From positions 6,013 to 70,012 of the forward strand of contig JADGPU010000004.1 in NCBI GenBank assembly GCA_017882305.1: a DNA stretch of 64,000 bases, read 5' to 3'. Position 1 is the first letter of the stretch. The number at the start of each line of letters is the position of its first letter. Both the position numbers and the translations under genes were made by a program. Source of the stretch: Bacteroidales bacterium (GTDB lineage Bacteria; Bacteroidota; Bacteroidia; Bacteroidales; VadinHA17). This document shows, in pieces, positions 1 to 64,000 of the stretch. The notes beneath the pieces are model-generated. The model searched no databases. It saw only the letters and a program-made list of their open reading frames with translations, and had not been told where the DNA came from.

Positions 1-2003
1 TTATAGGCATGGTTTCCGTCGCCCAATCTTGCCCAGAGATTGATACGCCACCCTTTTGACCAACCCGTGGTCCGATCGCCCTTTATTTCGAGGGTCTTAC
101 GGCAGGCATTTGCCAGTTCAGGCGTCCGTATCGGGTCTATCGAATGGCCCGGAAAGAGGCCAAAAAGGTGAGATTGATGACGATGTTGAGGGTCTTCATC
201 TTCCCAATCATAATACCATTCCTGCAAATTTCCCTTTTTTCCAATCTGGTAAGGATGCAATCGGGCCAGGGCATTCTCAAGTTTAGTTCTGAAATCTGCA
301 TCAATATCTAAAATCCGGCATGCTTCGATTGTCTGGGTAAAACATTCGCGTATCATTGCCAAATCAGCTGTACCGCCGTATAATGTTGCCCCGTGGTATC
401 CGGCATTTGAAATATATTTATTCTCTGGTGAAGTTGACGGCGAAGTGATTAATTTCCCCTCTCTGTCTTCTACAAGCCAATCGAGGCAGAACTGCGCTGC
501 TCCCTTCATCAGGGGATAGCCATTGTTTTTAAGAAAATCAATGTCTTTTGTGAAAATATAATGTTCCCATAAATTGGTACTCAGCCAGGTTCCTCCCATA
601 TTCCAGTTGGCCCAAACAGGATCGCCTGATCCAAAATTACCCACAGGGTTGCTCATGGCCCAGATATCGGAATTGTGACAGGTTACCCAACCTTTGCAGC
701 CATAGAAGGTTTGTGCTGTTATAACCCCAGTTGCTGATGCATTTTTGATGAAGGTCAGCAATGGCCAAATCATCTCTGAAAGGTTGGCATTTTCAGCCAG
801 CCAATAGTTCTCCTCAACATTGATGTTTGTGGTGTAGTTACTGCTCCATGGTGGACGAAGATATGGGTTCCAGATTCCCTGTAAATTAGCTGGAACTCCC
901 GGGGTGCGTGAACTGCTGATCAGCAAATAGCGACCATATTGAAAATAAAGTATTTCAAGATTCTTATCCTCTTTACCTTCAGAATAACGTTTAAGCCTTT
1001 CGTTTGTGGGTAAATCAGGAGCATCGGTTTTTCCAAGGTTCAGACTTACCCGGTTGAAATATTTCTGGTAATCGGCCAGATGGGATGATTTCAATTCCTG
1101 AAACGACTTCGGGAAGGCTTTATCCAATTGACTTTTAGCCAGGTTTTCATCATTGACCCCATCAATAGCCGGGTCTTTATCAAATCCATTGAAACTAGTG
1201 GCAATGGATACATATATCAATGCTTCGGAAGCGCTTTCCACTCCAAGAGTATTATCGGAGGTAACAATTATACCATCACTGTTTTTAATTTTTATGAAGG
1301 TAGTAAAGCGTGTTCCCTTCTTTTCATCGAAAACAACGGAATCGGGAATATTTCCTAAATAGTTAGGAGCTGCATGTACAGGTGCATATCCTTTTGCTTT
1401 TAAAACAGAATTTCCGATGGATAAATTGTATTTCAATAAGCTTTCGAACCGGATATTAAAATTCAAAGCTGCTTTTTTCGAGCTTGTTAATTTGATAATC
1501 ATTACCTGATCGGGGTAAGAAACAAAATATTCGCGCGTATAAGTTACCCCGTTAATTTTGTACTTTACTTTGGAAACGGCATTGCCGATGTTCAACTCGC
1601 GCTTGTAATCCTGAGGATTGGCAGTTTGCTTAAAATCGATAAACAAAGTACCAAGAGGGGAATATGATTCGGAATACTTCCCCTGAAGTTTGGACTGCAA
1701 TTGGTCGGCTAATTTATAATTTTCGTTTTTTAACGCTTCCCTTAAGGCAGGCAGGTTTTTGTATGCCTCCGGATTCATATTTGCATCTACCGGACCACCC
1801 GACCATAATGTGGCATCGTTCAAGTATATTTTGTCAGAACTGACACCTCCAAATACTGATGCACCCATTTTACCATTGCCCAGTACGAGACTCTCTTCAA
1901 AATGCTTAGCCGGTTGATTATACCATAAAGTATTACCCGACTGGGCAAATGCTCCGATTCCTGAAAATATTAACGAAATGACTACCAGAATATATTTCTT
2001 CAT
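1..2003 (-). CDS. GH95-family alpha-L-fucosidase (C-terminus runs off the window start)
   Basis: My own minus-strand translation from the ATG at 2003 gives MKKYILVVISLIFSGIGAFAQSGNTLWYNQPAKHFEESLVLGNGKMGASVFGG...TLWSGGP. Later blocks are LQGIWNPYLRPPWSSNYTTNINVEENYW, WANWNMGGTWLSTNLWEHY, SPSTSPEN, HRHQSHLFGLFPG and TTGWSKGWRINLWARLGDGNHAY, which are the conserved GH95 blocks. The frame stays open to position 1. It is absent from the ORF track because it has no stop in the window. Confidence 0.85.
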   Translation of the reverse strand, partial: MKKYILVVISLIFSGIGAFAQSGNTLWYNQPAKHFEESLVLGNGKMGASVFGGVSSDKIYLNDATLWSGGPVDANMNPEAYKNLPALREALKNENYKLADQLQSKLQGKYSESYSPLGTLFIDFKQTANPQDYKRELNIGNAVSKVKYKINGVTYTREYFVSYPDQVMIIKLTSSKKAALNFNIRFESLLKYNLSIGNSVLKAKGYAPVHAAPNYLGNIPDSVVFDEKKGTRFTTFIKIKNSDGIIVTSDNTLGVESASEALIYVSIATSFNGFDKDPAIDGVNDENLAKSQLDKAFPKSFQELKSSHLADYQKYFNRVSLNLGKTDAPDLPTNERLKRYSEGKEDKNLEILYFQYGRYLLISSSRTPGVPANLQGIWNPYLRPPWSSNYTTNINVEENYWLAENANLSEMIWPLLTFIKNASATGVITAQTFYGCKGWVTCHNSDIWAMSNPVGNFGSGDPVWANWNMGGTWLSTNLWEHYIFTKDIDFLKNNGYPLMKGAAQFCLDWLVEDREGKLITSPSTSPENKYISNAGYHGATLYGGTADLAMIRECFTQTIEACRILDIDADFRTKLENALARLHPYQIGKKGNLQEWYYDWEDEDPQHRHQSHLFGLFPGHSIDPIRTPELANACRKTLEIKGDRTTGWSKGWRINLWARLGDGNHAY

Positions 2004-2089
2004 ATTATGTCAATTTTTAAATAAAAATGGCCGGTAATAAATGCACATTCAAAGAATCAAACCATATCACATTGTGGTCGTACTAAATT

Positions 2090-3895
2090 CTATTTTGAAT
2101 CAACCATTACAAAAACAGCACTCCAGGCAGGAACAGCAAGTCTGATTCCTTTGGAAGTCAGTGCTGACCTGGCCTTTAAGTTTTCATAATCAGAAGGACC
2201 TCCGGCAACAGCAGTTGGCCCGGATCCATTGACAAACACTTTTCTTGAAAACTCGCCATTGTCGTTGCTGCCTTCCATTGAGTACCAATAAAAACGACTG
2301 CCCATTCTGAAATTTTTGAACTTTACCTGAACATTCTGGGCAGTTGCGGATGTATTTAAAATAGCCACACTTCCCTGCCCTGAAGTGTAAGTAGAACCAT
2401 ATGCTTTCACATTATTGTTTCCGCTCACTGTTGCATCAACTAAACGGTCACCAATACACTTCTGGAAAAAGTACATATAGTAGAATGAAGGACGGGGGCT
2501 CCAACGGACAACTCCTGGTTCATCGCCTGCACTGAAAAGACCATGATCATTGCCATTGGACCATCCATTGTATAAATCCCATCGCGCAGTAAGTCCAAAT
2601 TTATTTTTCAGGGCTTCGGCCTGGACGATTACTGCAAATGTCCCGCTGGTGTTAGAAACCTGCTGCTTCGAATCCCTGGCCCACATATTCCATTCCGATA
2701 AAATAATTGGTTTAACTGTGCCGTTATTCCGTTCAATTTCACTAATCATAAAAGAGATCATTTGACCAGGAACTGTTAATGCCGAATTCAATACAGTACT
2801 TGCTGTTGAATTTTCGTCATAGGGTGTGATATAATTATGACCTATATAAATATCCGGTACATTATCCGCTTCCGGAATCATGGTTGTATTCCAGGTTTGG
2901 GTAGTTATCGTCTGCCACGATTGAGTAGGCGATTCCTGCATAACTGCACCCACATAAATGGTTTTTCCGATTTGATAAGCAGCTCTTTTCATTGAATCAG
3001 CAAACACTTTAAAATGCTTAGCATAGAGGTCTCCTGTTAAGTACTCTGTTTGTCCGTCTTTATTGGCATCCACATCAATACGGTAGCCCCACTCCCAATC
3101 GCCATAATTTTCGTTGCCAATTTCCCAATATTTCGTCCGCCCATTGTCGTAACGTACCCAATCAGCAGCCAGATGTGCAGCTGACGCGACCGGATCATTA
3201 CCGGTTCCATATCTTGCATAACCATAATTAATCGTTATGAGACCCTCGCTGTTACTCTGTTGAAGCACAGAATAATAATCATCAACTGTAGCTTTCCAGC
3301 TATCATCCGATTTGCCATAAGAATATAAATTACCCGTCTGGTAAGTGCCATCAGCTTTTCGAAGTCGTGTCGGTGCATCAGAGGGGGGCTGGTTTTTATA
3401 ACAATTCCAAAAATACACATCACTTCCGCTCCCGGCCGGAAAACGGATCACATTGGGCTTCAGATTCGTCAAATGATTGATAAACACCGGTTCATTGTAC
3501 ATCTGCGACATCCAGTTATTAGCATTGTGCCCAAAGATGGTTAACGGTATTTTTGTGATAACATTTGCTGCATCCACAGTCACTACTGTCCCTGAATTAG
3601 AGGCTACGGTTCCTTCGGTGTATTGAGGCGCTGTATAAGTCTTGGGCTGCCATTTGTCCAAAAAGAATCCCATAGTTTCGGAAACAGGAGGATCAACAGG
3701 ATCTATAATCGTCGAGTCACTTGTAGCAGGGTCCTCAATATTCGAAGGCAGATCATGTTTTTTCGAACAGGAAAAAAACACCAGAATCATAAAACTTAAA
3801 ATTGCCAGGATAGTGAGCTGCTTCTTAAATCGGAATATTTTCATAATTAATGATTTCTGACTGAGTATTGATTTTAAATACTTATTAAAATTCAT
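2090..3895 (-). CDS. Clan GH-A glycoside hydrolase lipoprotein, GH51-like motifs (family uncertain)
   Basis: 601-aa ORF. Lipoprotein signal MKIFRFKKQLTILAILSFMILVFFSC; the true start is probably internal M18 at 3844. Motifs VIRFPAGSGSD, WEIGNENYGDWEWGY (acid/base NE) and ILSEWNMW (nucleophile, resembles GH51 DEWNVW). Confidence 0.6.
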   Translation of the reverse strand: MNFNKYLKSILSQKSLIMKIFRFKKQLTILAILSFMILVFFSCSKKHDLPSNIEDPATSDSTIIDPVDPPVSETMGFFLDKWQPKTYTAPQYTEGTVASNSGTVVTVDAANVITKIPLTIFGHNANNWMSQMYNEPVFINHLTNLKPNVIRFPAGSGSDVYFWNCYKNQPPSDAPTRLRKADGTYQTGNLYSYGKSDDSWKATVDDYYSVLQQSNSEGLITINYGYARYGTGNDPVASAAHLAADWVRYDNGRTKYWEIGNENYGDWEWGYRIDVDANKDGQTEYLTGDLYAKHFKVFADSMKRAAYQIGKTIYVGAVMQESPTQSWQTITTQTWNTTMIPEADNVPDIYIGHNYITPYDENSTASTVLNSALTVPGQMISFMISEIERNNGTVKPIILSEWNMWARDSKQQVSNTSGTFAVIVQAEALKNKFGLTARWDLYNGWSNGNDHGLFSAGDEPGVVRWSPRPSFYYMYFFQKCIGDRLVDATVSGNNNVKAYGSTYTSGQGSVAILNTSATAQNVQVKFKNFRMGSRFYWYSMEGSNDNGEFSRKVFVNGSGPTAVAGGPSDYENLKARSALTSKGIRLAVPAWSAVFVMVDSK

Positions 3896-3934
3896 TTATC
3901 CTGTATTTCGATTTTCAACATTTTAGACATTGTA

Positions 3935-5917
3935 CTATTTCAAGACCTTAATTCTGACAATCGTAAATGAATAGGGATCGAGTATCGGACTTACTATTTT
4001 TCCATTTATTATTAATTCCTGTTCGACCGGGCTTATGAATGCAGGTTGTTCCAATGAGTTTGCATTATTAGTGTTTTCACTTTTCAGTACAATTATTTTA
4101 GCTTTTGGCATCAGTTTTTTAGATCCTTCGAGAATTATATTAGGTGTTTGGTCTTTTTCGGTTGAATTTATCAGTTTCAGTATAATTTCATTCACATTCT
4201 TATCAAAAACCGCCGAGGCAAACAATCCATTCTGTCCGGTGAGTGGTCTGTTTTTCATAAGCATAGGTAATACCTCTGTCCCCTTGTTATTTGAGAACAT
4301 TTTCTGCACATAATAATTGGCTGTTCCGAACGACTTCAGGTTATCAAACCAGATCAGGTTGGGCGTCCATTGCCATGCATCCACATGCGCAAATAACGGA
4401 GCGTAAGAACACATATACACCACATCTGCATTTCGTTCCAAACCGGTCATAAAAGCAGCTTCGGACAGGGCACATTTCCAATTGTTCTGATTGTCGGGGC
4501 TGCAGGTAAATTTACTTTGTGCAGCATATTCGCCTGCAAATATTTTGAAGCTATTGCGATCGTAGTTGTCATAACGAGTGGCATTCTGAAGGAACCATTC
4601 CGGGTTGGCATAATAATGTTCATCCACAATCTGGGCATTTAGTTTTTTCAATTCTTTGGTGGCATAATCAAAATCCTTTCCTGACGGAGATGGACCTGTC
4701 CCGGTCACAATCTTAATATCCGGATACTTTTCTTTAATAGCTTTTACAAATACAGCGTAATGCTCGATATACTGGGATCCCCATTGTTCATTGCCTATAC
4801 CAATAAATTTCAGGTTAAAGGGAGAAGGATGCCCCATTCGGGCTCGCATCTTTCCCCATCTGGAATCAGAGGAACCATTAGCGAACTCAATTAAATCGAG
4901 TGCATCCTCGATGTAAGGATCAAGTTGATCTAATGGGACTACTTCAGCTGTATTGAACTGGCAAGCCATGCCACAGTTCAATATTGGCAACGGTTCTGCA
5001 CCAATGTCTTCAGCTAGTTGAAAATATTCAAAGAAGCCCATCCCGAATGATTGAAAATAGTCGGGTGTAAGACGGTGAGCGAATTCTGTATTCCATCTGT
5101 TTACAATCAAATGACGATCTTCAATATTTCCTATCGTTTTTTTCCATTGATAACGGTTTTCCAGGTCGCGGCCTTCAACAATGCAACCACCGGGGAAACG
5201 CAGGAATCCGGGTTTTAAATCCGCAAGGAGTTGCACCAAATCGGCACGCAGTCCTCCGGGCCGTTTTTTCCAGGTGTCATCCGGGAAAAGTGAAATCATG
5301 TCAATGTCAATAGACCCTTTCCCTTCAAACCAGATGTTCAGCCTTGCCTTAGGTTCGGTAGCACTAGCAGCAAAACTAACGGTGCATTTTCCCCACGCTT
5401 TTGATTCCGGGGTCAGGTTGGTTGTTCCTATTAATTTTCCCAGGGGATTCACCAATTCGATCCGCATTTTCATGGTACTGCCCTCCAACTGCCTGGCCAA
5501 AATCGAGAAATGGTAGGTCATTCCTTTTTTAATTCCCATTCCTCTGAAACCGGCATTTGACAAACCAAAAGATGGTTCTCCTTCTACAAGGGTAACTCTT
5601 GCATAACGAGGATTGCCAGGGTTTGTTTCACTTTGGTTGATAATCAAAATACCTGATGTAGTATCGGGCTTTAGTATTTTCCAGCCCATCAATGGTTTGG
5701 CAAATTCGAACGAACGGTTTTTGACCAGTTCAGCATAAATACCACCATCAGCAGCAAAGTTGATATCTTCAAAGAAAATACCCCACATGGTGGATTGGAT
5801 AATTGCTTTGGGCTTTTCAACCCCGACAATGATGGGAAGGGTCTTTTGTGCAATTAAAGGCATCGGAACCAAAAACCCTGCAAAAGAAAGAAAGAATATT
5901 ACTATTTTACTTTTCAT
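3935..5917 (-). CDS. GH51 alpha-L-arabinofuranosidase
   Basis: 660 aa with a signal peptide. Motifs FLRFPGGCIVEG, IGIGNEQWG and FAGEYA are typical of Bacteroidetes/plant-type GH51 with an N-terminal CBM4/9-like domain. Confidence 0.75.
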   Translation of the reverse strand: MKSKIVIFFLSFAGFLVPMPLIAQKTLPIIVGVEKPKAIIQSTMWGIFFEDINFAADGGIYAELVKNRSFEFAKPLMGWKILKPDTTSGILIINQSETNPGNPRYARVTLVEGEPSFGLSNAGFRGMGIKKGMTYHFSILARQLEGSTMKMRIELVNPLGKLIGTTNLTPESKAWGKCTVSFAASATEPKARLNIWFEGKGSIDIDMISLFPDDTWKKRPGGLRADLVQLLADLKPGFLRFPGGCIVEGRDLENRYQWKKTIGNIEDRHLIVNRWNTEFAHRLTPDYFQSFGMGFFEYFQLAEDIGAEPLPILNCGMACQFNTAEVVPLDQLDPYIEDALDLIEFANGSSDSRWGKMRARMGHPSPFNLKFIGIGNEQWGSQYIEHYAVFVKAIKEKYPDIKIVTGTGPSPSGKDFDYATKELKKLNAQIVDEHYYANPEWFLQNATRYDNYDRNSFKIFAGEYAAQSKFTCSPDNQNNWKCALSEAAFMTGLERNADVVYMCSYAPLFAHVDAWQWTPNLIWFDNLKSFGTANYYVQKMFSNNKGTEVLPMLMKNRPLTGQNGLFASAVFDKNVNEIILKLINSTEKDQTPNIILEGSKKLMPKAKIIVLKSENTNNANSLEQPAFISPVEQELIINGKIVSPILDPYSFTIVRIKVLK

Positions 5918-5963
5918 ACCGGAAGTTTTATCGGATCAGCAAGTGATTGACAGTGATCAATTT

Positions 5964-7436
5964 TTAATGAATCCTGTAAAGTCCGGCTCCATGATGGCTT
6001 ATCGTCCGGGTGAATTCATTTTTGAAAGTTCCCAGGTTTTCACCACTCCAAAGATCAGTGATTTCATGAATTCCTGTGAGATCAAGAAGATCAAATTTTA
6101 CTGTGATCTGTGCAGAATCCTGAGACAGAGTTTTGCTTTCTGCATCCTGCCCCTTATCCTTACTATTAAAAAGGGCAAGGTATTTATCGCCTGTAATTGG
6201 ATCTTCTGCTGTCCAGGCAATAATATCATCTTCCCTGAAGAGTTGCTTGTTATTGATACTATGCTGATTTACAGCAATTACATCTTTATTGGTGATAAAT
6301 GATAATGTAAATCCGTCATTCCCGGGAAGATCTCCGCCAAACATCAGAGGTGACCGGAATATAGAGAAGAGAGTCATTAAAGTATATTGTTCATCTTTTG
6401 TGAAGTTTGTCATCCTGTCTAATCCTCTTTCAGCACGGATACCTATATGACCAAGGGGAAGCATATCACCATCGGGCCAGTTACCGGGTGCAACATATTG
6501 AGCCCAGCGTTCCAGTACCGAGAATTCCTCTTTAAGCTGTAACCAGTTATCCCAGAAATCACCGACAGTCCGCCACATATTGGCGTTCTTTTTAATATGT
6601 TCTATCTGTTCAACAGGGGTTGGTCCAGGCGAAGTACTCAAAACAATTTTTCTGCCGGTACGGTCAATTGCTTTCCGAATCATTTCTATCTCTTCAGTAT
6701 GATAAGGAGAAGAGAGGTCATCGATTTTAAGAAAATCAACACCCCAGGAGGCGTAAAGATCCATTATCGAGTTATAGTATTCCTGAGCACCAGATTTGGT
6801 TTTATCAACTGAATACATATCTTTCAGCCACTGGCATTGTCCTGCTGTGGAGCAGATATCCTTTGTTGTAACATTAGTTTTGAATACTGGTAGATTATTC
6901 TTTACGGCGAGTACAGGTACACCCCTCATCACATGAATACCGAATTTGAGACCTTTATCATGAATATAATCAGCCAGAGGTTTAAAACCCTTCCCATTTG
7001 CTGACGAAGGGAAACGATTCACTGCCGGTAACAAGCGACCATACTTATCAATGTTAAAGACAGGATCTTTTTCATTATAACCTCCTGATTTATCATTTGC
7101 CACATACCACCTTATATCAACTACAATATATTCCCATCCGAACTTTTTCAAATGTGCAGCCATATAGTCGGCATTAGCTTTAACTTCATTTTCAACTACC
7201 GTGGGGCCATAACAATCCCAGCTGTTCCAACCCATAGGCGGTGTAGGAGCCCATTTGTGAAAGGCAGGTATTGTAACCACTGATGTGTCCGAAATTTTAG
7301 TCTGACACAGTAAAAAAGGTTTGAGAGCAAGTGAAATTAGAATTATAAAAAATGTTCTTAAAGAGTTATTGAATAAAACCCTGATAAGACTCTTTTTCAG
7401 AATTTGTAATTTCTTTTTCATGGGATTATGACTCAA
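5964..7436 (-). CDS. GH27-family glycosidase (alpha-galactosidase / beta-L-arabinopyranosidase type)
   Basis: 490 aa with a signal peptide. Motifs PPMGWNSWDCYG and DFLKIDD are characteristic of the melibiase/GH27 fold. Confidence 0.75.
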   Translation of the reverse strand: MSHNPMKKKLQILKKSLIRVLFNNSLRTFFIILISLALKPFLLCQTKISDTSVVTIPAFHKWAPTPPMGWNSWDCYGPTVVENEVKANADYMAAHLKKFGWEYIVVDIRWYVANDKSGGYNEKDPVFNIDKYGRLLPAVNRFPSSANGKGFKPLADYIHDKGLKFGIHVMRGVPVLAVKNNLPVFKTNVTTKDICSTAGQCQWLKDMYSVDKTKSGAQEYYNSIMDLYASWGVDFLKIDDLSSPYHTEEIEMIRKAIDRTGRKIVLSTSPGPTPVEQIEHIKKNANMWRTVGDFWDNWLQLKEEFSVLERWAQYVAPGNWPDGDMLPLGHIGIRAERGLDRMTNFTKDEQYTLMTLFSIFRSPLMFGGDLPGNDGFTLSFITNKDVIAVNQHSINNKQLFREDDIIAWTAEDPITGDKYLALFNSKDKGQDAESKTLSQDSAQITVKFDLLDLTGIHEITDLWSGENLGTFKNEFTRTISHHGAGLYRIH

Positions 7437-7546
7437 TTCCTTTTAAATCAGAAACATTTATTATAATTACTTACACGTGTACTTTCACGTGTAAATATAT
7501 GAAATGAATTTTGTTTCTGACCCTCATTTTGTGGAAAAAATATCGG

Positions 7547-8626
7547 TTATTTTACATTCAGTTTGTACCATTTAATCGCATTTTCGCTGTAAATCTTTCT
7601 GATAACTTTTTTCGGAAGCTGCAGCCCTTCGAATGTTCCCTTGAATTTATCAGAAGTCATCTTATCTCGTGAAGTGAAGTATTTCCAGTCGTCGAGCCAT
7701 GTTTCATGAATCCATTTCGTGACCCTTTCGCGATCATTAGTTCCATTATCTGAAAGGTCCGTTGCGTAAAGGAGCCTGTCCTGATACTTAATACAAAAAT
7801 CACGGACTCTTTCACGATCTTTTGCCGACTGATACTGCAGATGACAAATACGGGCAGCCATGTCAACAGCCATATTCGGAAATTTATCAAGCCTTTTTGC
7901 CAGCTCATCAACATTCCATTCGAGGCTGCCAAGGTGACAACCTATAAATTTAAGATCAGGATGCAATTCGAGAAGATGGTCACGGGCATTTATCTGATCT
8001 TCATATGAAGGATATTCGGGATGGAGGAACATATGATATCGTGAATTCTCTGCAAAATAGCTGCTGTCGCTGCTCACTGTCATTTCACTTAATGGCAGCC
8101 AGCAGTTTCGTGGTTCACCAAGATGACCTGTAATTGGCAGATTCTTACTAATAATAAAATCAATGACTGGCTTTAAGGCAGGATCGTCAATCATAATGAA
8201 CTTACCGTTTTTGTCTCTTTCAGTCATTCCGATATTTTTCCAGAGCTTTACTGAAACTGCACCTCCTGAGATATTACTACCCAGATGACCAATAGCGTTT
8301 CTACTCCATGGCTCTGTTCCCCAGCCCAACGTATCAAAATAAAATGTGGCACTGTAGAAAACTTTCCCGGGATACTTGCTTATGGACAAAAGTGACCAAT
8401 TAAGTTGTTGCTTAACTGATGTTGAGTCAGAATGGTCAACATTCAGAGTAATAAGCCTGAAATTATCTTTCATTGCCTGATCTTCAAAGAATCCCATGTC
8501 GCTGTTAATGTGAACATGAGAATCGATTTTCAGAACTAATTGATAATCTTCAGATGTATAATAATTGGTATGGCATCCAGTGAATACCAATAATGCAATA
8601 ATGAAAAAAATAGTGCGGTTCTTCAT
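7547..8626 (-). CDS. Secreted amidohydrolase-family (amidohydrolase-2 TIM barrel) lipoprotein
   Basis: 359 aa. Lipobox LLVFTGCH and HxH metal motif IDSHVHIN. Confidence 0.6.
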   Translation of the reverse strand: MKNRTIFFIIALLVFTGCHTNYYTSEDYQLVLKIDSHVHINSDMGFFEDQAMKDNFRLITLNVDHSDSTSVKQQLNWSLLSISKYPGKVFYSATFYFDTLGWGTEPWSRNAIGHLGSNISGGAVSVKLWKNIGMTERDKNGKFIMIDDPALKPVIDFIISKNLPITGHLGEPRNCWLPLSEMTVSSDSSYFAENSRYHMFLHPEYPSYEDQINARDHLLELHPDLKFIGCHLGSLEWNVDELAKRLDKFPNMAVDMAARICHLQYQSAKDRERVRDFCIKYQDRLLYATDLSDNGTNDRERVTKWIHETWLDDWKYFTSRDKMTSDKFKGTFEGLQLPKKVIRKIYSENAIKWYKLNVK

Positions 8627-8661
8627 TTTTTTTAAATGTTATACAGAGATTAAATTTATGC

Positions 8662-8699
8662 AAAAAAAAGGAGAGCACAAATAATATTCTGTGCTCTTC
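8662..8699 (-). terminator. Rho-independent terminator of the 8736..9623 gene
   Basis: 10-bp stem 8670-8679/8690-8699 (GGAGAGCACA / TGTGCTCTTC, one G-U). On the minus strand it is followed by U8 (plus-strand A8 at 8662-8669). Confidence 0.75.
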
Positions 8700-8735
8700 C
8701 CACTTCAATTTAAAACGAATTTAAGTTCTCTTTAT

Positions 8736-9623
8736 CTATTTAGGCATTACAACATAAGGCGTATTGTTAAGAAAATCAAGGCTTTTCTGGCAACTTGTAA
8801 ACTGGTCGAAACTATACTCTTCAACTTCAACTACACCATATTGCATTCCCGATTTAGCAGCTGCGGCCCAGATGGCAGCAAAATCCATCATTGTATCTGT
8901 ACCGCCAATTTCTTTTTTATCTTTTATATGCCAGAGTTCGAAACGACCGGGATACTTATTGAAATAATCCACAGGTTTAGCACCGCCCATAACTGCCCAG
9001 TAAAGATCCATTTCGAACATCACTTTAGAAGGATCAGTATTTTCAAGCATGTAGTCGTAAATTGTATGACCATCCAGCTTTGTAGAAAATTCCTTATCAT
9101 GGTTATGGTAACCGAAACGAATACCCTTGGCTTTGCATTTTTCACCAATCATATTAAAATAGTCACAATAACGTTTCAGTGTATCGAGAGAACGATATGC
9201 TCCATCATCCATAAATGGCTGAACAAGATATTTTGCGCCTGCAGCAACGTGAGCATCAATACAAACATCCCACCATGCCATGGTCTTTCCATAGTTGGCA
9301 GGATCAGGAAGTGACTGACCTACGTGAGAACTCAATATTGTTAAACCATTTGATTTACAAAGAATCTTAAAAGCAGATGGTTCCATATCATAAAGTTTTC
9401 CGTCGGCATAACCTGCAGGCTCGACAAATTTATAACCCATTTTGCCTACTTTAGCAATTGCAGCAGGCACGTCCTTCATGATGGAATCACGAATGGAATA
9501 CAGCTGCAAACCTATGTTTTTCTGCGGTTTAGTTGTGTATGAATAAAAGGTGGAAATGACAAGGCCCGTAACAACTATTAACAGGACAATCGAAACAGTA
9601 CTTCTTTTTTTCATTTTGATCAA
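8736..9623 (-). CDS. Secreted sugar phosphate isomerase/epimerase-like (xylose isomerase-like TIM barrel) protein
   Basis: 295 aa. N-terminal signal/anchor (STVSIVLLIVVTGLVI). The IGLQLYSIRD opening and overall pattern match the AP_endonuc_2 / xylose-isomerase-like fold. Confidence 0.65.
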   Translation of the reverse strand: MIKMKKRSTVSIVLLIVVTGLVISTFYSYTTKPQKNIGLQLYSIRDSIMKDVPAAIAKVGKMGYKFVEPAGYADGKLYDMEPSAFKILCKSNGLTILSSHVGQSLPDPANYGKTMAWWDVCIDAHVAAGAKYLVQPFMDDGAYRSLDTLKRYCDYFNMIGEKCKAKGIRFGYHNHDKEFSTKLDGHTIYDYMLENTDPSKVMFEMDLYWAVMGGAKPVDYFNKYPGRFELWHIKDKKEIGGTDTMMDFAAIWAAAAKSGMQYGVVEVEEYSFDQFTSCQKSLDFLNNTPYVVMPK

Positions 9624-9850
9624 GTTTAGATTTAAATGTCTTAGGTTTATTAATTTTGAATTCCCAAGTCCTTAATTTTTAATTAATTAAAATCAAAGAA
9701 CTTATGTGGCAAAAATAGGAATTATTTATTTTTTTTCAAACATATATCTTTTATTCTTTAATATTTGCCAATCATATTGTTATTATTCCTCATCATTTTC
9801 CCCAATAACCTGTATCAAATATAGGATAAAAAGTTCCTCGGCCGTATTTT

Positions 9851-9880
9851 TTTGTGTTGGTAATAAATGCCTTAACTTTG
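9851..9880 (+). promoter_or_regulatory. Bacteroidetes-type promoter (-33 TTTG, -7 TAACTTTG) for the PAP2 gene
   Basis: TTTG at 9851-9854 and TAACTTTG at 9873-9880, 18-nt spacer, ATG 17 nt downstream. This matches the TTTG-N(19-21)-TAnnTTTG consensus known for Bacteroides sigma-AB promoters. Confidence 0.5.
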
Positions 9881-9897
9881 AACCAATTTAATACCCA

Positions 9898-10923
9898 ATG
9901 AATTCTGCAAAGAAGATTTCATTTTTATTCAGTTATCTGATGCTAATTTGGATATTCTCCTTCATAGTTGAGGGGGTTGTACATGCGCAGAGCCTGCAAA
10001 AGCCTGATTTCATCTATACCAAATCTGAATTCCCATCAAAAACACTCAAGACTAAAATCACTTATCAAAAAGTTTCAACCAGTTTTTACAAGACAGATAG
10101 CGTTTTTTCCTGTCATTCCCCAAAAGGATATATCCCATCTTTAATCCACAATATTGGAGAACAGGCGGCAGCTCCTTTTCATTTCACAACAAAACAGTGG
10201 TTATATACCGGCGCAGCTGCCGGCATCACTACTGCATTGATTTTTGCTGATGAAGATATAGATGCATTGGCACGAACACAAAAAGAAAAGCACCAATGGG
10301 TAAATAAATCCTCCCCTGTTATCTCTGAATTTGGCAGCAATTATGGTGTATATTCAGTTATTACCTGGGGCTTAGTCAGTGCTGCATTAAAAAATGAGAA
10401 AGGTGTCCAGACAAGTTTACTTGCAACCCAGGCAATGATAACCTCTGGTATATGGACTCAGGTAATTAAACTACTTACAGGCAGGGAGAGGCCAAAGGCT
10501 TCCTATATTTTCAGTGGTATAGAAGGCGGCAAATGGCATGGAGTTCTTTCAAAATACCTTGAAGTTAATGCTGATGACAGATCAAGATTTTCCTATGATG
10601 CTTTCCCTTCGGGTCACGCAGCTACAGCATTCTCAATAGCAACAGTATTTGCGACACAATATAATGAAAATAAAGCAGTTCCGGTCTTACTATATTCTGC
10701 CGCAACACTTGTTGGAATATCCAGGATGACCGAACATGAACACTGGGCTTCTGATGTTTTTGTAGGTTCTTTACTGGGGTATTTGTCCGGTAAGCAGGTA
10801 GTAAAGCATTATAACAGAACTCATCCGAAACCACATATTCCCTTGCAAACAGAACAAAAAAATAATACAGAAATCACCTTTATTCAATATGGAAATCAGA
10901 TTGGATTCTCAATGGTATGGTAA
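9898..10923 (+). CDS. PAP2-superfamily phosphatase (membrane/periplasmic)
   Basis: All three PAP2 motifs are present: KLLTGRERP, PSGHA, SRMTEHEHWASD. Confidence 0.8.
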   Translation: MNSAKKISFLFSYLMLIWIFSFIVEGVVHAQSLQKPDFIYTKSEFPSKTLKTKITYQKVSTSFYKTDSVFSCHSPKGYIPSLIHNIGEQAAAPFHFTTKQWLYTGAAAGITTALIFADEDIDALARTQKEKHQWVNKSSPVISEFGSNYGVYSVITWGLVSAALKNEKGVQTSLLATQAMITSGIWTQVIKLLTGRERPKASYIFSGIEGGKWHGVLSKYLEVNADDRSRFSYDAFPSGHAATAFSIATVFATQYNENKAVPVLLYSAATLVGISRMTEHEHWASDVFVGSLLGYLSGKQVVKHYNRTHPKPHIPLQTEQKNNTEITFIQYGNQIGFSMVW

Positions 10924-10929
10924 TACGAT

Positions 10930-13900
10930 TTATTCAGAAATGAATTTCAATAATGGTATTAAAATTGGTTGTCCTTTTTCAGCTGTATATGAGACATTGG
11001 TCTGTTTAACATTATCTCCTTCCCGGGTTTGGTCACTTGTTGAAGTAGCATGTACATAAGGGTTCACTTTACTGATAAATATCAAAGCCCGTTCTTTTGC
11101 TTCCTGGGAAAAATTCATAAATTGAGGATAAACCGCAATGATTATATCTTCAAGCCCAGGATTCTTCGTCAAAATAACACCTTTCAAATTGGCGCTGATA
11201 TTCTCATTTTGAACTATTACTACCGTACCTCCTGAAGGGATCCAATTCAGCCAGTTCATCTCTTCTCCTGCATTTTTTTCACTCCCCTTCTTAATAATGG
11301 CATCTGAATAGTACTTTTTCAACCCATCTTTAAAAAGCGGCGGAAGTTTGGTACTGTTAATATAACCGGATATCAGCCTGCAATTATTAAAGTGATCAAT
11401 ATTAAAATTATAATCATTGGCAATAAGGTGTCCGCCTGAATTCAACAGCTGATTACCAAATAAATCAGTTAGCGTCCTGAATTCAATTGTTGTAGTATCT
11501 AAAGAAGGATTATTCTTCAATATATAATCTCTGATCATACTGACATATCCTAATTTTTCAGATGATCCCAGATTGAGTTCATCATAATTCATTTTTATTT
11601 CACGTGGCACCTCTTCCAACCTGCTTATATTCAGTAATATTTTAGGAACAGCAACTCGTCCTTCATCCGAAAGCACCGGCTCATTTATAATGGAATTATC
11701 AGTTTCAGTTTCTTCAGCTTCAACATCTAAAATACCTGATGCCAGTCCACTTGCTGATACCGAGATATGAATCTTGCCTGGCTTTCCTGTAGACCTTATG
11801 ACGTTTGATACCGGCATATCCATGTACCATGCCCCTTCCATCTCATGATTTTTGTTAATATCTGGTTCATAAACTGATGGGCCAACAAGAGTTGCGGGTC
11901 CCGATAATGTCCATTTAACTGAACTATTGGCACCATAGACATGATTCCCCTTTGAATCAACAATATCCGTAGTTATTATTACCACTGAACCACGATCGGC
12001 TTTTATTTTATTCTGTGATCCGTTAATAATTATTTTTGCCGGTTCACCTGCCATTACTACCTCTGTTTTTACTGTTTTCCCGTTTTTAGTACCGACAGCA
12101 CTTATTGTTCCCTTCTCAACCAATACATTTTTAAAAGTAACACAATGCAAATTCGACTGGTCAGGCGACCGGACTCCTTTGCTTACGTCATTTACCATAA
12201 GCTCAACCTTATCACAATTGGAATTTACAACTATATCTTCCTTTTGTCCCTCATATTGCAATCGCCAATAAGACGGCTGAATAAAAACCATTAAATTTTT
12301 ACCATAGCTCGCCTGCCAGAAATAGTAGATATATTTTGGGATCCTGTAAACATCCACTGTACCTGATGGATCAACATGTTGTAGGGGTGCATTCAGATAT
12401 TCCAGGTCAGAACCATGGTCTCCATAAAGCCAGTTACACTGGTTCCCTGTCTCTGATACTCCACTTTGCTTAATTATATTCAACTTTGGTTCATCCGTCA
12501 CACTTTCCTGTCTATCAGTTGGTTTCAGATCTTTAACATCCTGCTTAATCCATCCCCTTATAGTGCATCTTGAAAGTTCTTCAATAGCAAGATTTTTATC
12601 AGTATGTTTAACAAAAGCACCCGCTGAACCATCCGTAACCCGACATGCAGTCAATATCCTTGTTGAATCTTCAGCCAATGCAAATTTTGAATTGACAGCG
12701 TGGTTGGTCTCGTTTCCCATGCTCCACAACATAATACTTGGATGGTTACGGTCGCGACGTATCATCTCTTTCATCTGCTGTTCCTGAACTTCTACAGAGA
12801 ATTCCTGATTTTTTATGCTTGGGGATTCTTCATCTATTGCAATACCGAGTTTATCTGCCAGATCGTACACAAGCTTGTCGTTGGGATAATGTGCAGTCTT
12901 TACAAAGTTATAATTCAGATTTTCAGCCATATCTTTATAATCCATAATCGTAATCCATTTTGGAATGGCATCTCCCAGCCATGGATAATCCTGGTGCCGG
13001 ATTCCTCCCTGGATCACCATCTTTTTACCGTTCACATAGAGGAAGTTTTCTTTATAATCCCACATGAACCAACGAAAGCCCAGAGAGCTTGAATAGATAT
13101 CTGCAACTATCTTCCCATCAATAACTTGTGTAAAAACCTTGTAGAGGTAGGGATCATCATTTGACCATAAATGGGGGTTTTTGATAGGTTTACCGGTCTG
13201 ATCGAACTTATATAGTTGGCCCGGATTTATAACAGCTTCCGATTTTATTACCTGAATAACTTTATCATTAGAATCGGCAATTGAAGTCTGTAAAGTACAT
13301 GTTTTCTTTTGCAGATTATCATTTTTGACCCAGGTCTGCACTCTCACAATGCCTTCTTTCTCCGAAACCTGAGGCGTCGTTACAAATGTTCCTCCCTCAT
13401 GGTTTGAGGAGCCCTGCATAGGTATGAAAAGTTTATCTTTAAGGACGAGCGTAACATCCCGATAGATACCGCCATAGACATCAAAATTGGCTGCTGCCAT
13501 TGGAGGTATCCTAAAATTATCCTTCTGGTGGTTATTTACTGCAATAGCAAGAACATTATCTTCGCCAGGTTTAACATCTGCTGTAATATCGAAATCGAAA
13601 GAGCCATAACCTCCTTTATGATCACCCAGATATTTACCATTGAGCCATACTTTGCAGTATTTCTGAACGCCTTCAAACTCAACAAAAACCTTCCGGTCGA
13701 AATATTCCCTGTTAACAGAAAAGTGCTTACGATACCAGCCCCATCCCATCCACCAGTATAGGTTATCAGATTCTGAAGGATTCCTGATAAAAGGATGAAG
13801 TTCACCTGTGGTTTCGTATGTGCTCCAGGTATGCGGAATACTTACTACCGGCCATTTGGAATCATCAAATCCCGGAGCTTCATACCCTTTATTTGCATCT

Positions 13901-14043
13901 GTGCCCGGGAAATAATTGAATGTCCACTGGGAATTAATTATCTTTTCAATCCTGCGACTTTTCTGATTTTCTACTGGTTTCTTCTGGGCAAATGAAACTG
14001 AAAAGAAAAGTAATATCGAAAACAGAATAGTGATAATTTTCAT
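10930..14043 (-). CDS. GH2-family glycoside hydrolase (beta-galactosidase-like), 1037 aa
   Basis: Signal peptide. Sugar-binding, Ig-like and TIM-barrel order with NFVKTAHYPND and WSMGNET (acid/base) motifs. Confidence 0.75.
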   Translation of the reverse strand: MKIITILFSILLFFSVSFAQKKPVENQKSRRIEKIINSQWTFNYFPGTDANKGYEAPGFDDSKWPVVSIPHTWSTYETTGELHPFIRNPSESDNLYWWMGWGWYRKHFSVNREYFDRKVFVEFEGVQKYCKVWLNGKYLGDHKGGYGSFDFDITADVKPGEDNVLAIAVNNHQKDNFRIPPMAAANFDVYGGIYRDVTLVLKDKLFIPMQGSSNHEGGTFVTTPQVSEKEGIVRVQTWVKNDNLQKKTCTLQTSIADSNDKVIQVIKSEAVINPGQLYKFDQTGKPIKNPHLWSNDDPYLYKVFTQVIDGKIVADIYSSSLGFRWFMWDYKENFLYVNGKKMVIQGGIRHQDYPWLGDAIPKWITIMDYKDMAENLNYNFVKTAHYPNDKLVYDLADKLGIAIDEESPSIKNQEFSVEVQEQQMKEMIRRDRNHPSIMLWSMGNETNHAVNSKFALAEDSTRILTACRVTDGSAGAFVKHTDKNLAIEELSRCTIRGWIKQDVKDLKPTDRQESVTDEPKLNIIKQSGVSETGNQCNWLYGDHGSDLEYLNAPLQHVDPSGTVDVYRIPKYIYYFWQASYGKNLMVFIQPSYWRLQYEGQKEDIVVNSNCDKVELMVNDVSKGVRSPDQSNLHCVTFKNVLVEKGTISAVGTKNGKTVKTEVVMAGEPAKIIINGSQNKIKADRGSVVIITTDIVDSKGNHVYGANSSVKWTLSGPATLVGPSVYEPDINKNHEMEGAWYMDMPVSNVIRSTGKPGKIHISVSASGLASGILDVEAEETETDNSIINEPVLSDEGRVAVPKILLNISRLEEVPREIKMNYDELNLGSSEKLGYVSMIRDYILKNNPSLDTTTIEFRTLTDLFGNQLLNSGGHLIANDYNFNIDHFNNCRLISGYINSTKLPPLFKDGLKKYYSDAIIKKGSEKNAGEEMNWLNWIPSGGTVVIVQNENISANLKGVILTKNPGLEDIIIAVYPQFMNFSQEAKERALIFISKVNPYVHATSTSDQTREGDNVKQTNVSYTAEKGQPILIPLLKFISE

Positions 14044-14332
14044 ATTCAGCGTGTTATGAAGATTAAATTATTATGTACAAGATAATAAATATTTAGAAGA
14101 TTTAAAGGATGGTTTTGATTTTTTGATTAATGAATTAATATTTCAAATGCATTTACTATGGCTGGATTTAGTGTCAAAATAGTTTTTTTAAGTAAAAAGT
14201 CTTGCTGCAAGAAAATTTTATCAGTCGAATTAACATCATGTAATCTTCTGAAATCCAATATATAAAGAAAAATTTTAATCGAACTTATTCAGAATAAATT
14301 ATAACCAATATGAAGAAAAACAGGACTTTTCC

Positions 14333-14362
14333 TTTGATATATTAAAAATATAGGTACATTTG
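14333..14362 (+). promoter_or_regulatory. Bacteroidetes-type promoter of the ilv-leu leader
   Basis: TTTG at 14333-14336 and TACATTTG at 14355-14362 (TAnnTTTG), 18-nt spacer. Confidence 0.5.
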
Positions 14363-14384
14363 TCCGACAATTTATAATAAAACA

Positions 14385-14444
14385 GTGAGAATATCTTTAA
14401 TCCATATTATAGTCCTCATCCTCATTATTGATCATCGCGTATGA
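14385..14444 (+). CDS. Ile/Leu/Val-rich leader peptide (19 codons, GTG start inferred)
   Basis: GTG AGA ATA TCT TTA ATC CAT ATT ATA GTC CTC ATC CTC ATT ATT GAT CAT CGC GTA TGA = MRISLIHIIVLILIIDHRV*. There is no in-frame ATG after the upstream in-frame stop at 14343-14345, so the start codon is uncertain. Confidence 0.55.
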   Translation: MRISLIHIIVLILIIDHRV

Positions 14445-14477
14445 CCCGGGAATAATATGTGTTACTATAGACATACA

Positions 14478-14511
14478 GAAGCTTTCCGGGAAACCGGGAA
14501 GCTTTTTTTTT
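14478..14511 (+). terminator. Attenuator terminator upstream of ilvD
   Basis: 11-bp stem 14479-14489/14494-14504 (AAGCTTTCCGG / CCGGGAAGCTT, one G-U), GAAA tetraloop, T-run 14503-14511. ilvD ATG is at 14528. Confidence 0.8.
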
Positions 14512-14527
14512 AATATGATTTCTTAAA

Positions 14528-16354
14528 ATGAAGACACAACTCCGAAGCTCAAAGACAATAACCGGCAGGAATATGGCAGGGGCAAGAAGCCTGTGGCGTG
14601 CTAACGGGATGAAGGAAGAACAAATGGGAAAACCTGTAATCGCTGTTGTCAATTCATTTTCACAATTCGTTCCGGGACATGCGCATCTTCATGAGATTGG
14701 TCAGGTTGTTAAAAAGGAGATTGAGAAGAGAGGTCTCTTTGCTGCCGAATTCAACACAATAGCTATCGACGACGGAATAGCTATGGGTCATGCCGGAATG
14801 CTCTACTCTCTCCCATCCAGAGAACTAATAGCTGATAGCGTTGAATATGTTTGTAATGCACATCTTGCCGATGCAATGATCTGCATAAGCAACTGCGATA
14901 AGATTACTCCCGGGATGCTGATGGCAGCCATGAGAATTAATATTCCTGTTGTTTTTGTTTCAGGAGGGCCTATGGAGGCCGGGCGTTTTAATAACAAGTA
15001 TCTTGATCTGGTTGATGCAATGGTTGCAGGTGCAGATGACACAGTCAGCGATAGTGATCTGTACGAGATTGAAAAATCTGCGTGTCCTACATGTGGTTCA
15101 TGCTCAGGGATGTTTACTGCCAACTCAATGAATTGTCTGACAGAGGCATTAGGGCTTTCCCTCCCCGGGAACGGTACTGTTGTTGCTACTCATAAGAACA
15201 GGGTGAAACTATTTGAAAAAGCTGCCGGATTAATAGTAGATCTGGCTGAGAGGTATTACAGCGATGGTGACGATTCGGTCCTTCCCCGTTCTATTGCATC
15301 AAAGGAAGCATTTTTGAATTCAATGTCGCTCGATATTGCTATGGGCGGATCTACCAATACGGTTCTTCATCTCCTTGCAATCGCTCAGGAGGCAGGAGTA
15401 GATTTTACAATGAAGGACATTGACGAACTTTCCCGCAAAATTCCGAATATTTGCAAAGTAGCTCCGAGTTCACAATATCACCTCCAGGATGTTAACCGGG
15501 CAGGAGGGATTTTAGGCATAATGGGTGAACTGGATCGCGGTAACCTGATAAACACTTCAGTTAAACGAGTTGATTATTCATCCCTTCGGGAAGCAGTTTC
15601 TGACTGGGATATTAAGAGTGGTACTGCGAAAAAGGAGGCTTTTGATACCTTTGCCAGCGCTCCTTCTAATGTAAAAAACCTTAAAATGGGTTCTCATAAT
15701 ACAATGTATTCAGAACTCGACACCGACAGGGAAAAAGGATGTATCCGGTCGGTTAATTTTCCCTACACAAAAGATGGCGGTCTTGCTGTTCTTTATGGTA
15801 ATATTGCCCGGAAGGGATGCATAGTTAAAACAGCAGGTATTGATCCTTCATTGTTCTCATTCGACGGGAATGCTGTAATATTTGAATCACAAGATGATGC
15901 CGCTGATGGAATCCTGAAAGGGGCTGTTAAAGAGGGTGATGTGGTAGTTATCAGATATGAAGGTCCAAAAGGAGGTCCGGGTATGCAGGAGATGCTCTAT
16001 CCTACTTCATATCTGAAATCCAAAGGACTCGACAAAAAATGTGCGCTTATAACTGACGGGAGGTTTTCGGGAGGAACATCAGGGTTGTCTATCGGTCATG
16101 TATCACCGGAAGCAGCATCAGGTGGAGAGCTTGCTCTGATCAGGACCGGCGATCGTATCGAAATAGATATCAGCGCAAGAAAAATAAATGTCCTTTTATC
16201 TGATAATGAGCTAAATATGAGGCTAAAAGAAGAAGAATCTAAAGGAGATAGAGCTTTTAAACCTGAAAAACGTGACCGTAAAATTTCTTCAGGTTTGAAA
16301 GCTTATGCTGCAAACGTAAGTTCTGCAGATTTAGGAGCAGTACGACTGATATAA
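14528..16354 (+). CDS. ilvD: Dihydroxy-acid dehydratase
   Basis: 608 aa. N-terminus [23 protein letters not shown], plus [12 protein letters not shown] and the [10 protein letters not shown]-terminal motif. Confidence 0.95.
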
Positions 16355-16403
16355 AGCACAGGGCACAGGGCTCAGGGCGAAGAGCTTAGAGCAAAGGGCA
16401 CAG
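16355..16403. repeat. Tandem array of seven degenerate heptamers RGCNNAG
   Basis: AGCACAG GGCACAG GGCTCAG GGCGAAG AGCTTAG AGCAAAG GGCACAG. It starts on the nucleotide after the ilvD stop codon. Confidence 0.85.
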
Positions 16404-16467
16404 ATAGACTGCATGATTGCAAGACTGAAAAACAAATAGATAAATAGATAACAAGACAATAATTAGT

Positions 16468-18207
16468 ATGAAGACTGAACACGAAAAAGAACAAGCAACA
16501 CTAGAGTTAAATGGACAGGAACATATTACTGGTTCAGATGCTCTTCTTCAATGCCTGATAGAGGAAGGTGTAGACACTATTTTTGGTTATCCGGGTGGAG
16601 CAATAATGCCAGTTTATGACAAACTTATGGATTATGAAGATAAACTGCATCATATTCTGACTCGTCATGAACAGGGAGCTGCACATGCCGCTCAGGCATA
16701 TGCCATGGTTACAGGCAAACCAGGAATCTGTTTTGCCACATCAGGACCAGGTGCTACGAACCTTGTAACAGGAATTGCCAATGCATTTCTTGATTCAGTT
16801 CCTGTGGTATTCATTACGGCCCAGGTGGTATCGGGTCTTATCGGTACCGACGCGTTTCAGGAAACTGATATCATAGGCGTTTCAATGCCGGTCACAAAGT
16901 GGAACTGCCAGGTAAAAAAACCACAGGATATTCCTGAGACAATTGCAAAAGCTTTTTATATCGCAAAGTCCGGCAGGCCAGGTCCTGTTCTTATTGATAT
17001 AACAAAAGATGCCCAGCTTGAAAAGCTTTATTTCAAGTACAAAAAATGTAACTACATCAGAAGTTATAATCCTCACATTCCATTGCATACCAAGGCAATA
17101 GAATCGGCTGCAATAATGATAAACCACGCTGAAAGACCATTAATTCTTGCTGGTCATGGAGTTCTTATTGCAGGAGCAGAAGATGAGCTGAAAACATTTG
17201 CTGAAAAAACCGGAATACCTGTAGCATCCACTCTGCTTGGCCTATCCGGTTTCCCTTCCAATCATCGTCTGTTCACCGGTATGCTTGGCATGCATGGCAA
17301 CTACGGACCTAATCTACTCACTAATGAAGCAGACCTGATCATAGCGATAGGGATGCGTTTCGATGACCGTGTAACCGGTAATCTTAAGAAATATGCGAAA
17401 AAAGCAACCATAATTCACATTGAGATCGATGAGGCTGAGATAAATAAGAACGTCATAGTCGATGTCGAAATAAACAATGACGCTAAAGAGGTACTAAAAT
17501 ATCTTATCACTCTTGTAAAAGAGAATTCTTTTGAAAAATGGATCAGAGAATTCAGGATTTGTGATAAGACTGAATACGAGAAAGTCATAAAACCGGAAAC
17601 AAAACCTGAAAAAGGTGAGTTAAGAATGGGTGAGGTTGTAAGCCGCATATCAGAACTGACTAAAGGCGAAGCAATAATAGTAACGGATGTCGGACAGAAT
17701 CAGATGTACGCTGCCCGTTATTATAAATTCAGTCATCCCAACAGCCTGGTCACTTCCGGTGGTATGGGAACCATGGGATTCGGACTTCCCGCCGGTATAG
17801 GCGCCAAGATTGGGAGACCCGATAAACCTGTTGTAACATTTGTCGGAGATGGAGGTTTCCAGATGACAATACAGGAGTTGGGAACTATTCTGCAATACAA
17901 TGTGCCGGTTAAAATAATTGTACTAAACAATAATTACCTGGGTATGGTACGCCAATGGCAGGATATGTTCTTCGATAAGAGATATGCTTCAACGAAACTG
18001 GTAAATCCTGATTTTGTAATGATTGCAAATGCATATAATATCCCTGCAAAAAAAGTTTTGAAGAGAGAGGATCTCAAAAGTTCACTGGAAGAAATGCTTG
18101 CTTCAAAAGGTCCGTATCTTCTTGACATTGCAATTGAGAAGGAAGGAAATGTCTTCCCAATGGTGGAACCCGGATCATCAGTTTCCGAAGTAAGATTGAC
18201 TTATTAA
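16468..18207 (+). CDS. ilvB: Acetolactate synthase large subunit (biosynthetic type)
   Basis: 579 aa. ThDP enzyme motifs: GYPGGAIMPVYD, and GGMGTMGFGLPAGIGAK...GDGGFQM. Confidence 0.95.
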   Translation: MKTEHEKEQATLELNGQEHITGSDALLQCLIEEGVDTIFGYPGGAIMPVYDKLMDYEDKLHHILTRHEQGAAHAAQAYAMVTGKPGICFATSGPGATNLVTGIANAFLDSVPVVFITAQVVSGLIGTDAFQETDIIGVSMPVTKWNCQVKKPQDIPETIAKAFYIAKSGRPGPVLIDITKDAQLEKLYFKYKKCNYIRSYNPHIPLHTKAIESAAIMINHAERPLILAGHGVLIAGAEDELKTFAEKTGIPVASTLLGLSGFPSNHRLFTGMLGMHGNYGPNLLTNEADLIIAIGMRFDDRVTGNLKKYAKKATIIHIEIDEAEINKNVIVDVEINNDAKEVLKYLITLVKENSFEKWIREFRICDKTEYEKVIKPETKPEKGELRMGEVVSRISELTKGEAIIVTDVGQNQMYAARYYKFSHPNSLVTSGGMGTMGFGLPAGIGAKIGRPDKPVVTFVGDGGFQMTIQELGTILQYNVPVKIIVLNNNYLGMVRQWQDMFFDKRYASTKLVNPDFVMIANAYNIPAKKVLKREDLKSSLEEMLASKGPYLLDIAIEKEGNVFPMVEPGSSVSEVRLTY

Positions 18208-18217
18208 TAATAATACT

Positions 18218-18772
18218 ATGAAACAGGAATATACAATATCGCTTTTCACTGAGGACCATATCGGGATCCTTGGTCAGATAACAATTATTTTAACAAGAAG
18301 GCAGATCAATATTGACAGTATAACTGCTTCGGAATCAGCTGTAAAGGGTGTACAACTGCTTACTATTGTCGTGAAGACTACAAATGAGATGGTTCAGAAG
18401 GTGGCAAGACAAATGGAAAAACTGGTCGATGTAATGAAAGTTTTTGTACATACATCTGATCAGATTATTTACCAGGAGATTGCTCTTTTCAAGGTCACAA
18501 CAAAAGGCTTAATGTCGGGTAATGTTATTGATCATATTGTACGTGCCCACCATGCACGAATACTTGAGGTATCTCCGGAATATATCGTACTTGAAAAAAC
18601 AGGTCATAAAACCGAAATAACTGAATTACTTACTCAGCTTGAACCCTATGGTGTTCTTCAATTTGTGAGATCAGGAAGGGTGGCTATAACTAAGCAGGTG
18701 AAAGAGTTGAATTCATATCTTAAAGAGATGGATGAAGCTAACCGTTTTAAAACAGAACCAACATTAAATTGA
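18218..18772 (+). CDS. ilvN: Acetolactate synthase small (regulatory, ACT-domain) subunit
   Basis: 184 aa. ISLFTEDHIGILGQITIILTRRQINIDSITASES is a typical ACT opening. The gene lies directly after ilvB. Confidence 0.85.
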   Translation: MKQEYTISLFTEDHIGILGQITIILTRRQINIDSITASESAVKGVQLLTIVVKTTNEMVQKVARQMEKLVDVMKVFVHTSDQIIYQEIALFKVTTKGLMSGNVIDHIVRAHHARILEVSPEYIVLEKTGHKTEITELLTQLEPYGVLQFVRSGRVAITKQVKELNSYLKEMDEANRFKTEPTLN

Positions 18773-18849
18773 TTTTTAACCTCCATTTGGGAGGATGGGG
18801 TAAAAAAAATTAAAAACCAGTATTAACCACATATTTAATATTTAAGATC

Positions 18850-19896
18850 ATGGCAAAAATTGATTTTGGCGGTGTCGTCGAAAATATAGTCACAAGAGAA
18901 GAATTTTCACTTTCAAAAGCCCGTGAAGTACTTAAAAATGAGCTCGTCGCTGTTATCGGTTATGGCGTTCAGGGACCCGCACAGGCAATGAATATGAAAG
19001 ATAACGGTATAAATGTAATTATCGGACAGGCACCTGAGTTCAAAGCCGACTGGGATAAAGCTGTTGCTGATGGCTTTGTACCGGGTAAAACTCTGTTTCC
19101 TGTTGAGGAAGCCGTAAAAAAAGGTACGATAATTCAATACCTCGTTTCGGATGCTGCTCAACGTATACTATGGCCAAAAGTAAAACCATGCCTCAAAAAA
19201 GGAGATGCTCTTTATTTTTCCCACGGGTTTTCAATTACTTACAAGGAACATACTGGTGTCATTCCCCCTGATTTTGTTGATGTTATCCTAGTTGCACCCA
19301 AAGGTTCCGGAACAAGTGTAAGACGCAATTTCCTGGCAGGTGCCGGAATTAACTCAAGTTTTTCAGTTTTTCAGGATTTTACCGGGAGAGCCGAAGAACG
19401 TACGATTGCCTTAGGCATTGCTATTGGTTCAGGTTATCTCTTCCCTACAACCTTTGAACAGGAGGTTTATAGCGACCTGACAGGAGAACGAGGTGTTTTA
19501 ATGGGTGCTCTTGCAGGAATTATGGATGCACAGTACCAGGTACTCAGGGAAAATGGACATAGTCCGTCTGAAGCATTTAATGAGACTGTGGAGGAACTGA
19601 CCCAGAGTCTTATAAGACTGGTTGATGAGAAAGGGATGGACTGGATGTACTCTAACTGTAGTGCAACTGCACAACGTGGTGCACTCGACTGGCGTCCAAA
19701 ATTCAAAGCAGCTACTCTTCCTGTTTTCATCGATTTGTACAATAAGGTCAAATCAGGAGAAGAATGTGTCAGAGTTCTTAAGTCAACAGGTGCTGCTAAT
19801 TATAAACAGGTACTTGATGCCGAGCTTAATGAACTTGGTAATTCAGAGATGTGGAGAACAGGTGCTGCTGTGAGAAAACTAAGACCGGTGAAATAA
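18850..19896 (+). CDS. ilvC: Ketol-acid reductoisomerase (class I)
   Basis: 348 aa. IGYGVQGPAQAMNMKDNG Rossmann motif and conserved C-terminal knotted domain. Confidence 0.95.
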   Translation: MAKIDFGGVVENIVTREEFSLSKAREVLKNELVAVIGYGVQGPAQAMNMKDNGINVIIGQAPEFKADWDKAVADGFVPGKTLFPVEEAVKKGTIIQYLVSDAAQRILWPKVKPCLKKGDALYFSHGFSITYKEHTGVIPPDFVDVILVAPKGSGTSVRRNFLAGAGINSSFSVFQDFTGRAEERTIALGIAIGSGYLFPTTFEQEVYSDLTGERGVLMGALAGIMDAQYQVLRENGHSPSEAFNETVEELTQSLIRLVDEKGMDWMYSNCSATAQRGALDWRPKFKAATLPVFIDLYNKVKSGEECVRVLKSTGAANYKQVLDAELNELGNSEMWRTGAAVRKLRPVK

Positions 19897-19922
19897 AAAT
19901 CTTTTACAAATAATTTATAATT

Positions 19923-21416
19923 ATGGACGATAAGGTCATTATTTTCGATACCACCCTCCGGGATGGAGAACAGGTGCCTGGATGCCAGCTGAATACAATT
20001 GAAAAAATTGAAGTCGCACAGGCTCTTGAAGCGCTCGGGGTCGATGTGATCGAAGCTGGTTTCCCCATTTCAAGCCCTGGAGATTTCGCATCGGTGGTAG
20101 AAATATCAAAAGCAGTCTCAAACCCTGTAATATGTGCTCTTACACGGGCCGTTAAAAAAGATATAGAAGTCGCAGCTGATGCTCTTCAGCATGCAAAAAG
20201 AAAAAGGATACACACTGGTATCGGTGTTTCTGACTTCCACATAAAATATAAGATCAAGACAACACCTGAGGAGATATTGAAAAGAGCTGCAGATGCAGTT
20301 AAATATGCGAAAAAATTTGTTGATGATGTTGAGTTTTATGCTGAAGATGCAGGCAGAAGTGAAAATGTGTACCTGGCAAAAGTTATCGAAGCTGTAATAA
20401 AGGCCGGAGCTACTGTTGTAAATATACCTGACACAACTGGTTACTGCCTTCCCGAAGAATACGGTCAGAAGATAAAATATCTCAGGGAAAATGTTCCCAA
20501 TATTGATAAAGCCACTATCTCAACACATTGTCATAATGATCTGGGTATGGCAACTGCCAATACAATGATGGGGATCTTAAATGGGGCAAGACAGGTCGAA
20601 GTGACAATAAATGGTATCGGAGAGAGAGCCGGAAACACATCTCTGGAAGAGATTGCTATGATCATAAAAAGTCACCATGAACTTAAATTAAGAACTGATA
20701 TCAATTCAAAACTGATCTTTGGCACAAGCCGGCTTGTTTCAACTCTCATGAGCATGCCTGTCCAGGCTAATAAAGCAATAGTAGGGAGAAACGCATTTGC
20801 TCATTCTTCGGGCATTCATCAGGATGGCGTTCTTAAGAACAGGGAAAACTATGAAATCATCGATCCCGTTGAGGTTGGGATCAGAGAGTCTTCAATAATC
20901 CTTACAGCACGAAGTGGAAGGGCTGCTCTTAATCATCGTCTTGAATTGCTCGGATTCAACTTCGGAAAAGAGGAGATTGATGATATTTATCATCGTTTCC
21001 TTCTGCTCGCCGACAAGAAAAAAGAAATCAACGATGAGGATATAAGAATACTTGCCGGTGTTGTTTTCCAGGGAGAAAAATCACTTAAACTCGATCTCCT
21101 TCAGGTTTCCTGTGGAAAATCATTAATTCCTGTTGCCACTGTCGGTGTGAAGATTAATGGTGAAGTGCACTTCTCAACAGCTTCCGGCAACGGGCCTATC
21201 GATGCAGCATTCACAGCCGTCAAACAGCTGATCAGCAAAACCGTACATCTCGAAGAATTTCTTATTCAGGCAATTACCAAAGGAAGTGATGACCTCGGTA
21301 AAGTACACATACAGGTCGAACACCTGGGAAAAATCTATTATGGTTTTTCTGCAAACACCGATATCATTACCGCTTCAGTTGAAGCCTTTATTGACGCTCT
21401 TTCTAAAATCAAATAA
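19923..21416 (+). CDS. leuA: 2-isopropylmalate synthase
   Basis: 497 aa. [26 protein letters not shown], and a LeuA dimerisation/regulatory C-terminus. Confidence 0.9.
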
Positions 21417-21419
21417 ATC

Positions 21420-21515
21420 CTCTGTGCAACTCTGTGGATCCTCTCTGATCTCTGTGTAAGTTCTTAATTATTAGTTACACGGAGAGACACAGAGAAGACA
21501 CAGAGAGACACTGAG
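21420..21515. repeat. CTCTGTG/CACAGAG phased inverted-repeat element, copy A1 (complete)
   Basis: Left units start at 21420, 21430, 21441, 21450. Right units start at 21478, 21488, 21499, 21509. Apical loop is TAAGTTCTTAATTATTAGTTA. About 60 nt of the core is near-identical to 40918-40973. Confidence 0.85.
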
Positions 21516-21536
21516 AAAGAATAAATATTTTAATTA

Positions 21537-22961
21537 ATGAAGTCAAAAACACTTTTCGACAAAATCTGGGACAATCATGTAGTTCGATCCATTGAAGATG
21601 GACCCGATGTCCTTTATATCGACAGGCATTATATACACGAAGTTACCAGTCCACAGGCTTTTAATGGTCTGAAAGAACGTGGTATCCCGGTATTCAGACC
21701 TGGTAAAACTATAGCCACTGCCGACCATAATATACCCACCAAGGACCAGCATCTTCCAATCCGTGATCAATTATCCCGGACACAGGTTGAAAGGTTGAGC
21801 GAAAACTGCCAGAAGTATGGTATCGAGTTGTTTGGTCTTAACCATCCAAAAAACGGTATAGTACATGTAATTGGTCCGGAACTGGGATACACCCTGCCCG
21901 GAATGACAATAGTCTGCGGTGATAGCCATACATCTACACATGGGGCGTTTGGTACAATTGCATTTGGTATCGGAACCAGCGAGGTTGAGATGGTACTTGC
22001 AACTCAGTGTATTATTCAGCCAAAACCAAAGAAAATGAGGATCACACTTGATGGTGAACTTCATAAAGGAGTGACTTCCAAAGATATAATCATGTATATT
22101 ATATCTGAAATCTCGACCAGCGGGGCAACAGGATATTTTGTAGAATATTGTGGTTCTGCAATTAGAAGCCTGACCATGGAATCCAGGATGACAATCTGTA
22201 ATATGAGTATCGAAATGGGTGCCCGGGGTGGTCTGATCGCCCCTGACGAAACTACATTTGAATATCTCAGGAAACTTCCTTCAATCCCGGGAATAGGTGA
22301 CCTTAATTCATCAATCAATGATTGGAAAAAGCTTATAAGCGATCCTGATGCATTCTTTGACAACGACCTGAAATTTGATGCCGGTTTAATAAAACCGATG
22401 ATAACTTATGGTACAAACCCTGGAATGGGTATGGCAATCGATGATTCAATTCCTTTGTCAGATGAGAATGGAAATAAAGCCTCTTCCTCATTTTTAAAAT
22501 CACTTGATTATATGGGTTTTAAACCCGGAATGAAACTGCTCGGCCATCCCGTAGACTATGTTTTCATGGGAAGCTGCACAAACGGCAGGATTGAGGATTT
22601 CAGGGCATTTGCAGAGATCATCAGTGGTAGAAGAAAAGCAGATAATATCACCGCTCTAATCGTTCCCGGTTCAAAAAAGGTGGAAGAACAGATGATTGCT
22701 GAAGGTCTCATAAACCTTTATAAAAGTGCAGGTTTCGAGGTAAGGCAACCAGGATGTTCCTCCTGTCTTGCAATGAATGAAGATAAGATCCCTCAGGGGA
22801 AATATGTAATTTCGACATCTAATCGGAACTTTGAAGGGAGACAGGGTCCCGGTGCCAGAACTATGCTTGCTAGTCCACTCACAGCAGCTGCAGCAGCGAT
22901 AACCGGGAGAATAACAGATCCAAGGGAATTTATGACCGAAGAAAATAAAGTTAAAAAATAA
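21537..22961 (+). CDS. leuC: 3-isopropylmalate dehydratase large subunit
   Basis: 474 aa. Aconitase-family motifs: VCGDSHT, GSCTNGR, and CSSCLAMN cluster ligands. Confidence 0.95.
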
Positions 22962-22967
22962 TCAGAT

Positions 22968-23570
22968 ATGCCAAAAGTTAAGTTTGATATACTTGAGTCA
23001 ACCTGTGTACCTCTGCCGTTTGAAAATGTTGATACCGATCAGATTATCCCGGCCAGATTTTTAAGTGCCATTTCAAGACAAGGATTCGGAGATAACCTTT
23101 TCCGCGACTGGAGATACACAAAAGCCGGTGAGAAAAACTCCGAGTTTGTTATGAATAATCCTGATTACGCCGGAAAGGTACTTGTTGCAGGTAAAAATTT
23201 TGGAAGCGGATCAAGTCGTGAACATGCTGTCTGGGCTATTTTTGATTATGGTTTCAGAGCTGTGGTATCGAGTTTTTTTGCTGATATTTTTATGAACAAT
23301 GCCCTTAATAACGGCCTCCTTCCAATAGTAATTTCTGATGATCTTCTTAAAAAACTTCTAAGCCTGGTTCAAAATAACCCGGACACAAAAGTTAAAATTG
23401 ATCTTGAAAAACAGACTTTTACGATTTTATCAACGGGAGATTCGGTGAAATTCGGGATCAATCCTTATAAGAAAGAATGTCTGATTAAAGGGCTGGATGA
23501 CATTGACTTTCTGTTGAGTATTAAAAGTCAGATAATCAATTATGAAAACAATAAAAGCCTTCTACAATGA
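22968..23570 (+). CDS. leuD: 3-isopropylmalate dehydratase small subunit
   Basis: 200 aa. NVDTDQIIPARFL and GKNFGSGSSREHA. Confidence 0.95.
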   Translation: MPKVKFDILESTCVPLPFENVDTDQIIPARFLSAISRQGFGDNLFRDWRYTKAGEKNSEFVMNNPDYAGKVLVAGKNFGSGSSREHAVWAIFDYGFRAVVSSFFADIFMNNALNNGLLPIVISDDLLKKLLSLVQNNPDTKVKIDLEKQTFTILSTGDSVKFGINPYKKECLIKGLDDIDFLLSIKSQIINYENNKSLLQ

Positions 23571-25120
23571 GAGTTGAAATAATGGATACTACCCTCAGGG
23601 ACGGGGAACAAACGCAGGGAGTGTCATACTCACCGCTAGAAAAACTTCACATCGCCAAGCTTCTTCTTAAGGATCTTAAAGTCGACAGGATTGAAGTGGC
23701 TTCAGCACGAGTTTCCATAGGGGAATTTGAGGCTATCAGACAAATAACTGGCTGGGCCCGACATAACAATCTAAACAGAAAAGTAGAAGTACTGGGGTTT
23801 GTCGACGGTGATATCTCTTTAAACTGGATTGATGATGCAGGAGGAAAGGTTATCAATCTTCTTTGTAAAGGTTCACTCCGCCATCTCGAAAAACAATTGA
23901 GAAAAACACCTGAAAAGCATGTGAGTGATATTAAAGAGATTATCCGGAAAGCTGAAGCGCGTGATATGGAGGTTAATATTTATCTCGAAGACTGGTCAAA
24001 TGGAATGATCCATTCTGAAGAATATGTTTTTTATATGATGGATTCTCTAAAGGATGCAAACATCCAAAGATTCATGCTGCCTGATACCCTGGGCATCCTT
24101 AACCCGGAACAGACCTTCAACTTCTGTAAAAAAATTATTGACCGGTATCCTTCACTTCATTTTGATTTTCATGCACATAATGATTATGATCTGGCAGTTG
24201 CCAATGTCTTTTCAGCAGTTAAGGCAGGAATAAAAGGAATTCACACAACTATTAACGGTCTGGGAGAAAGAGCCGGGAATGCACCTCTTTCAAGCGTAAT
24301 TGGTGTTCTTCGCGATCTTACTAAAACGGAGACAGGGATAAATGAGTTTGAGATTACCAAAGCAAGTAAAATAGTAGAGACATTCAGCGGAATACGTATA
24401 CCTGTGAACAAACCAGTTATCGGGGAAAATGTTTTTACGCAAACATCTGGAGTGCATGCTGACGGAGATAGTAAAGACAACCTCTATTATAATAATCTGC
24501 TTCCGGAACGCTTCGGAAGAAAAAGGAAATATGCCCTTGGGAAACAATCGGGCAAGGCAACAATCCGGAAAAACCTTGAAGAGTTCGGGCTATTTCTGAA
24601 TCCTGAATCTCTGACAAAAGTGACTCAGAAAGTCATTGAACTTGGGGATAAAAAAGAGAATGTTACCACAGAAGACCTGCCTTTTATCATCGCAGATGTG
24701 CTGGGAAGTGAAGAGATTAACTATAAGATCTTTATCAAAAACTATTCCCTGTCCCTCTCCTACGGTTTAAAACCATTTGCAAGTGTCCTGATTGAGATTG
24801 ACGGTAATTTGTATCAGGAAACATCATCTGGCGACGGACAATATGATGCATTTATGAAAGCATTAAGGATAATCTATGACAAACTTGGAAAACATTATCC
24901 GGTATTAACAGATTACCAGGTATCTATACCTCCTGGCGGTAAGACTGATGCCTTTGTAGAGACTGTCATCACCTGGGATTACAATGGGAAGGAATTTAAA
25001 ACCAGGGGATTGGATGCCGATCAGACAGAATCGGCTATAAAGGCAACTGAAAGAATGCTGAATATTATTGAGAATATTGAAATAAAAACTCTGGCTGATA
25101 AAAGATTAACCGAAGTATAG
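23567..25120 (+). CDS. cimA: (R)-citramalate synthase-like second IPMS-family enzyme
   Basis: 517 aa. The N-terminus [49 protein letters not shown] closely resembles, from memory, Leptospira CimA rather than LeuA. Its ATGA start overlaps leuD. Substrate assignment is inferred. Confidence 0.6.
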   Translation: MRVEIMDTTLRDGEQTQGVSYSPLEKLHIAKLLLKDLKVDRIEVASARVSIGEFEAIRQITGWARHNNLNRKVEVLGFVDGDISLNWIDDAGGKVINLLCKGSLRHLEKQLRKTPEKHVSDIKEIIRKAEARDMEVNIYLEDWSNGMIHSEEYVFYMMDSLKDANIQRFMLPDTLGILNPEQTFNFCKKIIDRYPSLHFDFHAHNDYDLAVANVFSAVKAGIKGIHTTINGLGERAGNAPLSSVIGVLRDLTKTETGINEFEITKASKIVETFSGIRIPVNKPVIGENVFTQTSGVHADGDSKDNLYYNNLLPERFGRKRKYALGKQSGKATIRKNLEEFGLFLNPESLTKVTQKVIELGDKKENVTTEDLPFIIADVLGSEEINYKIFIKNYSLSLSYGLKPFASVLIEIDGNLYQETSSGDGQYDAFMKALRIIYDKLGKHYPVLTDYQVSIPPGGKTDAFVETVITWDYNGKEFKTRGLDADQTESAIKATERMLNIIENIEIKTLADKRLTEV

Positions 25121-25186
25121 AAATATATCAAATATCCTGACATTTATCCTTATATAAATAATACAATAATAAATTCTATTGAACTT

Positions 25187-26248
25187 ATGAGTAAATCATA
25201 CAATATTGCTGTTATTCCTGGTGACGGTACCGGTCCGGAAGTTGTCAGGGAAGGTAAAAAAGTACTGAGTGCAGTAGCTTCAAAATTTGGATTTAAGCTG
25301 AATTTCGAAGAATTTGATTTTGGAGGAGATCGTTATCTGAGAACAGGTGAAATACTACCGGATTCTGCACCAAATCAATTAAAAAAGTTTGATTCGATTT
25401 TTTTAGGCGCTATAGGGCATCCCGATGTAAAACCAGGCATTCTGGAAAAAGGAATTCTGCTGAAACTACGTTTTGAATTGGATCAGTATATTAATCTTCG
25501 TCCGATTAAACTGTACCCTGGAGTGGCCACACCGCTTAAAGATAAAGGGCCAGAGCATATTGATTATGTTGTAGTAAGGGAAAATACAGGGGATGTATAT
25601 ACAGGTATAGGCGGTGTTACCATGAAAGGTACTCCAAATGAAGTTGCCATTCAGAACATGGTTTATACCCGTATGCAGGTTGAGCGTTGTCTGCGATATG
25701 CTTTTGAATACACGAGAAAAAGGAATAAGAAAAACACTCTTGCTCTTTGCGGAAAAACCAATGTATTAACTTATGTATTTGATCTTTGGGAAAGGGCGTT
25801 CCATGAGATTGGGAAAGCTGATTATCCCGATATTAACCGCGAATACTATCACGTGGATGCAACCTGCATGTGGATGGTTAAAAATCCCGAATGGTTTGAT
25901 GTAATTGTTACAACCAATATGTTTGGCGATATTATAACCGATCTTGGAGCCATTACTCAGGGAGGAATGGGAATCGCTGCCGGAGGAAATATTAATCCTG
26001 AAGGTGTTTCTATGTTTGAGCCTATTGGCGGTTCTGCTCCGAAATATACGGGTAAGAATGTCATTAACCCACTGGCTTCAATTGCATGCGGAGGCATGAT
26101 GCTTGAACACCTTGGAGAAAAAAAAGCCGCTCATGCAATCGAAAACGCTATCATGGATGTAACAGCCAACAAATTAAAAGATATGGGAGCAGGCAGAATG
26201 GGATTTTCAACCTCTGAAGTCGGAGACCTTGTTGCTGAAAGAGTTTAG
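25187..26248 (+). CDS. leuB: 3-isopropylmalate dehydrogenase
   Basis: 353 aa. [13 protein letters not shown] and [12 protein letters not shown] motifs of the isocitrate/isopropylmalate dehydrogenase family, in operon context. Confidence 0.85.
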
Positions 26249-26290
26249 TTATAAAAAATCAAGTTTTGTTATTATTTGTTAATTTTTTGC

Positions 26291-26298
26291 TATCTTTG
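26291..26298 (+). promoter_or_regulatory. -7 promoter box (TATCTTTG) of the his leader
   Basis: TAnnTTTG match 18 nt upstream of the leader ATG. TTTG candidates for the -33 element lie at 26265-26268 and 26275-26278, with non-ideal spacing. Confidence 0.45.
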
Positions 26299-26316
26299 CA
26301 TTTATAATTATAAGAA

Positions 26317-26373
26317 ATGTTCAACAAATCAACATTACACCATCATTTTCATCTTTGCTTTCAGGCGAGGTGA
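26317..26373 (+). CDS. His-rich leader peptide (18 aa)
   Basis: ATG TTC AAC AAA TCA ACA TTA CAC CAT CAT TTT CAT CTT TGC TTT CAG GCG AGG TGA = MFNKSTLHHHFHLCFQAR*. Four His codons fall within five positions. Confidence 0.75.
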   Translation: MFNKSTLHHHFHLCFQAR

Positions 26374-26405
26374 TAGTGATATGTATGGAAATAAAAATAT
26401 CATAA

Positions 26406-26436
26406 ACCCGTCTGAGCAGATCAGGCGGGTTTTTTT
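26406..26436 (+). terminator. Attenuator terminator upstream of hisG
   Basis: Stem ACCCGTCTGA (26406-26415) / TCAGGCGGGT (26421-26430), one G-U, followed by T7 (26430-26436). hisG ATG is at 26453. Confidence 0.8.
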
Positions 26437-26452
26437 ATTTAAAAAAAGTAAA

Positions 26453-27310
26453 ATGAGTGAACTGAAAATTGCGATTCAAAAGAGCGGACGACTTAGTGAA
26501 AATTCAAAAAAGCTACTGGAAGAATGTGGTATCAAATTCTCTAATGGCATCAGCGTCCTTAAAACAACTGCCAGAAATTTTCCCGTGGAGCTCCTCTTCC
26601 TTCGGGATGATGATATACCTCAGTATGTGGAGCAACAAGTTGCTGACATTGGTATTCTTGGCGAAAACATGGTATTTGAAAAGAATAAGGATGTAACTAT
26701 AATAGAACAGCTTGGGTTTGCACAGTGCAGACTGAGTCTTGCCATTCCAAAAGAAGAAAAATATGATGGTTTAGAATATTTCATGAATAAGAAAATTGCC
26801 ACAAGCTACCCGCATATCCTTACAGGTTTTCTTAAGAAAAATAAAATAACTGCTGAGATAGAAGAGATCAGTGGCAGCGTGGAAATTGCTCCCGGAATAG
26901 GTTTGGCTAATGCAGTATGTGATATTGTAAGCTCAGGCAGCACGCTGCTTACCAATGGTTTACATGAAGTTGAAACTATTCTTAAAAGCCAGGCAGTCAT
27001 TATCGGGAACAGAAACCTGACTCCTGAAAAACAAACGATTCTAAACAGCTTACTTTTCAGGATAAGGGCTGTCAAAAATGCGAAAGAGAATAAATATATA
27101 TTACTCAATACACCCCAATCGGCAATTGCGAAAATATGCAGTATTCTTCCGGGTATGAAAAGCCCTACTATCGTGCCGTTGGTAGAAAAAGGATGGTACA
27201 GTCTGCATTCTGTTGTAAAAGAGGACGAATTCTGGGAAAGGATTGATCAGCTCAAGGCTGCAGGTGCGGAAGGTATTCTGGTTATACCAATCGAGAAAAT
27301 GATACTCTAA
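26453..27310 (+). CDS. hisG: ATP phosphoribosyltransferase (long form)
   Basis: Start moved to MSELKIAIQKSGRL. The ORF-track start at 26276 reads through the leader and terminator. 285 aa. Confidence 0.9.
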   Translation: MSELKIAIQKSGRLSENSKKLLEECGIKFSNGISVLKTTARNFPVELLFLRDDDIPQYVEQQVADIGILGENMVFEKNKDVTIIEQLGFAQCRLSLAIPKEEKYDGLEYFMNKKIATSYPHILTGFLKKNKITAEIEEISGSVEIAPGIGLANAVCDIVSSGSTLLTNGLHEVETILKSQAVIIGNRNLTPEKQTILNSLLFRIRAVKNAKENKYILLNTPQSAIAKICSILPGMKSPTIVPLVEKGWYSLHSVVKEDEFWERIDQLKAAGAEGILVIPIEKMIL

Positions 27311-28599
27311 TGAAAACAATAGTACTTCCTGGAAAAGAGAGATGGGATGAGCTCTGCAGACGTCCTCAGATAGCCAGAAATGATCTTGAAAATGTTGTCA
27401 GAGATATAATAAACAGAGTAAAATCAGAGACTGACAATGCAGTTTATTTTTACTCCGAAAAATTCGATGGTGTGCCTCCGGGAAACTTAAAGGTTACACC
27501 ATATGAGATCCGGGATTCAGCCCGACAGATCCCACAGGAGTTAAAGAATGCAATAAATGTAGCTAAAAAGAATATTGAGAGTTTCCATTCTGCGCAACTT
27601 CTGACTGAACCGGTTATTGAAACTTTCAAAGGCGTCAGATGCTGGAGAAAAAATGTTGCAATTGAAAGAGTAGGGCTATATATACCGGGAGGAAGTGCCC
27701 CTCTGTTTTCAACCCTGCTTATGCTAGGCATTCCGGCTAATCTGGCAGGATGCAAACAAATAGTTGTCTGTACTCCTCCAGGGAAAGATGGAAGAGTAAG
27801 CCCTTTGATTCTTTATACTGCTCAGCTTATCGGGATATCTGAAATATTCAAAGCAGGTGGAGCACAGGCTATCGCTGCGATGGCATATGGTACGGAGAGC
27901 ATTCCGAAAGTTTACAAAATATTTGGACCTGGTAATCAATACGTTACAAAGGCGAAGGAGATGGTCCAGCAGGATGGTGTTGCGATAGACATGCCTGCAG
28001 GGCCAAGTGAAGTTTTAGTGATTGCAGACAACAGAGCCAATCCCGAATTTATTGCAGCTGACTTGCTTTCACAGGCTGAGCATGGGCCTGATAGTCAGGT
28101 TATTTTGCTGAGTGATAATCAAATACTTATAGAAAGAATAAAATCTGAAGTTGATAGTCAGGTGAAGTTGTTACCAAGAAAAGATATTGCATTAAAAGCC
28201 CTGGAAAACAGTAAATTGATCCTGTTGCCAACACTGAATGATTGTATAGATTTCAGCAACTTATATTCACCGGAGCACCTGATTATTAATACTGCTGATG
28301 CAAATTCAGTTGCAAACAGCGTAATAAATGCAGGCTCTGTATTCATTGGAAATTTCAGCTGTGAAAGCGCCGGTGATTATGCATCCGGAACAAACCACAC
28401 ACTTCCGACAAATGGATTCGCAAAAAATTATAGCGGGATCTCAACTGAAAGTTTTCTCAAAAAAATATCTTTTCAGGAGATAAATGCTGAAGGCATCAAA
28501 AACCTAGGACCCACAATAGAACTGATGGCTGAAGCAGAGTCCTTAATAGGGCATAAAAATGCAGTAAGTTTAAGACTTAAAAGTTTGGAGAATGGTTGA
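27310..28599 (+). CDS. hisD: Histidinol dehydrogenase
   Basis: 429 aa. TAATG overlap with hisG. SQAEHGPDSQ and GDYASGTNHTLPT motifs. Confidence 0.95.
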   Translation: MKTIVLPGKERWDELCRRPQIARNDLENVVRDIINRVKSETDNAVYFYSEKFDGVPPGNLKVTPYEIRDSARQIPQELKNAINVAKKNIESFHSAQLLTEPVIETFKGVRCWRKNVAIERVGLYIPGGSAPLFSTLLMLGIPANLAGCKQIVVCTPPGKDGRVSPLILYTAQLIGISEIFKAGGAQAIAAMAYGTESIPKVYKIFGPGNQYVTKAKEMVQQDGVAIDMPAGPSEVLVIADNRANPEFIAADLLSQAEHGPDSQVILLSDNQILIERIKSEVDSQVKLLPRKDIALKALENSKLILLPTLNDCIDFSNLYSPEHLIINTADANSVANSVINAGSVFIGNFSCESAGDYASGTNHTLPTNGFAKNYSGISTESFLKKISFQEINAEGIKNLGPTIELMAEAESLIGHKNAVSLRLKSLENG

Positions 28600-29623
28600 C
28601 CTTAATAAACTAGTAAGGGAAAATGTTATTAAACTTACTCCCTATTCAAGTGCCAGAGACGAATTCAATGGCAAAACAGGTGTTTTTATGGATGCCAATG
28701 AGAACCCTTACGGGAACCTGAATAGGTATCCGGATCCTTATCAGAGAGAGCTTAAAACTGCAATTTCAAAAGTCAAAGCGGTTGAAGAAGAAAAAATATT
28801 TCTCGGTAACGGAAGCGATGAAATAATAGATCTTTGCTTCAGGATTTTCTGCAATCCTGGTGTAGACAAAGCACTCATCTTCACTCCTACCTATGGAATG
28901 TACGAAGTGTCAGCTTCCGTAAATGATATTGAAGTTGTAAAGATTCCTTTAAACGATAGTTTTCAGATTGATCTTAAAAAAGCCGAACCCTGTTTCTCTG
29001 ATAAGAATCTGAAACTCATTTTTATTTGTTCCCCAAATAACCCGACAGCAAACTCAATGAATTATCAGGATATTGAATACATTATAACTAAATTCAATGG
29101 CATTGTTGTCATTGATGAAGCTTATATTGATTTCAGTGAAAAACCATCATTTATCAGACTTGTTAACAAATATACTAATCTCATCATTATGCAGACATTC
29201 AGTAAGGCATTTGGACTGGCAGCCGTAAGAGTTGGAATGGCCTTTTCAAATCCTGCTGTTGTTCAATATTTCAATAAACTGAAACCACCATATAACATCA
29301 GTACAATCAATCAGAAAGCAGCATTGGGTAAGCTCAATCATATTGAGCAAAAAAAACAGCAGGTTTTCAGAATTAAGAAGGAAAGAGAAAGACTTTCTGG
29401 AATTCTGCTAAAAATGCATGTTATAGAAAAGGTATATCCATCAGATTCCAACTTTCTTCTTGTTAAAGTTAAAAATGCTTCTTATATTTATAATGCATTG
29501 GTTAACAGGAATATTATTATTAGAAACCGTAGCAGCATGGTTGATAACTGCCTCCGGATCACTATAGGCAAGAAATCAGAAAATGACCAGTTAATCAGAG
29601 CATTAAAATCCATTTCAATATGA
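28592..29623 (+). CDS. hisC: Histidinol-phosphate aminotransferase
   Basis: 343 aa. Class-II aminotransferase with the PLP lysine in TFSKAFGLA. Overlaps hisD by 8 nt. Confidence 0.9.
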
Positions 29624-30708
29624 AGAAAGTACTTTTTATTGATAGGGATGGGACCATAATAGGCGAACCTGAAGATGAGCAGGTAGATAGTTTTGAGAAA
29701 CTGACTTTTCTTCCGGGAGCTATATCATGCTTATCCAGGATAGCTAATGAGACTGATTTTGAACTTGTTATGGTAACAAACCAGGATGGTCTGGGTACAG
29801 AGCCATTTCCTGAAAAAGCTTTCTGGCCGGTTCAGAACAAGATTCTCGAAATCCTTAAAGGTGAGGGCGTTACATTTGCTGAAATATTTATTGACAGAAC
29901 TATGCCATTGCAAAAGGCTCCGACCCGAAAACCCGGAATAGCAATGCTGGCTAAATACCTTGCTGACGGGGTCGATCTAAACTCATCATACGTTATCGGC
30001 GACAGGATGACGGATGTTGAGCTCGCAAAGAACCTGGGATGTAAAGCTATTTTAATCAGTAATGAAAGTTCCCGCGAAGCCGAATTGACAACTAAAGACT
30101 GGAACGATATCTATAAGTATCTGAAAAAGATACCCCGAATTGCAGAAGTGGAACGTAAAACCTCCGAAACTGATATACGGATCGCTCTCAATCTCGATGG
30201 ATCAGGTAAAAGCTCGATTAATACTGGAATTGGATTTTTTGATCATATGCTGGAACAGGTTGCTCGTCATGGAAACCTCGATCTTAATATACAGGTGAAT
30301 GGTGATCTTCACATTGATGAACACCATACTATTGAAGATGTGGCACTTGTGCTGGGTGATGCAGTTTTGAAGGCACTGGGAGGGAAAAAAGGGATCGAAA
30401 GATACAGCTTTGTATTGCCAATGGATGATTGCCTTGCACAGGTAGCTCTGGATTTTGGAGGCAGGCCATGGGTGGTCTGGGATGTAAAGTTCTTACGGGA
30501 GAAAGTCGGAGAAATTCCGACCGAATTGTTCTTCCATTTCTTTAAGTCATTCAGTGACAATGCAAAATGCAATCTGAATATCAACGCCGAAGGTGAAAAT
30601 GAACATCACAAGATCGAAGCAATCTTCAAAGCATTCGCGAAAGCCATAAAACTGGCTGTAAAGCAAACAGATAACTTTAACCTACCCACAACTAAAGGCA
30701 GTCTATGA
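29620..30708 (+). CDS. hisB: Bifunctional histidinol-phosphatase / imidazoleglycerol-phosphate dehydratase
   Basis: 362 aa. N-terminal HAD motif FIDRDGT. C-terminal IGPD motifs GFFDHML and DEHHTIED. Confidence 0.9.
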
Positions 30709-31283
30709 TAGCTATATTGAAATACAGTGCCGGAAATATAAAATCCGTACAGAATGCACTGACACGTCTGGGTTACAAAAGCATTATTACAGACAACCCA
30801 TCTGAGTTGTCAAATGCAGATAAAGTTATTTTCCCTGGTGTTGGAGAAGCCAGTTCTGCAATTTATTATCTTAAGGAAAGAGGATTGGATAAAACAATCA
30901 TCTCTCTGAAGCAACCAGTGCTTGGTATTTGTCTTGGTTTACAGCTAATGTGCCGTTTTTCTGAAGAAGGAGAAACAAAATGCCTCGGAATATTTGATAC
31001 CGATGTAAGATTATTCCCACCGGTTGATAAGATACCACATATGGGCTGGAATAATTGCCTGACGATGAAAGGAGACCTTTTCAAAAGCATAACTATTGAT
31101 GACGATCTCTATTATGTTCACAGTTATTATGCCGAAATTTCATCATTTACCTTAGCAACCTGCGACTATATCCTGCCATTCAGTGCAGCAATGCAAAAGG
31201 AAAATTTTTATGCCACACAGTTTCATCCGGAGAAATCTGCAGAAACCGGCGAAAAAATATTGAAAAACTTTCTGGCACTATGA
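30705..31283 (+). CDS. hisH: Imidazole glycerol phosphate synthase, glutaminase subunit
   Basis: 192 aa. GATase-1 with the GICLGLQ nucleophile elbow and QFHPEKS. Confidence 0.9.
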
Positions 31284-31993
31284 GAATCATTGTGGCAATG
31301 GATATTATAGGCGGAAAATGTGTCCGGCTTACCAGAGGAGATTTCAATACTAAGAAAGTTTATAATAAGGATCCTCTGGAGGTAGCTCTGCAGATCGAAG
31401 ATAATGGAATAAACTATCTGCATCTGGTCGATCTTGAAGGGGCTAAAAACAAACAGATAGAAAATATAAAGGTCCTGGAAAAGATTGCATGGAAGACAAA
31501 TTTAAAAATTGATTTTGGCGGCGGGTTAAGATCATATGATGATTTGATAACAGTATTTAATGCCGGGGCACGACAGGTCACCGCTGGAAGTATAGCTGTC
31601 ACTGACCCCCATTTATTCCTTGAATGGCTGATGAAACTGGGACAGGAAAAGCTGATTCTTGCGGCAGATTGCATCGACAGAAAAGTCTCGACCGGTGGAT
31701 GGTTGCAAAATTCCGACAAAGAGATAATGCGTTTTATTTCTGATTACCGGTCAAAAGGTGTGAAATATACAATATGTACTGATATTAAAAAAGATGGTAT
31801 GCTGAAGGGGCCGTCAACAGCACTTTATAAAGAGATCCTGAGTGCTGTAAAAATCAATCTTATTGCCAGCGGAGGAATTTCATCATTCAAAGATATTGAG
31901 GACGTTCAAGAAGCAGGATGTGAAGGGGCAATTATAGGAAAAGCAGTTTATGAGGGAAAAATGACTTTAAAAGAACTGGGGAAATTATGTTAA
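31280..31993 (+). CDS. hisA: ProFAR isomerase
   Basis: 237 aa. [14 protein letters not shown] opening. HisA/HisF fold, in operon order. Confidence 0.9.
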
Positions 31994-32739
31994 AAAGACG
32001 AATTATTCCTTGTCTCGACATTAAAGATGGAAGAACGGTTAAAGGAGTGAATTTTATCAACCTCATAGATGCAGGAGACCCTGTTGAACTGGCAAAAGTC
32101 TATGCAAAACAGGGTGCAGATGAACTTGTCTTCCTCGATATAACTGCGACAATCGAAAACAGGAAAGCTCTTGGTGCACTGGTTGAAAGGATTGCAGCGG
32201 AAATAAATATACCATTTACAGTCGGAGGTGGAATTGATACTGTTTACGATGTTTCAATTCTAATTAAAGCCGGAGCCGATAAAGTAACTGTAAATTCATC
32301 TGTAGTACGAAGGCCAGGACTAATATCTGAGATTGCAAGGCAATTTGGGAATCAATGTATTGTGGTTGCAATTGACACAAAACTTGTTGATCATGAATGG
32401 ATTGTTGTTGTAGATGGTGGCCGTACTATCACTGAATTAAAAACTATAGACTGGGCACGCAGTATAGAAGATCTTGGTGCAGGTGAAATCCTGCTGACCT
32501 CAATGAATAATGACGGAACAAAAACCGGGTTTTCTATAGATATTACCAGAGAGGTGAGCAGGAATGTAAATATCCCTGTCATCGCATCAGGCGGGGCCGG
32601 ATCTATGGAACACTTCCGGGATGTCTTTTTTAATACAAGTTGCAGTGCTGCACTTGCTGCAAGTATATTTCATTTCGGGGAGATAGATATCAGAGAACTG
32701 AAAAAGTATCTGAAACATAATGGTATTGCAATAAGATAA
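31987..32739 (+). CDS. hisF: Imidazole glycerol phosphate synthase, cyclase subunit
   Basis: 250 aa. [19 protein letters not shown] and [18 protein letters not shown]. Confidence 0.95.
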
Positions 32740-32750
32740 GAATCTTCTTT

Positions 32751-32810
32751 CTCTGTGGTTCTCTGAATTTCCTCTGTGATCCTCTAAACACGTTCTTATT
32801 TATTGTAACA
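32751..32810. repeat. CTCTGTG phased element, copy A3 (left arm and loop only)
   Basis: Units start at 32751, 32761, 32772, 32782 (spacing 10, 11, 10), followed by CACGTTCTTATTTATTGTAACA, homologous to the apical loop of A1/A2. No CACAGAG right arm is present. Confidence 0.7.
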
Positions 32811-32821
32811 TAATAAAATTT

Positions 32822-32894
32822 ACCCCCTTTCATTTTCCCCCAAGGGGGAAATGTTTTTACTCCTTCCCCCGTGGGGGAAGGTTGGGAAGGGGGT
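32822..32894 (+). repeat. C5/G5 three-stem palindromic element (possible structured RNA or terminator)
   Basis: Outer stem 32822-32830/32886-32894. Hairpin 32834-32840/32845-32851 is followed by TGTTTTT. Hairpin 32862-32869/32874-32881 has a CGTG loop. There are three C5 and three G5 tracts. Confidence 0.6.
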
Positions 32895-32928
32895 TATAAA
32901 ACTCTATAGAAAAGAAAAAAACAATATT

Positions 32929-33522
32929 ATGGAACAAATCGATTTTACAAAGGGTAACGGGCTGGTTCCGGTTGTTATTCAGGATAATAACACACTCCAG
33001 GTATTAATGGTAGGATATATGAATGAAGAGGCTTTAGAAAAAACCAGGAAAGAAAAAAAGGTGACTTTTTTCAGCAGGAGCAAAAACCGGCTCTGGACTA
33101 AAGGTGAAACCTCCGGGAATTATTTGCATATTAAAGAAGTTTTAATGGATTGTGATAACGATTCGATCCTTATTAAAGTTAACCCAGCCGGATCTGTCTG
33201 CCACACTGGAAGTACCTCCTGCTTTGGTGACGAGAGTGCAAAAGGGTTTATCTATGAATTAGAACACATTATAAACCAGCGTATTAAGAATAACACAAAA
33301 GAATCATATACAAACCAACTCTATAAGAAAGGAATTAACAAAGTTGCTCAGAAAGTCGGTGAAGAAGCCATTGAATTAATCATCGAATCCAAAGATACTA
33401 ACATCGACCTCTTCAGAAATGAGGCAGCAGACCTGCTTTATCATCTGATTATATTATTAAAAACAAAAGGTGTAAATCTGGAAAGTATTGAGGAGGTTCT
33501 GAAGGGAAGGCATAGAAAATAG
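32929..33522 (+). CDS. hisI: Bifunctional phosphoribosyl-AMP cyclohydrolase / phosphoribosyl-ATP pyrophosphatase
   Basis: Start moved to MEQIDFTKGNGLVPVVIQD. The ORF-track start at 32851 translates the C5/G5 hairpins. The HisI motif CHTGSTSCF is followed by a HisE helical domain. Confidence 0.9.
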   Translation: MEQIDFTKGNGLVPVVIQDNNTLQVLMVGYMNEEALEKTRKEKKVTFFSRSKNRLWTKGETSGNYLHIKEVLMDCDNDSILIKVNPAGSVCHTGSTSCFGDESAKGFIYELEHIINQRIKNNTKESYTNQLYKKGINKVAQKVGEEAIELIIESKDTNIDLFRNEAADLLYHLIILLKTKGVNLESIEEVLKGRHRK

Positions 33523-33584
33523 TTTTGCCCCCATCCCCCTAAATGGCGGCTAATATCATCAATTAAATTCAGGATGGTATTTTA

Positions 33585-33700
33585 AGATTGCTTCGCTTAG
33601 CTCGCAATGACTGTGCAAGTAAGGTTAGTTTAGTTTGGGAGTTGAACCAGAGCTGATAAAATACACTGTCATTGCGAGGAGTAAAGCGACGAAGCAATCT
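33585..33700. mobile_element. MITE-like palindromic element (about 31-37-nt imperfect terminal inverted repeats, 48-nt centre)
   Basis: AGATTGCTTCGCTTAGCTCGCAATGACTGTG (33585-33615) against CACTGTCATTGCGAGGAGTAAAGCGACGAAGCAATCT (33664-33700). The outer 11 nt and inner 13 nt of the arms are complementary (one mismatch). It has no coding capacity. Confidence 0.55.
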
Positions 33701-33793
33701 CATCGTTTAAGTCCGAATGATATAAAAAACTGTCAATTTTTAACCGAATTAACACTTTTTATAACTTTTTACTTGTTTTTTTAAAAATTCAAT

Positions 33794-33801
33794 TACTTTT
33801 G
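33794..33801 (+). promoter_or_regulatory. -7 promoter box (TACTTTTG) of the Phe/Tyr leader
   Basis: TAnnTTTG match 20 nt upstream of the leader ATG. Confidence 0.45.
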
Positions 33802-33821
33802 TAAGCAAATAACGAAACCAA

Positions 33822-33887
33822 ATGAATATTGTGTGCAAATATTTTATCTGCTTTTTCTACTTCTATTTTTATTTTAAAAACAGATAA
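33822..33887 (+). CDS. Phe/Tyr-rich leader peptide (21 aa)
   Basis: ATG AAT ATT GTG TGC AAA TAT TTT ATC TGC TTT TTC TAC TTC TAT TTT TAT TTT AAA AAC AGA TAA = MNIVCKYFICFFYFYFYFKNR*. It contains 6 Phe and 4 Tyr codons, eight of them consecutive. Confidence 0.75.
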   Translation: MNIVCKYFICFFYFYFYFKNR

Positions 33888-33927
33888 AGGGATTTTTGTA
33901 CACAGATAATTTAAATTATATGAAAGC

Positions 33928-33958
33928 AAGGGTCCCTCGGAGGGGCCCTTTCTGTTTT
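33928..33958 (+). terminator. Attenuator terminator upstream of pheA
   Basis: 10-bp stem AAGGGTCCCT (33928-33937) / AGGGGCCCTT (33941-33950), loop CGG, tail TCTGTTTT. pheA ATG is at 33975. Confidence 0.75.
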
Positions 33959-33974
33959 AATACTTTTTAAGATA

Positions 33975-34805
33975 ATGAAGATAGCAATACAGGGAGAGGC
34001 AGGGTCCTTTCATGAAGTTGCTGCAAGACAGTACTTCAGTTATGATGAAATCGAAATAGTACCCTGCTCAACTTTCGATCTGGAACTCAACACTCTTAAG
34101 GGTGGGGAGGTTGACTTTGCTGTAATGGCAATTGAAAATGCCAGATCAGGAAGTATTCTCTATAATTACACACTTATAAGGGAATCGGGAATGAAGATAC
34201 TGGGAGAACATAATCTTCGAATAAAGCAGAATCTTATGGCTTTACCTGATCAGAAGATAACGGACATCCATGAAATACGGACACATCCTATTGCTCTGGC
34301 CCAATGCATGACTTTCCTGAATCAGTTTCCCGGAATTACCCTTATTGAGAGTGACGATACTGCAGGAAGTGCAAGAGTGATAAGTGAAACTAAGGTAAAA
34401 GGGGTAGCTGCTATTGCGCCATCACATGCGGCAGAAATATATGGTCTCGAAATTCTCGCCTCAGGAATTGAGACTTATAAGCAAAACTATACGCGATTTC
34501 TGGTTGTAGGAAATGAGGAGAAAGGTAATACAAGAGGAAATAAGGTATCAATCTGTTTCTCCACCGGACATAAACCCGGGTCCCTGGCAAAAGTTCTGGT
34601 AAAGCTGGCAGAACTGGAAATTAATCTGTCAAAAATACAGTCTGTCCCGAGATTAAATGGAGAATGGGAATATATGTTCTATCTCGATCTGGAATTGAAT
34701 AAAAACACAAAATCTGATATAATTAAAAGGATTCTGGATAAATACACCAGCAACCTGGAGATACTTGGTGTTTATTTTAAAGGAGACATGCTATATGATA
34801 GTTAA
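33975..34805 (+). CDS. pheA: Prephenate dehydratase (PDT plus ACT domains, no chorismate mutase domain)
   Basis: 276 aa. IAIQGEAGSFHE opening, TRFLV motif, and a C-terminal ACT domain with ESRP-like SVPRL. Confidence 0.9.
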   Translation: MKIAIQGEAGSFHEVAARQYFSYDEIEIVPCSTFDLELNTLKGGEVDFAVMAIENARSGSILYNYTLIRESGMKILGEHNLRIKQNLMALPDQKITDIHEIRTHPIALAQCMTFLNQFPGITLIESDDTAGSARVISETKVKGVAAIAPSHAAEIYGLEILASGIETYKQNYTRFLVVGNEEKGNTRGNKVSICFSTGHKPGSLAKVLVKLAELEINLSKIQSVPRLNGEWEYMFYLDLELNKNTKSDIIKRILDKYTSNLEILGVYFKGDMLYDS

Positions 34806-35964
34806 ACCGGCTGACCGCACAGGAAATGTGCAGGAATATTATTTTTCTCAAAAACTTGCCCAGATAGACAGAATGCGTAGAGAGGGTTCTGATGTCATAA
34901 ATCTTGGTATCGGCAGCCCCGATCAGCCCCCTTCTGAAAATACTGTTTCGGCTTTGATTGATGAAGCCAGAAAGCCAACTTCACATGGTTATCAGAGCTA
35001 TTCAGGTATACCCGCTCTTAGGAAAGCATTCTCAGAATGGTACAATAAGTATTTTCATGTTAATCTTAATCCCGACAAAGAGATCCTGCTTTTAATGGGC
35101 AGTAAGGAGGGAATAATGCATATTAGTATGGCTTTCGTCAATCCTGGAGATGAAGTTCTAGTCCCTGATCCCGGGTACCCCACATATTCCTCAGTGACAA
35201 ACCTTGTTGGCGGAATAGTAAGAAAGTATGAACTTTCAGAAGAGAAGGGCTGGCTGCCCGATCTGAAATCCCTTGAACAGAGTGATCTGAGCAGAGTTAA
35301 ACTAATGTGGGTCAATTATCCGCATATGCCCACAGGAGTTCAAGGGTCGATGGATCTGTTTGAAAAGCTGGTTGCCTTTTCCAGAAAACATGAGATACTA
35401 CTTGTCAACGACAATCCTTACAGCTTCATATTAAATAACAAATATAACAGTCTCCTTGCTGCTGATGGAGCAAAAGAAACTTCTATGGAGCTTAATTCCC
35501 TAAGCAAATCACACAATATGGCTGGCTGGAGAATAGGGATGGTTGGCGGTCACAGTGATTATATTAAAACAATTCTGAAGGTAAAAAGCAATATGGATTC
35601 AGGAATGTTCCTGGCTATGCAGATGGCTGCAATTGAAGCACTTAATAATCAGAAATCATGGTACGACACTGTCAACAGTGTTTATTTCAGACGCAGGAAA
35701 ATTGTGGAAGAAATAATGGATTTACTTAAATGCCGGTATGACAAATCTCAGGTTGGTTTGTTTGTCTGGGGGCGTATTCAGGAGGATATTCCAGACTGTG
35801 AATCTTATATTGAGGAAATCTTAATGAAGACTTTTGTATTCATAACTCCCGGATTCATTTTCGGAAAGAACGGAGAACGTTATATACGCATTTCGCTCTG
35901 TGCTACGGAAGAAAAACTGAATGAAGCCAAAATGAGAATCACAAGTTTACTTTTTACCCGATAA
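34795..35964 (+). CDS. Class I/II PLP-dependent aminotransferase (aromatic/prephenate aminotransferase by context)
   Basis: Start taken at MIVKPADR (ATG 34795, 11-nt overlap with pheA) instead of 34765. PLP lysine in SLSKSHNMAGWRIG. The substrate is inferred only from the operon context. Confidence 0.75.
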   Translation: MIVKPADRTGNVQEYYFSQKLAQIDRMRREGSDVINLGIGSPDQPPSENTVSALIDEARKPTSHGYQSYSGIPALRKAFSEWYNKYFHVNLNPDKEILLLMGSKEGIMHISMAFVNPGDEVLVPDPGYPTYSSVTNLVGGIVRKYELSEEKGWLPDLKSLEQSDLSRVKLMWVNYPHMPTGVQGSMDLFEKLVAFSRKHEILLVNDNPYSFILNNKYNSLLAADGAKETSMELNSLSKSHNMAGWRIGMVGGHSDYIKTILKVKSNMDSGMFLAMQMAAIEALNNQKSWYDTVNSVYFRRRKIVEEIMDLLKCRYDKSQVGLFVWGRIQEDIPDCESYIEEILMKTFVFITPGFIFGKNGERYIRISLCATEEKLNEAKMRITSLLFTR

Positions 35965-36000
35965 CTTAATATCCTGATAACTTAATAACAACAAACAAAA

Positions 36001-36846
36001 ATGACAATTGCTGTAGTTGGAATAGGACTGATAGGAGGATCGTTAATGGTTGATCTCCGCAAACGTGGTTTTGCGGACAAAATAATCGGCATAGATACAA
36101 ATATACATCACCAGAACATAGCCCTCCTTTGTGGCCTGGTTGATGAAAATGATACTCTGGAAAATGCTGTTGAACAAAGCGATTTAATAATCCTCTCCAC
36201 ACCTGTTAATACAAATTGCATTATGTTACCAGGTATCCTCGACAGGATTGCTGGTACTACAAAAGTTGTTACAGATATGGGCTCAACAAAAGCCAGCATC
36301 GCAAAGGCTTCAAAAAACCATCCCGGCAGGGGAAGATATGTTGCAGTACATCCTATGGCTGGTACAGAATATTCTGGTCCTCTGGCAGCTATAGGCAGGC
36401 TTTTTGACTATAAGACTGCAATTATATGCGACAAGGAACTCAGTGATCCCGACGCTCTTTCCGTGGTTGAAAAAATGCTCGATTTGCTTAACATGCATAA
36501 AGTGTACATGAACTCGAGTGAGCATGATGTGCATGTTGCTTATATATCTCATATTTCACATATTACTTCCTTTTCACTTGCATTAAGCGTTCTTGAAAAG
36601 GAACAGGAAGAACAAAACATCCTTACCCTGGCTGGTGGCGGTTTTGAAAGTACCGTACGTCTCGCTAAAAGTAATGGAGAGACATGGGCTCCTATCTTCC
36701 TGGAAAATGCACAATATATCCTTGAGGTGATGGATACTTATATTGAAAAAATGAATTCATTCAGAAAAATGATTTCAGATAATGACATTAACGGTCTGAA
36801 AGCTTTAATGGAAGAAGCTAACAAGATCAGAAAGATATTAAATTAA
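36001..36846 (+). CDS. tyrA: Prephenate dehydrogenase
   Basis: 281 aa. VVGIGLIGGS Rossmann motif and HPMAGTE catalytic motif. Confidence 0.9.
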   Translation: MTIAVVGIGLIGGSLMVDLRKRGFADKIIGIDTNIHHQNIALLCGLVDENDTLENAVEQSDLIILSTPVNTNCIMLPGILDRIAGTTKVVTDMGSTKASIAKASKNHPGRGRYVAVHPMAGTEYSGPLAAIGRLFDYKTAIICDKELSDPDALSVVEKMLDLLNMHKVYMNSSEHDVHVAYISHISHITSFSLALSVLEKEQEEQNILTLAGGGFESTVRLAKSNGETWAPIFLENAQYILEVMDTYIEKMNSFRKMISDNDINGLKALMEEANKIRKILN

Positions 36847-36850
36847 GATA

Positions 36851-37966
36851 ATGGAATTAAAACTTAAGAATTCCCTGATTAAAGACTGGAGAGGTTATAA
36901 GGGCAGACCCTTTCTCATCTCCGGTCCATGCAGCGCCGAAACAGAGGAACAGGTGATGGAAACTGCTATACAATTAGCTCAGATAAAAGAGGTTAGTCTA
37001 TTTCGCGCTGGCATATGGAAACCCAGGACTCGTCCAAATTCTTTTGAAGGTGTGGGTACTGTAGGTTTAAAATGGCTAAGAAGAGTGAAAGAGGAAACCG
37101 GCCTGTTAGTCGGTACAGAAGTAGCGAATGAGAAACATGTCTATGAAGCTTTGAAATATGGCATTGACATGTTATGGATAGGTGCCAGAACATCTGTTAA
37201 TCCTTTCACGGTTCAGGAGATCTCCGATGCATTGAGTGGGGTAGATGTTATGGTCCTGGTCAAAAACCCGATTAATCCGGACATTGAGTTGTGGATAGGT
37301 GCAATAGAGCGCGTTGCCAGGGCAGGTATTACCCGGATAGGTGCAGTTCACCGGGGTTTCTCTTCCTACGAAAAGACATTGTACCGCAATCAGCCTAACT
37401 GGCAGTTGCCAATTGAACTTCGCAGACGAATGCCTGATTTACCAATAATTTGTGATCCAAGCCACATTGGAGGAGCCAGACAATTTCTTCATGAGATTTC
37501 GCAGAAGGCAATGGACCTCAACTTCGACGGGTTAATGCTTGAATCACATATCGACCCTTCAAAAGCTTTAAGCGACGCGGCTCAACAGCTTACTCCAAAT
37601 GATCTGAAAGAACTTTTAAGCAGGTTAATTCTTCGTAATCCAAGCACTTCTGATCCGAAATTGCTCGATGTACTCGGTGAATTAAGGCAACAGATCGATG
37701 TTTACGATGATCATCTTCTCGATCTGATGGAACAAAGAATGAAAGTTGCAGAAACTATCGGTCGTTATAAAAAGGAAAATAATATCACTATCTTGCAGAC
37801 AACCCGGTGGGATGAAATCATTAATAAAGTACTGGCAAAAGGTCATGCTAAAGGACTTAGCACAGAACTGATTGATACAATTTTCAAAGCGATTCACCAG
37901 GAGTCTATAAACCATCAGATGAAGGTCATGAATAATGGGGTGAAAAGCGGGCCTGACGAAAAATAA
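36851..37966 (+). CDS. Bifunctional DAHP synthase (type I-beta) with C-terminal chorismate mutase
   Basis: 371 aa. ISGPCSAE and CDPSH motifs of KDO8PS-like DAHPS. The last ~90 aa (LRQQIDVYDDHLLDLMEQRMKVAETIGRYK...) form an AroQ-type chorismate mutase domain. Confidence 0.85.
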   Translation: MELKLKNSLIKDWRGYKGRPFLISGPCSAETEEQVMETAIQLAQIKEVSLFRAGIWKPRTRPNSFEGVGTVGLKWLRRVKEETGLLVGTEVANEKHVYEALKYGIDMLWIGARTSVNPFTVQEISDALSGVDVMVLVKNPINPDIELWIGAIERVARAGITRIGAVHRGFSSYEKTLYRNQPNWQLPIELRRRMPDLPIICDPSHIGGARQFLHEISQKAMDLNFDGLMLESHIDPSKALSDAAQQLTPNDLKELLSRLILRNPSTSDPKLLDVLGELRQQIDVYDDHLLDLMEQRMKVAETIGRYKKENNITILQTTRWDEIINKVLAKGHAKGLSTELIDTIFKAIHQESINHQMKVMNNGVKSGPDEK

Positions 37967-37982
37967 AAATTAAAATGAACTT

Positions 37983-39233
37983 ATGGAAAGATATCTGGAA
38001 CCGTCCTCAATTAAAGGTACTATCAAAGCTCCGGCTTCAAAAAGCATGACACAACGGGCAATAGCTGCAGCGTTACTGGCTGACGGTCAAAGTATAATCC
38101 ATAATCCCTCGTATTGCGATGATTCATTGGCAGCAATGAGTATAGCAGTCGGATTGGGTGCCAGGGTTGAACCTCAGGTTAACCAACTTAAGATAAATGG
38201 GTCTGCAATTCTGAAAGAACCTAAGCTGAATTGTGGTGAATCGGGGCTGGCAATCCGTATGTTTTCCCCTATTGCTGCTTTATATCCTGCTGAAATTACG
38301 ATGGTTGGAGCGAATTCTCTTAAAAGAAGGCCAATGTTCATGATTGAAGATGCTTTAAATCAGCTTGGAGTGAAGTGTACAAGCTCTGGTGGATTTCTTC
38401 CTCTTACAATTGAGGGACCAATAGTCGGTGGAAATTGCGAAATTGACGGTTCGGTAAGCAGCCAGTTATTAACAGGATTGCTAATGGCTTTGCCTCTGGC
38501 TGCAAAAAACTCTGAAATCAAGGTCAATAACCTGAAAAGCAAACCATATATTGATATGACGATCCAGATTCTGAAGTCATTTGGTATATCTGTAGAGAAT
38601 CAAGATTATTGCCTGTTCAATATTCAGGGAAATCAAAAGTATACCCCTCATAGTTATACAGTGGAGGGTGACTGGAGCGGAGGAGCATTTCTCCTGGTTG
38701 CCGGTGCCATTAACGGTCAGCTGTGTGTCAAGGGACTTCGGAGAGACAGCATGCAAAGTGATATGGCAATAATTAACGCGCTGGAGAATGCCGGTGCACA
38801 TATTAAAGTGGGTGAAGATCAGATTGAGATTACCAAATCAGAATTAAAAGCGTTTGAATTTAATGCTACAGAATCACCGGATCTGTTCCCTCCACTTGTT
38901 GCACTAGCTTCCTATTGTGAAGGAATTTCAACAATCAAAGGTGTATCAAGATTAATATATAAGGAAAGTGACCGGGCCAAAGCTCTTAAGGAAGAGTTTG
39001 GCAAAATGAATGTTAAGATTGAAATTAGTGATGATATGATGTATGTGACCGGAGGAAGTCCACAGGGCGCCAGGGTTGAATCGCATGATGACCATCGCAT
39101 TGCAATGGCCATTGCTGTTACGTCACTTGGAGCTACAGGAAAAGTATCTATCAGAGACTCACAATGCGTCGCAAAATCATATCCCGGTTTCTTTGATGAT
39201 CTCAGACATCTTGGTGCTGTTGTTCATGAATGA
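37983..39233 (+). CDS. aroA: 3-phosphoshikimate 1-carboxyvinyltransferase (EPSP synthase)
   Basis: 416 aa. KAPASKSMTQRA and DHRIAMA motifs. Confidence 0.9.
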   Translation: MERYLEPSSIKGTIKAPASKSMTQRAIAAALLADGQSIIHNPSYCDDSLAAMSIAVGLGARVEPQVNQLKINGSAILKEPKLNCGESGLAIRMFSPIAALYPAEITMVGANSLKRRPMFMIEDALNQLGVKCTSSGGFLPLTIEGPIVGGNCEIDGSVSSQLLTGLLMALPLAAKNSEIKVNNLKSKPYIDMTIQILKSFGISVENQDYCLFNIQGNQKYTPHSYTVEGDWSGGAFLLVAGAINGQLCVKGLRRDSMQSDMAIINALENAGAHIKVGEDQIEITKSELKAFEFNATESPDLFPPLVALASYCEGISTIKGVSRLIYKESDRAKALKEEFGKMNVKIEISDDMMYVTGGSPQGARVESHDDHRIAMAIAVTSLGATGKVSIRDSQCVAKSYPGFFDDLRHLGAVVHE

Positions 39234-39337
39234 TTCCCGGGAAGGCTGAATTTTGATCGTTCCGATCATAAAAAGGGTTATTTTATTGAAATATTTAAAA
39301 AAAAGTTGATTTTTTATTGATATTTTAAATTTTTGAT

Positions 39338-39345
39338 TATTTTTG
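39338..39345 (+). promoter_or_regulatory. Candidate -7 promoter box (TATTTTTG) of the Trp leader
   Basis: TAnnTTTG match, but only 5 nt before the leader ATG. This would imply a leaderless or near-leaderless leader transcript, so confidence is low. Confidence 0.3.
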
Positions 39346-39350
39346 TCGCT

Positions 39351-39425
39351 ATGCAAACAAGGACTTTTTATATTTGGTCGTGGCGCAGCTCAACTGATTT
39401 AGCTGTGAAACAAGCCATTATATAA
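39351..39425 (+). CDS. Trp-containing leader peptide (24 aa)
   Basis: ATG CAA ACA AGG ACT TTT TAT ATT TGG TCG TGG CGC AGC TCA ACT GAT TTA GCT GTG AAA CAA GCC ATT ATA TAA = MQTRTFYIWSWRSSTDLAVKQAII*. Two TGG codons lie at 39375 and 39381. Confidence 0.75.
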   Translation: MQTRTFYIWSWRSSTDLAVKQAII

Positions 39426-39451
39426 CACTTATAAGATATTTATTTATAGAG

Positions 39452-39483
39452 GCATGCTGTTCACAGCGTGCTTTTTTTGTTTT
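39452..39483 (+). terminator. Attenuator terminator upstream of trpB2
   Basis: Stem GCATGCTG (39452-39459) / CAGCGTGC (39464-39471), loop TTCA, then TTTTTTTGTTTT (39472-39483). trpB2 ATG is at 39517. Confidence 0.8.
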
Positions 39484-39516
39484 AATATTTTTAACAAACA
39501 CTAATATTTAACAATT

Positions 39517-40878
39517 ATGGAAAAGATCAGAAAAATCATCTTAAGCGAAAGCGAAATGCCAAGGCAATGGTATAATATCATGGCAGATATGCCTAATAAA
39601 CCCATGCCGCCATTGAATCCGGCTACAAAACAACCAGTCGGCCCGGAGGACCTTGCTGCTGTTTTTCCCATGGAACTTATAAAACAGGAGGTATCAGCCG
39701 AGAGGTATATTGATATACCGGATGAGGTACTTGACCTCTACACTACCTATCGTCCCTCACCTATCTTCAGGGCACTTAGCCTTGAAAAAGCACTGGGCAC
39801 AAAAAGCAAGATCTACTACAAGTATGAAGGCGGTAATTATTCCGGCTCTCATAAAGCCAACACTGCAATTGCACAGGCATATTATAACAAAATGGAAGGC
39901 ATAAAAAGAATTACCACCGAGACCGGAGCCGGACAGTGGGGAAGCGCCATGAGTTTCGCCTGCCACCACTTCGGAATTGAACTACTGGTCTTCATGGTAA
40001 GGGTCAGCTATGAGCAGAAGCCAGGCCGCAAACTTTTGATGAACACCTATAATGCCAAGGTAGTAGCTTCACCAAGCACTATGACCGTGGCTGGAAGAAG
40101 AGTCCTTGAACTGGACCCCGACTCACCAGGAAGTCTGGGGATAGCAATTTCCGAAGCAATGGAAGTGGCGGTACAGGATCCTTATACTAAATACTCGCTC
40201 GGCAGCGTTCTCAACCATGTTATCCTTCACCAGACCATCATAGGACAGGAAGCACTTCTTCAGATGGAAAAAGCAGGCGATTACCCTGATGTTGTGATCG
40301 GCTGTTTCGGAGGAGGTTCAAACTTCTCCGGCATTGCATTTCCATTCCTTCGCGAAAAGTTGATTAACAAAAAAAATATCAGGCTTCTGACTATTGAACC
40401 TGCCTCATGCCCTAAACTTACAAAAGGAAAATTTATGTACGACTTCGGCGATTCGGCAGGAATGACCCCTCTCCTTCCTATGTACACACTCGGCCATAAT
40501 TTTATACCAGAAAAGATACATGCAGGTGGTTTACGTTACCACGGTGCAGGAGTTCTTGTAAGCCAGCTCCTCAAAGACGGATTTATTGAGGCAAGGGCAA
40601 AGATGCAGAGGGAATGTTTTGAAGCAGGTGTACTTTTCGCAAGGTCGGAAGGTATTCTTCCTGCTCCCGAATCGACATATGCTATTGCCGGCGCTCTTGA
40701 TGAGGCAAGAAAGGCCGACCTGGAAGGCGTCTCAAGGATAATACTCTTTAACCTGAGTGGCCATGGCCATTTCGATATTTCTGCTTATGAGAAGTACTTC
40801 GAAAACAATCTTCCGGATCATGAAATGACAACGGCAGAGGTTGAGGAGGCAATATCTAAAATTAATATTACTGTTTGA
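39517..40878 (+). CDS. trpB: TrpB2-type (TrpB-like) tryptophan synthase beta chain
   Basis: 453 aa, longer than TrpB1. N-terminal extension ...MPRQWYNIMADMP..., PLP lysine in GSHKANTA, GGGSNFSG loop. Confidence 0.85.
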   Translation: MEKIRKIILSESEMPRQWYNIMADMPNKPMPPLNPATKQPVGPEDLAAVFPMELIKQEVSAERYIDIPDEVLDLYTTYRPSPIFRALSLEKALGTKSKIYYKYEGGNYSGSHKANTAIAQAYYNKMEGIKRITTETGAGQWGSAMSFACHHFGIELLVFMVRVSYEQKPGRKLLMNTYNAKVVASPSTMTVAGRRVLELDPDSPGSLGIAISEAMEVAVQDPYTKYSLGSVLNHVILHQTIIGQEALLQMEKAGDYPDVVIGCFGGGSNFSGIAFPFLREKLINKKNIRLLTIEPASCPKLTKGKFMYDFGDSAGMTPLLPMYTLGHNFIPEKIHAGGLRYHGAGVLVSQLLKDGFIEARAKMQRECFEAGVLFARSEGILPAPESTYAIAGALDEARKADLEGVSRIILFNLSGHGHFDISAYEKYFENNLPDHEMTTAEVEEAISKINITV

Positions 40879-40879
40879 C

Positions 40880-40973
40880 CTCAGTGCTCTGTGTAACTCT
40901 GCGACTCCTCTGTACAACTCTGTGTAAGTTCTTAATAATTAGTTACACAGAGAAACACAGAGAAGACACAGAG
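40880..40973. repeat. CTCTGTG/CACAGAG phased inverted-repeat element, copy A2 (right arm shortened)
   Basis: Left units start at 40880, 40887, 40897, 40908, 40918. Right units start at 40946, 40956, 40967. It lies between the convergent trpB2 and NIPSNAP genes. Confidence 0.85.
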
Positions 40974-40982
40974 ATTTAATTA

Positions 40983-41780
40983 CTAAAAATCCGAATAAGA
41001 AGTCGGGTGCAAAAGAAAGGTATTATTTTTCGATACAGTATTCAAATACTCCACCATTCCCTTAAGTTTTATCCAATCGGGATGTTCCTGAAAAGCTTTC
41101 CAATGTGCGTCGTGAGATGCCATATTTTCGAAAGTTGTCATGTACATCAGATTAGGCTTATGACTGCCAACTAAAACCTCGGAATAGAATGCTGCATTGA
41201 ACTTCAGGCTTGAGAATAATTCTATCTCTCCACCCTGATTGAACATTTCAATCTTTTTTACAGCTTTGGCTTCAGTGGCACTTTCATAACTGCGTAATTC
41301 ATAAATCCTTTCAGCAGCAGGAGTAGAATATTTAGGAGCAACAAACTCAGGCATCATTATAAAAGCTTTCAAAAGAATACTTTCATATCTTTTATAGGGT
41401 GGATCATTATAAGCTGCATCAATAAAGGATTTTCCGGCATCTGTGTATACCTTATCTTTTTCAAGTAATTCGGGTAGTTGCATAAACTGATCGATCGTCT
41501 TGAAAGGGACAAACACATAGATTAATTTGCCAAAAGAGGTATCGGCCTCCACTGGCTTAAACACACCAATGATAGGAATACCAGCACGGTGAAGAGCTGG
41601 CAGATATGCATCCTTAAGATAAGTATCGACCCTTGCCTCCTGTGATTTATCAGCTATGCTGTAAATCTTTATCTCATAATACTGTTGTTTTGCAGTGGCT
41701 GCCTCGAAACTACTAATAACAACCGACATGAATATCAATAATGCCGGAAAGATCAGGTAAATAATTTTTGATTTTTTCAT
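40983..41780 (-). CDS. Secreted tandem NIPSNAP-domain protein
   Basis: 265 aa with a signal peptide. Two dimeric alpha-beta-barrel-like halves begin YYEIKIYSI and IYELRSYES. Confidence 0.6.
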   Translation of the reverse strand: MKKSKIIYLIFPALLIFMSVVISSFEAATAKQQYYEIKIYSIADKSQEARVDTYLKDAYLPALHRAGIPIIGVFKPVEADTSFGKLIYVFVPFKTIDQFMQLPELLEKDKVYTDAGKSFIDAAYNDPPYKRYESILLKAFIMMPEFVAPKYSTPAAERIYELRSYESATEAKAVKKIEMFNQGGEIELFSSLKFNAAFYSEVLVGSHKPNLMYMTTFENMASHDAHWKAFQEHPDWIKLKGMVEYLNTVSKNNTFLLHPTSYSDF

Positions 41781-41806
41781 TGTTAAAGTTTTTATTGTAT
41801 AGAATA

Positions 41807-42889
41807 TTAATATGTTTTTGAAAACTCCTTAAATATCTTATTTGCTTTTTCCGGAGTAAGTTCTAAACCTGATTGAACGTAGAATCTGTGATACAAAGTC
41901 ACCGATTGCCCATTCTCGATTTTATAACTCCTCTTTTCCTGTTTCGGATCATAAGAATTCTGTCCAAAATTATTTAGTGAAAAAAGACCATATCCACGGG
42001 CATGAGCATAGGCCGGGTAACCCGGGTTTTTAGGATTATCAAATAGACCCATGGTAATCTTTACGTTATTTTTAACTCCGGAAAGAATCACCCAGTCATT
42101 TCTGGTTCCCCATACGGCATCACCTTTTAATCCTCTACTTGAAGTATACATTCCTGTAACTCCCACATTATCTGTAGCTTTAACAGTTGTGGGATTGCCT
42201 TTATCATCCGTAAAGATCAGCGATTCATTTGAAGGCATTTCAAATGCCCTGTCAACCCTGATAGCAAACATACCTTCCTTGCTATCGTCTATCGTTACCG
42301 GACCATTACTTGCCGTTAATGTTGAGATGTGATCTATTGTGCGCGAATTCCTGTCACCAGAAAAAATGTATTGTGTTTTCTCAGTTAACAATATGTTCCC
42401 TTTGTTATCATCCCAGTTCAATATTACCTCAAGTATTCCTTTCTTCCCACTTACTGCTCTAATAATTGTCTTATGAACAATATGTCCATATGAATCTTTT
42501 TTATCAGCTGGTATGGCGGAAGAATTATTCCAAAAATCAAGTCCATTGACATTGCCGTAGTTAAACCAGATCCCAATATGGTGAAGGTGATCCATTCGTT
42601 CGCCTTTTCTTGGTTCAATCGGATAACCTCTTGTGATCACTGAACCGTCAGGAGCATTAACAGGAAACAGAAAGGGCTTTTCAATATTTTCAGGAAACTG
42701 ATAAGATGTAAAAAAACTCCCGTTAATAAAGATATCGACTTTATGTTTTTCATCAACTCTGACAAGCTTTACCCCCTTGTAATTGGATGATTGCGCGATT
42801 ACAATCATTCCTGAAAACAAAAAAACAAGAATACAGAATCCTCTTAATATCAAGATACTGCTTACTAATAAATCCTTTATTCTTCTCAC
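41807..42889 (-). CDS. PmoA-like / DUF6807-family secreted protein
   Basis: 360 aa with a signal anchor. DHLHHIGIWFNYGNVNGLDFWN block. I recall this family usually neighbours Gfo/Idh/MocA genes. Confidence 0.55.
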   Translation of the reverse strand: MRRIKDLLVSSILILRGFCILVFLFSGMIVIAQSSNYKGVKLVRVDEKHKVDIFINGSFFTSYQFPENIEKPFLFPVNAPDGSVITRGYPIEPRKGERMDHLHHIGIWFNYGNVNGLDFWNNSSAIPADKKDSYGHIVHKTIIRAVSGKKGILEVILNWDDNKGNILLTEKTQYIFSGDRNSRTIDHISTLTASNGPVTIDDSKEGMFAIRVDRAFEMPSNESLIFTDDKGNPTTVKATDNVGVTGMYTSSRGLKGDAVWGTRNDWVILSGVKNNVKITMGLFDNPKNPGYPAYAHARGYGLFSLNNFGQNSYDPKQEKRSYKIENGQSVTLYHRFYVQSGLELTPEKANKIFKEFSKTY

Positions 42890-42903
42890 GATTGATATAA
42901 TTA

Positions 42904-44226
42904 TTAATACCGAAATACTTTTCCACCTGCAAGGACTTCCTGTTTTACCTCATCAAATAAAGCTTTTTCGCCAGTCCTGAGTGCAGCGGTGCACATTATG
43001 GTAGCGATAGAATGATTATAGCCTGCCATGATATCTGCGTTTGGCTTCTTACGGTCACGAACACATTCCATCCAGTTCCTCATATGCGCATTGGTCATAG
43101 GATCGGAACCTGTGTTGGCAGATGTTTCCACCTTAAACCCTGGTAAGTCCATTGGGTCAAGAAGATTCGGTTGCATATTCATATCCTTAGCATCACCAGC
43201 ACTCAAACCGCCTTCGGAATTGATTTTATTGGTATCAAGATTGAGTGATCCGCCATTCGAGAAGTAAATCTCTTTTGTTCCACCGGCAGAGTTGGTGAAA
43301 CGTGAGGTATATACGACCTGGAATCCGGAATTGGCATCACCATAATCCATTACCGCAGTTATTGTGTCATAGTTGGTACGCCCGTCTTTCCATAAATAAA
43401 TACCTCCATTGGCTGCAACGCTTCTCGGATGGCTTAAGCCGGTGAACCAATGAACGGTATCAATCTGATGTGCCATCCACTGCCCTGGTATTCCTGATGA
43501 ATATGGCCAGAACAGCCTGAATTCAAGATATTTCCTGGGATCCCATGCTGCAGGTTCGCGATTCATCTGGAAACGTTTCCAGTCAGTATCAACCTCCTTA
43601 ATAACTGATGTAAGCTGAGGCCTTCTCCATCTGCCTGGCTGGTTCACATTCCACGACATCTCAACCATAACAATTTTCCCAAACTTCCCGGATCTTATAT
43701 AATCATTTGCTGCAACATAATTAGGAGTACTTCTGCGTTGGGAACCAATCTGAACAATCTTTTTGGAATCCTGAACAGCTTTTAATGCTTCCCTGGCATC
43801 AGACATTGTCTCAGCAAAAGGTTTTTCACAATATGCATCCTGACCTGCCCTTACAGCCTCAGCAAGTACTAACGCATGCTGAAAATCAGCAGTACTGATA
43901 ATTACAGCATCTGTATCCTTACCACTATAAAGTTCATCATTGTTACGGGTTTTTCTGATTGTAATCCCTTTCCCTCTGAAGAAGGTTTCAGCTTCATCCC
44001 GACGTCTGTTCCATAGATCTGATACTGCAACTATTTCAAAGTTAAACTCCTTAGCCAGACTCAGGAATGCAGGAGCTAAAGATGTCCTGAACCGATCAGA
44101 AAAACCAACGATCCCAACACGAACCCTGTCATTTGCACCAGGAATGCGTGAATAACTCTTTGCACCCAGAGTCAGACCTGCCGCTCCCAATGCTGATTTT
44201 TGAATGAATTCTCTGCGGGTTGCCAT
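42904..44226 (-). CDS. TAT-exported Gfo/Idh/MocA-family oxidoreductase
   Basis: 440 aa. Twin-arginine signal MATRREFIQKSALGAAGLTLGA. VGIVGFS Rossmann motif and EKP motif (CEKPFA). Confidence 0.8.
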   Translation of the reverse strand: MATRREFIQKSALGAAGLTLGAKSYSRIPGANDRVRVGIVGFSDRFRTSLAPAFLSLAKEFNFEIVAVSDLWNRRRDEAETFFRGKGITIRKTRNNDELYSGKDTDAVIISTADFQHALVLAEAVRAGQDAYCEKPFAETMSDAREALKAVQDSKKIVQIGSQRRSTPNYVAANDYIRSGKFGKIVMVEMSWNVNQPGRWRRPQLTSVIKEVDTDWKRFQMNREPAAWDPRKYLEFRLFWPYSSGIPGQWMAHQIDTVHWFTGLSHPRSVAANGGIYLWKDGRTNYDTITAVMDYGDANSGFQVVYTSRFTNSAGGTKEIYFSNGGSLNLDTNKINSEGGLSAGDAKDMNMQPNLLDPMDLPGFKVETSANTGSDPMTNAHMRNWMECVRDRKKPNADIMAGYNHSIATIMCTAALRTGEKALFDEVKQEVLAGGKVFRY

Positions 44227-44390
44227 AATTATTTATTTTAAAGTTTTCGATTAGTCATCAGGTTATCTATTGTAAAAATAATTTAATTCAAATTGATAAC
44301 AGATAAAATTACTATGGTTTTTTCCTCATTATTATTCTTAAACTTATATTAACTTACAAATTATCCAAAGTTGGGGAAACAATCTTAAAA

Positions 44391-45398
44391 TCATATTTTG
44401 CGAATCCTGATAGTAAATGCTTCTGCCGGGTTGGTAACCAGTAGCTGATGTATCTCTCTTTTCGAAAAGTTTTCTTTTTTGAGAAGTGGTAACAGTTTAG
44501 TGAAGATCGTCGTATATCCTCTGTACTTACCTCCGTTTTCTTCCCCGGGATGGTACCATCCGGCATCATGGGACAAAAGGACCTTTCCAAGCAATTTATT
44601 TTCTTTCATATTCTTCAATATTCTGATATAATCTTCCAGATTATCATCATTTATTCCATCCAGACTGATCCAGGCTCCCATCCTGGCAGCTTTTATATGG
44701 GTACTTAGATCTTTTTCAACCTGGGCATGGACCCAGATGAATGCCTCCGGTGATACCCCTTCTTTTTGAAGTATTTGCAGTTCTTCAAAAGCCGGAATTG
44801 CCGGTCCGGTATGTGATGCAATTGTCAATCCTGTTTTCAGATGTGTCCTGGCTGCTGCACTAACCAACTTCCTGTGTAATTCCGACAGGTTGCCACTTCC
44901 AACACTTATTTTAATGAATCCGGGCTTGACTCCTGTTTTATCAATTCCATTATAAAATTCATAAATCCATCTGGAGGAAAGCTGATCGGCAGATTCAGTA
45001 AAAGCATATTTTGGAAGGTATTTGTTATCCATAGCTCCATAATACCCTGTATTGGTCAGGATATTTATCCCCGATAAATCTGAAATTGATTTAAGCAAAA
45101 GCGGATCCCTCCCGAGATAGGCCGGAGTACATTCTATTAATGTCTGGCAACCAAGTTCTTTTATCTGTTTAAGATATGGCAATGCAATTTCAGCAACTTT
45201 TGATTTATCCCATCTCTGTTGCGAGATCGAGTCTGCCCCAATAAAATCGACCAGAATATGCTCATGTTCAAGAGTTACTCCCATTTTTACGACAGGAATA
45301 GGACCGTTGACTGTCATGATTATCGCATCCTTTTTTGAGATACATTGAGACAATAAGATCATAGAATAAAATGCAGAAAAAACAATTTTCTTAATCAT
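44391..45398 (-). CDS. Phosphotriesterase-family (PTE/PHP-like) metal hydrolase, secreted
   Basis: 335 aa with a signal peptide. GVTLEHEHILVDF (HxH) and the overall PTE pattern. Confidence 0.7.
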   Translation of the reverse strand: MIKKIVFSAFYSMILLSQCISKKDAIIMTVNGPIPVVKMGVTLEHEHILVDFIGADSISQQRWDKSKVAEIALPYLKQIKELGCQTLIECTPAYLGRDPLLLKSISDLSGINILTNTGYYGAMDNKYLPKYAFTESADQLSSRWIYEFYNGIDKTGVKPGFIKISVGSGNLSELHRKLVSAAARTHLKTGLTIASHTGPAIPAFEELQILQKEGVSPEAFIWVHAQVEKDLSTHIKAARMGAWISLDGINDDNLEDYIRILKNMKENKLLGKVLLSHDAGWYHPGEENGGKYRGYTTIFTKLLPLLKKENFSKREIHQLLVTNPAEAFTIRIRKI

Positions 45399-45437
45399 AA
45401 TAATCAGATTTAAAAATCAAATATCACAATTCCATAT

Positions 45438-45477
45438 CAATTTTATTTCAATTTTATTCCAACTTTATTTCAATATA
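45438..45477. repeat. 3.5 tandem copies of the 11-mer CAAYTTTATTY in a divergent promoter region
   Basis: CAATTTTATTT CAATTTTATTC CAACTTTATTT CAATATA, with an exact 11-nt period. Confidence 0.8.
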
Positions 45478-45566
45478 CTAAAGACAAGCAGAAATTATTT
45501 ACTTTTAATGAAAATAGAATTGTTATAATAAGTACTTAAAGTGAGCTAAAATTTGGAGTACTGAAA

Positions 45567-45589
45567 GTTGAAAGGTTGAAAAGTTGAAA
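45567..45589. repeat. Three GTTGAAA repeats with an 8-nt period immediately before a start codon
   Basis: GTTGAAA at 45567, 45575 and 45583. The ATG is at 45593. Confidence 0.8.
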
Positions 45590-45592
45590 TAG

Positions 45593-46114
45593 ATGAAGAG
45601 GATACTGATTGATATGGATGGAGTTCTGGCTGATGTATATCCTCGTTTCTTTGAACTGTATGAGAAAGAAACCGGGTCAAGTAAAAATATGGATGAGCTA
45701 ACCGGACTAATGGAAGGTGAGGCATTTCCCGAACTCTACCGATGGGTGGAAACGCCCGGGTTTTTCAGAACTATTCCTGTGATGCCTGATAGTCAAAGGG
45801 TTCTAAGATTACTTAATGAAACCTACGAAATAATAGTTATTTCAATGGCAACTGAATTCCCTGTAAGCCTTACTGATAAACAACTGTGGATGAATGACCA
45901 TTTCCCTTTTATAAGCTGGAAACAAGTCGTTTTCTGTGGTAATAAAAGTTTAATCCCTGCAGATTTAATGATCGATGACCATTTAAAAAACCTTGATAAT
46001 TTTGATGGTGAAACAATTATGTTCATCCAACCTCATAATATAAATAATACCAATCACCATCATAAAACAGTTTCTTCATGGGCAGAAATTGAAAAGCTCC
46101 TTCTGTCTGATTAA
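45593..46114 (+). CDS. HAD-family 5'(3')-deoxyribonucleotidase-like protein
   Basis: 173 aa. ILIDMDGVLAD motif I, NT5C-like. Confidence 0.65.
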   Translation: MKRILIDMDGVLADVYPRFFELYEKETGSSKNMDELTGLMEGEAFPELYRWVETPGFFRTIPVMPDSQRVLRLLNETYEIIVISMATEFPVSLTDKQLWMNDHFPFISWKQVVFCGNKSLIPADLMIDDHLKNLDNFDGETIMFIQPHNINNTNHHHKTVSSWAEIEKLLLSD

Positions 46115-46196
46115 ATTACATTCAGATTTCTGTTCATCAGATTATAAATATTATAACTTTGAAACTCAAGTGGTCGCTATTTTTACAAAACATAAA

Positions 46197-47318
46197 ATGG
46201 AAAACGAAAACAAACCTGCTGTTAAACGATTATACTCCCTCGATGCATTACGCGGATTCGATATGTTCTGGATAATAGGTGGAGAAGGAATTTTTGTCGG
46301 GCTTGCCACACTGACGGGCTTGCCAATATTTAAATGGTGGGCGGTACAATGTGAGCATGTTCAATGGCATGGATTTCATTTTTATGATATGATTTTCCCT
46401 CTTTTCCTTTTTATTGCCGGAATATCATTCCCCTTTTCGCTGGCTAAACGTACAGCCATGAATGATAGCCGTAAATCGATCTATAAACACGTAATCAGCC
46501 GCGGATTGATACTGGTTCTTCTTGGAATTGTCTATAATAATGGCATCAGTTTTGATTTTGCCCATTTACGGTACGGAAGTGTTCTGGGAAGAATAGGTCT
46601 GGCCTGGATGTTCGCCTCACTCATCTTTATGAACACAAAACTTAATGTCCGGATAATCTGGTTCTGCGTGCTTTTAATCGGGTACTGGGTTTTGCTTCTA
46701 TTATTTCCTGCTCATGATCTTGGTTCCACAGATATTTTTTCGCAGGAAGGAAATCTCTCGAGTCATATCGATCGTCTTTTAATGCCTGGAAAACTCTATC
46801 GTGGGAATCACGATCCGGAAGGATTATTCAGTACTATTCCCGCTATCGGTACAGCTTTGCTTGGAATGTTCACAGGAGAATTTCTTCTATCAAAATACCT
46901 GAATGACAAACCTTTGCGCAAGGTTCTTTACCTGGTTCTGGCTGCAATAACATTGATGCTAATCGGAAAGATCTGGAATATTGTATTTCCGATTAACAAA
47001 AACCTCTGGACAAGCTCATTTGTATGTTTTGTAGGTGGGCTGAGCCTTCTTCTCTTCTCCATCTTCTACCTTATTATTGATGTTTGGGAATATAAAAAAT
47101 GGGCATTTGTTTTTGTTGTGATAGGTATGAATCCTATTACAATATACCTTACAGAAAGAATTGTTAATTTCAGATCTGCAACAAACTTTTTCTTCGGAGG
47201 TCTTACATCAATCATGCCGGAAACTTGGACACCACTTATTGATGGAATCGGAGTAACGGCTATTGCATGGGTCTTCCTCTATATCCTTTATAAAAAGAAG
47301 ATATTTTTAAAGATTTGA
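46197..47318 (+). CDS. DUF5009 / heparan-alpha-glucosaminide N-acetyltransferase-like polytopic membrane protein
   Basis: Start moved to MENENKPAVKRLYSLDALRGFDMFWIIGGE. The ORF-track start at 46089 overlaps the upstream gene. About 10 hydrophobic segments. Confidence 0.6.
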   Translation: MENENKPAVKRLYSLDALRGFDMFWIIGGEGIFVGLATLTGLPIFKWWAVQCEHVQWHGFHFYDMIFPLFLFIAGISFPFSLAKRTAMNDSRKSIYKHVISRGLILVLLGIVYNNGISFDFAHLRYGSVLGRIGLAWMFASLIFMNTKLNVRIIWFCVLLIGYWVLLLLFPAHDLGSTDIFSQEGNLSSHIDRLLMPGKLYRGNHDPEGLFSTIPAIGTALLGMFTGEFLLSKYLNDKPLRKVLYLVLAAITLMLIGKIWNIVFPINKNLWTSSFVCFVGGLSLLLFSIFYLIIDVWEYKKWAFVFVVIGMNPITIYLTERIVNFRSATNFFFGGLTSIMPETWTPLIDGIGVTAIAWVFLYILYKKKIFLKI

Positions 47319-47370
47319 ATTCCTGGCCAGCACATGAGTATGGATCGTTGTAATCAATATAACTTAAACT

Positions 47371-49011
47371 ATGAAAATAATTAAAACAGTTTTTAAAGTA
47401 GCTCTTTATCTGATTAGTTGTTCGAACATAACAGGACAAAATTTATCCAAGCCCATTACCGGCGGAACAACTCAGGACTCAAAAAATTCCAATTTCATCG
47501 TTTATCTTCACATTGACCGTTCTTATTACATGCCTGGAGATTCTATTTTATTTAAAGCCTATGTTTTAGATGATTCGGATAACAAATCCAAGTCAAATAA
47601 TGATACATTACACCTGGCTCTTTTAGATCAGGATGGACTTGAGGTGGCTTCCGGAGTATTTCCTCTTAACAATAGTCAGATAAGAGGAAATATTGACCTG
47701 CCGGATTACCTTACTGAAGGAAATTATATTCTTATTGCCTCTTACAATTTGAAGAATAACCTTTCACCTGAAAAGATATTTTCAAGTGTAATTGAGATAA
47801 GAGAATCTGTCGAATCTGATCTGAAAACAGATTTATCATTGACAGACACTCTGTATGAATCGGGCAGCCTCCTTACAGCACAAATCAGATTCTCAGGAAA
47901 AGACAATAAACCAGTCCCAGTAAGTTTTACCTACCAGTTAAATGGTACATCTGGTGAAATACTTAGCGGTAAAAGTAAAGCCAGTTCTGATGGAATGGCT
48001 ACTCTTAAATTTCAGCTTCCGGCATTTGATAACAAAGAGATCATAAAATTACTTGTGACCCCGTCTTACAAAGGCACTAAAACCATTACCGGACTAGTAA
48101 TTCCAACACGTTTTAATTACACTGGCGGGAAAAAACATAATGACATAAATATGTCTGCGAATGAATTCAAACACTTAAATATCCAGCTTAATACACTCAG
48201 ACTGCAAAATGAGAAAGTCCAGTTGGATATTTCCGTTACAGATGACCAGGGAATCCCGATAAAGGCAAACTTGTCTGTTTCTGCATCTAATATTATCCCC
48301 CATCAACTTTCCAGCGGGAATGACAACATTATAAGTTATTCAAAGATGAAAGGTAGCCCGGCAGCTGGAAACTCAATCAGCGACATAAATAAATATTTTA
48401 CACAGTATCTTCAACAGATAACCCAATCACCAGGTAGTCCATTTATTGTTCCTGAGAAAAACAACTCTAAAAAGCTATTTAGAAAAGAGCGCTCAGCTAA
48501 TCAAAAGAAGCAAGAAGGATACTCAAGCGATCGCAATATTTTCGATATTCTTATGTCGATCAAACCGTATCACCTGGAAAACGGGAAAATTACCTTTGGA
48601 ATAAGTAATATGAACTCAATTAACAATCTGGATGGTGCTCTGATAATTGTTGATGGCATAAAGATGGGTACCAACGCCTCAATCCTTAATACTATCCCGG
48701 TGCCGGATATTGCCCGTATAACAGCCTCAACAAATGTTTTGGATATTCAGAGATATTCGGCATTGAATAGTGTAGGTATTATCGAGATAACCATGAAGAA
48801 AACTGGTGAATTTGTAAAGAAAGAAGAAGATGTGCACAAAAATAAAAGCAACACCCTCTTCTGGGGACCTGATATAATTACAGACAGTTCAGGGAAGGCA
48901 TCAATAAATTTCTTCAACAACAATCTTTCCGACAAAATATTAATATCTGTTGAAGGAATAGCAACAAACGGATTATCCGGAAGCAGCACCCTTCATTATA
49001 CAGGAAAATAA
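47371..49011 (+). CDS. Secreted hypothetical protein: MG2-like N-terminal region, Plug-like domain, no barrel
   Basis: 546 aa with a signal peptide. FIVYLHIDRSYYMPGDSILFKAYVLD (MG2-like). ALIIVDGIKMG...VGIIEITMKK (Plug-like). C-terminal TLFWGPDIITDSSGKASINFF. Confidence 0.5.
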   Translation: MKIIKTVFKVALYLISCSNITGQNLSKPITGGTTQDSKNSNFIVYLHIDRSYYMPGDSILFKAYVLDDSDNKSKSNNDTLHLALLDQDGLEVASGVFPLNNSQIRGNIDLPDYLTEGNYILIASYNLKNNLSPEKIFSSVIEIRESVESDLKTDLSLTDTLYESGSLLTAQIRFSGKDNKPVPVSFTYQLNGTSGEILSGKSKASSDGMATLKFQLPAFDNKEIIKLLVTPSYKGTKTITGLVIPTRFNYTGGKKHNDINMSANEFKHLNIQLNTLRLQNEKVQLDISVTDDQGIPIKANLSVSASNIIPHQLSSGNDNIISYSKMKGSPAAGNSISDINKYFTQYLQQITQSPGSPFIVPEKNNSKKLFRKERSANQKKQEGYSSDRNIFDILMSIKPYHLENGKITFGISNMNSINNLDGALIIVDGIKMGTNASILNTIPVPDIARITASTNVLDIQRYSALNSVGIIEITMKKTGEFVKKEEDVHKNKSNTLFWGPDIITDSSGKASINFFNNNLSDKILISVEGIATNGLSGSSTLHYTGK

Positions 49012-49037
49012 TTCAGAAAAATCTGCTGGTTACAAAA

Positions 49038-49099
49038 CGTTCAGCGTTGAGGGTTGAGAGTTTAGAGCATTCTTAACACTAAACTCTGAACTCTTAACT
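49038..49099. terminator. Heptamer-built hairpin, probable bidirectional terminator between convergent genes
   Basis: CGTTCAG CGTTGAG GGTTGAG AGTTTAG, then loop AGCATTCTTAACA, then CTAAACT CTGAACT CTTAACT. The innermost heptamer pair is perfectly complementary. T4 follows on the plus strand and a short T4 run lies 2 nt beyond the array on the minus strand. Confidence 0.6.
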
Positions 49100-49125
49100 T
49101 TTAATAACATCAGGCATTTTCTTCG

Positions 49126-50391
49126 TTAGTCCGATAATGCCTGATAAACCATGGCTTTGAACTTATCTTGTATTTCAGAATGACTGAGCGGGCTTTGTTG
49201 TATAAACAGCAGACAAACAAGCCGTTCCTTTGGGTCGGCCCAATAAGTGGTTGCAAAATAGCCGCCCCAGGAAAACGATCCTTCTGATATTCCAAGTTTT
49301 GCCTGACCATTTGCAGTAGTAATCTCAAAACCCAATCCAAATTTGTCCCGGCCAAGATTCAGGTCGCCTATCTGATTAGAGGTCATTAATTCTACCGTAC
49401 GTCTGGCAAGTAGCCTTTTCCCGTTATATTCCCCTTTGTTTAGCATCATCTGCAGAAAAGTTGCATAATCTTTTATTGTAGAACTCAGTCCGGCACCACC
49501 AGAATAATATGTACCTTCAATAAGAGGATAATTCACAAACGCAGCCGAAGCATTAACCAGATGATGGTTTTTATCTTCAGTACTGACTTTTACGAGTCTG
49601 TCATATTTTGAGGCAGGTAAATAAAAATAAGTGTCGTTCATTCCCAATGGTTCGAAAATATGATTATGAAAATATTTATCGAGACTTTCACCGGATAAAA
49701 CTTCAACAAGATAGCCGAGAACATCCACATTTAATCCATAAGTGAATTTTTCTCCTGGCTGGTGCACAAGAGGTAATCTGCCTAGCGCCTTCATTTTATC
49801 GCTGAGAACCATCTTATCACCCCCAAAACCTCCAGGAATGTCTGATTTTGCATAGATGGCTCTCATATTTTTTGAACCAATACCTGCATAATCAATTCCT
49901 GAAGTATGAGTTAAAAGATCTCTTATTGTTATTTCGCGATTTGCCTGAATAGTAGTATAGGTTGTGTCTTTTTCATTGAACTTATCGAGAACTCGTGGAT
50001 CAGCAAATTCAGGGATATATTTTGAAATAGGGTCATCTAAAAGGAATTTTCCTCCTTCAAATAACATCATTACTGCCACACTGGTAATAGCTTTAGTCTG
50101 GGAAGCGATGCGAAAAATATCATCACTGTGCAACAATGTCTTTGTTTCAAGATTGCTAACACCAAACGATTTATCATAAACAATTTTGCCGTCACGTGCT
50201 ATAAAACCAACTGCGCCCGCAATCCATCCGCTATCGATGCTTTGCGTAAGCATTTTGTCGATGCGGATAAGCCGGTCCTCAGAAACACGGACCGAAAGGG
50301 GTGAAGCCTTTTTAAGTTCTGTAGTTTGGGTACACGAATTGGTAATAATTAATATCAAACAAGCAACCTGAAGAATAGAAGTTTTTTTCAT
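49126..50391 (-). CDS. Serine hydrolase, beta-lactamase/transpeptidase fold
   Basis: 421 aa, lipoprotein-like signal. SxxK motif in FRIASQTKAIT. Confidence 0.75.
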   Translation of the reverse strand: MKKTSILQVACLILIITNSCTQTTELKKASPLSVRVSEDRLIRIDKMLTQSIDSGWIAGAVGFIARDGKIVYDKSFGVSNLETKTLLHSDDIFRIASQTKAITSVAVMMLFEGGKFLLDDPISKYIPEFADPRVLDKFNEKDTTYTTIQANREITIRDLLTHTSGIDYAGIGSKNMRAIYAKSDIPGGFGGDKMVLSDKMKALGRLPLVHQPGEKFTYGLNVDVLGYLVEVLSGESLDKYFHNHIFEPLGMNDTYFYLPASKYDRLVKVSTEDKNHHLVNASAAFVNYPLIEGTYYSGGAGLSSTIKDYATFLQMMLNKGEYNGKRLLARRTVELMTSNQIGDLNLGRDKFGLGFEITTANGQAKLGISEGSFSWGGYFATTYWADPKERLVCLLFIQQSPLSHSEIQDKFKAMVYQALSD

Positions 50392-50427
50392 ATTTTTATT
50401 CTTTAATAATGTGTAATAAAATAAAAT

Positions 50428-51264
50428 TTATTTTTGTTTTGCATGACTCAACAATAAATCTGTCAGGTTTTCTGCGGCTCTGCGGTTTTCAAAACTTCCC
50501 GGAAGACGATCGTGATCAATATATTCATTATAGATCCATGGGTCACCTATCGCGAAAACATATCCCTTTCCAAAATTGTTTTCTGCCATAAGGACTTTGC
50601 CCTTCTCAATCAGAATAGCCTTTGCAGTTCCCGAGAGATTTATATCAGAAACCTCCTTGATATATATTTTTGTGACTCCCTTAAAAATAGGATGGACAGG
50701 CAGATTTGTACTGGCCCCCATCTCAAAATTGGTTCCTGTCACGGGATGTAATGTTACATGGTTAAATGTCATTCCAAACTGTCTCATCAGCTTATTCAGA
50801 TGTGTGAACTCACAGTTTGGTCCATCGTTTGCCAGGATTGCAAGAACGCCACCACCTTCCACCCATCTTTCAATGGAAGAGATATCCTCAGGTCTTAAAT
50901 AATTTGGGGATGGTGTTTCTGAAGTAGTGTCAGGATCAACAATTATATATATATTAATTTTGCTTAAAACATTAGCATCAGGCTTTCCGATGGTTTTAAT
51001 TGTCGCTCCCCTGCCGGTAAAAATTTCTCCCCATCTTGAATATCCGCTTAACTCGGTATCAGTCCATAGGTAATGAAATGGCTTTCCTGTTTTGGCATTG
51101 GTCTCATGGTTATACCAGTTATCCAGACCAACGACAGTTTGTGAAAATAAGTTTTGGACAATTAAGGGATGTAGAATAAGCAACATAAATAAAAAATTCC
51201 TTTTAAGATCTTTCGGCTTTTCCATAGTTTTTCCGGGGTTGGATATATCAAAAATATGAAACAA
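50428..51264 (-). CDS. Secreted hypothetical protein
   Basis: 278 aa. The probable start is the internal MEKPKDLKRNFLFMLLIL. I could not recognise a confident family; it is possibly a class-I glutamine-amidotransferase-like fold. Confidence 0.5.
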   Translation of the reverse strand: MFHIFDISNPGKTMEKPKDLKRNFLFMLLILHPLIVQNLFSQTVVGLDNWYNHETNAKTGKPFHYLWTDTELSGYSRWGEIFTGRGATIKTIGKPDANVLSKINIYIIVDPDTTSETPSPNYLRPEDISSIERWVEGGGVLAILANDGPNCEFTHLNKLMRQFGMTFNHVTLHPVTGTNFEMGASTNLPVHPIFKGVTKIYIKEVSDINLSGTAKAILIEKGKVLMAENNFGKGYVFAIGDPWIYNEYIDHDRLPGSFENRRAAENLTDLLLSHAKQK

Positions 51265-51337
51265 TAATGATGAAACAATGATATTCCAAAACTTATTCCC
51301 GGGTCACTTGAATAATTATCTTTGTTATTAAGAACCC

Positions 51338-51377
51338 GGTCTTGCGGTCTCGCAGTCTTGAGGTCCTGCAGTCAAGA
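51338..51377. repeat. Five tandem degenerate octamers RGTCNNGM
   Basis: GGTCTTGC GGTCTCGC AGTCTTGA GGTCCTGC AGTCAAGA, in a divergent intergenic region. Confidence 0.8.
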
Positions 51378-51419
51378 GAAAGGGGTTAATTAATTAAAAC
51401 AGAGCTTAATTCAAAAAAT

Positions 51420-52565
51420 ATGAAAATCATTAATAAAAAAACTGTGCTTACAGTTCCAATGCTGTTCTTATTTCTCATAATTCATTGCCAGGACAAAAAC
51501 CACCTGATTAAACCAGGACAGATATGGCCTGATACTGAAGGTAAGCATATAAATGCGCATGGAGGGGGTATAATATATTTTAATGAAACCTATTACTGGT
51601 TCGGGGAATACAGATTAGCACGTTTAGAAAAAGACAAGAGTCATTATGGAGTCAGCTGTTATTCTTCAAAAGATCTTCTGAACTGGAAAAATGAGGGACT
51701 CGCTTTAAAGGTTATAAACGATACTGCAAGCATCCTTAATCCGGGATGTGTCATTGAACGCCCTAAAGTAATATATAACAAAAAGACCGGAAAGTTTGTT
51801 ATGTGGTTTCATCATGAATTAAAAGGACAAGGTTACAAAGCAGCTTTGACCGGAGTTGCTGTAAGTGACAATATAACAGGTCCATACAAGTACATAAGGA
51901 GCCTCCGTCCCAACGCAGGAGTTTGGCCTTTAAATTTTCCTGAAGAGTACAAAAAAGCCACAGTAAAAGAAGGCGATCTTAAAAGCTGGTCGGACGAGTG
52001 GAAACTTGCGGTCAGAGAAGGACTATTTATAAGACGGGATTTTGAAGGAGGTCAAATGGCCCGCGACATGACTATTTTTGTTGACAAAGATGGTAAAGCT
52101 TATCATGTCCATGCAGCCGAAGAGAATATGACGCTTCATTTTTCAGAACTTACAGATGATTATCTCGATTTTACAGGAAGATATATTCGTGTTCTACTCG
52201 GAGAATCGAATGAAGCGCCTGCCATCTTTTTTTCTAAAGGCAGGTATTTTATGTTCACCTCAGGTACCACAGGGTGGAAGCCAAATCCTGCCCGTCTTGC
52301 TGTTGCCAAAAAGATTTTTGGAGAATGGAAGTCAATCGGAAATCCATGCAGGGGAACAGAGGATGAAAACAAGATCACCTTTGGCTCACAGAGCACTCAG
52401 ATTCTTTCTGTCAATGACAAAAAAAATATATTTATTTACATGGGCGACAGGTGGATTCCGGATAATCTCGCTGACAGCCGGCATATCTGGCTACCTGTTG
52501 AATGGGAAAAAGGATATCCGGTAATTAAATGGTATCCAAACTGGAGCCTGAGTAAACTAAAATAG
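51420..52565 (+). CDS. GH43-family glycoside hydrolase
   Basis: 381 aa with a signal peptide. HINAHGGGIIYFNETYYWFGE and NEAPAIFFSKGRYFMFTSGTTGW blocks typical of 5-bladed propeller GH43 members. Confidence 0.7.
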   Translation: MKIINKKTVLTVPMLFLFLIIHCQDKNHLIKPGQIWPDTEGKHINAHGGGIIYFNETYYWFGEYRLARLEKDKSHYGVSCYSSKDLLNWKNEGLALKVINDTASILNPGCVIERPKVIYNKKTGKFVMWFHHELKGQGYKAALTGVAVSDNITGPYKYIRSLRPNAGVWPLNFPEEYKKATVKEGDLKSWSDEWKLAVREGLFIRRDFEGGQMARDMTIFVDKDGKAYHVHAAEENMTLHFSELTDDYLDFTGRYIRVLLGESNEAPAIFFSKGRYFMFTSGTTGWKPNPARLAVAKKIFGEWKSIGNPCRGTEDENKITFGSQSTQILSVNDKKNIFIYMGDRWIPDNLADSRHIWLPVEWEKGYPVIKWYPNWSLSKLK

Positions 52566-52716
52566 TATCCCTTTGCTTTCTATTGAAAACCAGTGTCTTG
52601 AGCCACAACTCAGAATTTCAATAAACTTTCCTACCTTTGATATAATAAATACATAGGCGAACCGACAGATAGATATGTTGTTCTGATTATTATAAGAAAA
52701 CATTAAATCAAATCTT

Positions 52717-53127
52717 ATGAAAAACCTTGCATTATTATTAATCGTTGCAGGATGTCTGTTCAGTTCTTCCTGCAATAAAGACTCACAGTCTCAGCCATTT
52801 AAGCAATTAACAGGTCATGTCTGGGCTAGTGACAGTCTGCTTGCGAATGGAGTAGATGCAAGCGGTCCTGATGGAATGCTGAAAAATTTTAAGGGAGATG
52901 CTAAATTTAATCAGGACGGTACTGGCTATTTTGGAGTCTATATTGGTACATGGAGATTCGCATATAATGAAACTCAGATAATTATTTCTACAGATTCCCT
53001 ACCTCTTCCACTGACAACAAAAATTGCTGAACTAACCAGTATTTCTCTCAAGGTTACAACCAGTTACCCTAACTTACTTAATCCGGCTGCCCCCACATTT
53101 ATCCGGATGACATTTAAGCCAAAGTAA
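52717..53127 (+). CDS. Small lipocalin-like lipoprotein
   Basis: 136 aa. Lipobox LFSSSC. TAATG overlap with the downstream TonB receptor. Confidence 0.55.
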   Translation: MKNLALLLIVAGCLFSSSCNKDSQSQPFKQLTGHVWASDSLLANGVDASGPDGMLKNFKGDAKFNQDGTGYFGVYIGTWRFAYNETQIIISTDSLPLPLTTKIAELTSISLKVTTSYPNLLNPAAPTFIRMTFKPK

Positions 53128-55376
53128 TGCGGTATATTTTTATAATCATAACTACACTTTTAAGCCAGGCCTTAAATGTTGTGGTTGCACAGGGTATCGT
53201 TAAAGGTAAAATATACGATAAGAATACACTCGAACCACTACGAGGTGTATACCTTATATATGAAAATAAACAGGGCACTATCACTGATGAAAATGGCTGT
53301 TTTTCTGTAAAATCAGATACGGGCAAACTAAATATCTCCTTCCGGTTACTTGGTTATAAGCCTGCTACAAGATTTATCGTTTTGAGATCAAATGATACTA
53401 TCGAACTGAATATCGGATTGGAAACGGATATTCTGGACATAGGTCAAATAGTTATTAGTGCAAATAAAACAGAACAGAAAGTTGCAGAATTGACTGTTTC
53501 AATGGATGTTATAAAGACAGCCGATTTTTTGAAAACCCACATAACTGATGCGCAGGAGTTGATTAATAAAACTCCAGGGATTGAAGTACTCGACGGACAA
53601 GCCTCAATAAGAGGGGGCAGCGGTTTCAGTTATGGTGTAGGCAGCAGGGTTCTTGCTCTGATCGATGGATTACCTGTTTTTTCGCCCGACGCCGGGAATA
53701 TTAAATGGCAATTCCTTCCTCTTGAGAACATTGCACAGGTAGAAATAATCAAAGGGGCTTCCTCAGTTCTCTATGGATCTTCAGCATTAAATGGTATTAT
53801 TAACTTTCGTTCAGCTGATCCGACAAATATTCCGGTAACACAGTTCTTTGCAGAAACAGGGATATATGATAAGCCAAAAAATAAAAACTGGGTCTGGTGG
53901 AATACACCCCGATTTTTTTCAAATGTCTCCTTTTCTCATCTTCAGAAAATCGGGAAAACTGACTTAGGTTTGAGTATTAATCTTTTGAACAACAACGGTT
54001 ACAGAAAATTCAATGATGAAAAACTAGGTAGAATCAGCCTCAGACTTAAACATCATAACCAAAAAGTGAAAGGTCTGGTTTACGGATTTAACATTAATTC
54101 GGGTTATACAGCCAAAAGAGATTTCATTCTTTGGGAAAACGCAGAAAATGGTGCACTGAAGCAGGATACCTCAACTGTTTCACTGGTTCACGGTAGTTTC
54201 GTTGCTTTCGATCCTTTTATATCGTATAATAATACGGGCAGATTTAAACACGACCTCCGGATGAGATTACAATTATCTGACACCAGATTCCCGGTCAGGA
54301 AAGAGAATAATTCAGATGCATATTCATGCTACTCAGAGTATCAGTTGTACTACGCGATTGCTTCTTTTATGAACATCACAACCGGAATATCCGAGAATCT
54401 AAGCAAAATCCTTTCAAATTTCTATGGCAATCATAATGGTCTGAATCTATCTGTATTCACACAACTTGAGGTGCAGCCAGTTCCCAGATTGAAGATGGTC
54501 GCAGGATTACGTGTCGAACAGAATTCCCTTGATAATAAATCAGATAAAATTGTTCCGATTTTCAGAACAGGAATAAACTGGCAGGCTGCAGAATATACCT
54601 TCCTCAGAGCTTCATTCGGAGAAGGTTACAGATATCCTTCCATTGCTGAGAAATATGCTTCAACAACCCTGGGATCTATTAAAATATTCCCTAATCCCTT
54701 TGTTCAACCTGAATCGGGATGGAGCTCTGAAGTTGGAATCAAACAGGGAATTTTATCAGGTAAAACAAATGGGCAGGCAGATTTGTCTTTATTCTTTTTA
54801 CAGAATAAAAATCTTATAGAATATCCTTTTGGCTCCTATCCTGATCCCATAACAGGAATCTCAGGTCTGGGTTTCAGAGCTGATAATATTGAGCAATCGA
54901 GAGTATATGGATATGAACTGGAATTTATCCTGAACCGGACTCAAGGTGAATTTAATACAACATTGACAGGAGGATATACTTATATTTATCCTGTTGAATT
55001 CAATCAGATAACCAATAAGAACACAGACATATACTTAAAATACAGAAGAAAGCATTCAGTAAAAATTAGTTTGAAGACTTCATATAAAAAATTTGACTTA
55101 GGTGTAAGTCTTTATGCCAAATCAAAAATATTGAATATTGACAATGTATTTCTGGATGAAACTACCAGGGAGAGCATCCTTCCTGGATTTTATGAATACT
55201 GGCTCCAGGATAATAAAGGATATTTTCTTCTTGATGGCAATATCGGGTTTAATATAACTAAGATATTAAATCTATCAGTTGCAGTAAAGAACATTACCAA
55301 TACTGAGTATATGGGACGTCCGGGGGATATCCAGCCTCAGAGAAACTACAGTATCCGGTTATCAGGAAAGTTTTGA
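53127..55376 (+). CDS. TonB-dependent receptor (CarboxypepD_reg, Plug and barrel; not SusC-type)
   Basis: 749 aa. GIVKGKIYDKNTLEPLRGVYL, plug IEIIKGASSVLYGSSALNGIINF, and a C-terminal aromatic F. Confidence 0.85.
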   Translation: MRYIFIIITTLLSQALNVVVAQGIVKGKIYDKNTLEPLRGVYLIYENKQGTITDENGCFSVKSDTGKLNISFRLLGYKPATRFIVLRSNDTIELNIGLETDILDIGQIVISANKTEQKVAELTVSMDVIKTADFLKTHITDAQELINKTPGIEVLDGQASIRGGSGFSYGVGSRVLALIDGLPVFSPDAGNIKWQFLPLENIAQVEIIKGASSVLYGSSALNGIINFRSADPTNIPVTQFFAETGIYDKPKNKNWVWWNTPRFFSNVSFSHLQKIGKTDLGLSINLLNNNGYRKFNDEKLGRISLRLKHHNQKVKGLVYGFNINSGYTAKRDFILWENAENGALKQDTSTVSLVHGSFVAFDPFISYNNTGRFKHDLRMRLQLSDTRFPVRKENNSDAYSCYSEYQLYYAIASFMNITTGISENLSKILSNFYGNHNGLNLSVFTQLEVQPVPRLKMVAGLRVEQNSLDNKSDKIVPIFRTGINWQAAEYTFLRASFGEGYRYPSIAEKYASTTLGSIKIFPNPFVQPESGWSSEVGIKQGILSGKTNGQADLSLFFLQNKNLIEYPFGSYPDPITGISGLGFRADNIEQSRVYGYELEFILNRTQGEFNTTLTGGYTYIYPVEFNQITNKNTDIYLKYRRKHSVKISLKTSYKKFDLGVSLYAKSKILNIDNVFLDETTRESILPGFYEYWLQDNKGYFLLDGNIGFNITKILNLSVAVKNITNTEYMGRPGDIQPQRNYSIRLSGKF

Positions 55377-55609
55377 ATACCAGTTAAAGATTGTTCAGTT
55401 AGCTCTGGGCTTCCTCTCCGTTTAAAAAATCGGTTATTAATTTGTTGAGATTCCTCATTTCGAGGAATCGCCCGCTCTCTACCTGGAAATTATTATTAAT
55501 TCCCAAAAGATATAAATTTATTTCTGCAAATAATTCCTTTTAAACTTACAATGAAATTTGGATTCTTCTCATAATTAAGTTAGTTTTCATAATCGAAAAA
55601 TATACTACT

Positions 55610-58600
55610 ATGAAATCATTCCGAATCTTTAAGCCGGCAGCTCTTTTAATTGGCTTTGCGTGCATTGTCATTTTGTACGCCTGTAAAAAAGCCGTTATAA
55701 ATGAAGTTAAAGTTCCTGATTTTGCTACTCTTTCATCACAATTCAGCGACCCACCGAGGGAGTACACCACAGCCCCTTTCTTTGTCTGGAACGGTGAGAT
55801 TACAAGTGACGAGATCGACAAAGATCTTGTCAGTTTTAAAAACGCCGGATCATCCCAGGTATTTATACATCCGCGACCCGGTCTGATTACCGAGTACCTT
55901 TCAGAAAACTGGTTCAAACTTTATCAGCACGCAGTTGAAAAAGGGAAAGAGCTTGGCATGAATATCTGGATATATGACGAAAACTCTTATCCCAGCGGTT
56001 TCGGCGGCGGACATGTTCCTGATGAAATGCCCGAATCTTACAACCAGGGACAGGGGCTTAATATGACAAAAGCTGAAATACTCCCGGATACCTGCAACAA
56101 ATATTGGCTCTGTCTGAAAGAAGAAGATAGCGTTTACACGGATATTACTGCCTCACTATCAGATGAAAAAGGTAAGAAGGGAAAATATTTTCTGTTCTCA
56201 AAAACTTATAATGAAAAATCTGACTGGTATGGTGGCTTTTCGTATGTTGATCTGCTTTACCCGGGGGTAACTCAGAAATTTATTGAAGTTACTATGAAAG
56301 GTTATGAGAAGTATCTTGGGACCGAATTCGGAAAAACAATCCCCGGCACCTTTACCGATGAACCTCAAATTGAATCTCCCGGTGGTATCCGCTGGACTCC
56401 CGACCTGTTTGATGTTTTCCTGAAACAGTGGCATTATGATCTTAAAACTCAGTTGCCTTCGCTTTATGAGGAAACAGGCGACTGGAAAAAAATCAGACAT
56501 AACTATACACAAACGCTCCTTCAGTTATTTATAGACAGATGGTCAAAACCATGGCATTCCTATTGTGAGGCAAAAGATCTGAAATTCACCGGCCATTACT
56601 GGGAACATGAATGGCCGAATATGCGTCCGGGCGGAGATAACATGGCTATGTATGCATGGTCTCAGGTTCCGGCTATTGATATGTTATTTAACCAATGGGA
56701 CGATTCGTCGACAAATGCCCAGTTTGGAAACATACGGTCGGTTAAAGAGCTTGCCAGTGCTGCAAATCAGACAGGCAGGCAAAGAAAACTTAGTGAAACT
56801 TATGGCGGATCGGGCTGGGATCTCACATTTACTGGTATGAAACGCAATGGTGACTGGGAATACGCTCTTGGGGTAAATCTTATGAATCAGCATCTTACAT
56901 ACTTCACTCTTGCAGGAGCCAGAAAATATGACTACCCTCCCACCTTCGACTACCACGAGCCATGGTGGAACAATTATAAGTATTTAAATACCCATTATGC
57001 AAGGCTTTCAGTTGCTTTATCATCAGGAAGACAAATTAACGACATACTTATTCTTGAACCTACCACATCAGCCTGGCTTTATGACTCTTATACACAACCA
57101 GATAAGAAGTATGCTGAAATAGGGCAGGCATTCCAGACATTTATTTCAAAACTTGAAAAGAATCAGGTAGAATATGATCTGGGTTCGGAAAACATCATTA
57201 AAGATATGGGAAGTGTTTCAAATGGCAAGCTGGTTGTCGGACAGGCTGGCTATTCACGGGTTGTTATTCCCCCCCTGACAGAGAATCTGGATCTGAATAC
57301 TTATAAACTTCTTGAGAAATTTGTTTCAAACGGAGGCAGACTGATTGCATTCTCCGTCCCTACACTTGTCGATGGTACCACAAATGAAGGGTTGAAAGAA
57401 CTATTTAATAAAAAATCAGATAAGATTATCCTTATTGATAAATTGACACAGGAGACTATTCATAAATATTTCTATAATACAAGGCTCAAGTTTGAAGGGG
57501 TAACCGGGGGAGCTCTTTATCATCATCGAAGGATTCTGACTGACGGACAGTTATTGTTCCTGGTAAATTCGAGTCTTAGTGAACAATTGAATGGTTCACT
57601 TAAAACAAACGGGAAAGGTGCTCTTGAGATGAATACCCTGACAGGAGAAGTTTATGGATATCCAAACCAGGAGACAGGAGATGATATTTCTATTTCCTAT
57701 TCAATTCCTCCTGCTGGGAGTCTTTTGCTTTTCCTACCCGATACTAAAATGTCGGATTATTCAATTCCTTTCAGGCCACAGAACTATATTACAGTTCAAC
57801 GCTCTACTCCATTAAAAGTTAACAGAAACGAGGACAATGTTCTAATGATTGATTTCTGTGACATTGAAGTTGGCAAAGAGATCACAAAAGATCTGAATAC
57901 CTACAACGCAGCGGATAAGGTCTATAAATACTACGGATTTAAAAACGGTAATCCATGGAACACGTCCGTACAGTTCAAGACAAATATTGTTGACAGGGAT
58001 ACTTTTGGGCTGACAACAGGGTTTACCGCAACATATCATTTTCCTATAAAAGGGAAATTCGACTTATCAAAGATAAAGGCTATTGTGGAACGACCCTATT
58101 TATGGACAGTTATTGTAAATGGCATCGAAGTGAAACCGGAAGACGGTAAGTGGTGGCTCGACAGATCGTTCGGTGTTTTCAATATCGGAACCTTAATCAA
58201 AACAGGAGATAACACAATAACTCTTAAAACCTCACCAATGAAGGTTCATGCGGAGATCGAACCTGTTTATGTTTTAGGTGATTTTTCCGTGAAATCTGCT
58301 GAAAAAGGGTGGGATATGGAAGCTCCGGTTGCTAAATACACTGCAGGAAGCTGGAAAACACAGGGCCTGCCATTTTATTCATGGGGTGTTTCATACAGTG
58401 AAGAATTCAATATTGAAAACTCTGATGGCAAATGGGAAATTGCACTCGGAAACTGGTCTGGAACAATGGCAGAAGTTTCGGTAAATGGACAACATGCGCC
58501 TGTTATTGCTTTTCCTCCATATCATAGTGATATCACAGGATTGATCAAACCCGGTATTAATAAAATTGATGTTAATGTAATTGGAAGTCTCAAAAATCTT

Positions 58601-58744
58601 CTTGGCCCTCATCATAATAATCCAAGGCCCGGTTTCGTCTCTCCCTGGACGTGGAGAAATGTAAAATTTTATCCCTCGGGTAAAGAATACCAGATGCTGG
58701 ATTATGGTCTGTTCGAAGAGTTTACCCTTCTACATGGTATTTAG
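55610..58744 (+). CDS. Large glycoside hydrolase, GH106-like (family tentative)
   Basis: 1044 aa lipoprotein (LYACKK). N-terminal block FSDPPREYTTAPFFVWNGEIT...IWIYDENSYPSGFGGGHV resembles, from memory, the rhamnosidase-type GH106 family. Confidence 0.5.
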   Translation: MKSFRIFKPAALLIGFACIVILYACKKAVINEVKVPDFATLSSQFSDPPREYTTAPFFVWNGEITSDEIDKDLVSFKNAGSSQVFIHPRPGLITEYLSENWFKLYQHAVEKGKELGMNIWIYDENSYPSGFGGGHVPDEMPESYNQGQGLNMTKAEILPDTCNKYWLCLKEEDSVYTDITASLSDEKGKKGKYFLFSKTYNEKSDWYGGFSYVDLLYPGVTQKFIEVTMKGYEKYLGTEFGKTIPGTFTDEPQIESPGGIRWTPDLFDVFLKQWHYDLKTQLPSLYEETGDWKKIRHNYTQTLLQLFIDRWSKPWHSYCEAKDLKFTGHYWEHEWPNMRPGGDNMAMYAWSQVPAIDMLFNQWDDSSTNAQFGNIRSVKELASAANQTGRQRKLSETYGGSGWDLTFTGMKRNGDWEYALGVNLMNQHLTYFTLAGARKYDYPPTFDYHEPWWNNYKYLNTHYARLSVALSSGRQINDILILEPTTSAWLYDSYTQPDKKYAEIGQAFQTFISKLEKNQVEYDLGSENIIKDMGSVSNGKLVVGQAGYSRVVIPPLTENLDLNTYKLLEKFVSNGGRLIAFSVPTLVDGTTNEGLKELFNKKSDKIILIDKLTQETIHKYFYNTRLKFEGVTGGALYHHRRILTDGQLLFLVNSSLSEQLNGSLKTNGKGALEMNTLTGEVYGYPNQETGDDISISYSIPPAGSLLLFLPDTKMSDYSIPFRPQNYITVQRSTPLKVNRNEDNVLMIDFCDIEVGKEITKDLNTYNAADKVYKYYGFKNGNPWNTSVQFKTNIVDRDTFGLTTGFTATYHFPIKGKFDLSKIKAIVERPYLWTVIVNGIEVKPEDGKWWLDRSFGVFNIGTLIKTGDNTITLKTSPMKVHAEIEPVYVLGDFSVKSAEKGWDMEAPVAKYTAGSWKTQGLPFYSWGVSYSEEFNIENSDGKWEIALGNWSGTMAEVSVNGQHAPVIAFPPYHSDITGLIKPGINKIDVNVIGSLKNLLGPHHNNPRPGFVSPWTWRNVKFYPSGKEYQMLDYGLFEEFTLLHGI

Positions 58745-58777
58745 TAAGGTTTAGGAGGTCTCGTTCTTTTAATGATT

Positions 58778-58864
58778 GGTACTGGGTGCTCGGTGCTCGG
58801 TTTATGTAGGGACCAATATAATATCTGATTAATTTCCCAGGACCCAGTACCGAGGACCTAGCAC
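58778..58864. repeat. Imperfect inverted repeat built from NCTNGGT / CCNAGNA heptamers
   Basis: GGTACTGGGT GCTCGGT GCTCGG (58778-58800) against CCCAGGA CCCAGTA CCGAGGA CCTAGCA C (58836-58864). Two mutually exclusive long pairings are possible. Confidence 0.7.
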
Positions 58865-59094
58865 AATAATTTCAGATTTCTTCGAATATTCTTATATTAA
58901 CGCTACAATTAACTAAATATCAATATACTATTTTAGACCTATTGCAGGAATGAATTATTTTTCTACATTTGGAATAATTATTATTATGTTCCTTATATAA
59001 ATTCAGATAATTTAAGAATACCATAAATAGAAATGCATGGATGTTGTATAACCTTATACAACTCCAATGGAAACTAAACCTTAAATCAAAACCT

Positions 59095-60723
59095 ATGAGA
59101 AAACTTTTAATCTTTATTGCTTCTTTGTTCATTACCGGCAGTCTGCTTGCGGGCGGACTGGTTACCAACAATAACCAGAGTGCCATGTTCACGCGTTTAC
59201 AAAACCGAAATGCCTCAACAAGTATTGATGCTGCTTATTTCAATCCGGCAGGTTTAACCAGGCTTGGTAACGGATTGTTTGTTTCAATTAACAATCAGAC
59301 AATCACGCAAACACAAAAAGTAAAAAGTAATTATCAATATCTCATCGGTACTCCAAAAGAGTATGTCGGTAATGTAAGTGCACCTATCTTCCCGGGAGTT
59401 TATTTGGTATATAATACAGGGAAGCTGTCATTTTCTGCAGGATTTAATCCGATTGGAGGAGGTGGTGGAGCAAAATATAAAACAGGATTACCTTCTTTTG
59501 AAATGCAGGTTGCTAATATTCCTCCAAGTTTAACAGCACAGGGTATACCGACTACAGAATATACAGCAAATATATATTTTAAAGGCTCTTCAGCCTATTT
59601 AGGGTATCAGGCTAACATTGGCTATAAAATAAATGACATGCTTTCTATTGCTATAGGTGCGCGTCTGGTTTCTGTAACAAACAAATATAACGGGTATTTA
59701 AAAAATATAAGTATTAATCCAACCTACCCTGCTTTTGGAGCTGGATTTACCGGTGGAATGGTGCTCGCCAGTGATTTCTTTACTGCCGGCGCGACAACAC
59801 TTAGCACATTAGCTGCCGGAGCGACTGCATATGTTGCCGGATTGCAACCAATAATTTCCGGAGGTGCCGGATCTGTTCTTTTATCAAATGGAACATCTGT
59901 AGGTTTAAGCGCTTTACAAGTTGGCCAGATACAGCAGATAATTGGTGCTGCCGGTCAGAACCCTGCCGGATTAACCATTGCTCAGGCCCAGGGTATACTT
60001 GGAGCCGCTGCACCCGGATTTACTTCCAAAGCAGCCACTCTGGCTGCTAATGCTATAGGAACAATGGACATAAATGTAGATGCTTCAGAGCACGGAACAG
60101 GTATTACCCCAATTCTCAGCGCAAACTTTTCACCTTCCGAGAATCTGGATATTGCAGTTAAATATGAGTTCAAGACAGAGATTGATCTTAAAACAAAAGT
60201 CAACAATAATGAAGGTGGAGGAATTTTTATCGACGGGAAAGAACTTGTTGGCGATATGCCGGCAATGCTTTCTTTTGGAATAGATTATAAACCCATTAAA
60301 AAACTTTTGATTTCTGCAAGCTTGAATACATATTTTGATAAAGGTGTCGATTATGACGGCGATCCAAATGTAAATATAAATGAGATTGACAAAAACTTCC
60401 TTGAATACGGATTCGGTTTAGAATATGGTCTTACTGAGAAACTGCGCGTGAGTGCCGGTTGGTCGCACACTTCCACAGGTGTCAATCTCAACTATCAGAA
60501 TGATCAGACTTTCAGTACAAACACCAACTCAATAGGACTAGGTTTCGGTTACCGTATCACTCCAATGATTGATCTTAATTTAGGTTATCAAATCGCATAT
60601 TATGATGAGGGTACAAAGAACTATGAGCCCATTCTGCCTGGTAGTAATTCTTATTTCGAAAAATATAATAAATCAACATGGATTGTTGCTGCCGGACTTG
60701 ATTTTTATTTCGGGAAAAAATAA
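59095..60723 (+). CDS. FadL/OMPP1-like outer-membrane transport protein with a long Ala/Gly/Gln-rich insertion
   Basis: Start taken at MRKLLIFIASLFITGSLLA. The NQSAMFTRLQNRNASTSIDAAYFNPAGL opening is FadL-family-like, and the C-terminus is beta-barrel-like. Confidence 0.6.
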   Translation: MRKLLIFIASLFITGSLLAGGLVTNNNQSAMFTRLQNRNASTSIDAAYFNPAGLTRLGNGLFVSINNQTITQTQKVKSNYQYLIGTPKEYVGNVSAPIFPGVYLVYNTGKLSFSAGFNPIGGGGGAKYKTGLPSFEMQVANIPPSLTAQGIPTTEYTANIYFKGSSAYLGYQANIGYKINDMLSIAIGARLVSVTNKYNGYLKNISINPTYPAFGAGFTGGMVLASDFFTAGATTLSTLAAGATAYVAGLQPIISGGAGSVLLSNGTSVGLSALQVGQIQQIIGAAGQNPAGLTIAQAQGILGAAAPGFTSKAATLAANAIGTMDINVDASEHGTGITPILSANFSPSENLDIAVKYEFKTEIDLKTKVNNNEGGGIFIDGKELVGDMPAMLSFGIDYKPIKKLLISASLNTYFDKGVDYDGDPNVNINEIDKNFLEYGFGLEYGLTEKLRVSAGWSHTSTGVNLNYQNDQTFSTNTNSIGLGFGYRITPMIDLNLGYQIAYYDEGTKNYEPILPGSNSYFEKYNKSTWIVAAGLDFYFGKK

Positions 60724-60748
60724 CGGCATATAAATTAAGAAAATTCAG

Positions 60749-60779
60749 AGAGGCGGCATCCCACGATGCGGCCTCTTTT
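60749..60779 (+). terminator. Rho-independent terminator between convergent genes
   Basis: Stem AGAGGCGGCATC (60749-60760) / GATGCGGCCTCT (60765-60776), one mismatch, loop CCAC, then TTTT. Confidence 0.75.
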
Positions 60780-60780
60780 A

Positions 60781-61497
60781 TTAGTATATAATACCTTGTG
60801 AATTAAGATGTTTAATATATAATTCGTATCTGGGAACACCTGATAATTTCAACTTCGAGTACCATTCAGTAGCTTTTGGGATATTTGCAGTTTCTTTAGA
60901 AAGCTTAATAATATTTATATATAACATACCCTTTATTCCAGAGTTCTTACTATCAATTGCATTGGCAATTTTAATGAAACTCATTAATGCTTTAGCCGGT
61001 TCTTCATTTTCAGCAAGAACAGAAGCATCATCGATCTTTTTGTTAAGATCATTGTTAAGACAAACGCCATAGAAAGAAAAACAGTTTTCTGTACAATCTT
61101 CTATCAGATCAATCCATTGAGTATCCTTTTTTAAGGGTGGAAATGTCAGCTCAAAATTGAGCTTCTCGCCGATTGTTTTAAATTTATATGTCTCAGGACA
61201 AACCGGAATTCCTTTTGAAGAAGTCAGCTTGCTTCTTGTTCCATCGGGATAAATTATGAAGACGTTTTTATCTGCACAAAAGTAACCTTCTGTCCTCCTG
61301 TTCTCTATACTTAGGGAAATCACGGTTCTCTGTTCTGTAATTTCAACTTTTGAAATCTCAAGTGTCTCATGACTCTTAAGACCTATGTTTGGATGATTAC
61401 AGGTCTGCGAATTTATATTTTCAATACAAGTCATAAAAAAGAACAAAGCTGAAATTGTTATCTTCATTTTCATATTAATATTATTTAGAACCTGCAA
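60781..61497 (-). CDS. Secreted hypothetical protein
   Basis: 238 aa. The probable start is MKMKITISALFFFM. Cys-rich N-terminal half and helical C-terminal half. No family recognised. Confidence 0.5.
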   Translation of the reverse strand: MQVLNNINMKMKITISALFFFMTCIENINSQTCNHPNIGLKSHETLEISKVEITEQRTVISLSIENRRTEGYFCADKNVFIIYPDGTRSKLTSSKGIPVCPETYKFKTIGEKLNFELTFPPLKKDTQWIDLIEDCTENCFSFYGVCLNNDLNKKIDDASVLAENEEPAKALMSFIKIANAIDSKNSGIKGMLYINIIKLSKETANIPKATEWYSKLKLSGVPRYELYIKHLNSQGIIY

Positions 61498-61612
61498 TTT
61501 ATAAATTTATACTCCTCGATGATAAATAACTTTTTTTAAATCTGGATTAGGCTTCTTAAAATAACATTAAAACCAATGATATTCAGAAACTTATTCCAAA
61601 AGTTAACCAAAT

Positions 61613-61630
61613 TGTAACAATTAAGTAACA
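61613..61630 (+). promoter_or_regulatory. Pho-box-like direct repeat (TGTAACA-N4-AGTAACA)
   Basis: Two 7-nt half-sites with an 11-nt period, 32 nt upstream of the -7 box. The 12-mer TGTAACAATTAA recurs exactly at 61707-61718. Confidence 0.35.
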
Positions 61631-61661
61631 AAGAGCTGATAGTTATAACATTAAATGAAGT

Positions 61662-61669
61662 TAACTTTG
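61662..61669 (+). promoter_or_regulatory. -7 promoter box (TAACTTTG) upstream of phoU
   Basis: TAnnTTTG match 61 nt upstream of the phoU ATG. Confidence 0.4.
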
Positions 61670-61730
61670 CATCAAAATATTTTGTGCTTAAGGCGAAATA
61701 AGCTAATGTAACAATTAATTAATACAAGGG

Positions 61731-62444
61731 ATGAAAACAAAAAGAGAAGAATCAATACTCGATATTATTACGACATTTGAAGAGATGGCAGACATCATAC
61801 TTGCACAACTTAAGCTTCTTGAAAAGTACATGGATGAGAAAGGGGAGGAAGAGCGTGCCCTTATAAGATCAGAAATAGACATAAATGAGGATAGGATCGA
61901 TAAATACGAAGTCCTTGTCAGTGAAAAGTTTATTAATTCCATTATTCTTTATCAGCCTGTTGCTTCTGATATCCGTAAAGTAGTTGCTGTCTCCAGGATG
62001 TCTATCAATCTTGAAAGAATCGGAGATCGTGTGATCAATATTCTTAATTCAATTGATAATATAAAAGACTCTGTGGAATACAAAGCTATGATTGAGGTGC
62101 TCAACGTTATGTTATTGTCTGGGATTTCAATGGTTGAAAAAGCGTTGCTATCTTTTATAAACAACGATAATGAGTATGCAATCTGGACAATAAAAAATGA
62201 TGAAGTGGTTGACGACATGAATAGTAAACTACTGATAAACAGCATTTCGAAGGCAAAAGTTAGTGACAAAACAAAAGAGATGTTACTCAGTTACATCGAT
62301 CTGAAAAATATTATTACAAATCTGGAAAGAATTGCTGATCATGCCACGAATATTGCCGAAGCCTCAATATATTCAATACAGGGAACCGATATCAGACATT
62401 CCGGGCTGGATTCAACCCTGACAATTAATGATGAAAATAAATAA
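61731..62444 (+). CDS. phoU: Phosphate signalling complex protein PhoU
   Basis: 237 aa. Two PhoU repeats with ERIGDRVINI and ERIADHATNIAE. Confidence 0.85.
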   Translation: MKTKREESILDIITTFEEMADIILAQLKLLEKYMDEKGEEERALIRSEIDINEDRIDKYEVLVSEKFINSIILYQPVASDIRKVVAVSRMSINLERIGDRVINILNSIDNIKDSVEYKAMIEVLNVMLLSGISMVEKALLSFINNDNEYAIWTIKNDEVVDDMNSKLLINSISKAKVSDKTKEMLLSYIDLKNIITNLERIADHATNIAEASIYSIQGTDIRHSGLDSTLTINDENK

Positions 62445-62457
62445 AATCTGAACAATT

Positions 62458-63144
62458 ATGGAACTGAAAGGAAAACGGATTCTTATTGTGGATGATGAAG
62501 AGGATCTTTGCGAAATCCTTCAGTACAATCTCAGTAATGAAGACTATCAAACTGAAATTGCGCATTCTGCTGAAGAAGCACTGAAGAGGCCGCTTGGTAA
62601 CTTCGATCTTATACTTCTCGATGTCATGATGGGTCCTATGTCGGGGTTTAAGTTTGCCGACAAACTGAGAAAAGATTTGAAACTTGATATCCCTGTGATT
62701 TTTCTTACAGCAAAGGATACAGAGAATGATATTCTTACAGGATTCAGTCTCGGTGCTGACGACTATATCTCCAAACCATTCTCCGTTAATGAATTAACCG
62801 CTAGAGTAAAAGCAGTTTTAAAAAGATCTTATATTGAAAAAGTTGAAAGTAAAACCATTCTGCAATTCAATGGGATAGATCTGGATACTGTCCGTAAAAG
62901 ACTGATTATAAATGATGAACGTGTTGAGCTTACCAAAAAGGAATATGAAATTCTGAGAGTATTGCTTGAAAATCAGAGTAAGGTTTTTTCAAGGGAAGAT
63001 TTGCTTATGAGGATATGGGGACAGGATGTTATTGTCACAGAACGTACTGTTGATGTAAATATCACCAGACTAAGAACAAAACTCGGACAATATGGTTCCT
63101 GCCTAAAAAACAAGACAGGTTATGGTTATTTTTTTGAATTCTGA
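62458..63144 (+). CDS. OmpR/PhoB-type response regulator
   Basis: 228 aa. Receiver domain (ILIVDDEE...LLDVMMP) plus winged-helix output (RTVDVNITRLRTKL). Confidence 0.9.
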   Translation: MELKGKRILIVDDEEDLCEILQYNLSNEDYQTEIAHSAEEALKRPLGNFDLILLDVMMGPMSGFKFADKLRKDLKLDIPVIFLTAKDTENDILTGFSLGADDYISKPFSVNELTARVKAVLKRSYIEKVESKTILQFNGIDLDTVRKRLIINDERVELTKKEYEILRVLLENQSKVFSREDLLMRIWGQDVIVTERTVDVNITRLRTKLGQYGSCLKNKTGYGYFFEF

Positions 63145-63162
63145 TGAACTAATTTTTTAAAA

Positions 63163-64000
63163 ATGATCACAAGGAATAAGTTCAGAAATAATCTTTTCAT
63201 ATACTATTCATCAATATTTGTATTATTTACTCTACTGATATTAAGCTATCTCTACAAAAGAGAAAAAGAGTTCAGGATCTCAATTCTTAATGACGAGCTT
63301 GATAATGTTACAAAAGTTATTGACAATTATATAAAATCAAATTCCATTTTCGAAAAGGGGAATTGGATCCTTACGGATTCGATCGTAAGATTACTGCCAC
63401 AGGAAGAGCTGCGTGTAACTGTAGTCAGTCCCTCAGGAGAGGTCTGGTATGATAGTTCTGTACGGGACTGGAAGAAGATGGAGAACCATAAAACCAGGCC
63501 TGAGATAAACGAATCGCTCTATTCTGACTTTGGTAAGTCTATCCGGAAATCAGGGACGACCGGCAAGGATTATTATTATTATGCAAAATATTACAACAGG
63601 TATTATCTGAGAGCTGCCGTAGTTTATGATAAAAAAACTATCAATCTGCTTACAGTAAAAAAATATTTCTTCATTGTTATAATTCTCTCTTTCATTATAA
63701 TATGGATTGTATTACTGGCCGTCACAAATAAGTTTGGCAAGTCGATAGACCGGCTTAAAGATTTTGCTGTAAGGGTAGCTAATAATGAACCGTTTGATTC
63801 TGCATCAAAGTTTCCTAAAAATGAACTTGGAATCATTGGTGAAGAAATAATTGAGATTTATAACAAAATGCTTAAAACTCAAAATGATCTTTCGAATGAA
63901 AAAGAGAAACTCTTCAGTCATTTAAATGCATTAAATGAGGGAATAGCATTTTTTTCCAAGGATAAATTGAAGATTCTTACAAATAACCATTTCATTCAGT
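63163..64000 (+). CDS. Sensor histidine kinase, N-terminal part (runs off window end)
   Basis: My own translation from ATG 63163 gives [30 protein letters not shown]..., a periplasmic domain, a second TM ([20 protein letters not shown]), then a HAMP-like linker and the start of a PAS-like region ([12 protein letters not shown]). The frame is open to 64000. No stop lies in the window, so it is absent from the ORF track. Confidence 0.75.

Follow-up and report, generated by a model that had tools for sequence, protein, structure and literature searches.

The region at 33794-33974 on the forward strand of the 64,000-nt stretch of Bacteroidales DNA analysed here (the window) is very probably a ribosome-mediated leader-peptide transcription attenuator of the classical three-hairpin type, a reading to which we assign a probability of about 0.85. 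It stands between hisIE and an operon for aromatic amino acid synthesis, and contains the components that define such attenuators: an ORF carrying codons for the end products of the operon, a terminator, an antiterminator and an anti-antiterminator. The original prediction proposed a translated Phe/Tyr leader and an intrinsic terminator that attenuate the pheA operon. Conservation of the ORF with its frame, start and stop, the pattern of substitutions within it, and recurrence of the arrangement across the phylum now support that proposal.

The element begins with TACTTTTG (33794-33801), read from the sequence as a match to TAnnTTTG, which we take to be the -7 box of Bacteroidota promoters; transcription would then start at about 33806-33808. 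Twenty nucleotides 3' of the box begins the leader ORF (33822-33887), whose 21 codons encode MNIVCKYFICFFYFYFYFKNR and are followed by TAA. Phe or Tyr is specified by 10 of the 21 sense codons, eight of them consecutive (codons 11-18), which form the regulatory run FFYFYFYF (33852-33875). In a survey of all ATG-initiated ORFs of 8-40 aa on both strands of the window, this was the only one with at least six aromatic residues in any eight, and it has eight. The region 33800-33974 folds with a z score of -3.5; one of 200 shuffled sequences was equally stable. Downstream, on the same strand, Pfam models identify pheA (33975-34805, prephenate dehydratase plus ACT, ATG at 33975), a class I/II aminotransferase (34765-35964, with the start as given in the ORF list), tyrA (36001-36846, prephenate dehydrogenase), a DAHP synthase/chorismate mutase fusion (DAHPS/CM, 36851-37966) and aroA (37983-39233, EPSP synthase). 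Adjacent genes overlap or are separated by at most 36 nt, forming a single operon at 33975-39233. The original prediction had given the same promoter box and spacing, ORF boundaries, translation, codon counts, pheA start and gene content.

Searching one genome per species gave more than 550 relatives of the window's PheA. The best 80 of these are 70-94% identical to it, and all come from uncultured Bacteroidales of fens, peat, soils and sediments; 75 have enough upstream sequence to survey for a leader. The absence of an F/Y-rich ORF from related genomes had been named as grounds for abandoning the prediction, and we find such an ORF, 19-22 codons long and about 85 nt 5' of pheA, in 73 of the 75. 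Its consensus is MNIVYKYFISF(F/Y)YF(Y/F)FYFK(N/K)R. The ATG is invariant, the stop codon falls at the same position in 68 of the 73 distinct sequences, and the -7 box is found in 71 of 73, with a spacing to the leader ATG of precisely 20 nt in 58. A separate homology search with the PheA protein returned close relatives only (86-100% identity) and added no taxonomic breadth.

Within the run, substitutions follow the codon. The first codon position is a near-invariant T (minor allele 1.4%), the second varies between T and A only, that is, between Phe and Tyr (19.7%), and at the third the alternatives are T and C, a synonymous change (11%). Because the run is unpaired in all three of the alternative structures described below, selection on Phe and Tyr codons is the only source that this pattern can have. 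At codon 15, 34 sequences have F, 32 have Y and 4 have W. The four with Trp (TGG, giving YYFWFYF; loci L061, L062, L064 and L066) make up one small Bacteroidales clade in which the N-terminal part of the leader is altered to MNS(L/I)HKNFNL, and in which a change of GUAUAC to GUGUAC or GUGCAC in the downstream arm preserves the anti-antiterminator pairing.

The same region affects how pheA itself is annotated. Many database PheA entries (P0012, P0015, P0021 and others) are 287-303 aa long compared to 276 for the window protein, presumably because gene callers took an upstream in-frame start, so that the annotated pheA enters the terminator/antiterminator region. The attenuator gives rise to annotation errors, with pheA called 18-26 codons too long in many relatives.

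We lean towards a leader that senses both Phe and Tyr. Tyr is kept at codon 13 in 61 of 73 relatives and at codon 17 in 70 of 73, and Tyr codons occur in all of the 146 leaders examined from across the phylum. This retention weighs against an attenuator that senses Phe only and merely tolerates Tyr codons as spacers, for example if charging of tRNA-Tyr never becomes limiting, as does the observation that the run switches almost exclusively between Phe and Tyr under a constant T at position 1, where neutral spacers would drift elsewhere. Sensing of Phe only would agree with the excess of Phe over Tyr codons (508 vs 410; 304 vs 203) and with the aroR leader of Corynebacterium glutamicum, which, according to the review PMC11802643, answers Phe and not Tyr; on balance we consider it unlikely.

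That an alternating Phe/Tyr run suits an operon making both amino acids, as the original prediction held, is borne out by the Pfam assignments, but the mixture is not tied to tyrA. The ratio Y/(F+Y) is 0.45 in the 93 operons with tyrA and 0.40 in the 53 without it, and we therefore rejected the idea that Tyr codons reflect the presence of tyrA in the operon. DAHPS/CM, by comparison, is present in 146 of 146 operons. In Flavobacterium swingsii the operon is pheA-aminotransferase-DAHPS/CM, without tyrA or aroA, and the leader still has Tyr and Trp codons. Since Tyr codons are equally frequent without tyrA, the mixed run tracks DAHPS/CM rather than tyrA. To judge from these operon contents, it accompanies control of the common pathway and of the chorismate mutase branch point.

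The intrinsic terminator (33928-33958) consists of a stem pairing 33928-33937 with 33941-33950 around the loop CGG, followed by the tail UCUGUUUU at 33951-33958. As originally described, the hairpin at 33928-33950 has 10 pairs and is followed by the tail TCTGTTTT; six of the pairs are G-C, and the loop is 3 nt long. Its energy is -15.9 to -16.5 kcal/mol, and three terminator-like sites occur in 800 nt where 0.3 would be expected. An equivalent hairpin and U-run are found in 72 of 74 aligned sequences, and the remaining two keep the hairpin with a weaker U-run. Terminator loops differ in length, which puts the 3' arm out of register in the MAFFT alignment; terminator covariation on that alignment was therefore uninformative and was set aside, and folding of individual sequences was used instead.

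The statement that no strong antiterminator could be found does not hold. One exists at 33888-33937, recovered both by inverted-repeat search (repeat I1) and by folding, and it pairs with the 5' arm of the terminator, not the 3' arm. Its basal stem joins AGGGAUUUUUGU (33888-33899), the 12 nt directly 3' of the leader stop codon, to GCAAGGGUCCCU (33926-33937), which contains the entire terminator 5' arm, in 12 bp of which four are G-U. The upper part has a 3x3 internal loop and a stem pairing 33903-33910 with 33915-33922. The energy of the 50-nt hairpin, -15.6 kcal/mol, is comparable to that of the terminator. The third structure is the anti-antiterminator, found in the unconstrained minimum free energy (MFE) fold at -19.4 kcal/mol, in which region 1 (33829-33850), lying within leader codons 3-10, pairs with region 2 (33881-33905) through the helices 33829-39/33895-905 and 33842-50/33881-89. 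Region 2 overlaps the antiterminator 5' arm and sequesters part of it. Anti-antiterminator and antiterminator are mutually exclusive, as are antiterminator and terminator.

Comparison of orthologous pheA upstream regions, the covariation check suggested with the original prediction, shows both new pairings above controls in which the partner is slid along the alignment. In the 74-sequence alignment, 92.5% of cells in the basal stem of the antiterminator are paired, compared to 36-57% with the partner slid by one to three columns. The anti-antiterminator is paired in 80%, compared to 37-62% in slid controls; as pair counts, alignment A1 gives 88% for the antiterminator, 80% for the anti-antiterminator and 36-62% for slid registers. 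Compensation is visible in the anti-antiterminator, where columns 28/95 hold a U-A pair in 55 sequences and a C-G pair in 13, and where a change of GUAUAC to ACACAA in the leader is matched by a change of GUAUAC to GUGUAC downstream. When the segment from leader stop codon to terminator loop was folded separately for 72 relatives, the antiterminator was the MFE structure in 71 (mean z -4.9), and the terminator 5' arm was 90% occupied compared to 38% after shuffling of the upstream part. In the exception, L007, a 1-nt deletion lengthens the leader ORF. Because the basal stem is so conserved within the order, true compensatory changes in it are few, and the covariation argument rests mainly on differences between clades.

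AAAGGG (33886-91) and CCCTTT (33946-51) occur where the original prediction placed them, as its best antiterminator candidate. We rejected their pairing, together with its 13-bp extension, as the main switch, since register-shifted controls pair almost equally well. The broader alternative, that the working antiterminator pairs 33877-33891 (AAAACAGAUAAAGGG) with the terminator 3' arm and U-tract (33946-33958), we judge very unlikely. Helices of 8 bp and 5 bp can be drawn in the window (repeats I6 and I10), and the 8-bp part appears in masked folds as an outer helix around the antiterminator. In the 74 sequences this pairing reaches 81.5%, but slid registers reach 68-75%, 73 of 500 shuffles reach the observed value, and covariation shows no excess; in essence, a run of A lies opposite a run of U. 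To form, the pairing would need to win against a local GC hairpin that nucleates earlier, and a ribosome stalled at the last codons would have 33877-33887 inside its footprint or adjacent to it.

The attenuator centred on the 33888-33937 antiterminator is proposed to work as follows. Transcription would begin a few nucleotides 3' of the -7 box, and the 21-codon leader would be translated. With no ribosome on the leader, regions 1 and 2 would pair and sequester the antiterminator arm, so that the terminator forms and transcription ends before pheA. With ample Phe-tRNA and Tyr-tRNA, the ribosome would reach the TAA at 33885, where its leading edge should cover the next 10-12 nt or so, the antiterminator 5' arm at 33888-33899, and the terminator would again form. 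When either Phe-tRNA or Tyr-tRNA is scarce, the ribosome would stall within the run (33852-33875), holding region 1 apart without reaching 33888. The free arm at 33888-33899 could then pair with 33926-33937 once that segment is transcribed, occupying the terminator 5' arm and allowing RNA polymerase to read into pheA-aminotransferase-tyrA-DAHPS/CM-aroA.

Folding with and without a ribosome mask, another check suggested from the start, makes the structures switch. The probability of the terminator is 0.93 both for a ribosome-free leader, whose ground state is the anti-antiterminator (the 1:2 helix) plus the terminator, and for a ribosome with its A site on the stop codon, whose footprint covers 33888-99 and blocks the antiterminator. 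With the A site at codons 7-11, the antiterminator is the MFE structure. In the equilibrium model, a ribosome stalled at codons 13-18 leaves the 33829-39/33895-905 helix free to re-form behind it, which restores termination; co-transcriptional kinetics or a queued second ribosome would be expected to prevent this re-pairing. The spacing of the leader fits attenuation. A stalled bacterial ribosome protects about 12 nt downstream of the A site in ribosome profiling, and 12 nt, three sense codons and the stop, separate the last Phe codon from the antiterminator arm, leaving the arm free when the ribosome stalls in the run and covered when it reaches the stop.

The alternating order of codons would put Phe and Tyr stall sites at the same distance, to within a few nucleotides, from the antiterminator arm and, in lineages with TGG in the run, a Trp stall site as well. 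It seems to us an even bet that the interleaved FYFYFYF run acts as a multi-input OR-gate sensor, in which shortage of any one aromatic amino acid would derepress the DAHPS/CM operon. A mixed Phe/Tyr(/Trp) run that tracks DAHPS/CM suggests that one attenuator integrates several end products. E. coli divides this task among three DAHP synthase isozymes and the TyrR and TrpR repressors, and one Bacteroidota leader would, if the proposal is right, do the job of them all.

RNA data come from the only two metatranscriptome runs, both from soil, in which related sequence turned up, represented by short Logan contigs at about 90-95% identity; they show that the leader occurs in RNA libraries. Contigs of relatives cover the equivalents of 33808-33986, 33846-33936 and 33861-33963, and one starts at 33808, a weak indication of a transcription start there. 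Depth is about 13 on the leader, 2-3 on the first 200 nt of pheA and zero beyond, in contigs that are fragmentary and may include DNA carry-over; the profile is compatible, if weakly, with short terminated transcripts.

The arrangement extends well beyond the order. At Flavobacterium loci, located from the published F. psychrophilum sequence, a leader rich in F, Y and W codons and a terminator precede pheA in 80 of 80 cases, for example MRQFNTFYNYFFYFFFGQKKGLVLCYVKK; the leader ORFs listed are 27-30 aa long. Here the terminator arm contains AAUCCC, the partner of a GGGAUUG element that lies 9-11 nt beyond the run (z -3.6), and at least half of the terminator arm is paired in 73 of the 80. A +12-nt ribosome mask cut into the antiterminator arm of these sequences and gave weak results, and it was abandoned. 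A +9 mask, which is closer to the 3' boundary of bacterial ribosome footprints, recovered the antiterminator helix.

A profile-based scan added 55 more distant Bacteroidota loci, with PheA 41-67% identical to the window protein and all but one in the range 41-53%. A leader was found in about 40 of the 55, several with the same FYFYFYF motif, in Saccharicrinis, Carboxylicivirga, Natronoflexus, Hymenobacter, Chitinophaga, Saprospiraceae, Lewinellaceae, Sphingobacterium, Pedobacter, Muribaculaceae, Barnesiella and Paludibacteraceae. No aromatic leader was found in Draconibacterium/Maribellus, one Rikenellaceae lineage, one MAG labelled 'Bacteroides sp.' or Winogradskyella. A few of the distant loci without a leader had too little upstream sequence. 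Eight loci (L203, L204, L225, L230, L234, L235, L237 and L242), from lineages that include Draconibacterium/Maribellus, the Rikenellaceae lineage and the 'Bacteroides sp.' MAG, had no aromatic leader within 400 nt 5' of pheA. In these lineages, either pheA is not the first gene of its operon or the attenuator has been lost or replaced.

In 39 distant leaders the element after the run was examined for pairing with the terminator 5' arm. It pairs with a mean z of -4.0, the arm being 74% occupied compared to 39% in shuffles, and only at L244 is the pairing unconvincing. The arm sequences differ by clade, as in GAGGUGGG/CCCACCUC, GCCGGGAU/GUCCCGGU and UCGAG/CUCGA. This co-variation between clades is the strongest structural evidence. 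The window element shares both features of these loci: an aromatic leader ORF directly before pheA, with aminotransferase and DAHPS/CM genes downstream, and, about 9-13 nt beyond the last aromatic codon, a G-rich element whose partner is the 5' arm of the terminator. It belongs to an uncurated, phylum-wide family of Bacteroidota aromatic leaders. The element is conserved across six orders and absent from Rfam, and a covariance model could therefore be built from the present alignments.

The least credible reading, that the ORF is an untranslated T-rich spacer and the hairpins form a protein- or ligand-responsive RNA switch or a his-operon terminator, appeals to the very AT-rich composition of the region and to the lack of a sequence-level initiation mark in a phylum without Shine-Dalgarno signals, and it is contradicted by an ATG, frame and stop conserved in three sampled sets down to about 41% PheA identity, by three-periodic, coding-type substitutions, by a conserved promoter box between hisIE and the leader with a separate strong hairpin 3' of hisIE, and by searches for Rfam riboswitches and T-boxes that gave no match at gathering score in the window or at E <= 10 in 30000-42000.

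Other structured elements lie nearby. A long near-perfect inverted repeat occupies 33585-33702, between hisIE and the leader promoter, and the region 33523-33720 folds at -63.9 kcal/mol (z -5.0). The repeat arm at 33665-33701 occurs once in the window and matches many soil metatranscriptome contigs with unrelated flanks, which suggests a dispersed repeat, REP- or MITE-like; it may also terminate the his operon. A strong hairpin at 40890-40975, after a PALP-family gene (39517-40878) and before a convergent ORF (40983-41780), is probably a bidirectional terminator; it also gave several meaningless sub-threshold matches to miRNA models on both strands. A second putative leader-peptide attenuator, at 26292-26453, precedes hisG (ATG 26454). 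It has a TAtcTTTG box, a His-rich leader ORF at 26317-26373 encoding MFNKSTLHHHFHLCFQAR, and a terminator, AAACCCGTCTGAGCAGATCAGGCGGGTTTTTTT, at about 26407-26436, with no Rfam match.

Taken with the genes it precedes, the pheA element offers a complete and testable model, from promoter through leader, anti-antiterminator, antiterminator and terminator, for control of entry into aromatic amino acid synthesis in Bacteroidota. The phylum is abundant in gut, soil and aquatic habitats and initiates translation without Shine-Dalgarno sequences, and to our knowledge its transcription-translation coupling is largely unstudied.

Members of this family have been noted before and never characterised. 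Vitreschak and colleagues reportedly predicted attenuators in Bacteroidetes/Chlorobi, in work said to have appeared in FEMS Microbiol Lett in 2004. Our literature search for a systematic description of Bacteroidota Phe/Tyr leaders gave only the supplement of Guerin et al. 2021 (ISME Commun, PMC9723704), discussed below, and a remark by Gurvich et al. 2011 that Bacteroides may use a pheL (PMC3082878).

No Rfam family scored above its gathering threshold in the window, and models for the Bacteroidetes Trp leader and for hisG and ilvE leaders gave no match at 33794-33974. The only hit at the element was a sub-threshold one to Phe_leader (RF01859), at 33838-33955, whose 26.8 bits (E 0.55) fall short of the gathering score of 55. 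The run of E. coli pheL is Phe-only, and that of the window is mixed, with Tyr conserved at codons 13 and 17. With its score below gathering, the window element is an analogue of pheL by mechanism and not a member of its family. Like enterobacterial pheL, it has a short ORF, a run of regulatory codons, 1:2, 2:3 and 3:4 hairpins and a terminator before pheA; unlike it, it has the run FFYFYFYF, where pheL uses Phe codons only (PMC3082878) and controls the single gene pheA (CM-PDT).

The C. glutamicum aroR leader (Neshat et al. 2014, via PMC11802643) precedes aroF and shares a mixed motif, Phe-Tyr-Phe, and ribosome-mediated attenuation of a DAHP synthase gene. It has only three regulatory codons and is unrelated in phylum and sequence, and PMC11802643 describes attenuation that responds in experiments to Phe limitation, with Tyr availability having no effect. 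The Bacteroidetes Trp leader RNA motif of Rfam and the hisG and ilvE leaders come from the same phylum, with the same promoter type and leader-plus-terminator design, and differ in their regulatory codons and operons. Within the window, the hisG leader MFNKSTLHHHFHLCFQAR resembles the published F. psychrophilum hisG leader MSLNQLHHHHFHICSQAKC (PMC9723704).

The nearest published counterpart is THC0290_N_0195, 5' of pheA-aspC3 in F. psychrophilum, annotated in PMC9723704 (Table S7/SI D9) as leader-peptide attenuation with the peptide MNTNNTFYSNNSFYFYWNIGRDCYMVI and no Rfam match. There the 5' region is high and pheA low in some conditions, and both are high in minimal medium; its authors report readthrough that depends on conditions (PMC9723704). 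As in the window, an ORF with tandem aromatic codons (there Phe, Tyr and Trp) precedes pheA-aminotransferase-DAHPS/CM, and an element just beyond the run, there GGGAUU, has its partner, AAUCCC, in the terminator 5' arm. The two PheA proteins are about 42% identical. The F. psychrophilum ORF is longer (27 aa) and extends through the antiterminator arm, whereas the window ORF stops just before it; the terminator sequence differs, the run includes a Trp codon, and the operon lacks tyrA and aroA. The original prediction set the window leader apart from the Phe-only pheL, and the run is indeed mixed, but it is less unusual than was implied because mixed aromatic pheA leaders, one of them published, are the norm in Bacteroidota. 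The window element is an ordinary, well-behaved member of that family.

Follow-up and report, generated by a model that had tools for sequence, protein, structure and literature searches.

The leader of the E. coli trp operon, trpL (Rfam RF00513), combines tandem Trp codons in a leader peptide with a 1:2 anti-antiterminator, a 2:3 antiterminator and a 3:4 terminator, and the same arrangement is predicted at the locus described here. Leaderless attenuator uORFs which respond to cysteine are known from mycobacteria. Within the Bacteroidetes, Trp leader peptides upstream of trpB and trpE were described by Weinberg et al. (2010, Genome Biol 11:R31; PMC2864571) and are held in Rfam as Bacteroid-trp (RF01692); the original description speaks of a 'loosely conserved hairpin' and contains no antiterminator model (PMC2864571). 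Trp attenuators have also been predicted in actinobacteria, upstream of trpS2 and of a second trpB copy (Seliverstov et al. 2005, PMC1262725). A literature search for trpB2 together with leader peptide, attenuation, T-box or riboswitch, of incomplete coverage and thus weak as evidence, returned no dedicated Trp-starvation attenuator; the nearest case was the actinobacterial 'trpB2A', a name denoting the second trpB copy, and the other results were general TrpB2 papers.

The element lies in a 64-kb stretch of Bacteroidales DNA (the window), in the 283-nt intergenic gap, already noted in a first-pass annotation made from the sequence, between the stop codon of aroA (39233) and the ATG of trpB2 (39517). 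It shares with the actinobacterial attenuators and the mycobacterial uORFs a short ORF rich in one amino acid and a predicted attenuator outside the Proteobacteria, although the phylum is different and the sequences are unrelated. The features are as follows (coordinates of the window):

37983-39233, + strand: aroA, the upstream neighbour (profile annotation), context only and outside the switch
39338-39345, + strand: predicted Bacteroidota sigma-A -7 promoter box, TATTTTTG (TAnnTTTG), read directly from the sequence
39351-39425, + strand: leader peptide ORF, MQTRTFYIWSWRSSTDLAVKQAII + TAA, 24 codons, from the sequence and orthologous ORFs
39375-39383, + strand: putative regulatory Trp codons TGG-TCG-TGG, codons 9-11 (invariant TGG at 39375 and 39381)
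39368-39425, + strand: predicted anti-antiterminator (1:2) hairpin, MFE -16.8 kcal/mol, 19 pairs
39402-39422, + strand: region 2 and its 3' extension, upstream strand of the predicted antiterminator (masked-footprint fold)
39445-39467, + strand: downstream strand of the predicted antiterminator, made up of the 5' arm of the terminator, its TTCA loop and the 4 nt that open the 3' arm (masked-footprint fold)
39448-39483, + strand: predicted intrinsic terminator (terminator scan), 12-bp stem 39448-39475, loop TTCA, overlapping T7GT4 (39472-39483)
39517-40878, + strand: trpB2, stand-alone, 453 aa, TrpB-like PLP enzyme of the COG1350 type, the putatively regulated gene

The product of trpB2 was assigned to the TrpB2 (TrpB-like PLP) enzymes, as first annotated, by profile searches in which it scored 702 bits against NF009057 (cut-off 366) and 623.5 bits against TIGR01415 (cut-off 518.85), but only 133.8 bits against the canonical trpB model TIGR00263 (cut-off 392.45). 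The top PDB matches were 6hul_B, 4qys_B and 6hte_B (377-438 bits), whereas TrpB1 chains reached no more than about 130 bits; these three entries are annotated merely as tryptophan synthase beta chains and we take them to be Sulfolobus (S. solfataricus) TrpB2 proteins. The gene had been called solitary, with no trpA or other trp gene nearby, and this holds across the whole 64-kb window, where Pfam and NCBIfam searches found no other trp genes. Upstream, aroA is the last gene of a pheA-aminotransferase-tyrA-aroG/chorismate mutase-aroA operon; the terminator scan found no terminator between aroA and the leader, so that transcription running on past aroA, if any, would likewise encounter the attenuator. 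Three sister units of leader peptide and terminator, with runs of cognate codons, were found in the same window before ilvD, hisG and pheA (ilv/leu, his and phe/tyr pathways respectively), which suggests that attenuation is the general style of this gene cluster.

A sigma-70 promoter scan was set aside as irrelevant to Bacteroidota and the TAnnTTTG box was used instead. This box ends 5 nt before the leader ATG in the window, and the spacing is exactly 5 nt in 66 of 78 aligned leaders and 3-6 nt in 71 of them. Given a published distance of 4-5 nt from the -7 box to the transcription start site (PMC6847099), the predicted 5' UTR would be 0-1 nt, and the spacing of the box thus suggests that the leader ORF is translated from an RNA that is leaderless or almost so; in the Bacteroidota studied, only a minority of mRNAs are leaderless (5.5% in F. 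psychrophilum; PMC9723704). The 24-codon ORF and its two TGG codons could be read in the sequence as annotated, and the window contains a single copy of the composite pattern TAnnTTTG-N5-ATG-N21-TGGNNNTGG, compared to 0.00 expected.

The 1:2 pairing was originally drawn as a helix of 7 bp, one of them G-U, between CGCAGCT (39384-39390) and AGCTGTG (39401-39407). This helix is present, but the predicted hairpin is far larger, with 19 pairs and the Trp codons in its 5' arm: the 5' half (39368-39390) holds the Trp codons and region 1 (CGCAGCT), and the 3' half (39401-39425) holds region 2 (AGCTGTG), GCCA and TATATA. Likewise, the 8-bp helix proposed for the 2:3 pairing is perfect, GCTGTGAA (39402-39409) being fully complementary to TTCACAGC (39460-39467), but the antiterminator is longer and continues to 39422 : 39445. 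With the ribosome footprint on the Trp codons masked, the fold of 39402-39422 with 39445-39467 has an MFE of -18.8 kcal/mol and reaches into the terminator 5' arm through GCC (39414-16) : GGC (39451-53) and other pairs. The terminator core GCATGCTG/CAGCGTGC (39452-39471) and the T7GT4 tract behind it (39472-39483) were recovered where they had been placed, and the scan lengthened the stem to 12 pairs (39448-39475; -15.6 kcal/mol). The MFE of 39340-39490 has a z-score of -3.06, and none of 200 shuffled sequences folded equally well.

Relatives were taken as the best 80 of at least 588, all species-level Bacteroidales MAGs with 71-96% TrpB2 identity, a set outside which Bacteroides, Chlorobi and other distant TrpB2 lineages lie; 79 loci had enough upstream sequence to be usable and 78 leaders were aligned. 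Among these best 80, a WxW leader was present about 160 nt before trpB2 in 77 of the 79 usable loci. The remaining two (L005 and L041) have lost the leader and kept the terminator and an intact trpB2, which indicates that the leader is dispensable in some lineages. Every one of the 78 aligned leaders has Trp at codons 9 and 11, with a variable codon 10 between them (TGG in 15, CGC in 16, TCN in 34, others besides). The peptide is 14-24 aa long, and its first eight codons differ in sequence and are constant in number. Its 3' part, AVKQAII, appears conserved among leaders; the stop ranges over codons 14-24 and truncates this segment in 35/78. The first annotation placed the leader stop beyond region 2, and this is correct in the window, but among the relatives 43 share this arrangement, 26 have the stop ahead of region 2 and 9 have it inside.

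Upstream of the module the neighbouring gene was aroA in 51 loci, aroG/CM in 5, pheA in 4, hisIE in 7 and an unrelated or opposite-strand gene in 10. Occurrence behind at least five upstream contexts implies that the module goes with trpB2 and must have a promoter of its own, and no copy apart from trpB2 was found among the loci examined. Within the same loci a canonical trp operon beside trpB2 was seen in one relative only (L070).

Covariation was scored on a MAFFT alignment which was fitted to no structure. On this alignment the terminator was paired in 97.2% of cells, with double changes at 7 pairs; the 1:2 hairpin was paired in 81%, with 6 pairs changed on both sides; and the 8-bp core of the antiterminator was paired in 95.8%, with compensatory changes at 4 pairs. 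Control helices in which the antiterminator partners were slid by 1-3 columns were 22-50% paired. The GCC:GGC pairs of the antiterminator were also conserved, with 7 double changes. In seven sequences the terminator loop base covaries with region 2 (gctgtgaA/Ttcacagc versus gctgtgaT/Atcacagc), and a further covariant of region 2 and the loop, gctgtAa/tTacagc, was seen in five; natural variants with G39407 changed to A and C39462 to T occur among L069-L074. Columns 45, 58, 130 and 118 change jointly (to T, A, T and A) in three sequences, a four-way link between region 1, region 2, the 3' arm and the 5' arm. RNAalifold independently recovered the 1:2 hairpin, with pairs UGGU/GCCR and CGCA/UGUG, together with the terminator. 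Alignment of orthologous upstream regions had been suggested as a check in the first-pass annotation, and it yielded what was hoped for: conserved TGG codons and compensatory changes in the three helices. The repeat GCTGTGA...TCACAGC was also considered as a DNA operator and was rejected, as its halves change complementarily, lie about 50 nt apart and each pair with a third segment.

On the evidence of sequence comparison the element is not new in type, but a detectable relative of the Bacteroid-trp leaders; the new point is its target, a stand-alone TrpB2. It fits the description of RF01692 as a short ORF with at least two conserved UGG codons before a tryptophan-synthesis gene, in Bacteroidales MAG hosts. 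The window nevertheless scored 27.6 bits (E = 0.4) against the RF01692 model, below its gathering score of 49, and none of 16 diverse trpB2 loci reached that threshold, the best sub-threshold match being 40.4 bits (L077); canonical trpE-operon leaders, the positive control, scored 56-77 bits. Against RF00513 (Trp_leader, gathering score 41) the window scored 14.6 bits and the best relative (L049) 39.3 bits (E = 1.4e-4), also under threshold. RF01692 and RF00513 were the only sensible Rfam families among the sub-threshold matches.

The canonical leaders used as positive control and for the homology test came from a metagenome search whose query was TrpC from the trp operon of L070. Only three contigs, all short, lay close to this query, and the remainder, presumably flavobacterial, were 43-50% identical, with trpE-linked leaders matching RF01692 where checked. 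A covariance model (R1) built from trpB2 leaders alone matched the RF01692 positions in five loci (L113, L118, L114, L104 and L111) and about 30 more canonical leaders, with E values from 7e-9 to 0.05 overall and from 7e-9 to 1e-4 on the RF01692-positive leaders of canonical trpE operons; the trpB2 leaders are on this basis homologous, in sequence and structure, to accepted RF01692 members. Both groups occur in the same phylum and have a short ORF whose UGG codons, at least two in number, lie in a hairpin 5' arm, followed by a GGC-rich terminator, and a subset of canonical leaders (L117, L139) also has a -7 box beside the ATG. The retrieved canonical leaders, moreover, can pair region 2 with the terminator loop and 3' arm, their antiterminators being GTCGTGA/TCACGAC and TTGTCGCAAT/ATTGCGACAA. 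The groups differ in core motif (GCUGUGA/UCACAGC in trpB2 leaders, GUCGUGA/UCACGAC in canonical leaders) and in target, which is here no operon but a single TrpB2 paralogue standing alone; the published note names only 'trpB and trpE'. The Rfam model of RF01692 stops in the terminator 5' arm and misses the trpB2 subfamily. Compared to E. coli trpL, the taxon and promoter type are different, the leader ORF lacks a Shine-Dalgarno sequence and is probably translated from a leaderless start, the antiterminator is strongest where it draws on the terminator loop and proximal 3' arm in addition to the 5' arm, and the target is one salvage-type gene rather than trpEDCBA. The trpB2 leader would thus work like the RF00513 family and is no curated member of it.

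Predicted folds of the 78 free transcripts contained the terminator in the MFE structure in all cases, the 1:2 core in 71 and the antiterminator in none. When a ribosome footprint at Trp codon 11 was masked and the transcript ended where the core of the 3' arm had just emerged, the antiterminator became the MFE structure in 55 of 78 sequences; the remaining 23 still favoured the nascent terminator. Alternative-structure prediction, another computational check suggested at the outset, therefore gave the anticipated result, a masked footprint flipping the predicted fold from terminator to antiterminator. In full-length transcripts with region 1 masked, the complete terminator was more stable than the antiterminator in 71/78; as it wins thermodynamically even then, antitermination would have to be kinetic, as in E. 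coli trpL, where the antiterminator is likewise weaker than the terminator.

The sequence and the computed folds support the features of a classical trpL-type attenuator, namely clustered cognate codons, mutually exclusive 1:2, 2:3 and 3:4 pairings with covariation, and a Rho-independent terminator. The trpL-style logic put forward in the first-pass annotation is accordingly borne out computationally by conservation, covariation and masked folds, and we put the probability that this is a ribosome-mediated (leader-peptide) transcription attenuator, coupling trpB2 expression to the supply of charged tRNA-Trp, at roughly 85%. Under this model transcription would start from the Bacteroidota-type promoter, with its -7 box 5 nt before the ATG, and the 24-codon leader would be read from near-leaderless RNA. 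When Trp is replete, the ribosome would run past Trp codons 9 and 11, region 2 (GCUGUGAA) would be hidden under the ribosome or paired again with region 1 in the hairpin 39368-39425, the 12-bp terminator (39448-39475) would form and transcription would end in the U-tract ahead of trpB2. Under Trp starvation, a ribosome stalled at 39375-39383 would melt the 5' half of the 1:2 hairpin with its footprint and free region 2, which, with the next 13 nt, could pair with 39445-39467. The antiterminator would nucleate through GCC:GGC pairs with the 5' arm of the terminator and UGAA:UUCA pairs with its loop while the 3' arm is still emerging, so blocking the terminator kinetically, and RNA polymerase would continue into trpB2; the enzyme would then make tryptophan from indole and serine or O-phosphoserine. 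Trp-dependent read-through into trpB2 is what these elements predict. We know of no demonstration of tight transcription-translation coupling in this phylum.

The same RNA structures could instead be set by a trans-acting sensor, such as a TRAP-like Trp-binding protein, T-box-like recognition of uncharged tRNA-Trp or an aptamer. Translation of the leader ORF is a prediction, and the long conserved 39368-39425 hairpin could in principle serve as a binding platform. We consider this unlikely, however, as no T-box, riboswitch or other sensor family was matched even at E values up to 10, and no T-box fold was found. TRAP sites need 9-11 spaced repeats, and just three GAG/UAG triplets, rather than 9-11 spaced (G/U)AG repeats, occur in 39351-39450. 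An invariant in-frame ATG, exactly eight codons, TGG-NNN-TGG and a stop are the signature of a reading frame and not of an aptamer, and the middle codon wanders among synonymous Ser codons and other amino acids.

Less likely still is a reading in which the locus works chiefly in trans, through its short terminated transcript (an sRNA) or its 24-aa peptide (a micropeptide), and controls trpB2 in cis only secondarily. Terminated attenuator transcripts can work as sRNAs in other bacteria, and the apparent conservation of AVKQAII would suit a functional peptide; that conservation is, however, explained by the RNA pairings encoded in the segment, which the shifting stop truncates in many leaders as described above, and the element was never seen apart from trpB2 in the loci examined. 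Least probable, and strongly disfavoured, is a constitutive aro-operon terminator with trpB2 unregulated and the WSW ORF and complementarities coincidental, a reading which would suit L005 and L041, where the terminator directly follows aroA without a leader, and the lack of a separate terminator between aroA and the leader in the window, but against which leader, promoter box and terminator move together with trpB2 behind five kinds of upstream gene (opposite-strand included), the Trp codons are kept in 77/79 loci, the terminator loop is conserved and covaries with region 2, neither of which a plain terminator would need, and 0.00 copies of the box-ATG-Trp composite would be expected by chance in the window.

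Leader-peptide attenuation of trpB2 by charged tRNA-Trp would bear on the physiology of this enzyme. Those TrpB2 proteins that have been characterised bind indole tightly and use O-phospho-L-serine (Hettwer & Sterner 2002 and Busch et al. 2014, as cited in PMC11917138), and the role of TrpB2 encoded outside the operon was described as 'not identified yet' (PMC1854888). The role in salvage put forward in the first-pass annotation is putative and was rated too highly there. It is possible, though doubtful, that the trpB2 leaders form a distinct, leaderless branch in Bacteroidota, unrecognised by Rfam, that TrpB2 is a dedicated scavenger of indole (with serine or phosphoserine) induced by Trp starvation, and that in some Bacteroidales of peat, sediment and digesters it is perhaps the sole route to Trp. 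If so, hosts which depend on TrpB2 alone would be conditional Trp auxotrophs living on indole from the community.

For the family as a whole, the leaders would provide regulatory evidence, from more than 75 species-level genomes, that a stand-alone TrpB2 is switched on when charged tRNA-Trp is low, and such Trp-linked control would support tryptophan as the physiological product of TrpB2, a matter debated since the enzyme was recognised. For Trp attenuation in Bacteroidota they also offer a complete model with three states and covariation behind it, as against the earlier 'loosely conserved hairpin', and the 78-sequence alignment could extend RF01692. Finally, the predicted leaderless ORF and the four putative attenuators in one biosynthetic supercluster may prove a convenient test bed for transcription-translation coupling in a phylum without Shine-Dalgarno initiation.

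Sequence reading of positions 39100-39700 located every element of the Trp leader-peptide attenuator described in the first-pass annotation between aroA, which ends at 39233, and trpB2, which starts at 39517 (a gap of 283 nt).

Elements of the trpB2 leader
39338-39345, + strand: predicted -7 box, TATTTTTG
39351-39425, + strand: leader ORF, product MQTRTFYIWSWRSSTDLAVKQAII, with TGG codons at 39375 and 39381
39384-39390, + strand: region 1 (CGCAGCT), able to pair with region 2 (AGCTGTG, 39401-39407)
39368-39425, + strand: 1:2 hairpin, 19 pairs, -16.8 kcal/mol, including UGGU:GCCA and UAUAU:AUAUA
39402-39409, + strand: region 2 segment GCTGTGAA, exactly complementary to TTCACAGC at 39460-39467
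39448-39475, + strand: 12-pair terminator stem (terminator scan), with core GCATGCTG/CAGCGTGC at 39452-39471, then T7GT4

The proposed pairing of region 1 with region 2 was present, but the hairpin is larger than had been described and carries both Trp codons in its 5' arm. The minimum free energy (MFE) of 39340-39490 was -38.4 kcal/mol (z = -3.06), with equally good folds in 0 of 200 shuffles, while the composite signature TAnnTTTG-N5-ATG-N21-TGGNNNTGG occurred once in the window (0.00 expected).

The leader was compared among the best 80 of at least 588 trpB2 loci (one genome per species, TrpB2 identity 71-96%) from habitats comprising fens, sediments and digesters, 79 of which are labelled as Bacteroidales, Bacteroidia or Bacteroidota metagenome-assembled genomes (MAGs). 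Of the 79 loci with sufficient upstream sequence, 77 have a W-x-W ORF approximately 160 nt 5' of trpB2. In a MAFFT alignment of 78 leaders the start codon was ATG (76) or GTG (2), the Trp codons were codons 9 and 11 in every case (WWW in 16) and the first eight codons varied in sequence while remaining constant in number. The peptide was 14-24 amino acids long and its stop codon lay before (26), within (9) or beyond (43) region 2. The module was found behind aroA in 51 loci, aroG/chorismate mutase (aroG/CM) in 5, pheA in 4, hisIE in 7 and unrelated genes, some on the opposite strand, in 10; the leader is thus part of the trpB2 unit and requires its own promoter. Two loci, L005 (~3944-4000) and L041 (~3915-4000), have lost the leader ORF and regions 1 and 2 but retain an intact trpB2 and the terminator, which there immediately follows aroA. 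The loop and 3' arm in L005 are changed to TTCATAGC, a drift which is expected because the region 2 partner is missing. The exceptional label belongs to L049 (CAVTMS010000010.1), a 'Candidatus Bathyarchaeota archaeon' MAG with 86% TrpB2 identity yet Bacteroidales tyrA-aroG-aroA-leader-trpB2-NIPSNAP-DUF6807 synteny, which is probably a mis-binned contig.

The start codon is preceded by a Bacteroidota -7 box (TAnnTTTG) at a distance of exactly 5 nt in 66 of the 78 leaders and of 3-6 nt in 71. As the box lies at -12 to -5 in Flavobacterium johnsoniae, 4-5 nt from the start site (PMC6847099), the predicted distance from the RNA 5' end to the leader ORF is 0-1 nt, i.e. a leaderless start; in F. psychrophilum just ~5% of transcripts are leaderless (PMC9723704).

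Covariation was counted on the same alignment, made independently of any structure, and both conserved TGG codons and compensatory changes in all three helices, as looked for following the first-pass annotation, were found. Paired cells amounted to 97.2% for the terminator (7 pairs changed on both sides), 81.2% for the 1:2 hairpin (6 pairs) and 95.8% for the 8-bp antiterminator core (4 pairs), compared to only 22-50% when the partners of the core were slid by 1-3 columns as a control. Segments with two pairing partners co-vary: columns 45, 58, 130 and 118 (region 1, region 2, 3' arm and 5' arm) are C,G,C,G in 44 sequences but T,A,T,A in 3 others. In 5 sequences G63-to-A is accompanied by C125-to-T, and covariation also links loop base 123 to column 65 (A:T in 46, T:A in 7). 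RNAalifold, run without a prior structure, identified UGGU/GCCR, CGCA/UGUG and the terminator.

Alternative folding was assessed by masking the footprint of a ribosome with its A site on either Trp codon and folding the nascent RNA to 39471. The resulting MFE structure was an extended antiterminator (-18.8 kcal/mol) in which 39402-39409:39460-39467 is joined by CA:UG, GCC(39414-16):GGC(39451-53) and UUAUA:UAUAG. This structure ties up the 5' arm and loop of the terminator together with the first four bases of its 3' arm. The GCC:GGC pairing is conserved and shows seven double changes. Across the 78 family members, free transcripts formed the terminator in 78, the 1:2 core in 71 and the antiterminator in none, while masking shifted the predicted fold from terminator to antiterminator in 55 when the 3' arm core had just emerged, in line with the proposed switch. 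Once the whole terminator had emerged it prevailed in 71 of 78 masked transcripts, so antitermination must be kinetic, as it is in E. coli trpL. Emerging ahead of the 3' arm, GGC and the loop bases (UUCA) would let antiterminator pairing start first, which would explain why the terminator loop is conserved and covarying.

No Rfam family matched the window at gathering thresholds. The top match in a permissive scan was Bacteroid-trp (RF01692; 27.6 bits, gathering score 49), whose threshold was reached by none of 16 diverse trpB2 leaders; among trpB2 leaders the highest sub-threshold score for RF01692 was 40.4 bits and that for the proteobacterial Trp_leader (RF00513, gathering score 41) was 39.3 bits. 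Bacteroid-trp, with its Trp leader peptides upstream of trpB and trpE in Bacteroidetes, is termed a 'loosely conserved hairpin', without a consensus diagram, by Weinberg et al. (PMC2864571), and the RF01692 seed stops in the terminator 5' arm, so the model lacks the interaction of region 2 with the loop and 3' arm. As a control, RF01692 scored 56-77 bits 5' of canonical operons from metagenomes. A covariance model built from trpB2 leaders only matched these RF01692-positive leaders and approximately 30 more (E = 7e-9 to 0.05), with TrpE encoded downstream where checked. In the canonical leaders (metagenome contigs L113 3782-3932, L131 3213-3364, L104 3910-4048 and others) region 2 is GTCGTGA or, in another subgroup, TTGTCGCAAT, complementary to TCACGAC or ATTGCGACAA in the terminator loop and 3' arm. 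Given these matches and the shared pairing, the trpB2 leader is a divergent offshoot of this design, homologous to Bacteroid-trp and built to work like both it and trpL, though below the curated threshold of each; it is a new, sub-threshold addition to a known Bacteroidota family.

An additional function as a trans-acting sRNA or peptide may exist, although the stop position varies, unlike that of a conserved peptide. Nothing supports a protein, tRNA or metabolite as the sensed signal: no sensor family matched at E up to 10, there were no TRAP-like repeats and the invariant features are those of a reading frame. The portability of the module, the conservation of the leader and the loop covariation exclude a simple terminator of the aro operon accompanied by a chance ORF. 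A genuine leader-peptide Trp attenuator is well supported by the comparative evidence.

The leader and trpB2 follow the third block of a co-directional amino acid biosynthesis supercluster of ~26 kb, which carries four leader-peptide attenuators, that of trpB2 and three candidates.

Supercluster and candidate sister attenuators
14528-40878, + strand: supercluster (ilv/leu, his, phe/tyr/aro, trpB2)
Block 1, + strand: ilvD-ilvBN-ilvC-leuA-leuCD-(cimA/leuA)-leuB
Block 2, + strand: hisGDCBHAF and hisIE
Block 3, + strand: pheA-aminotransferase-tyrA-aroG/CM-aroA
14385-14512: candidate ilv/leu (branched-chain) attenuator upstream of ilvD; leader 14385-14444 (GTG start, VRISLIHIIVLILIIDHRV), 13-pair terminator 14477-14506 and T-run
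26317-26440: candidate His attenuator upstream of hisG; leader 26317-26373 (MFNKSTLHHHFHLCFQAR), 12-pair terminator 26404-26432, TAtcTTTG box 18 nt 5' of ATG
33822-33960: candidate Phe/Tyr attenuator upstream of the pheA-aat-tyrA-aroG/CM-aroA operon; leader 33822-33887 (MNIVCKYFICFFYFYFYFKNR), terminator 33928-33950 then TCTGTTTT, TActTTTG box 20 nt upstream

The three strongest terminators of the 14-34 kb interval each follow one of the sister leaders; none of the three attenuators was recognised by Rfam at threshold, and the trpB2-leader model matched the His leader weakly (E = 0.19). The mechanical hisG ORF (TTG at 26276, 344 aa) spans the His leader, but its HisG domain begins only at residue 110, which points to the ATG at ~26454 as the probable true start. 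A 10-pair hairpin at 32831-32853 (CATTTTCCCCCAAGGGGGAAATG, then TTTTT) in the hisF-hisIE gap overlaps the mechanically set start codon of hisIE (32851); possible explanations are an internal terminator or attenuator and a mis-set hisIE start. Block order is reshuffled in relatives, with trpB2 after hisIE, pheA or aroG/CM in some genomes. The remainder of the window encodes glycosidases, oxidoreductases, transporters and a phosphate-regulation pair (PhoU-domain protein and response regulator).

No other trp gene was found in the whole 64-kb window, extending the earlier observation that trpB2 is solitary. Its product, as previously assigned, is by profile scores unambiguously of TrpB2 type (NF009057, 702 bits; TIGR01415, 623 bits), scoring only 134 bits against canonical TIGR00263 (cut-off 392). 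The nearest solved structures are 6hul_B, 4qys_B and 6hte_B, which we take to be S. solfataricus TrpB2 proteins. Canonical trp genes and trpB2 coexist in at least one genome: a trpC-trpF-trpB-trpA cluster (Pfam IGPS, PRAI, PALP, Trp_syntA) lies at 5955-9305 (- strand) of locus L070, convergent with the leader-controlled trpB2 and ~0.6 kb from it. A frameshift or an assembly error may have broken up the canonical trpB of this cluster, which is split between two ORFs (6724-7503 and 7490-7909).

TrpB2 enzymes bind indole with high affinity and accept O-phospho-L-serine as a substrate (Hettwer & Sterner 2002; Busch et al. 2014; both cited in PMC11917138), and the role of non-operon TrpB2 is called unidentified in PMC1854888. 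The noteworthy aspects of this leader are its stand-alone TrpB2 target, the predicted leaderless start and an explicit three-state model. A dedicated Trp-codon attenuator argues that the enzyme would be wanted when Trp-tRNA is scarce, and is consistent with a role for TrpB2 in Trp synthesis from scavenged indole.
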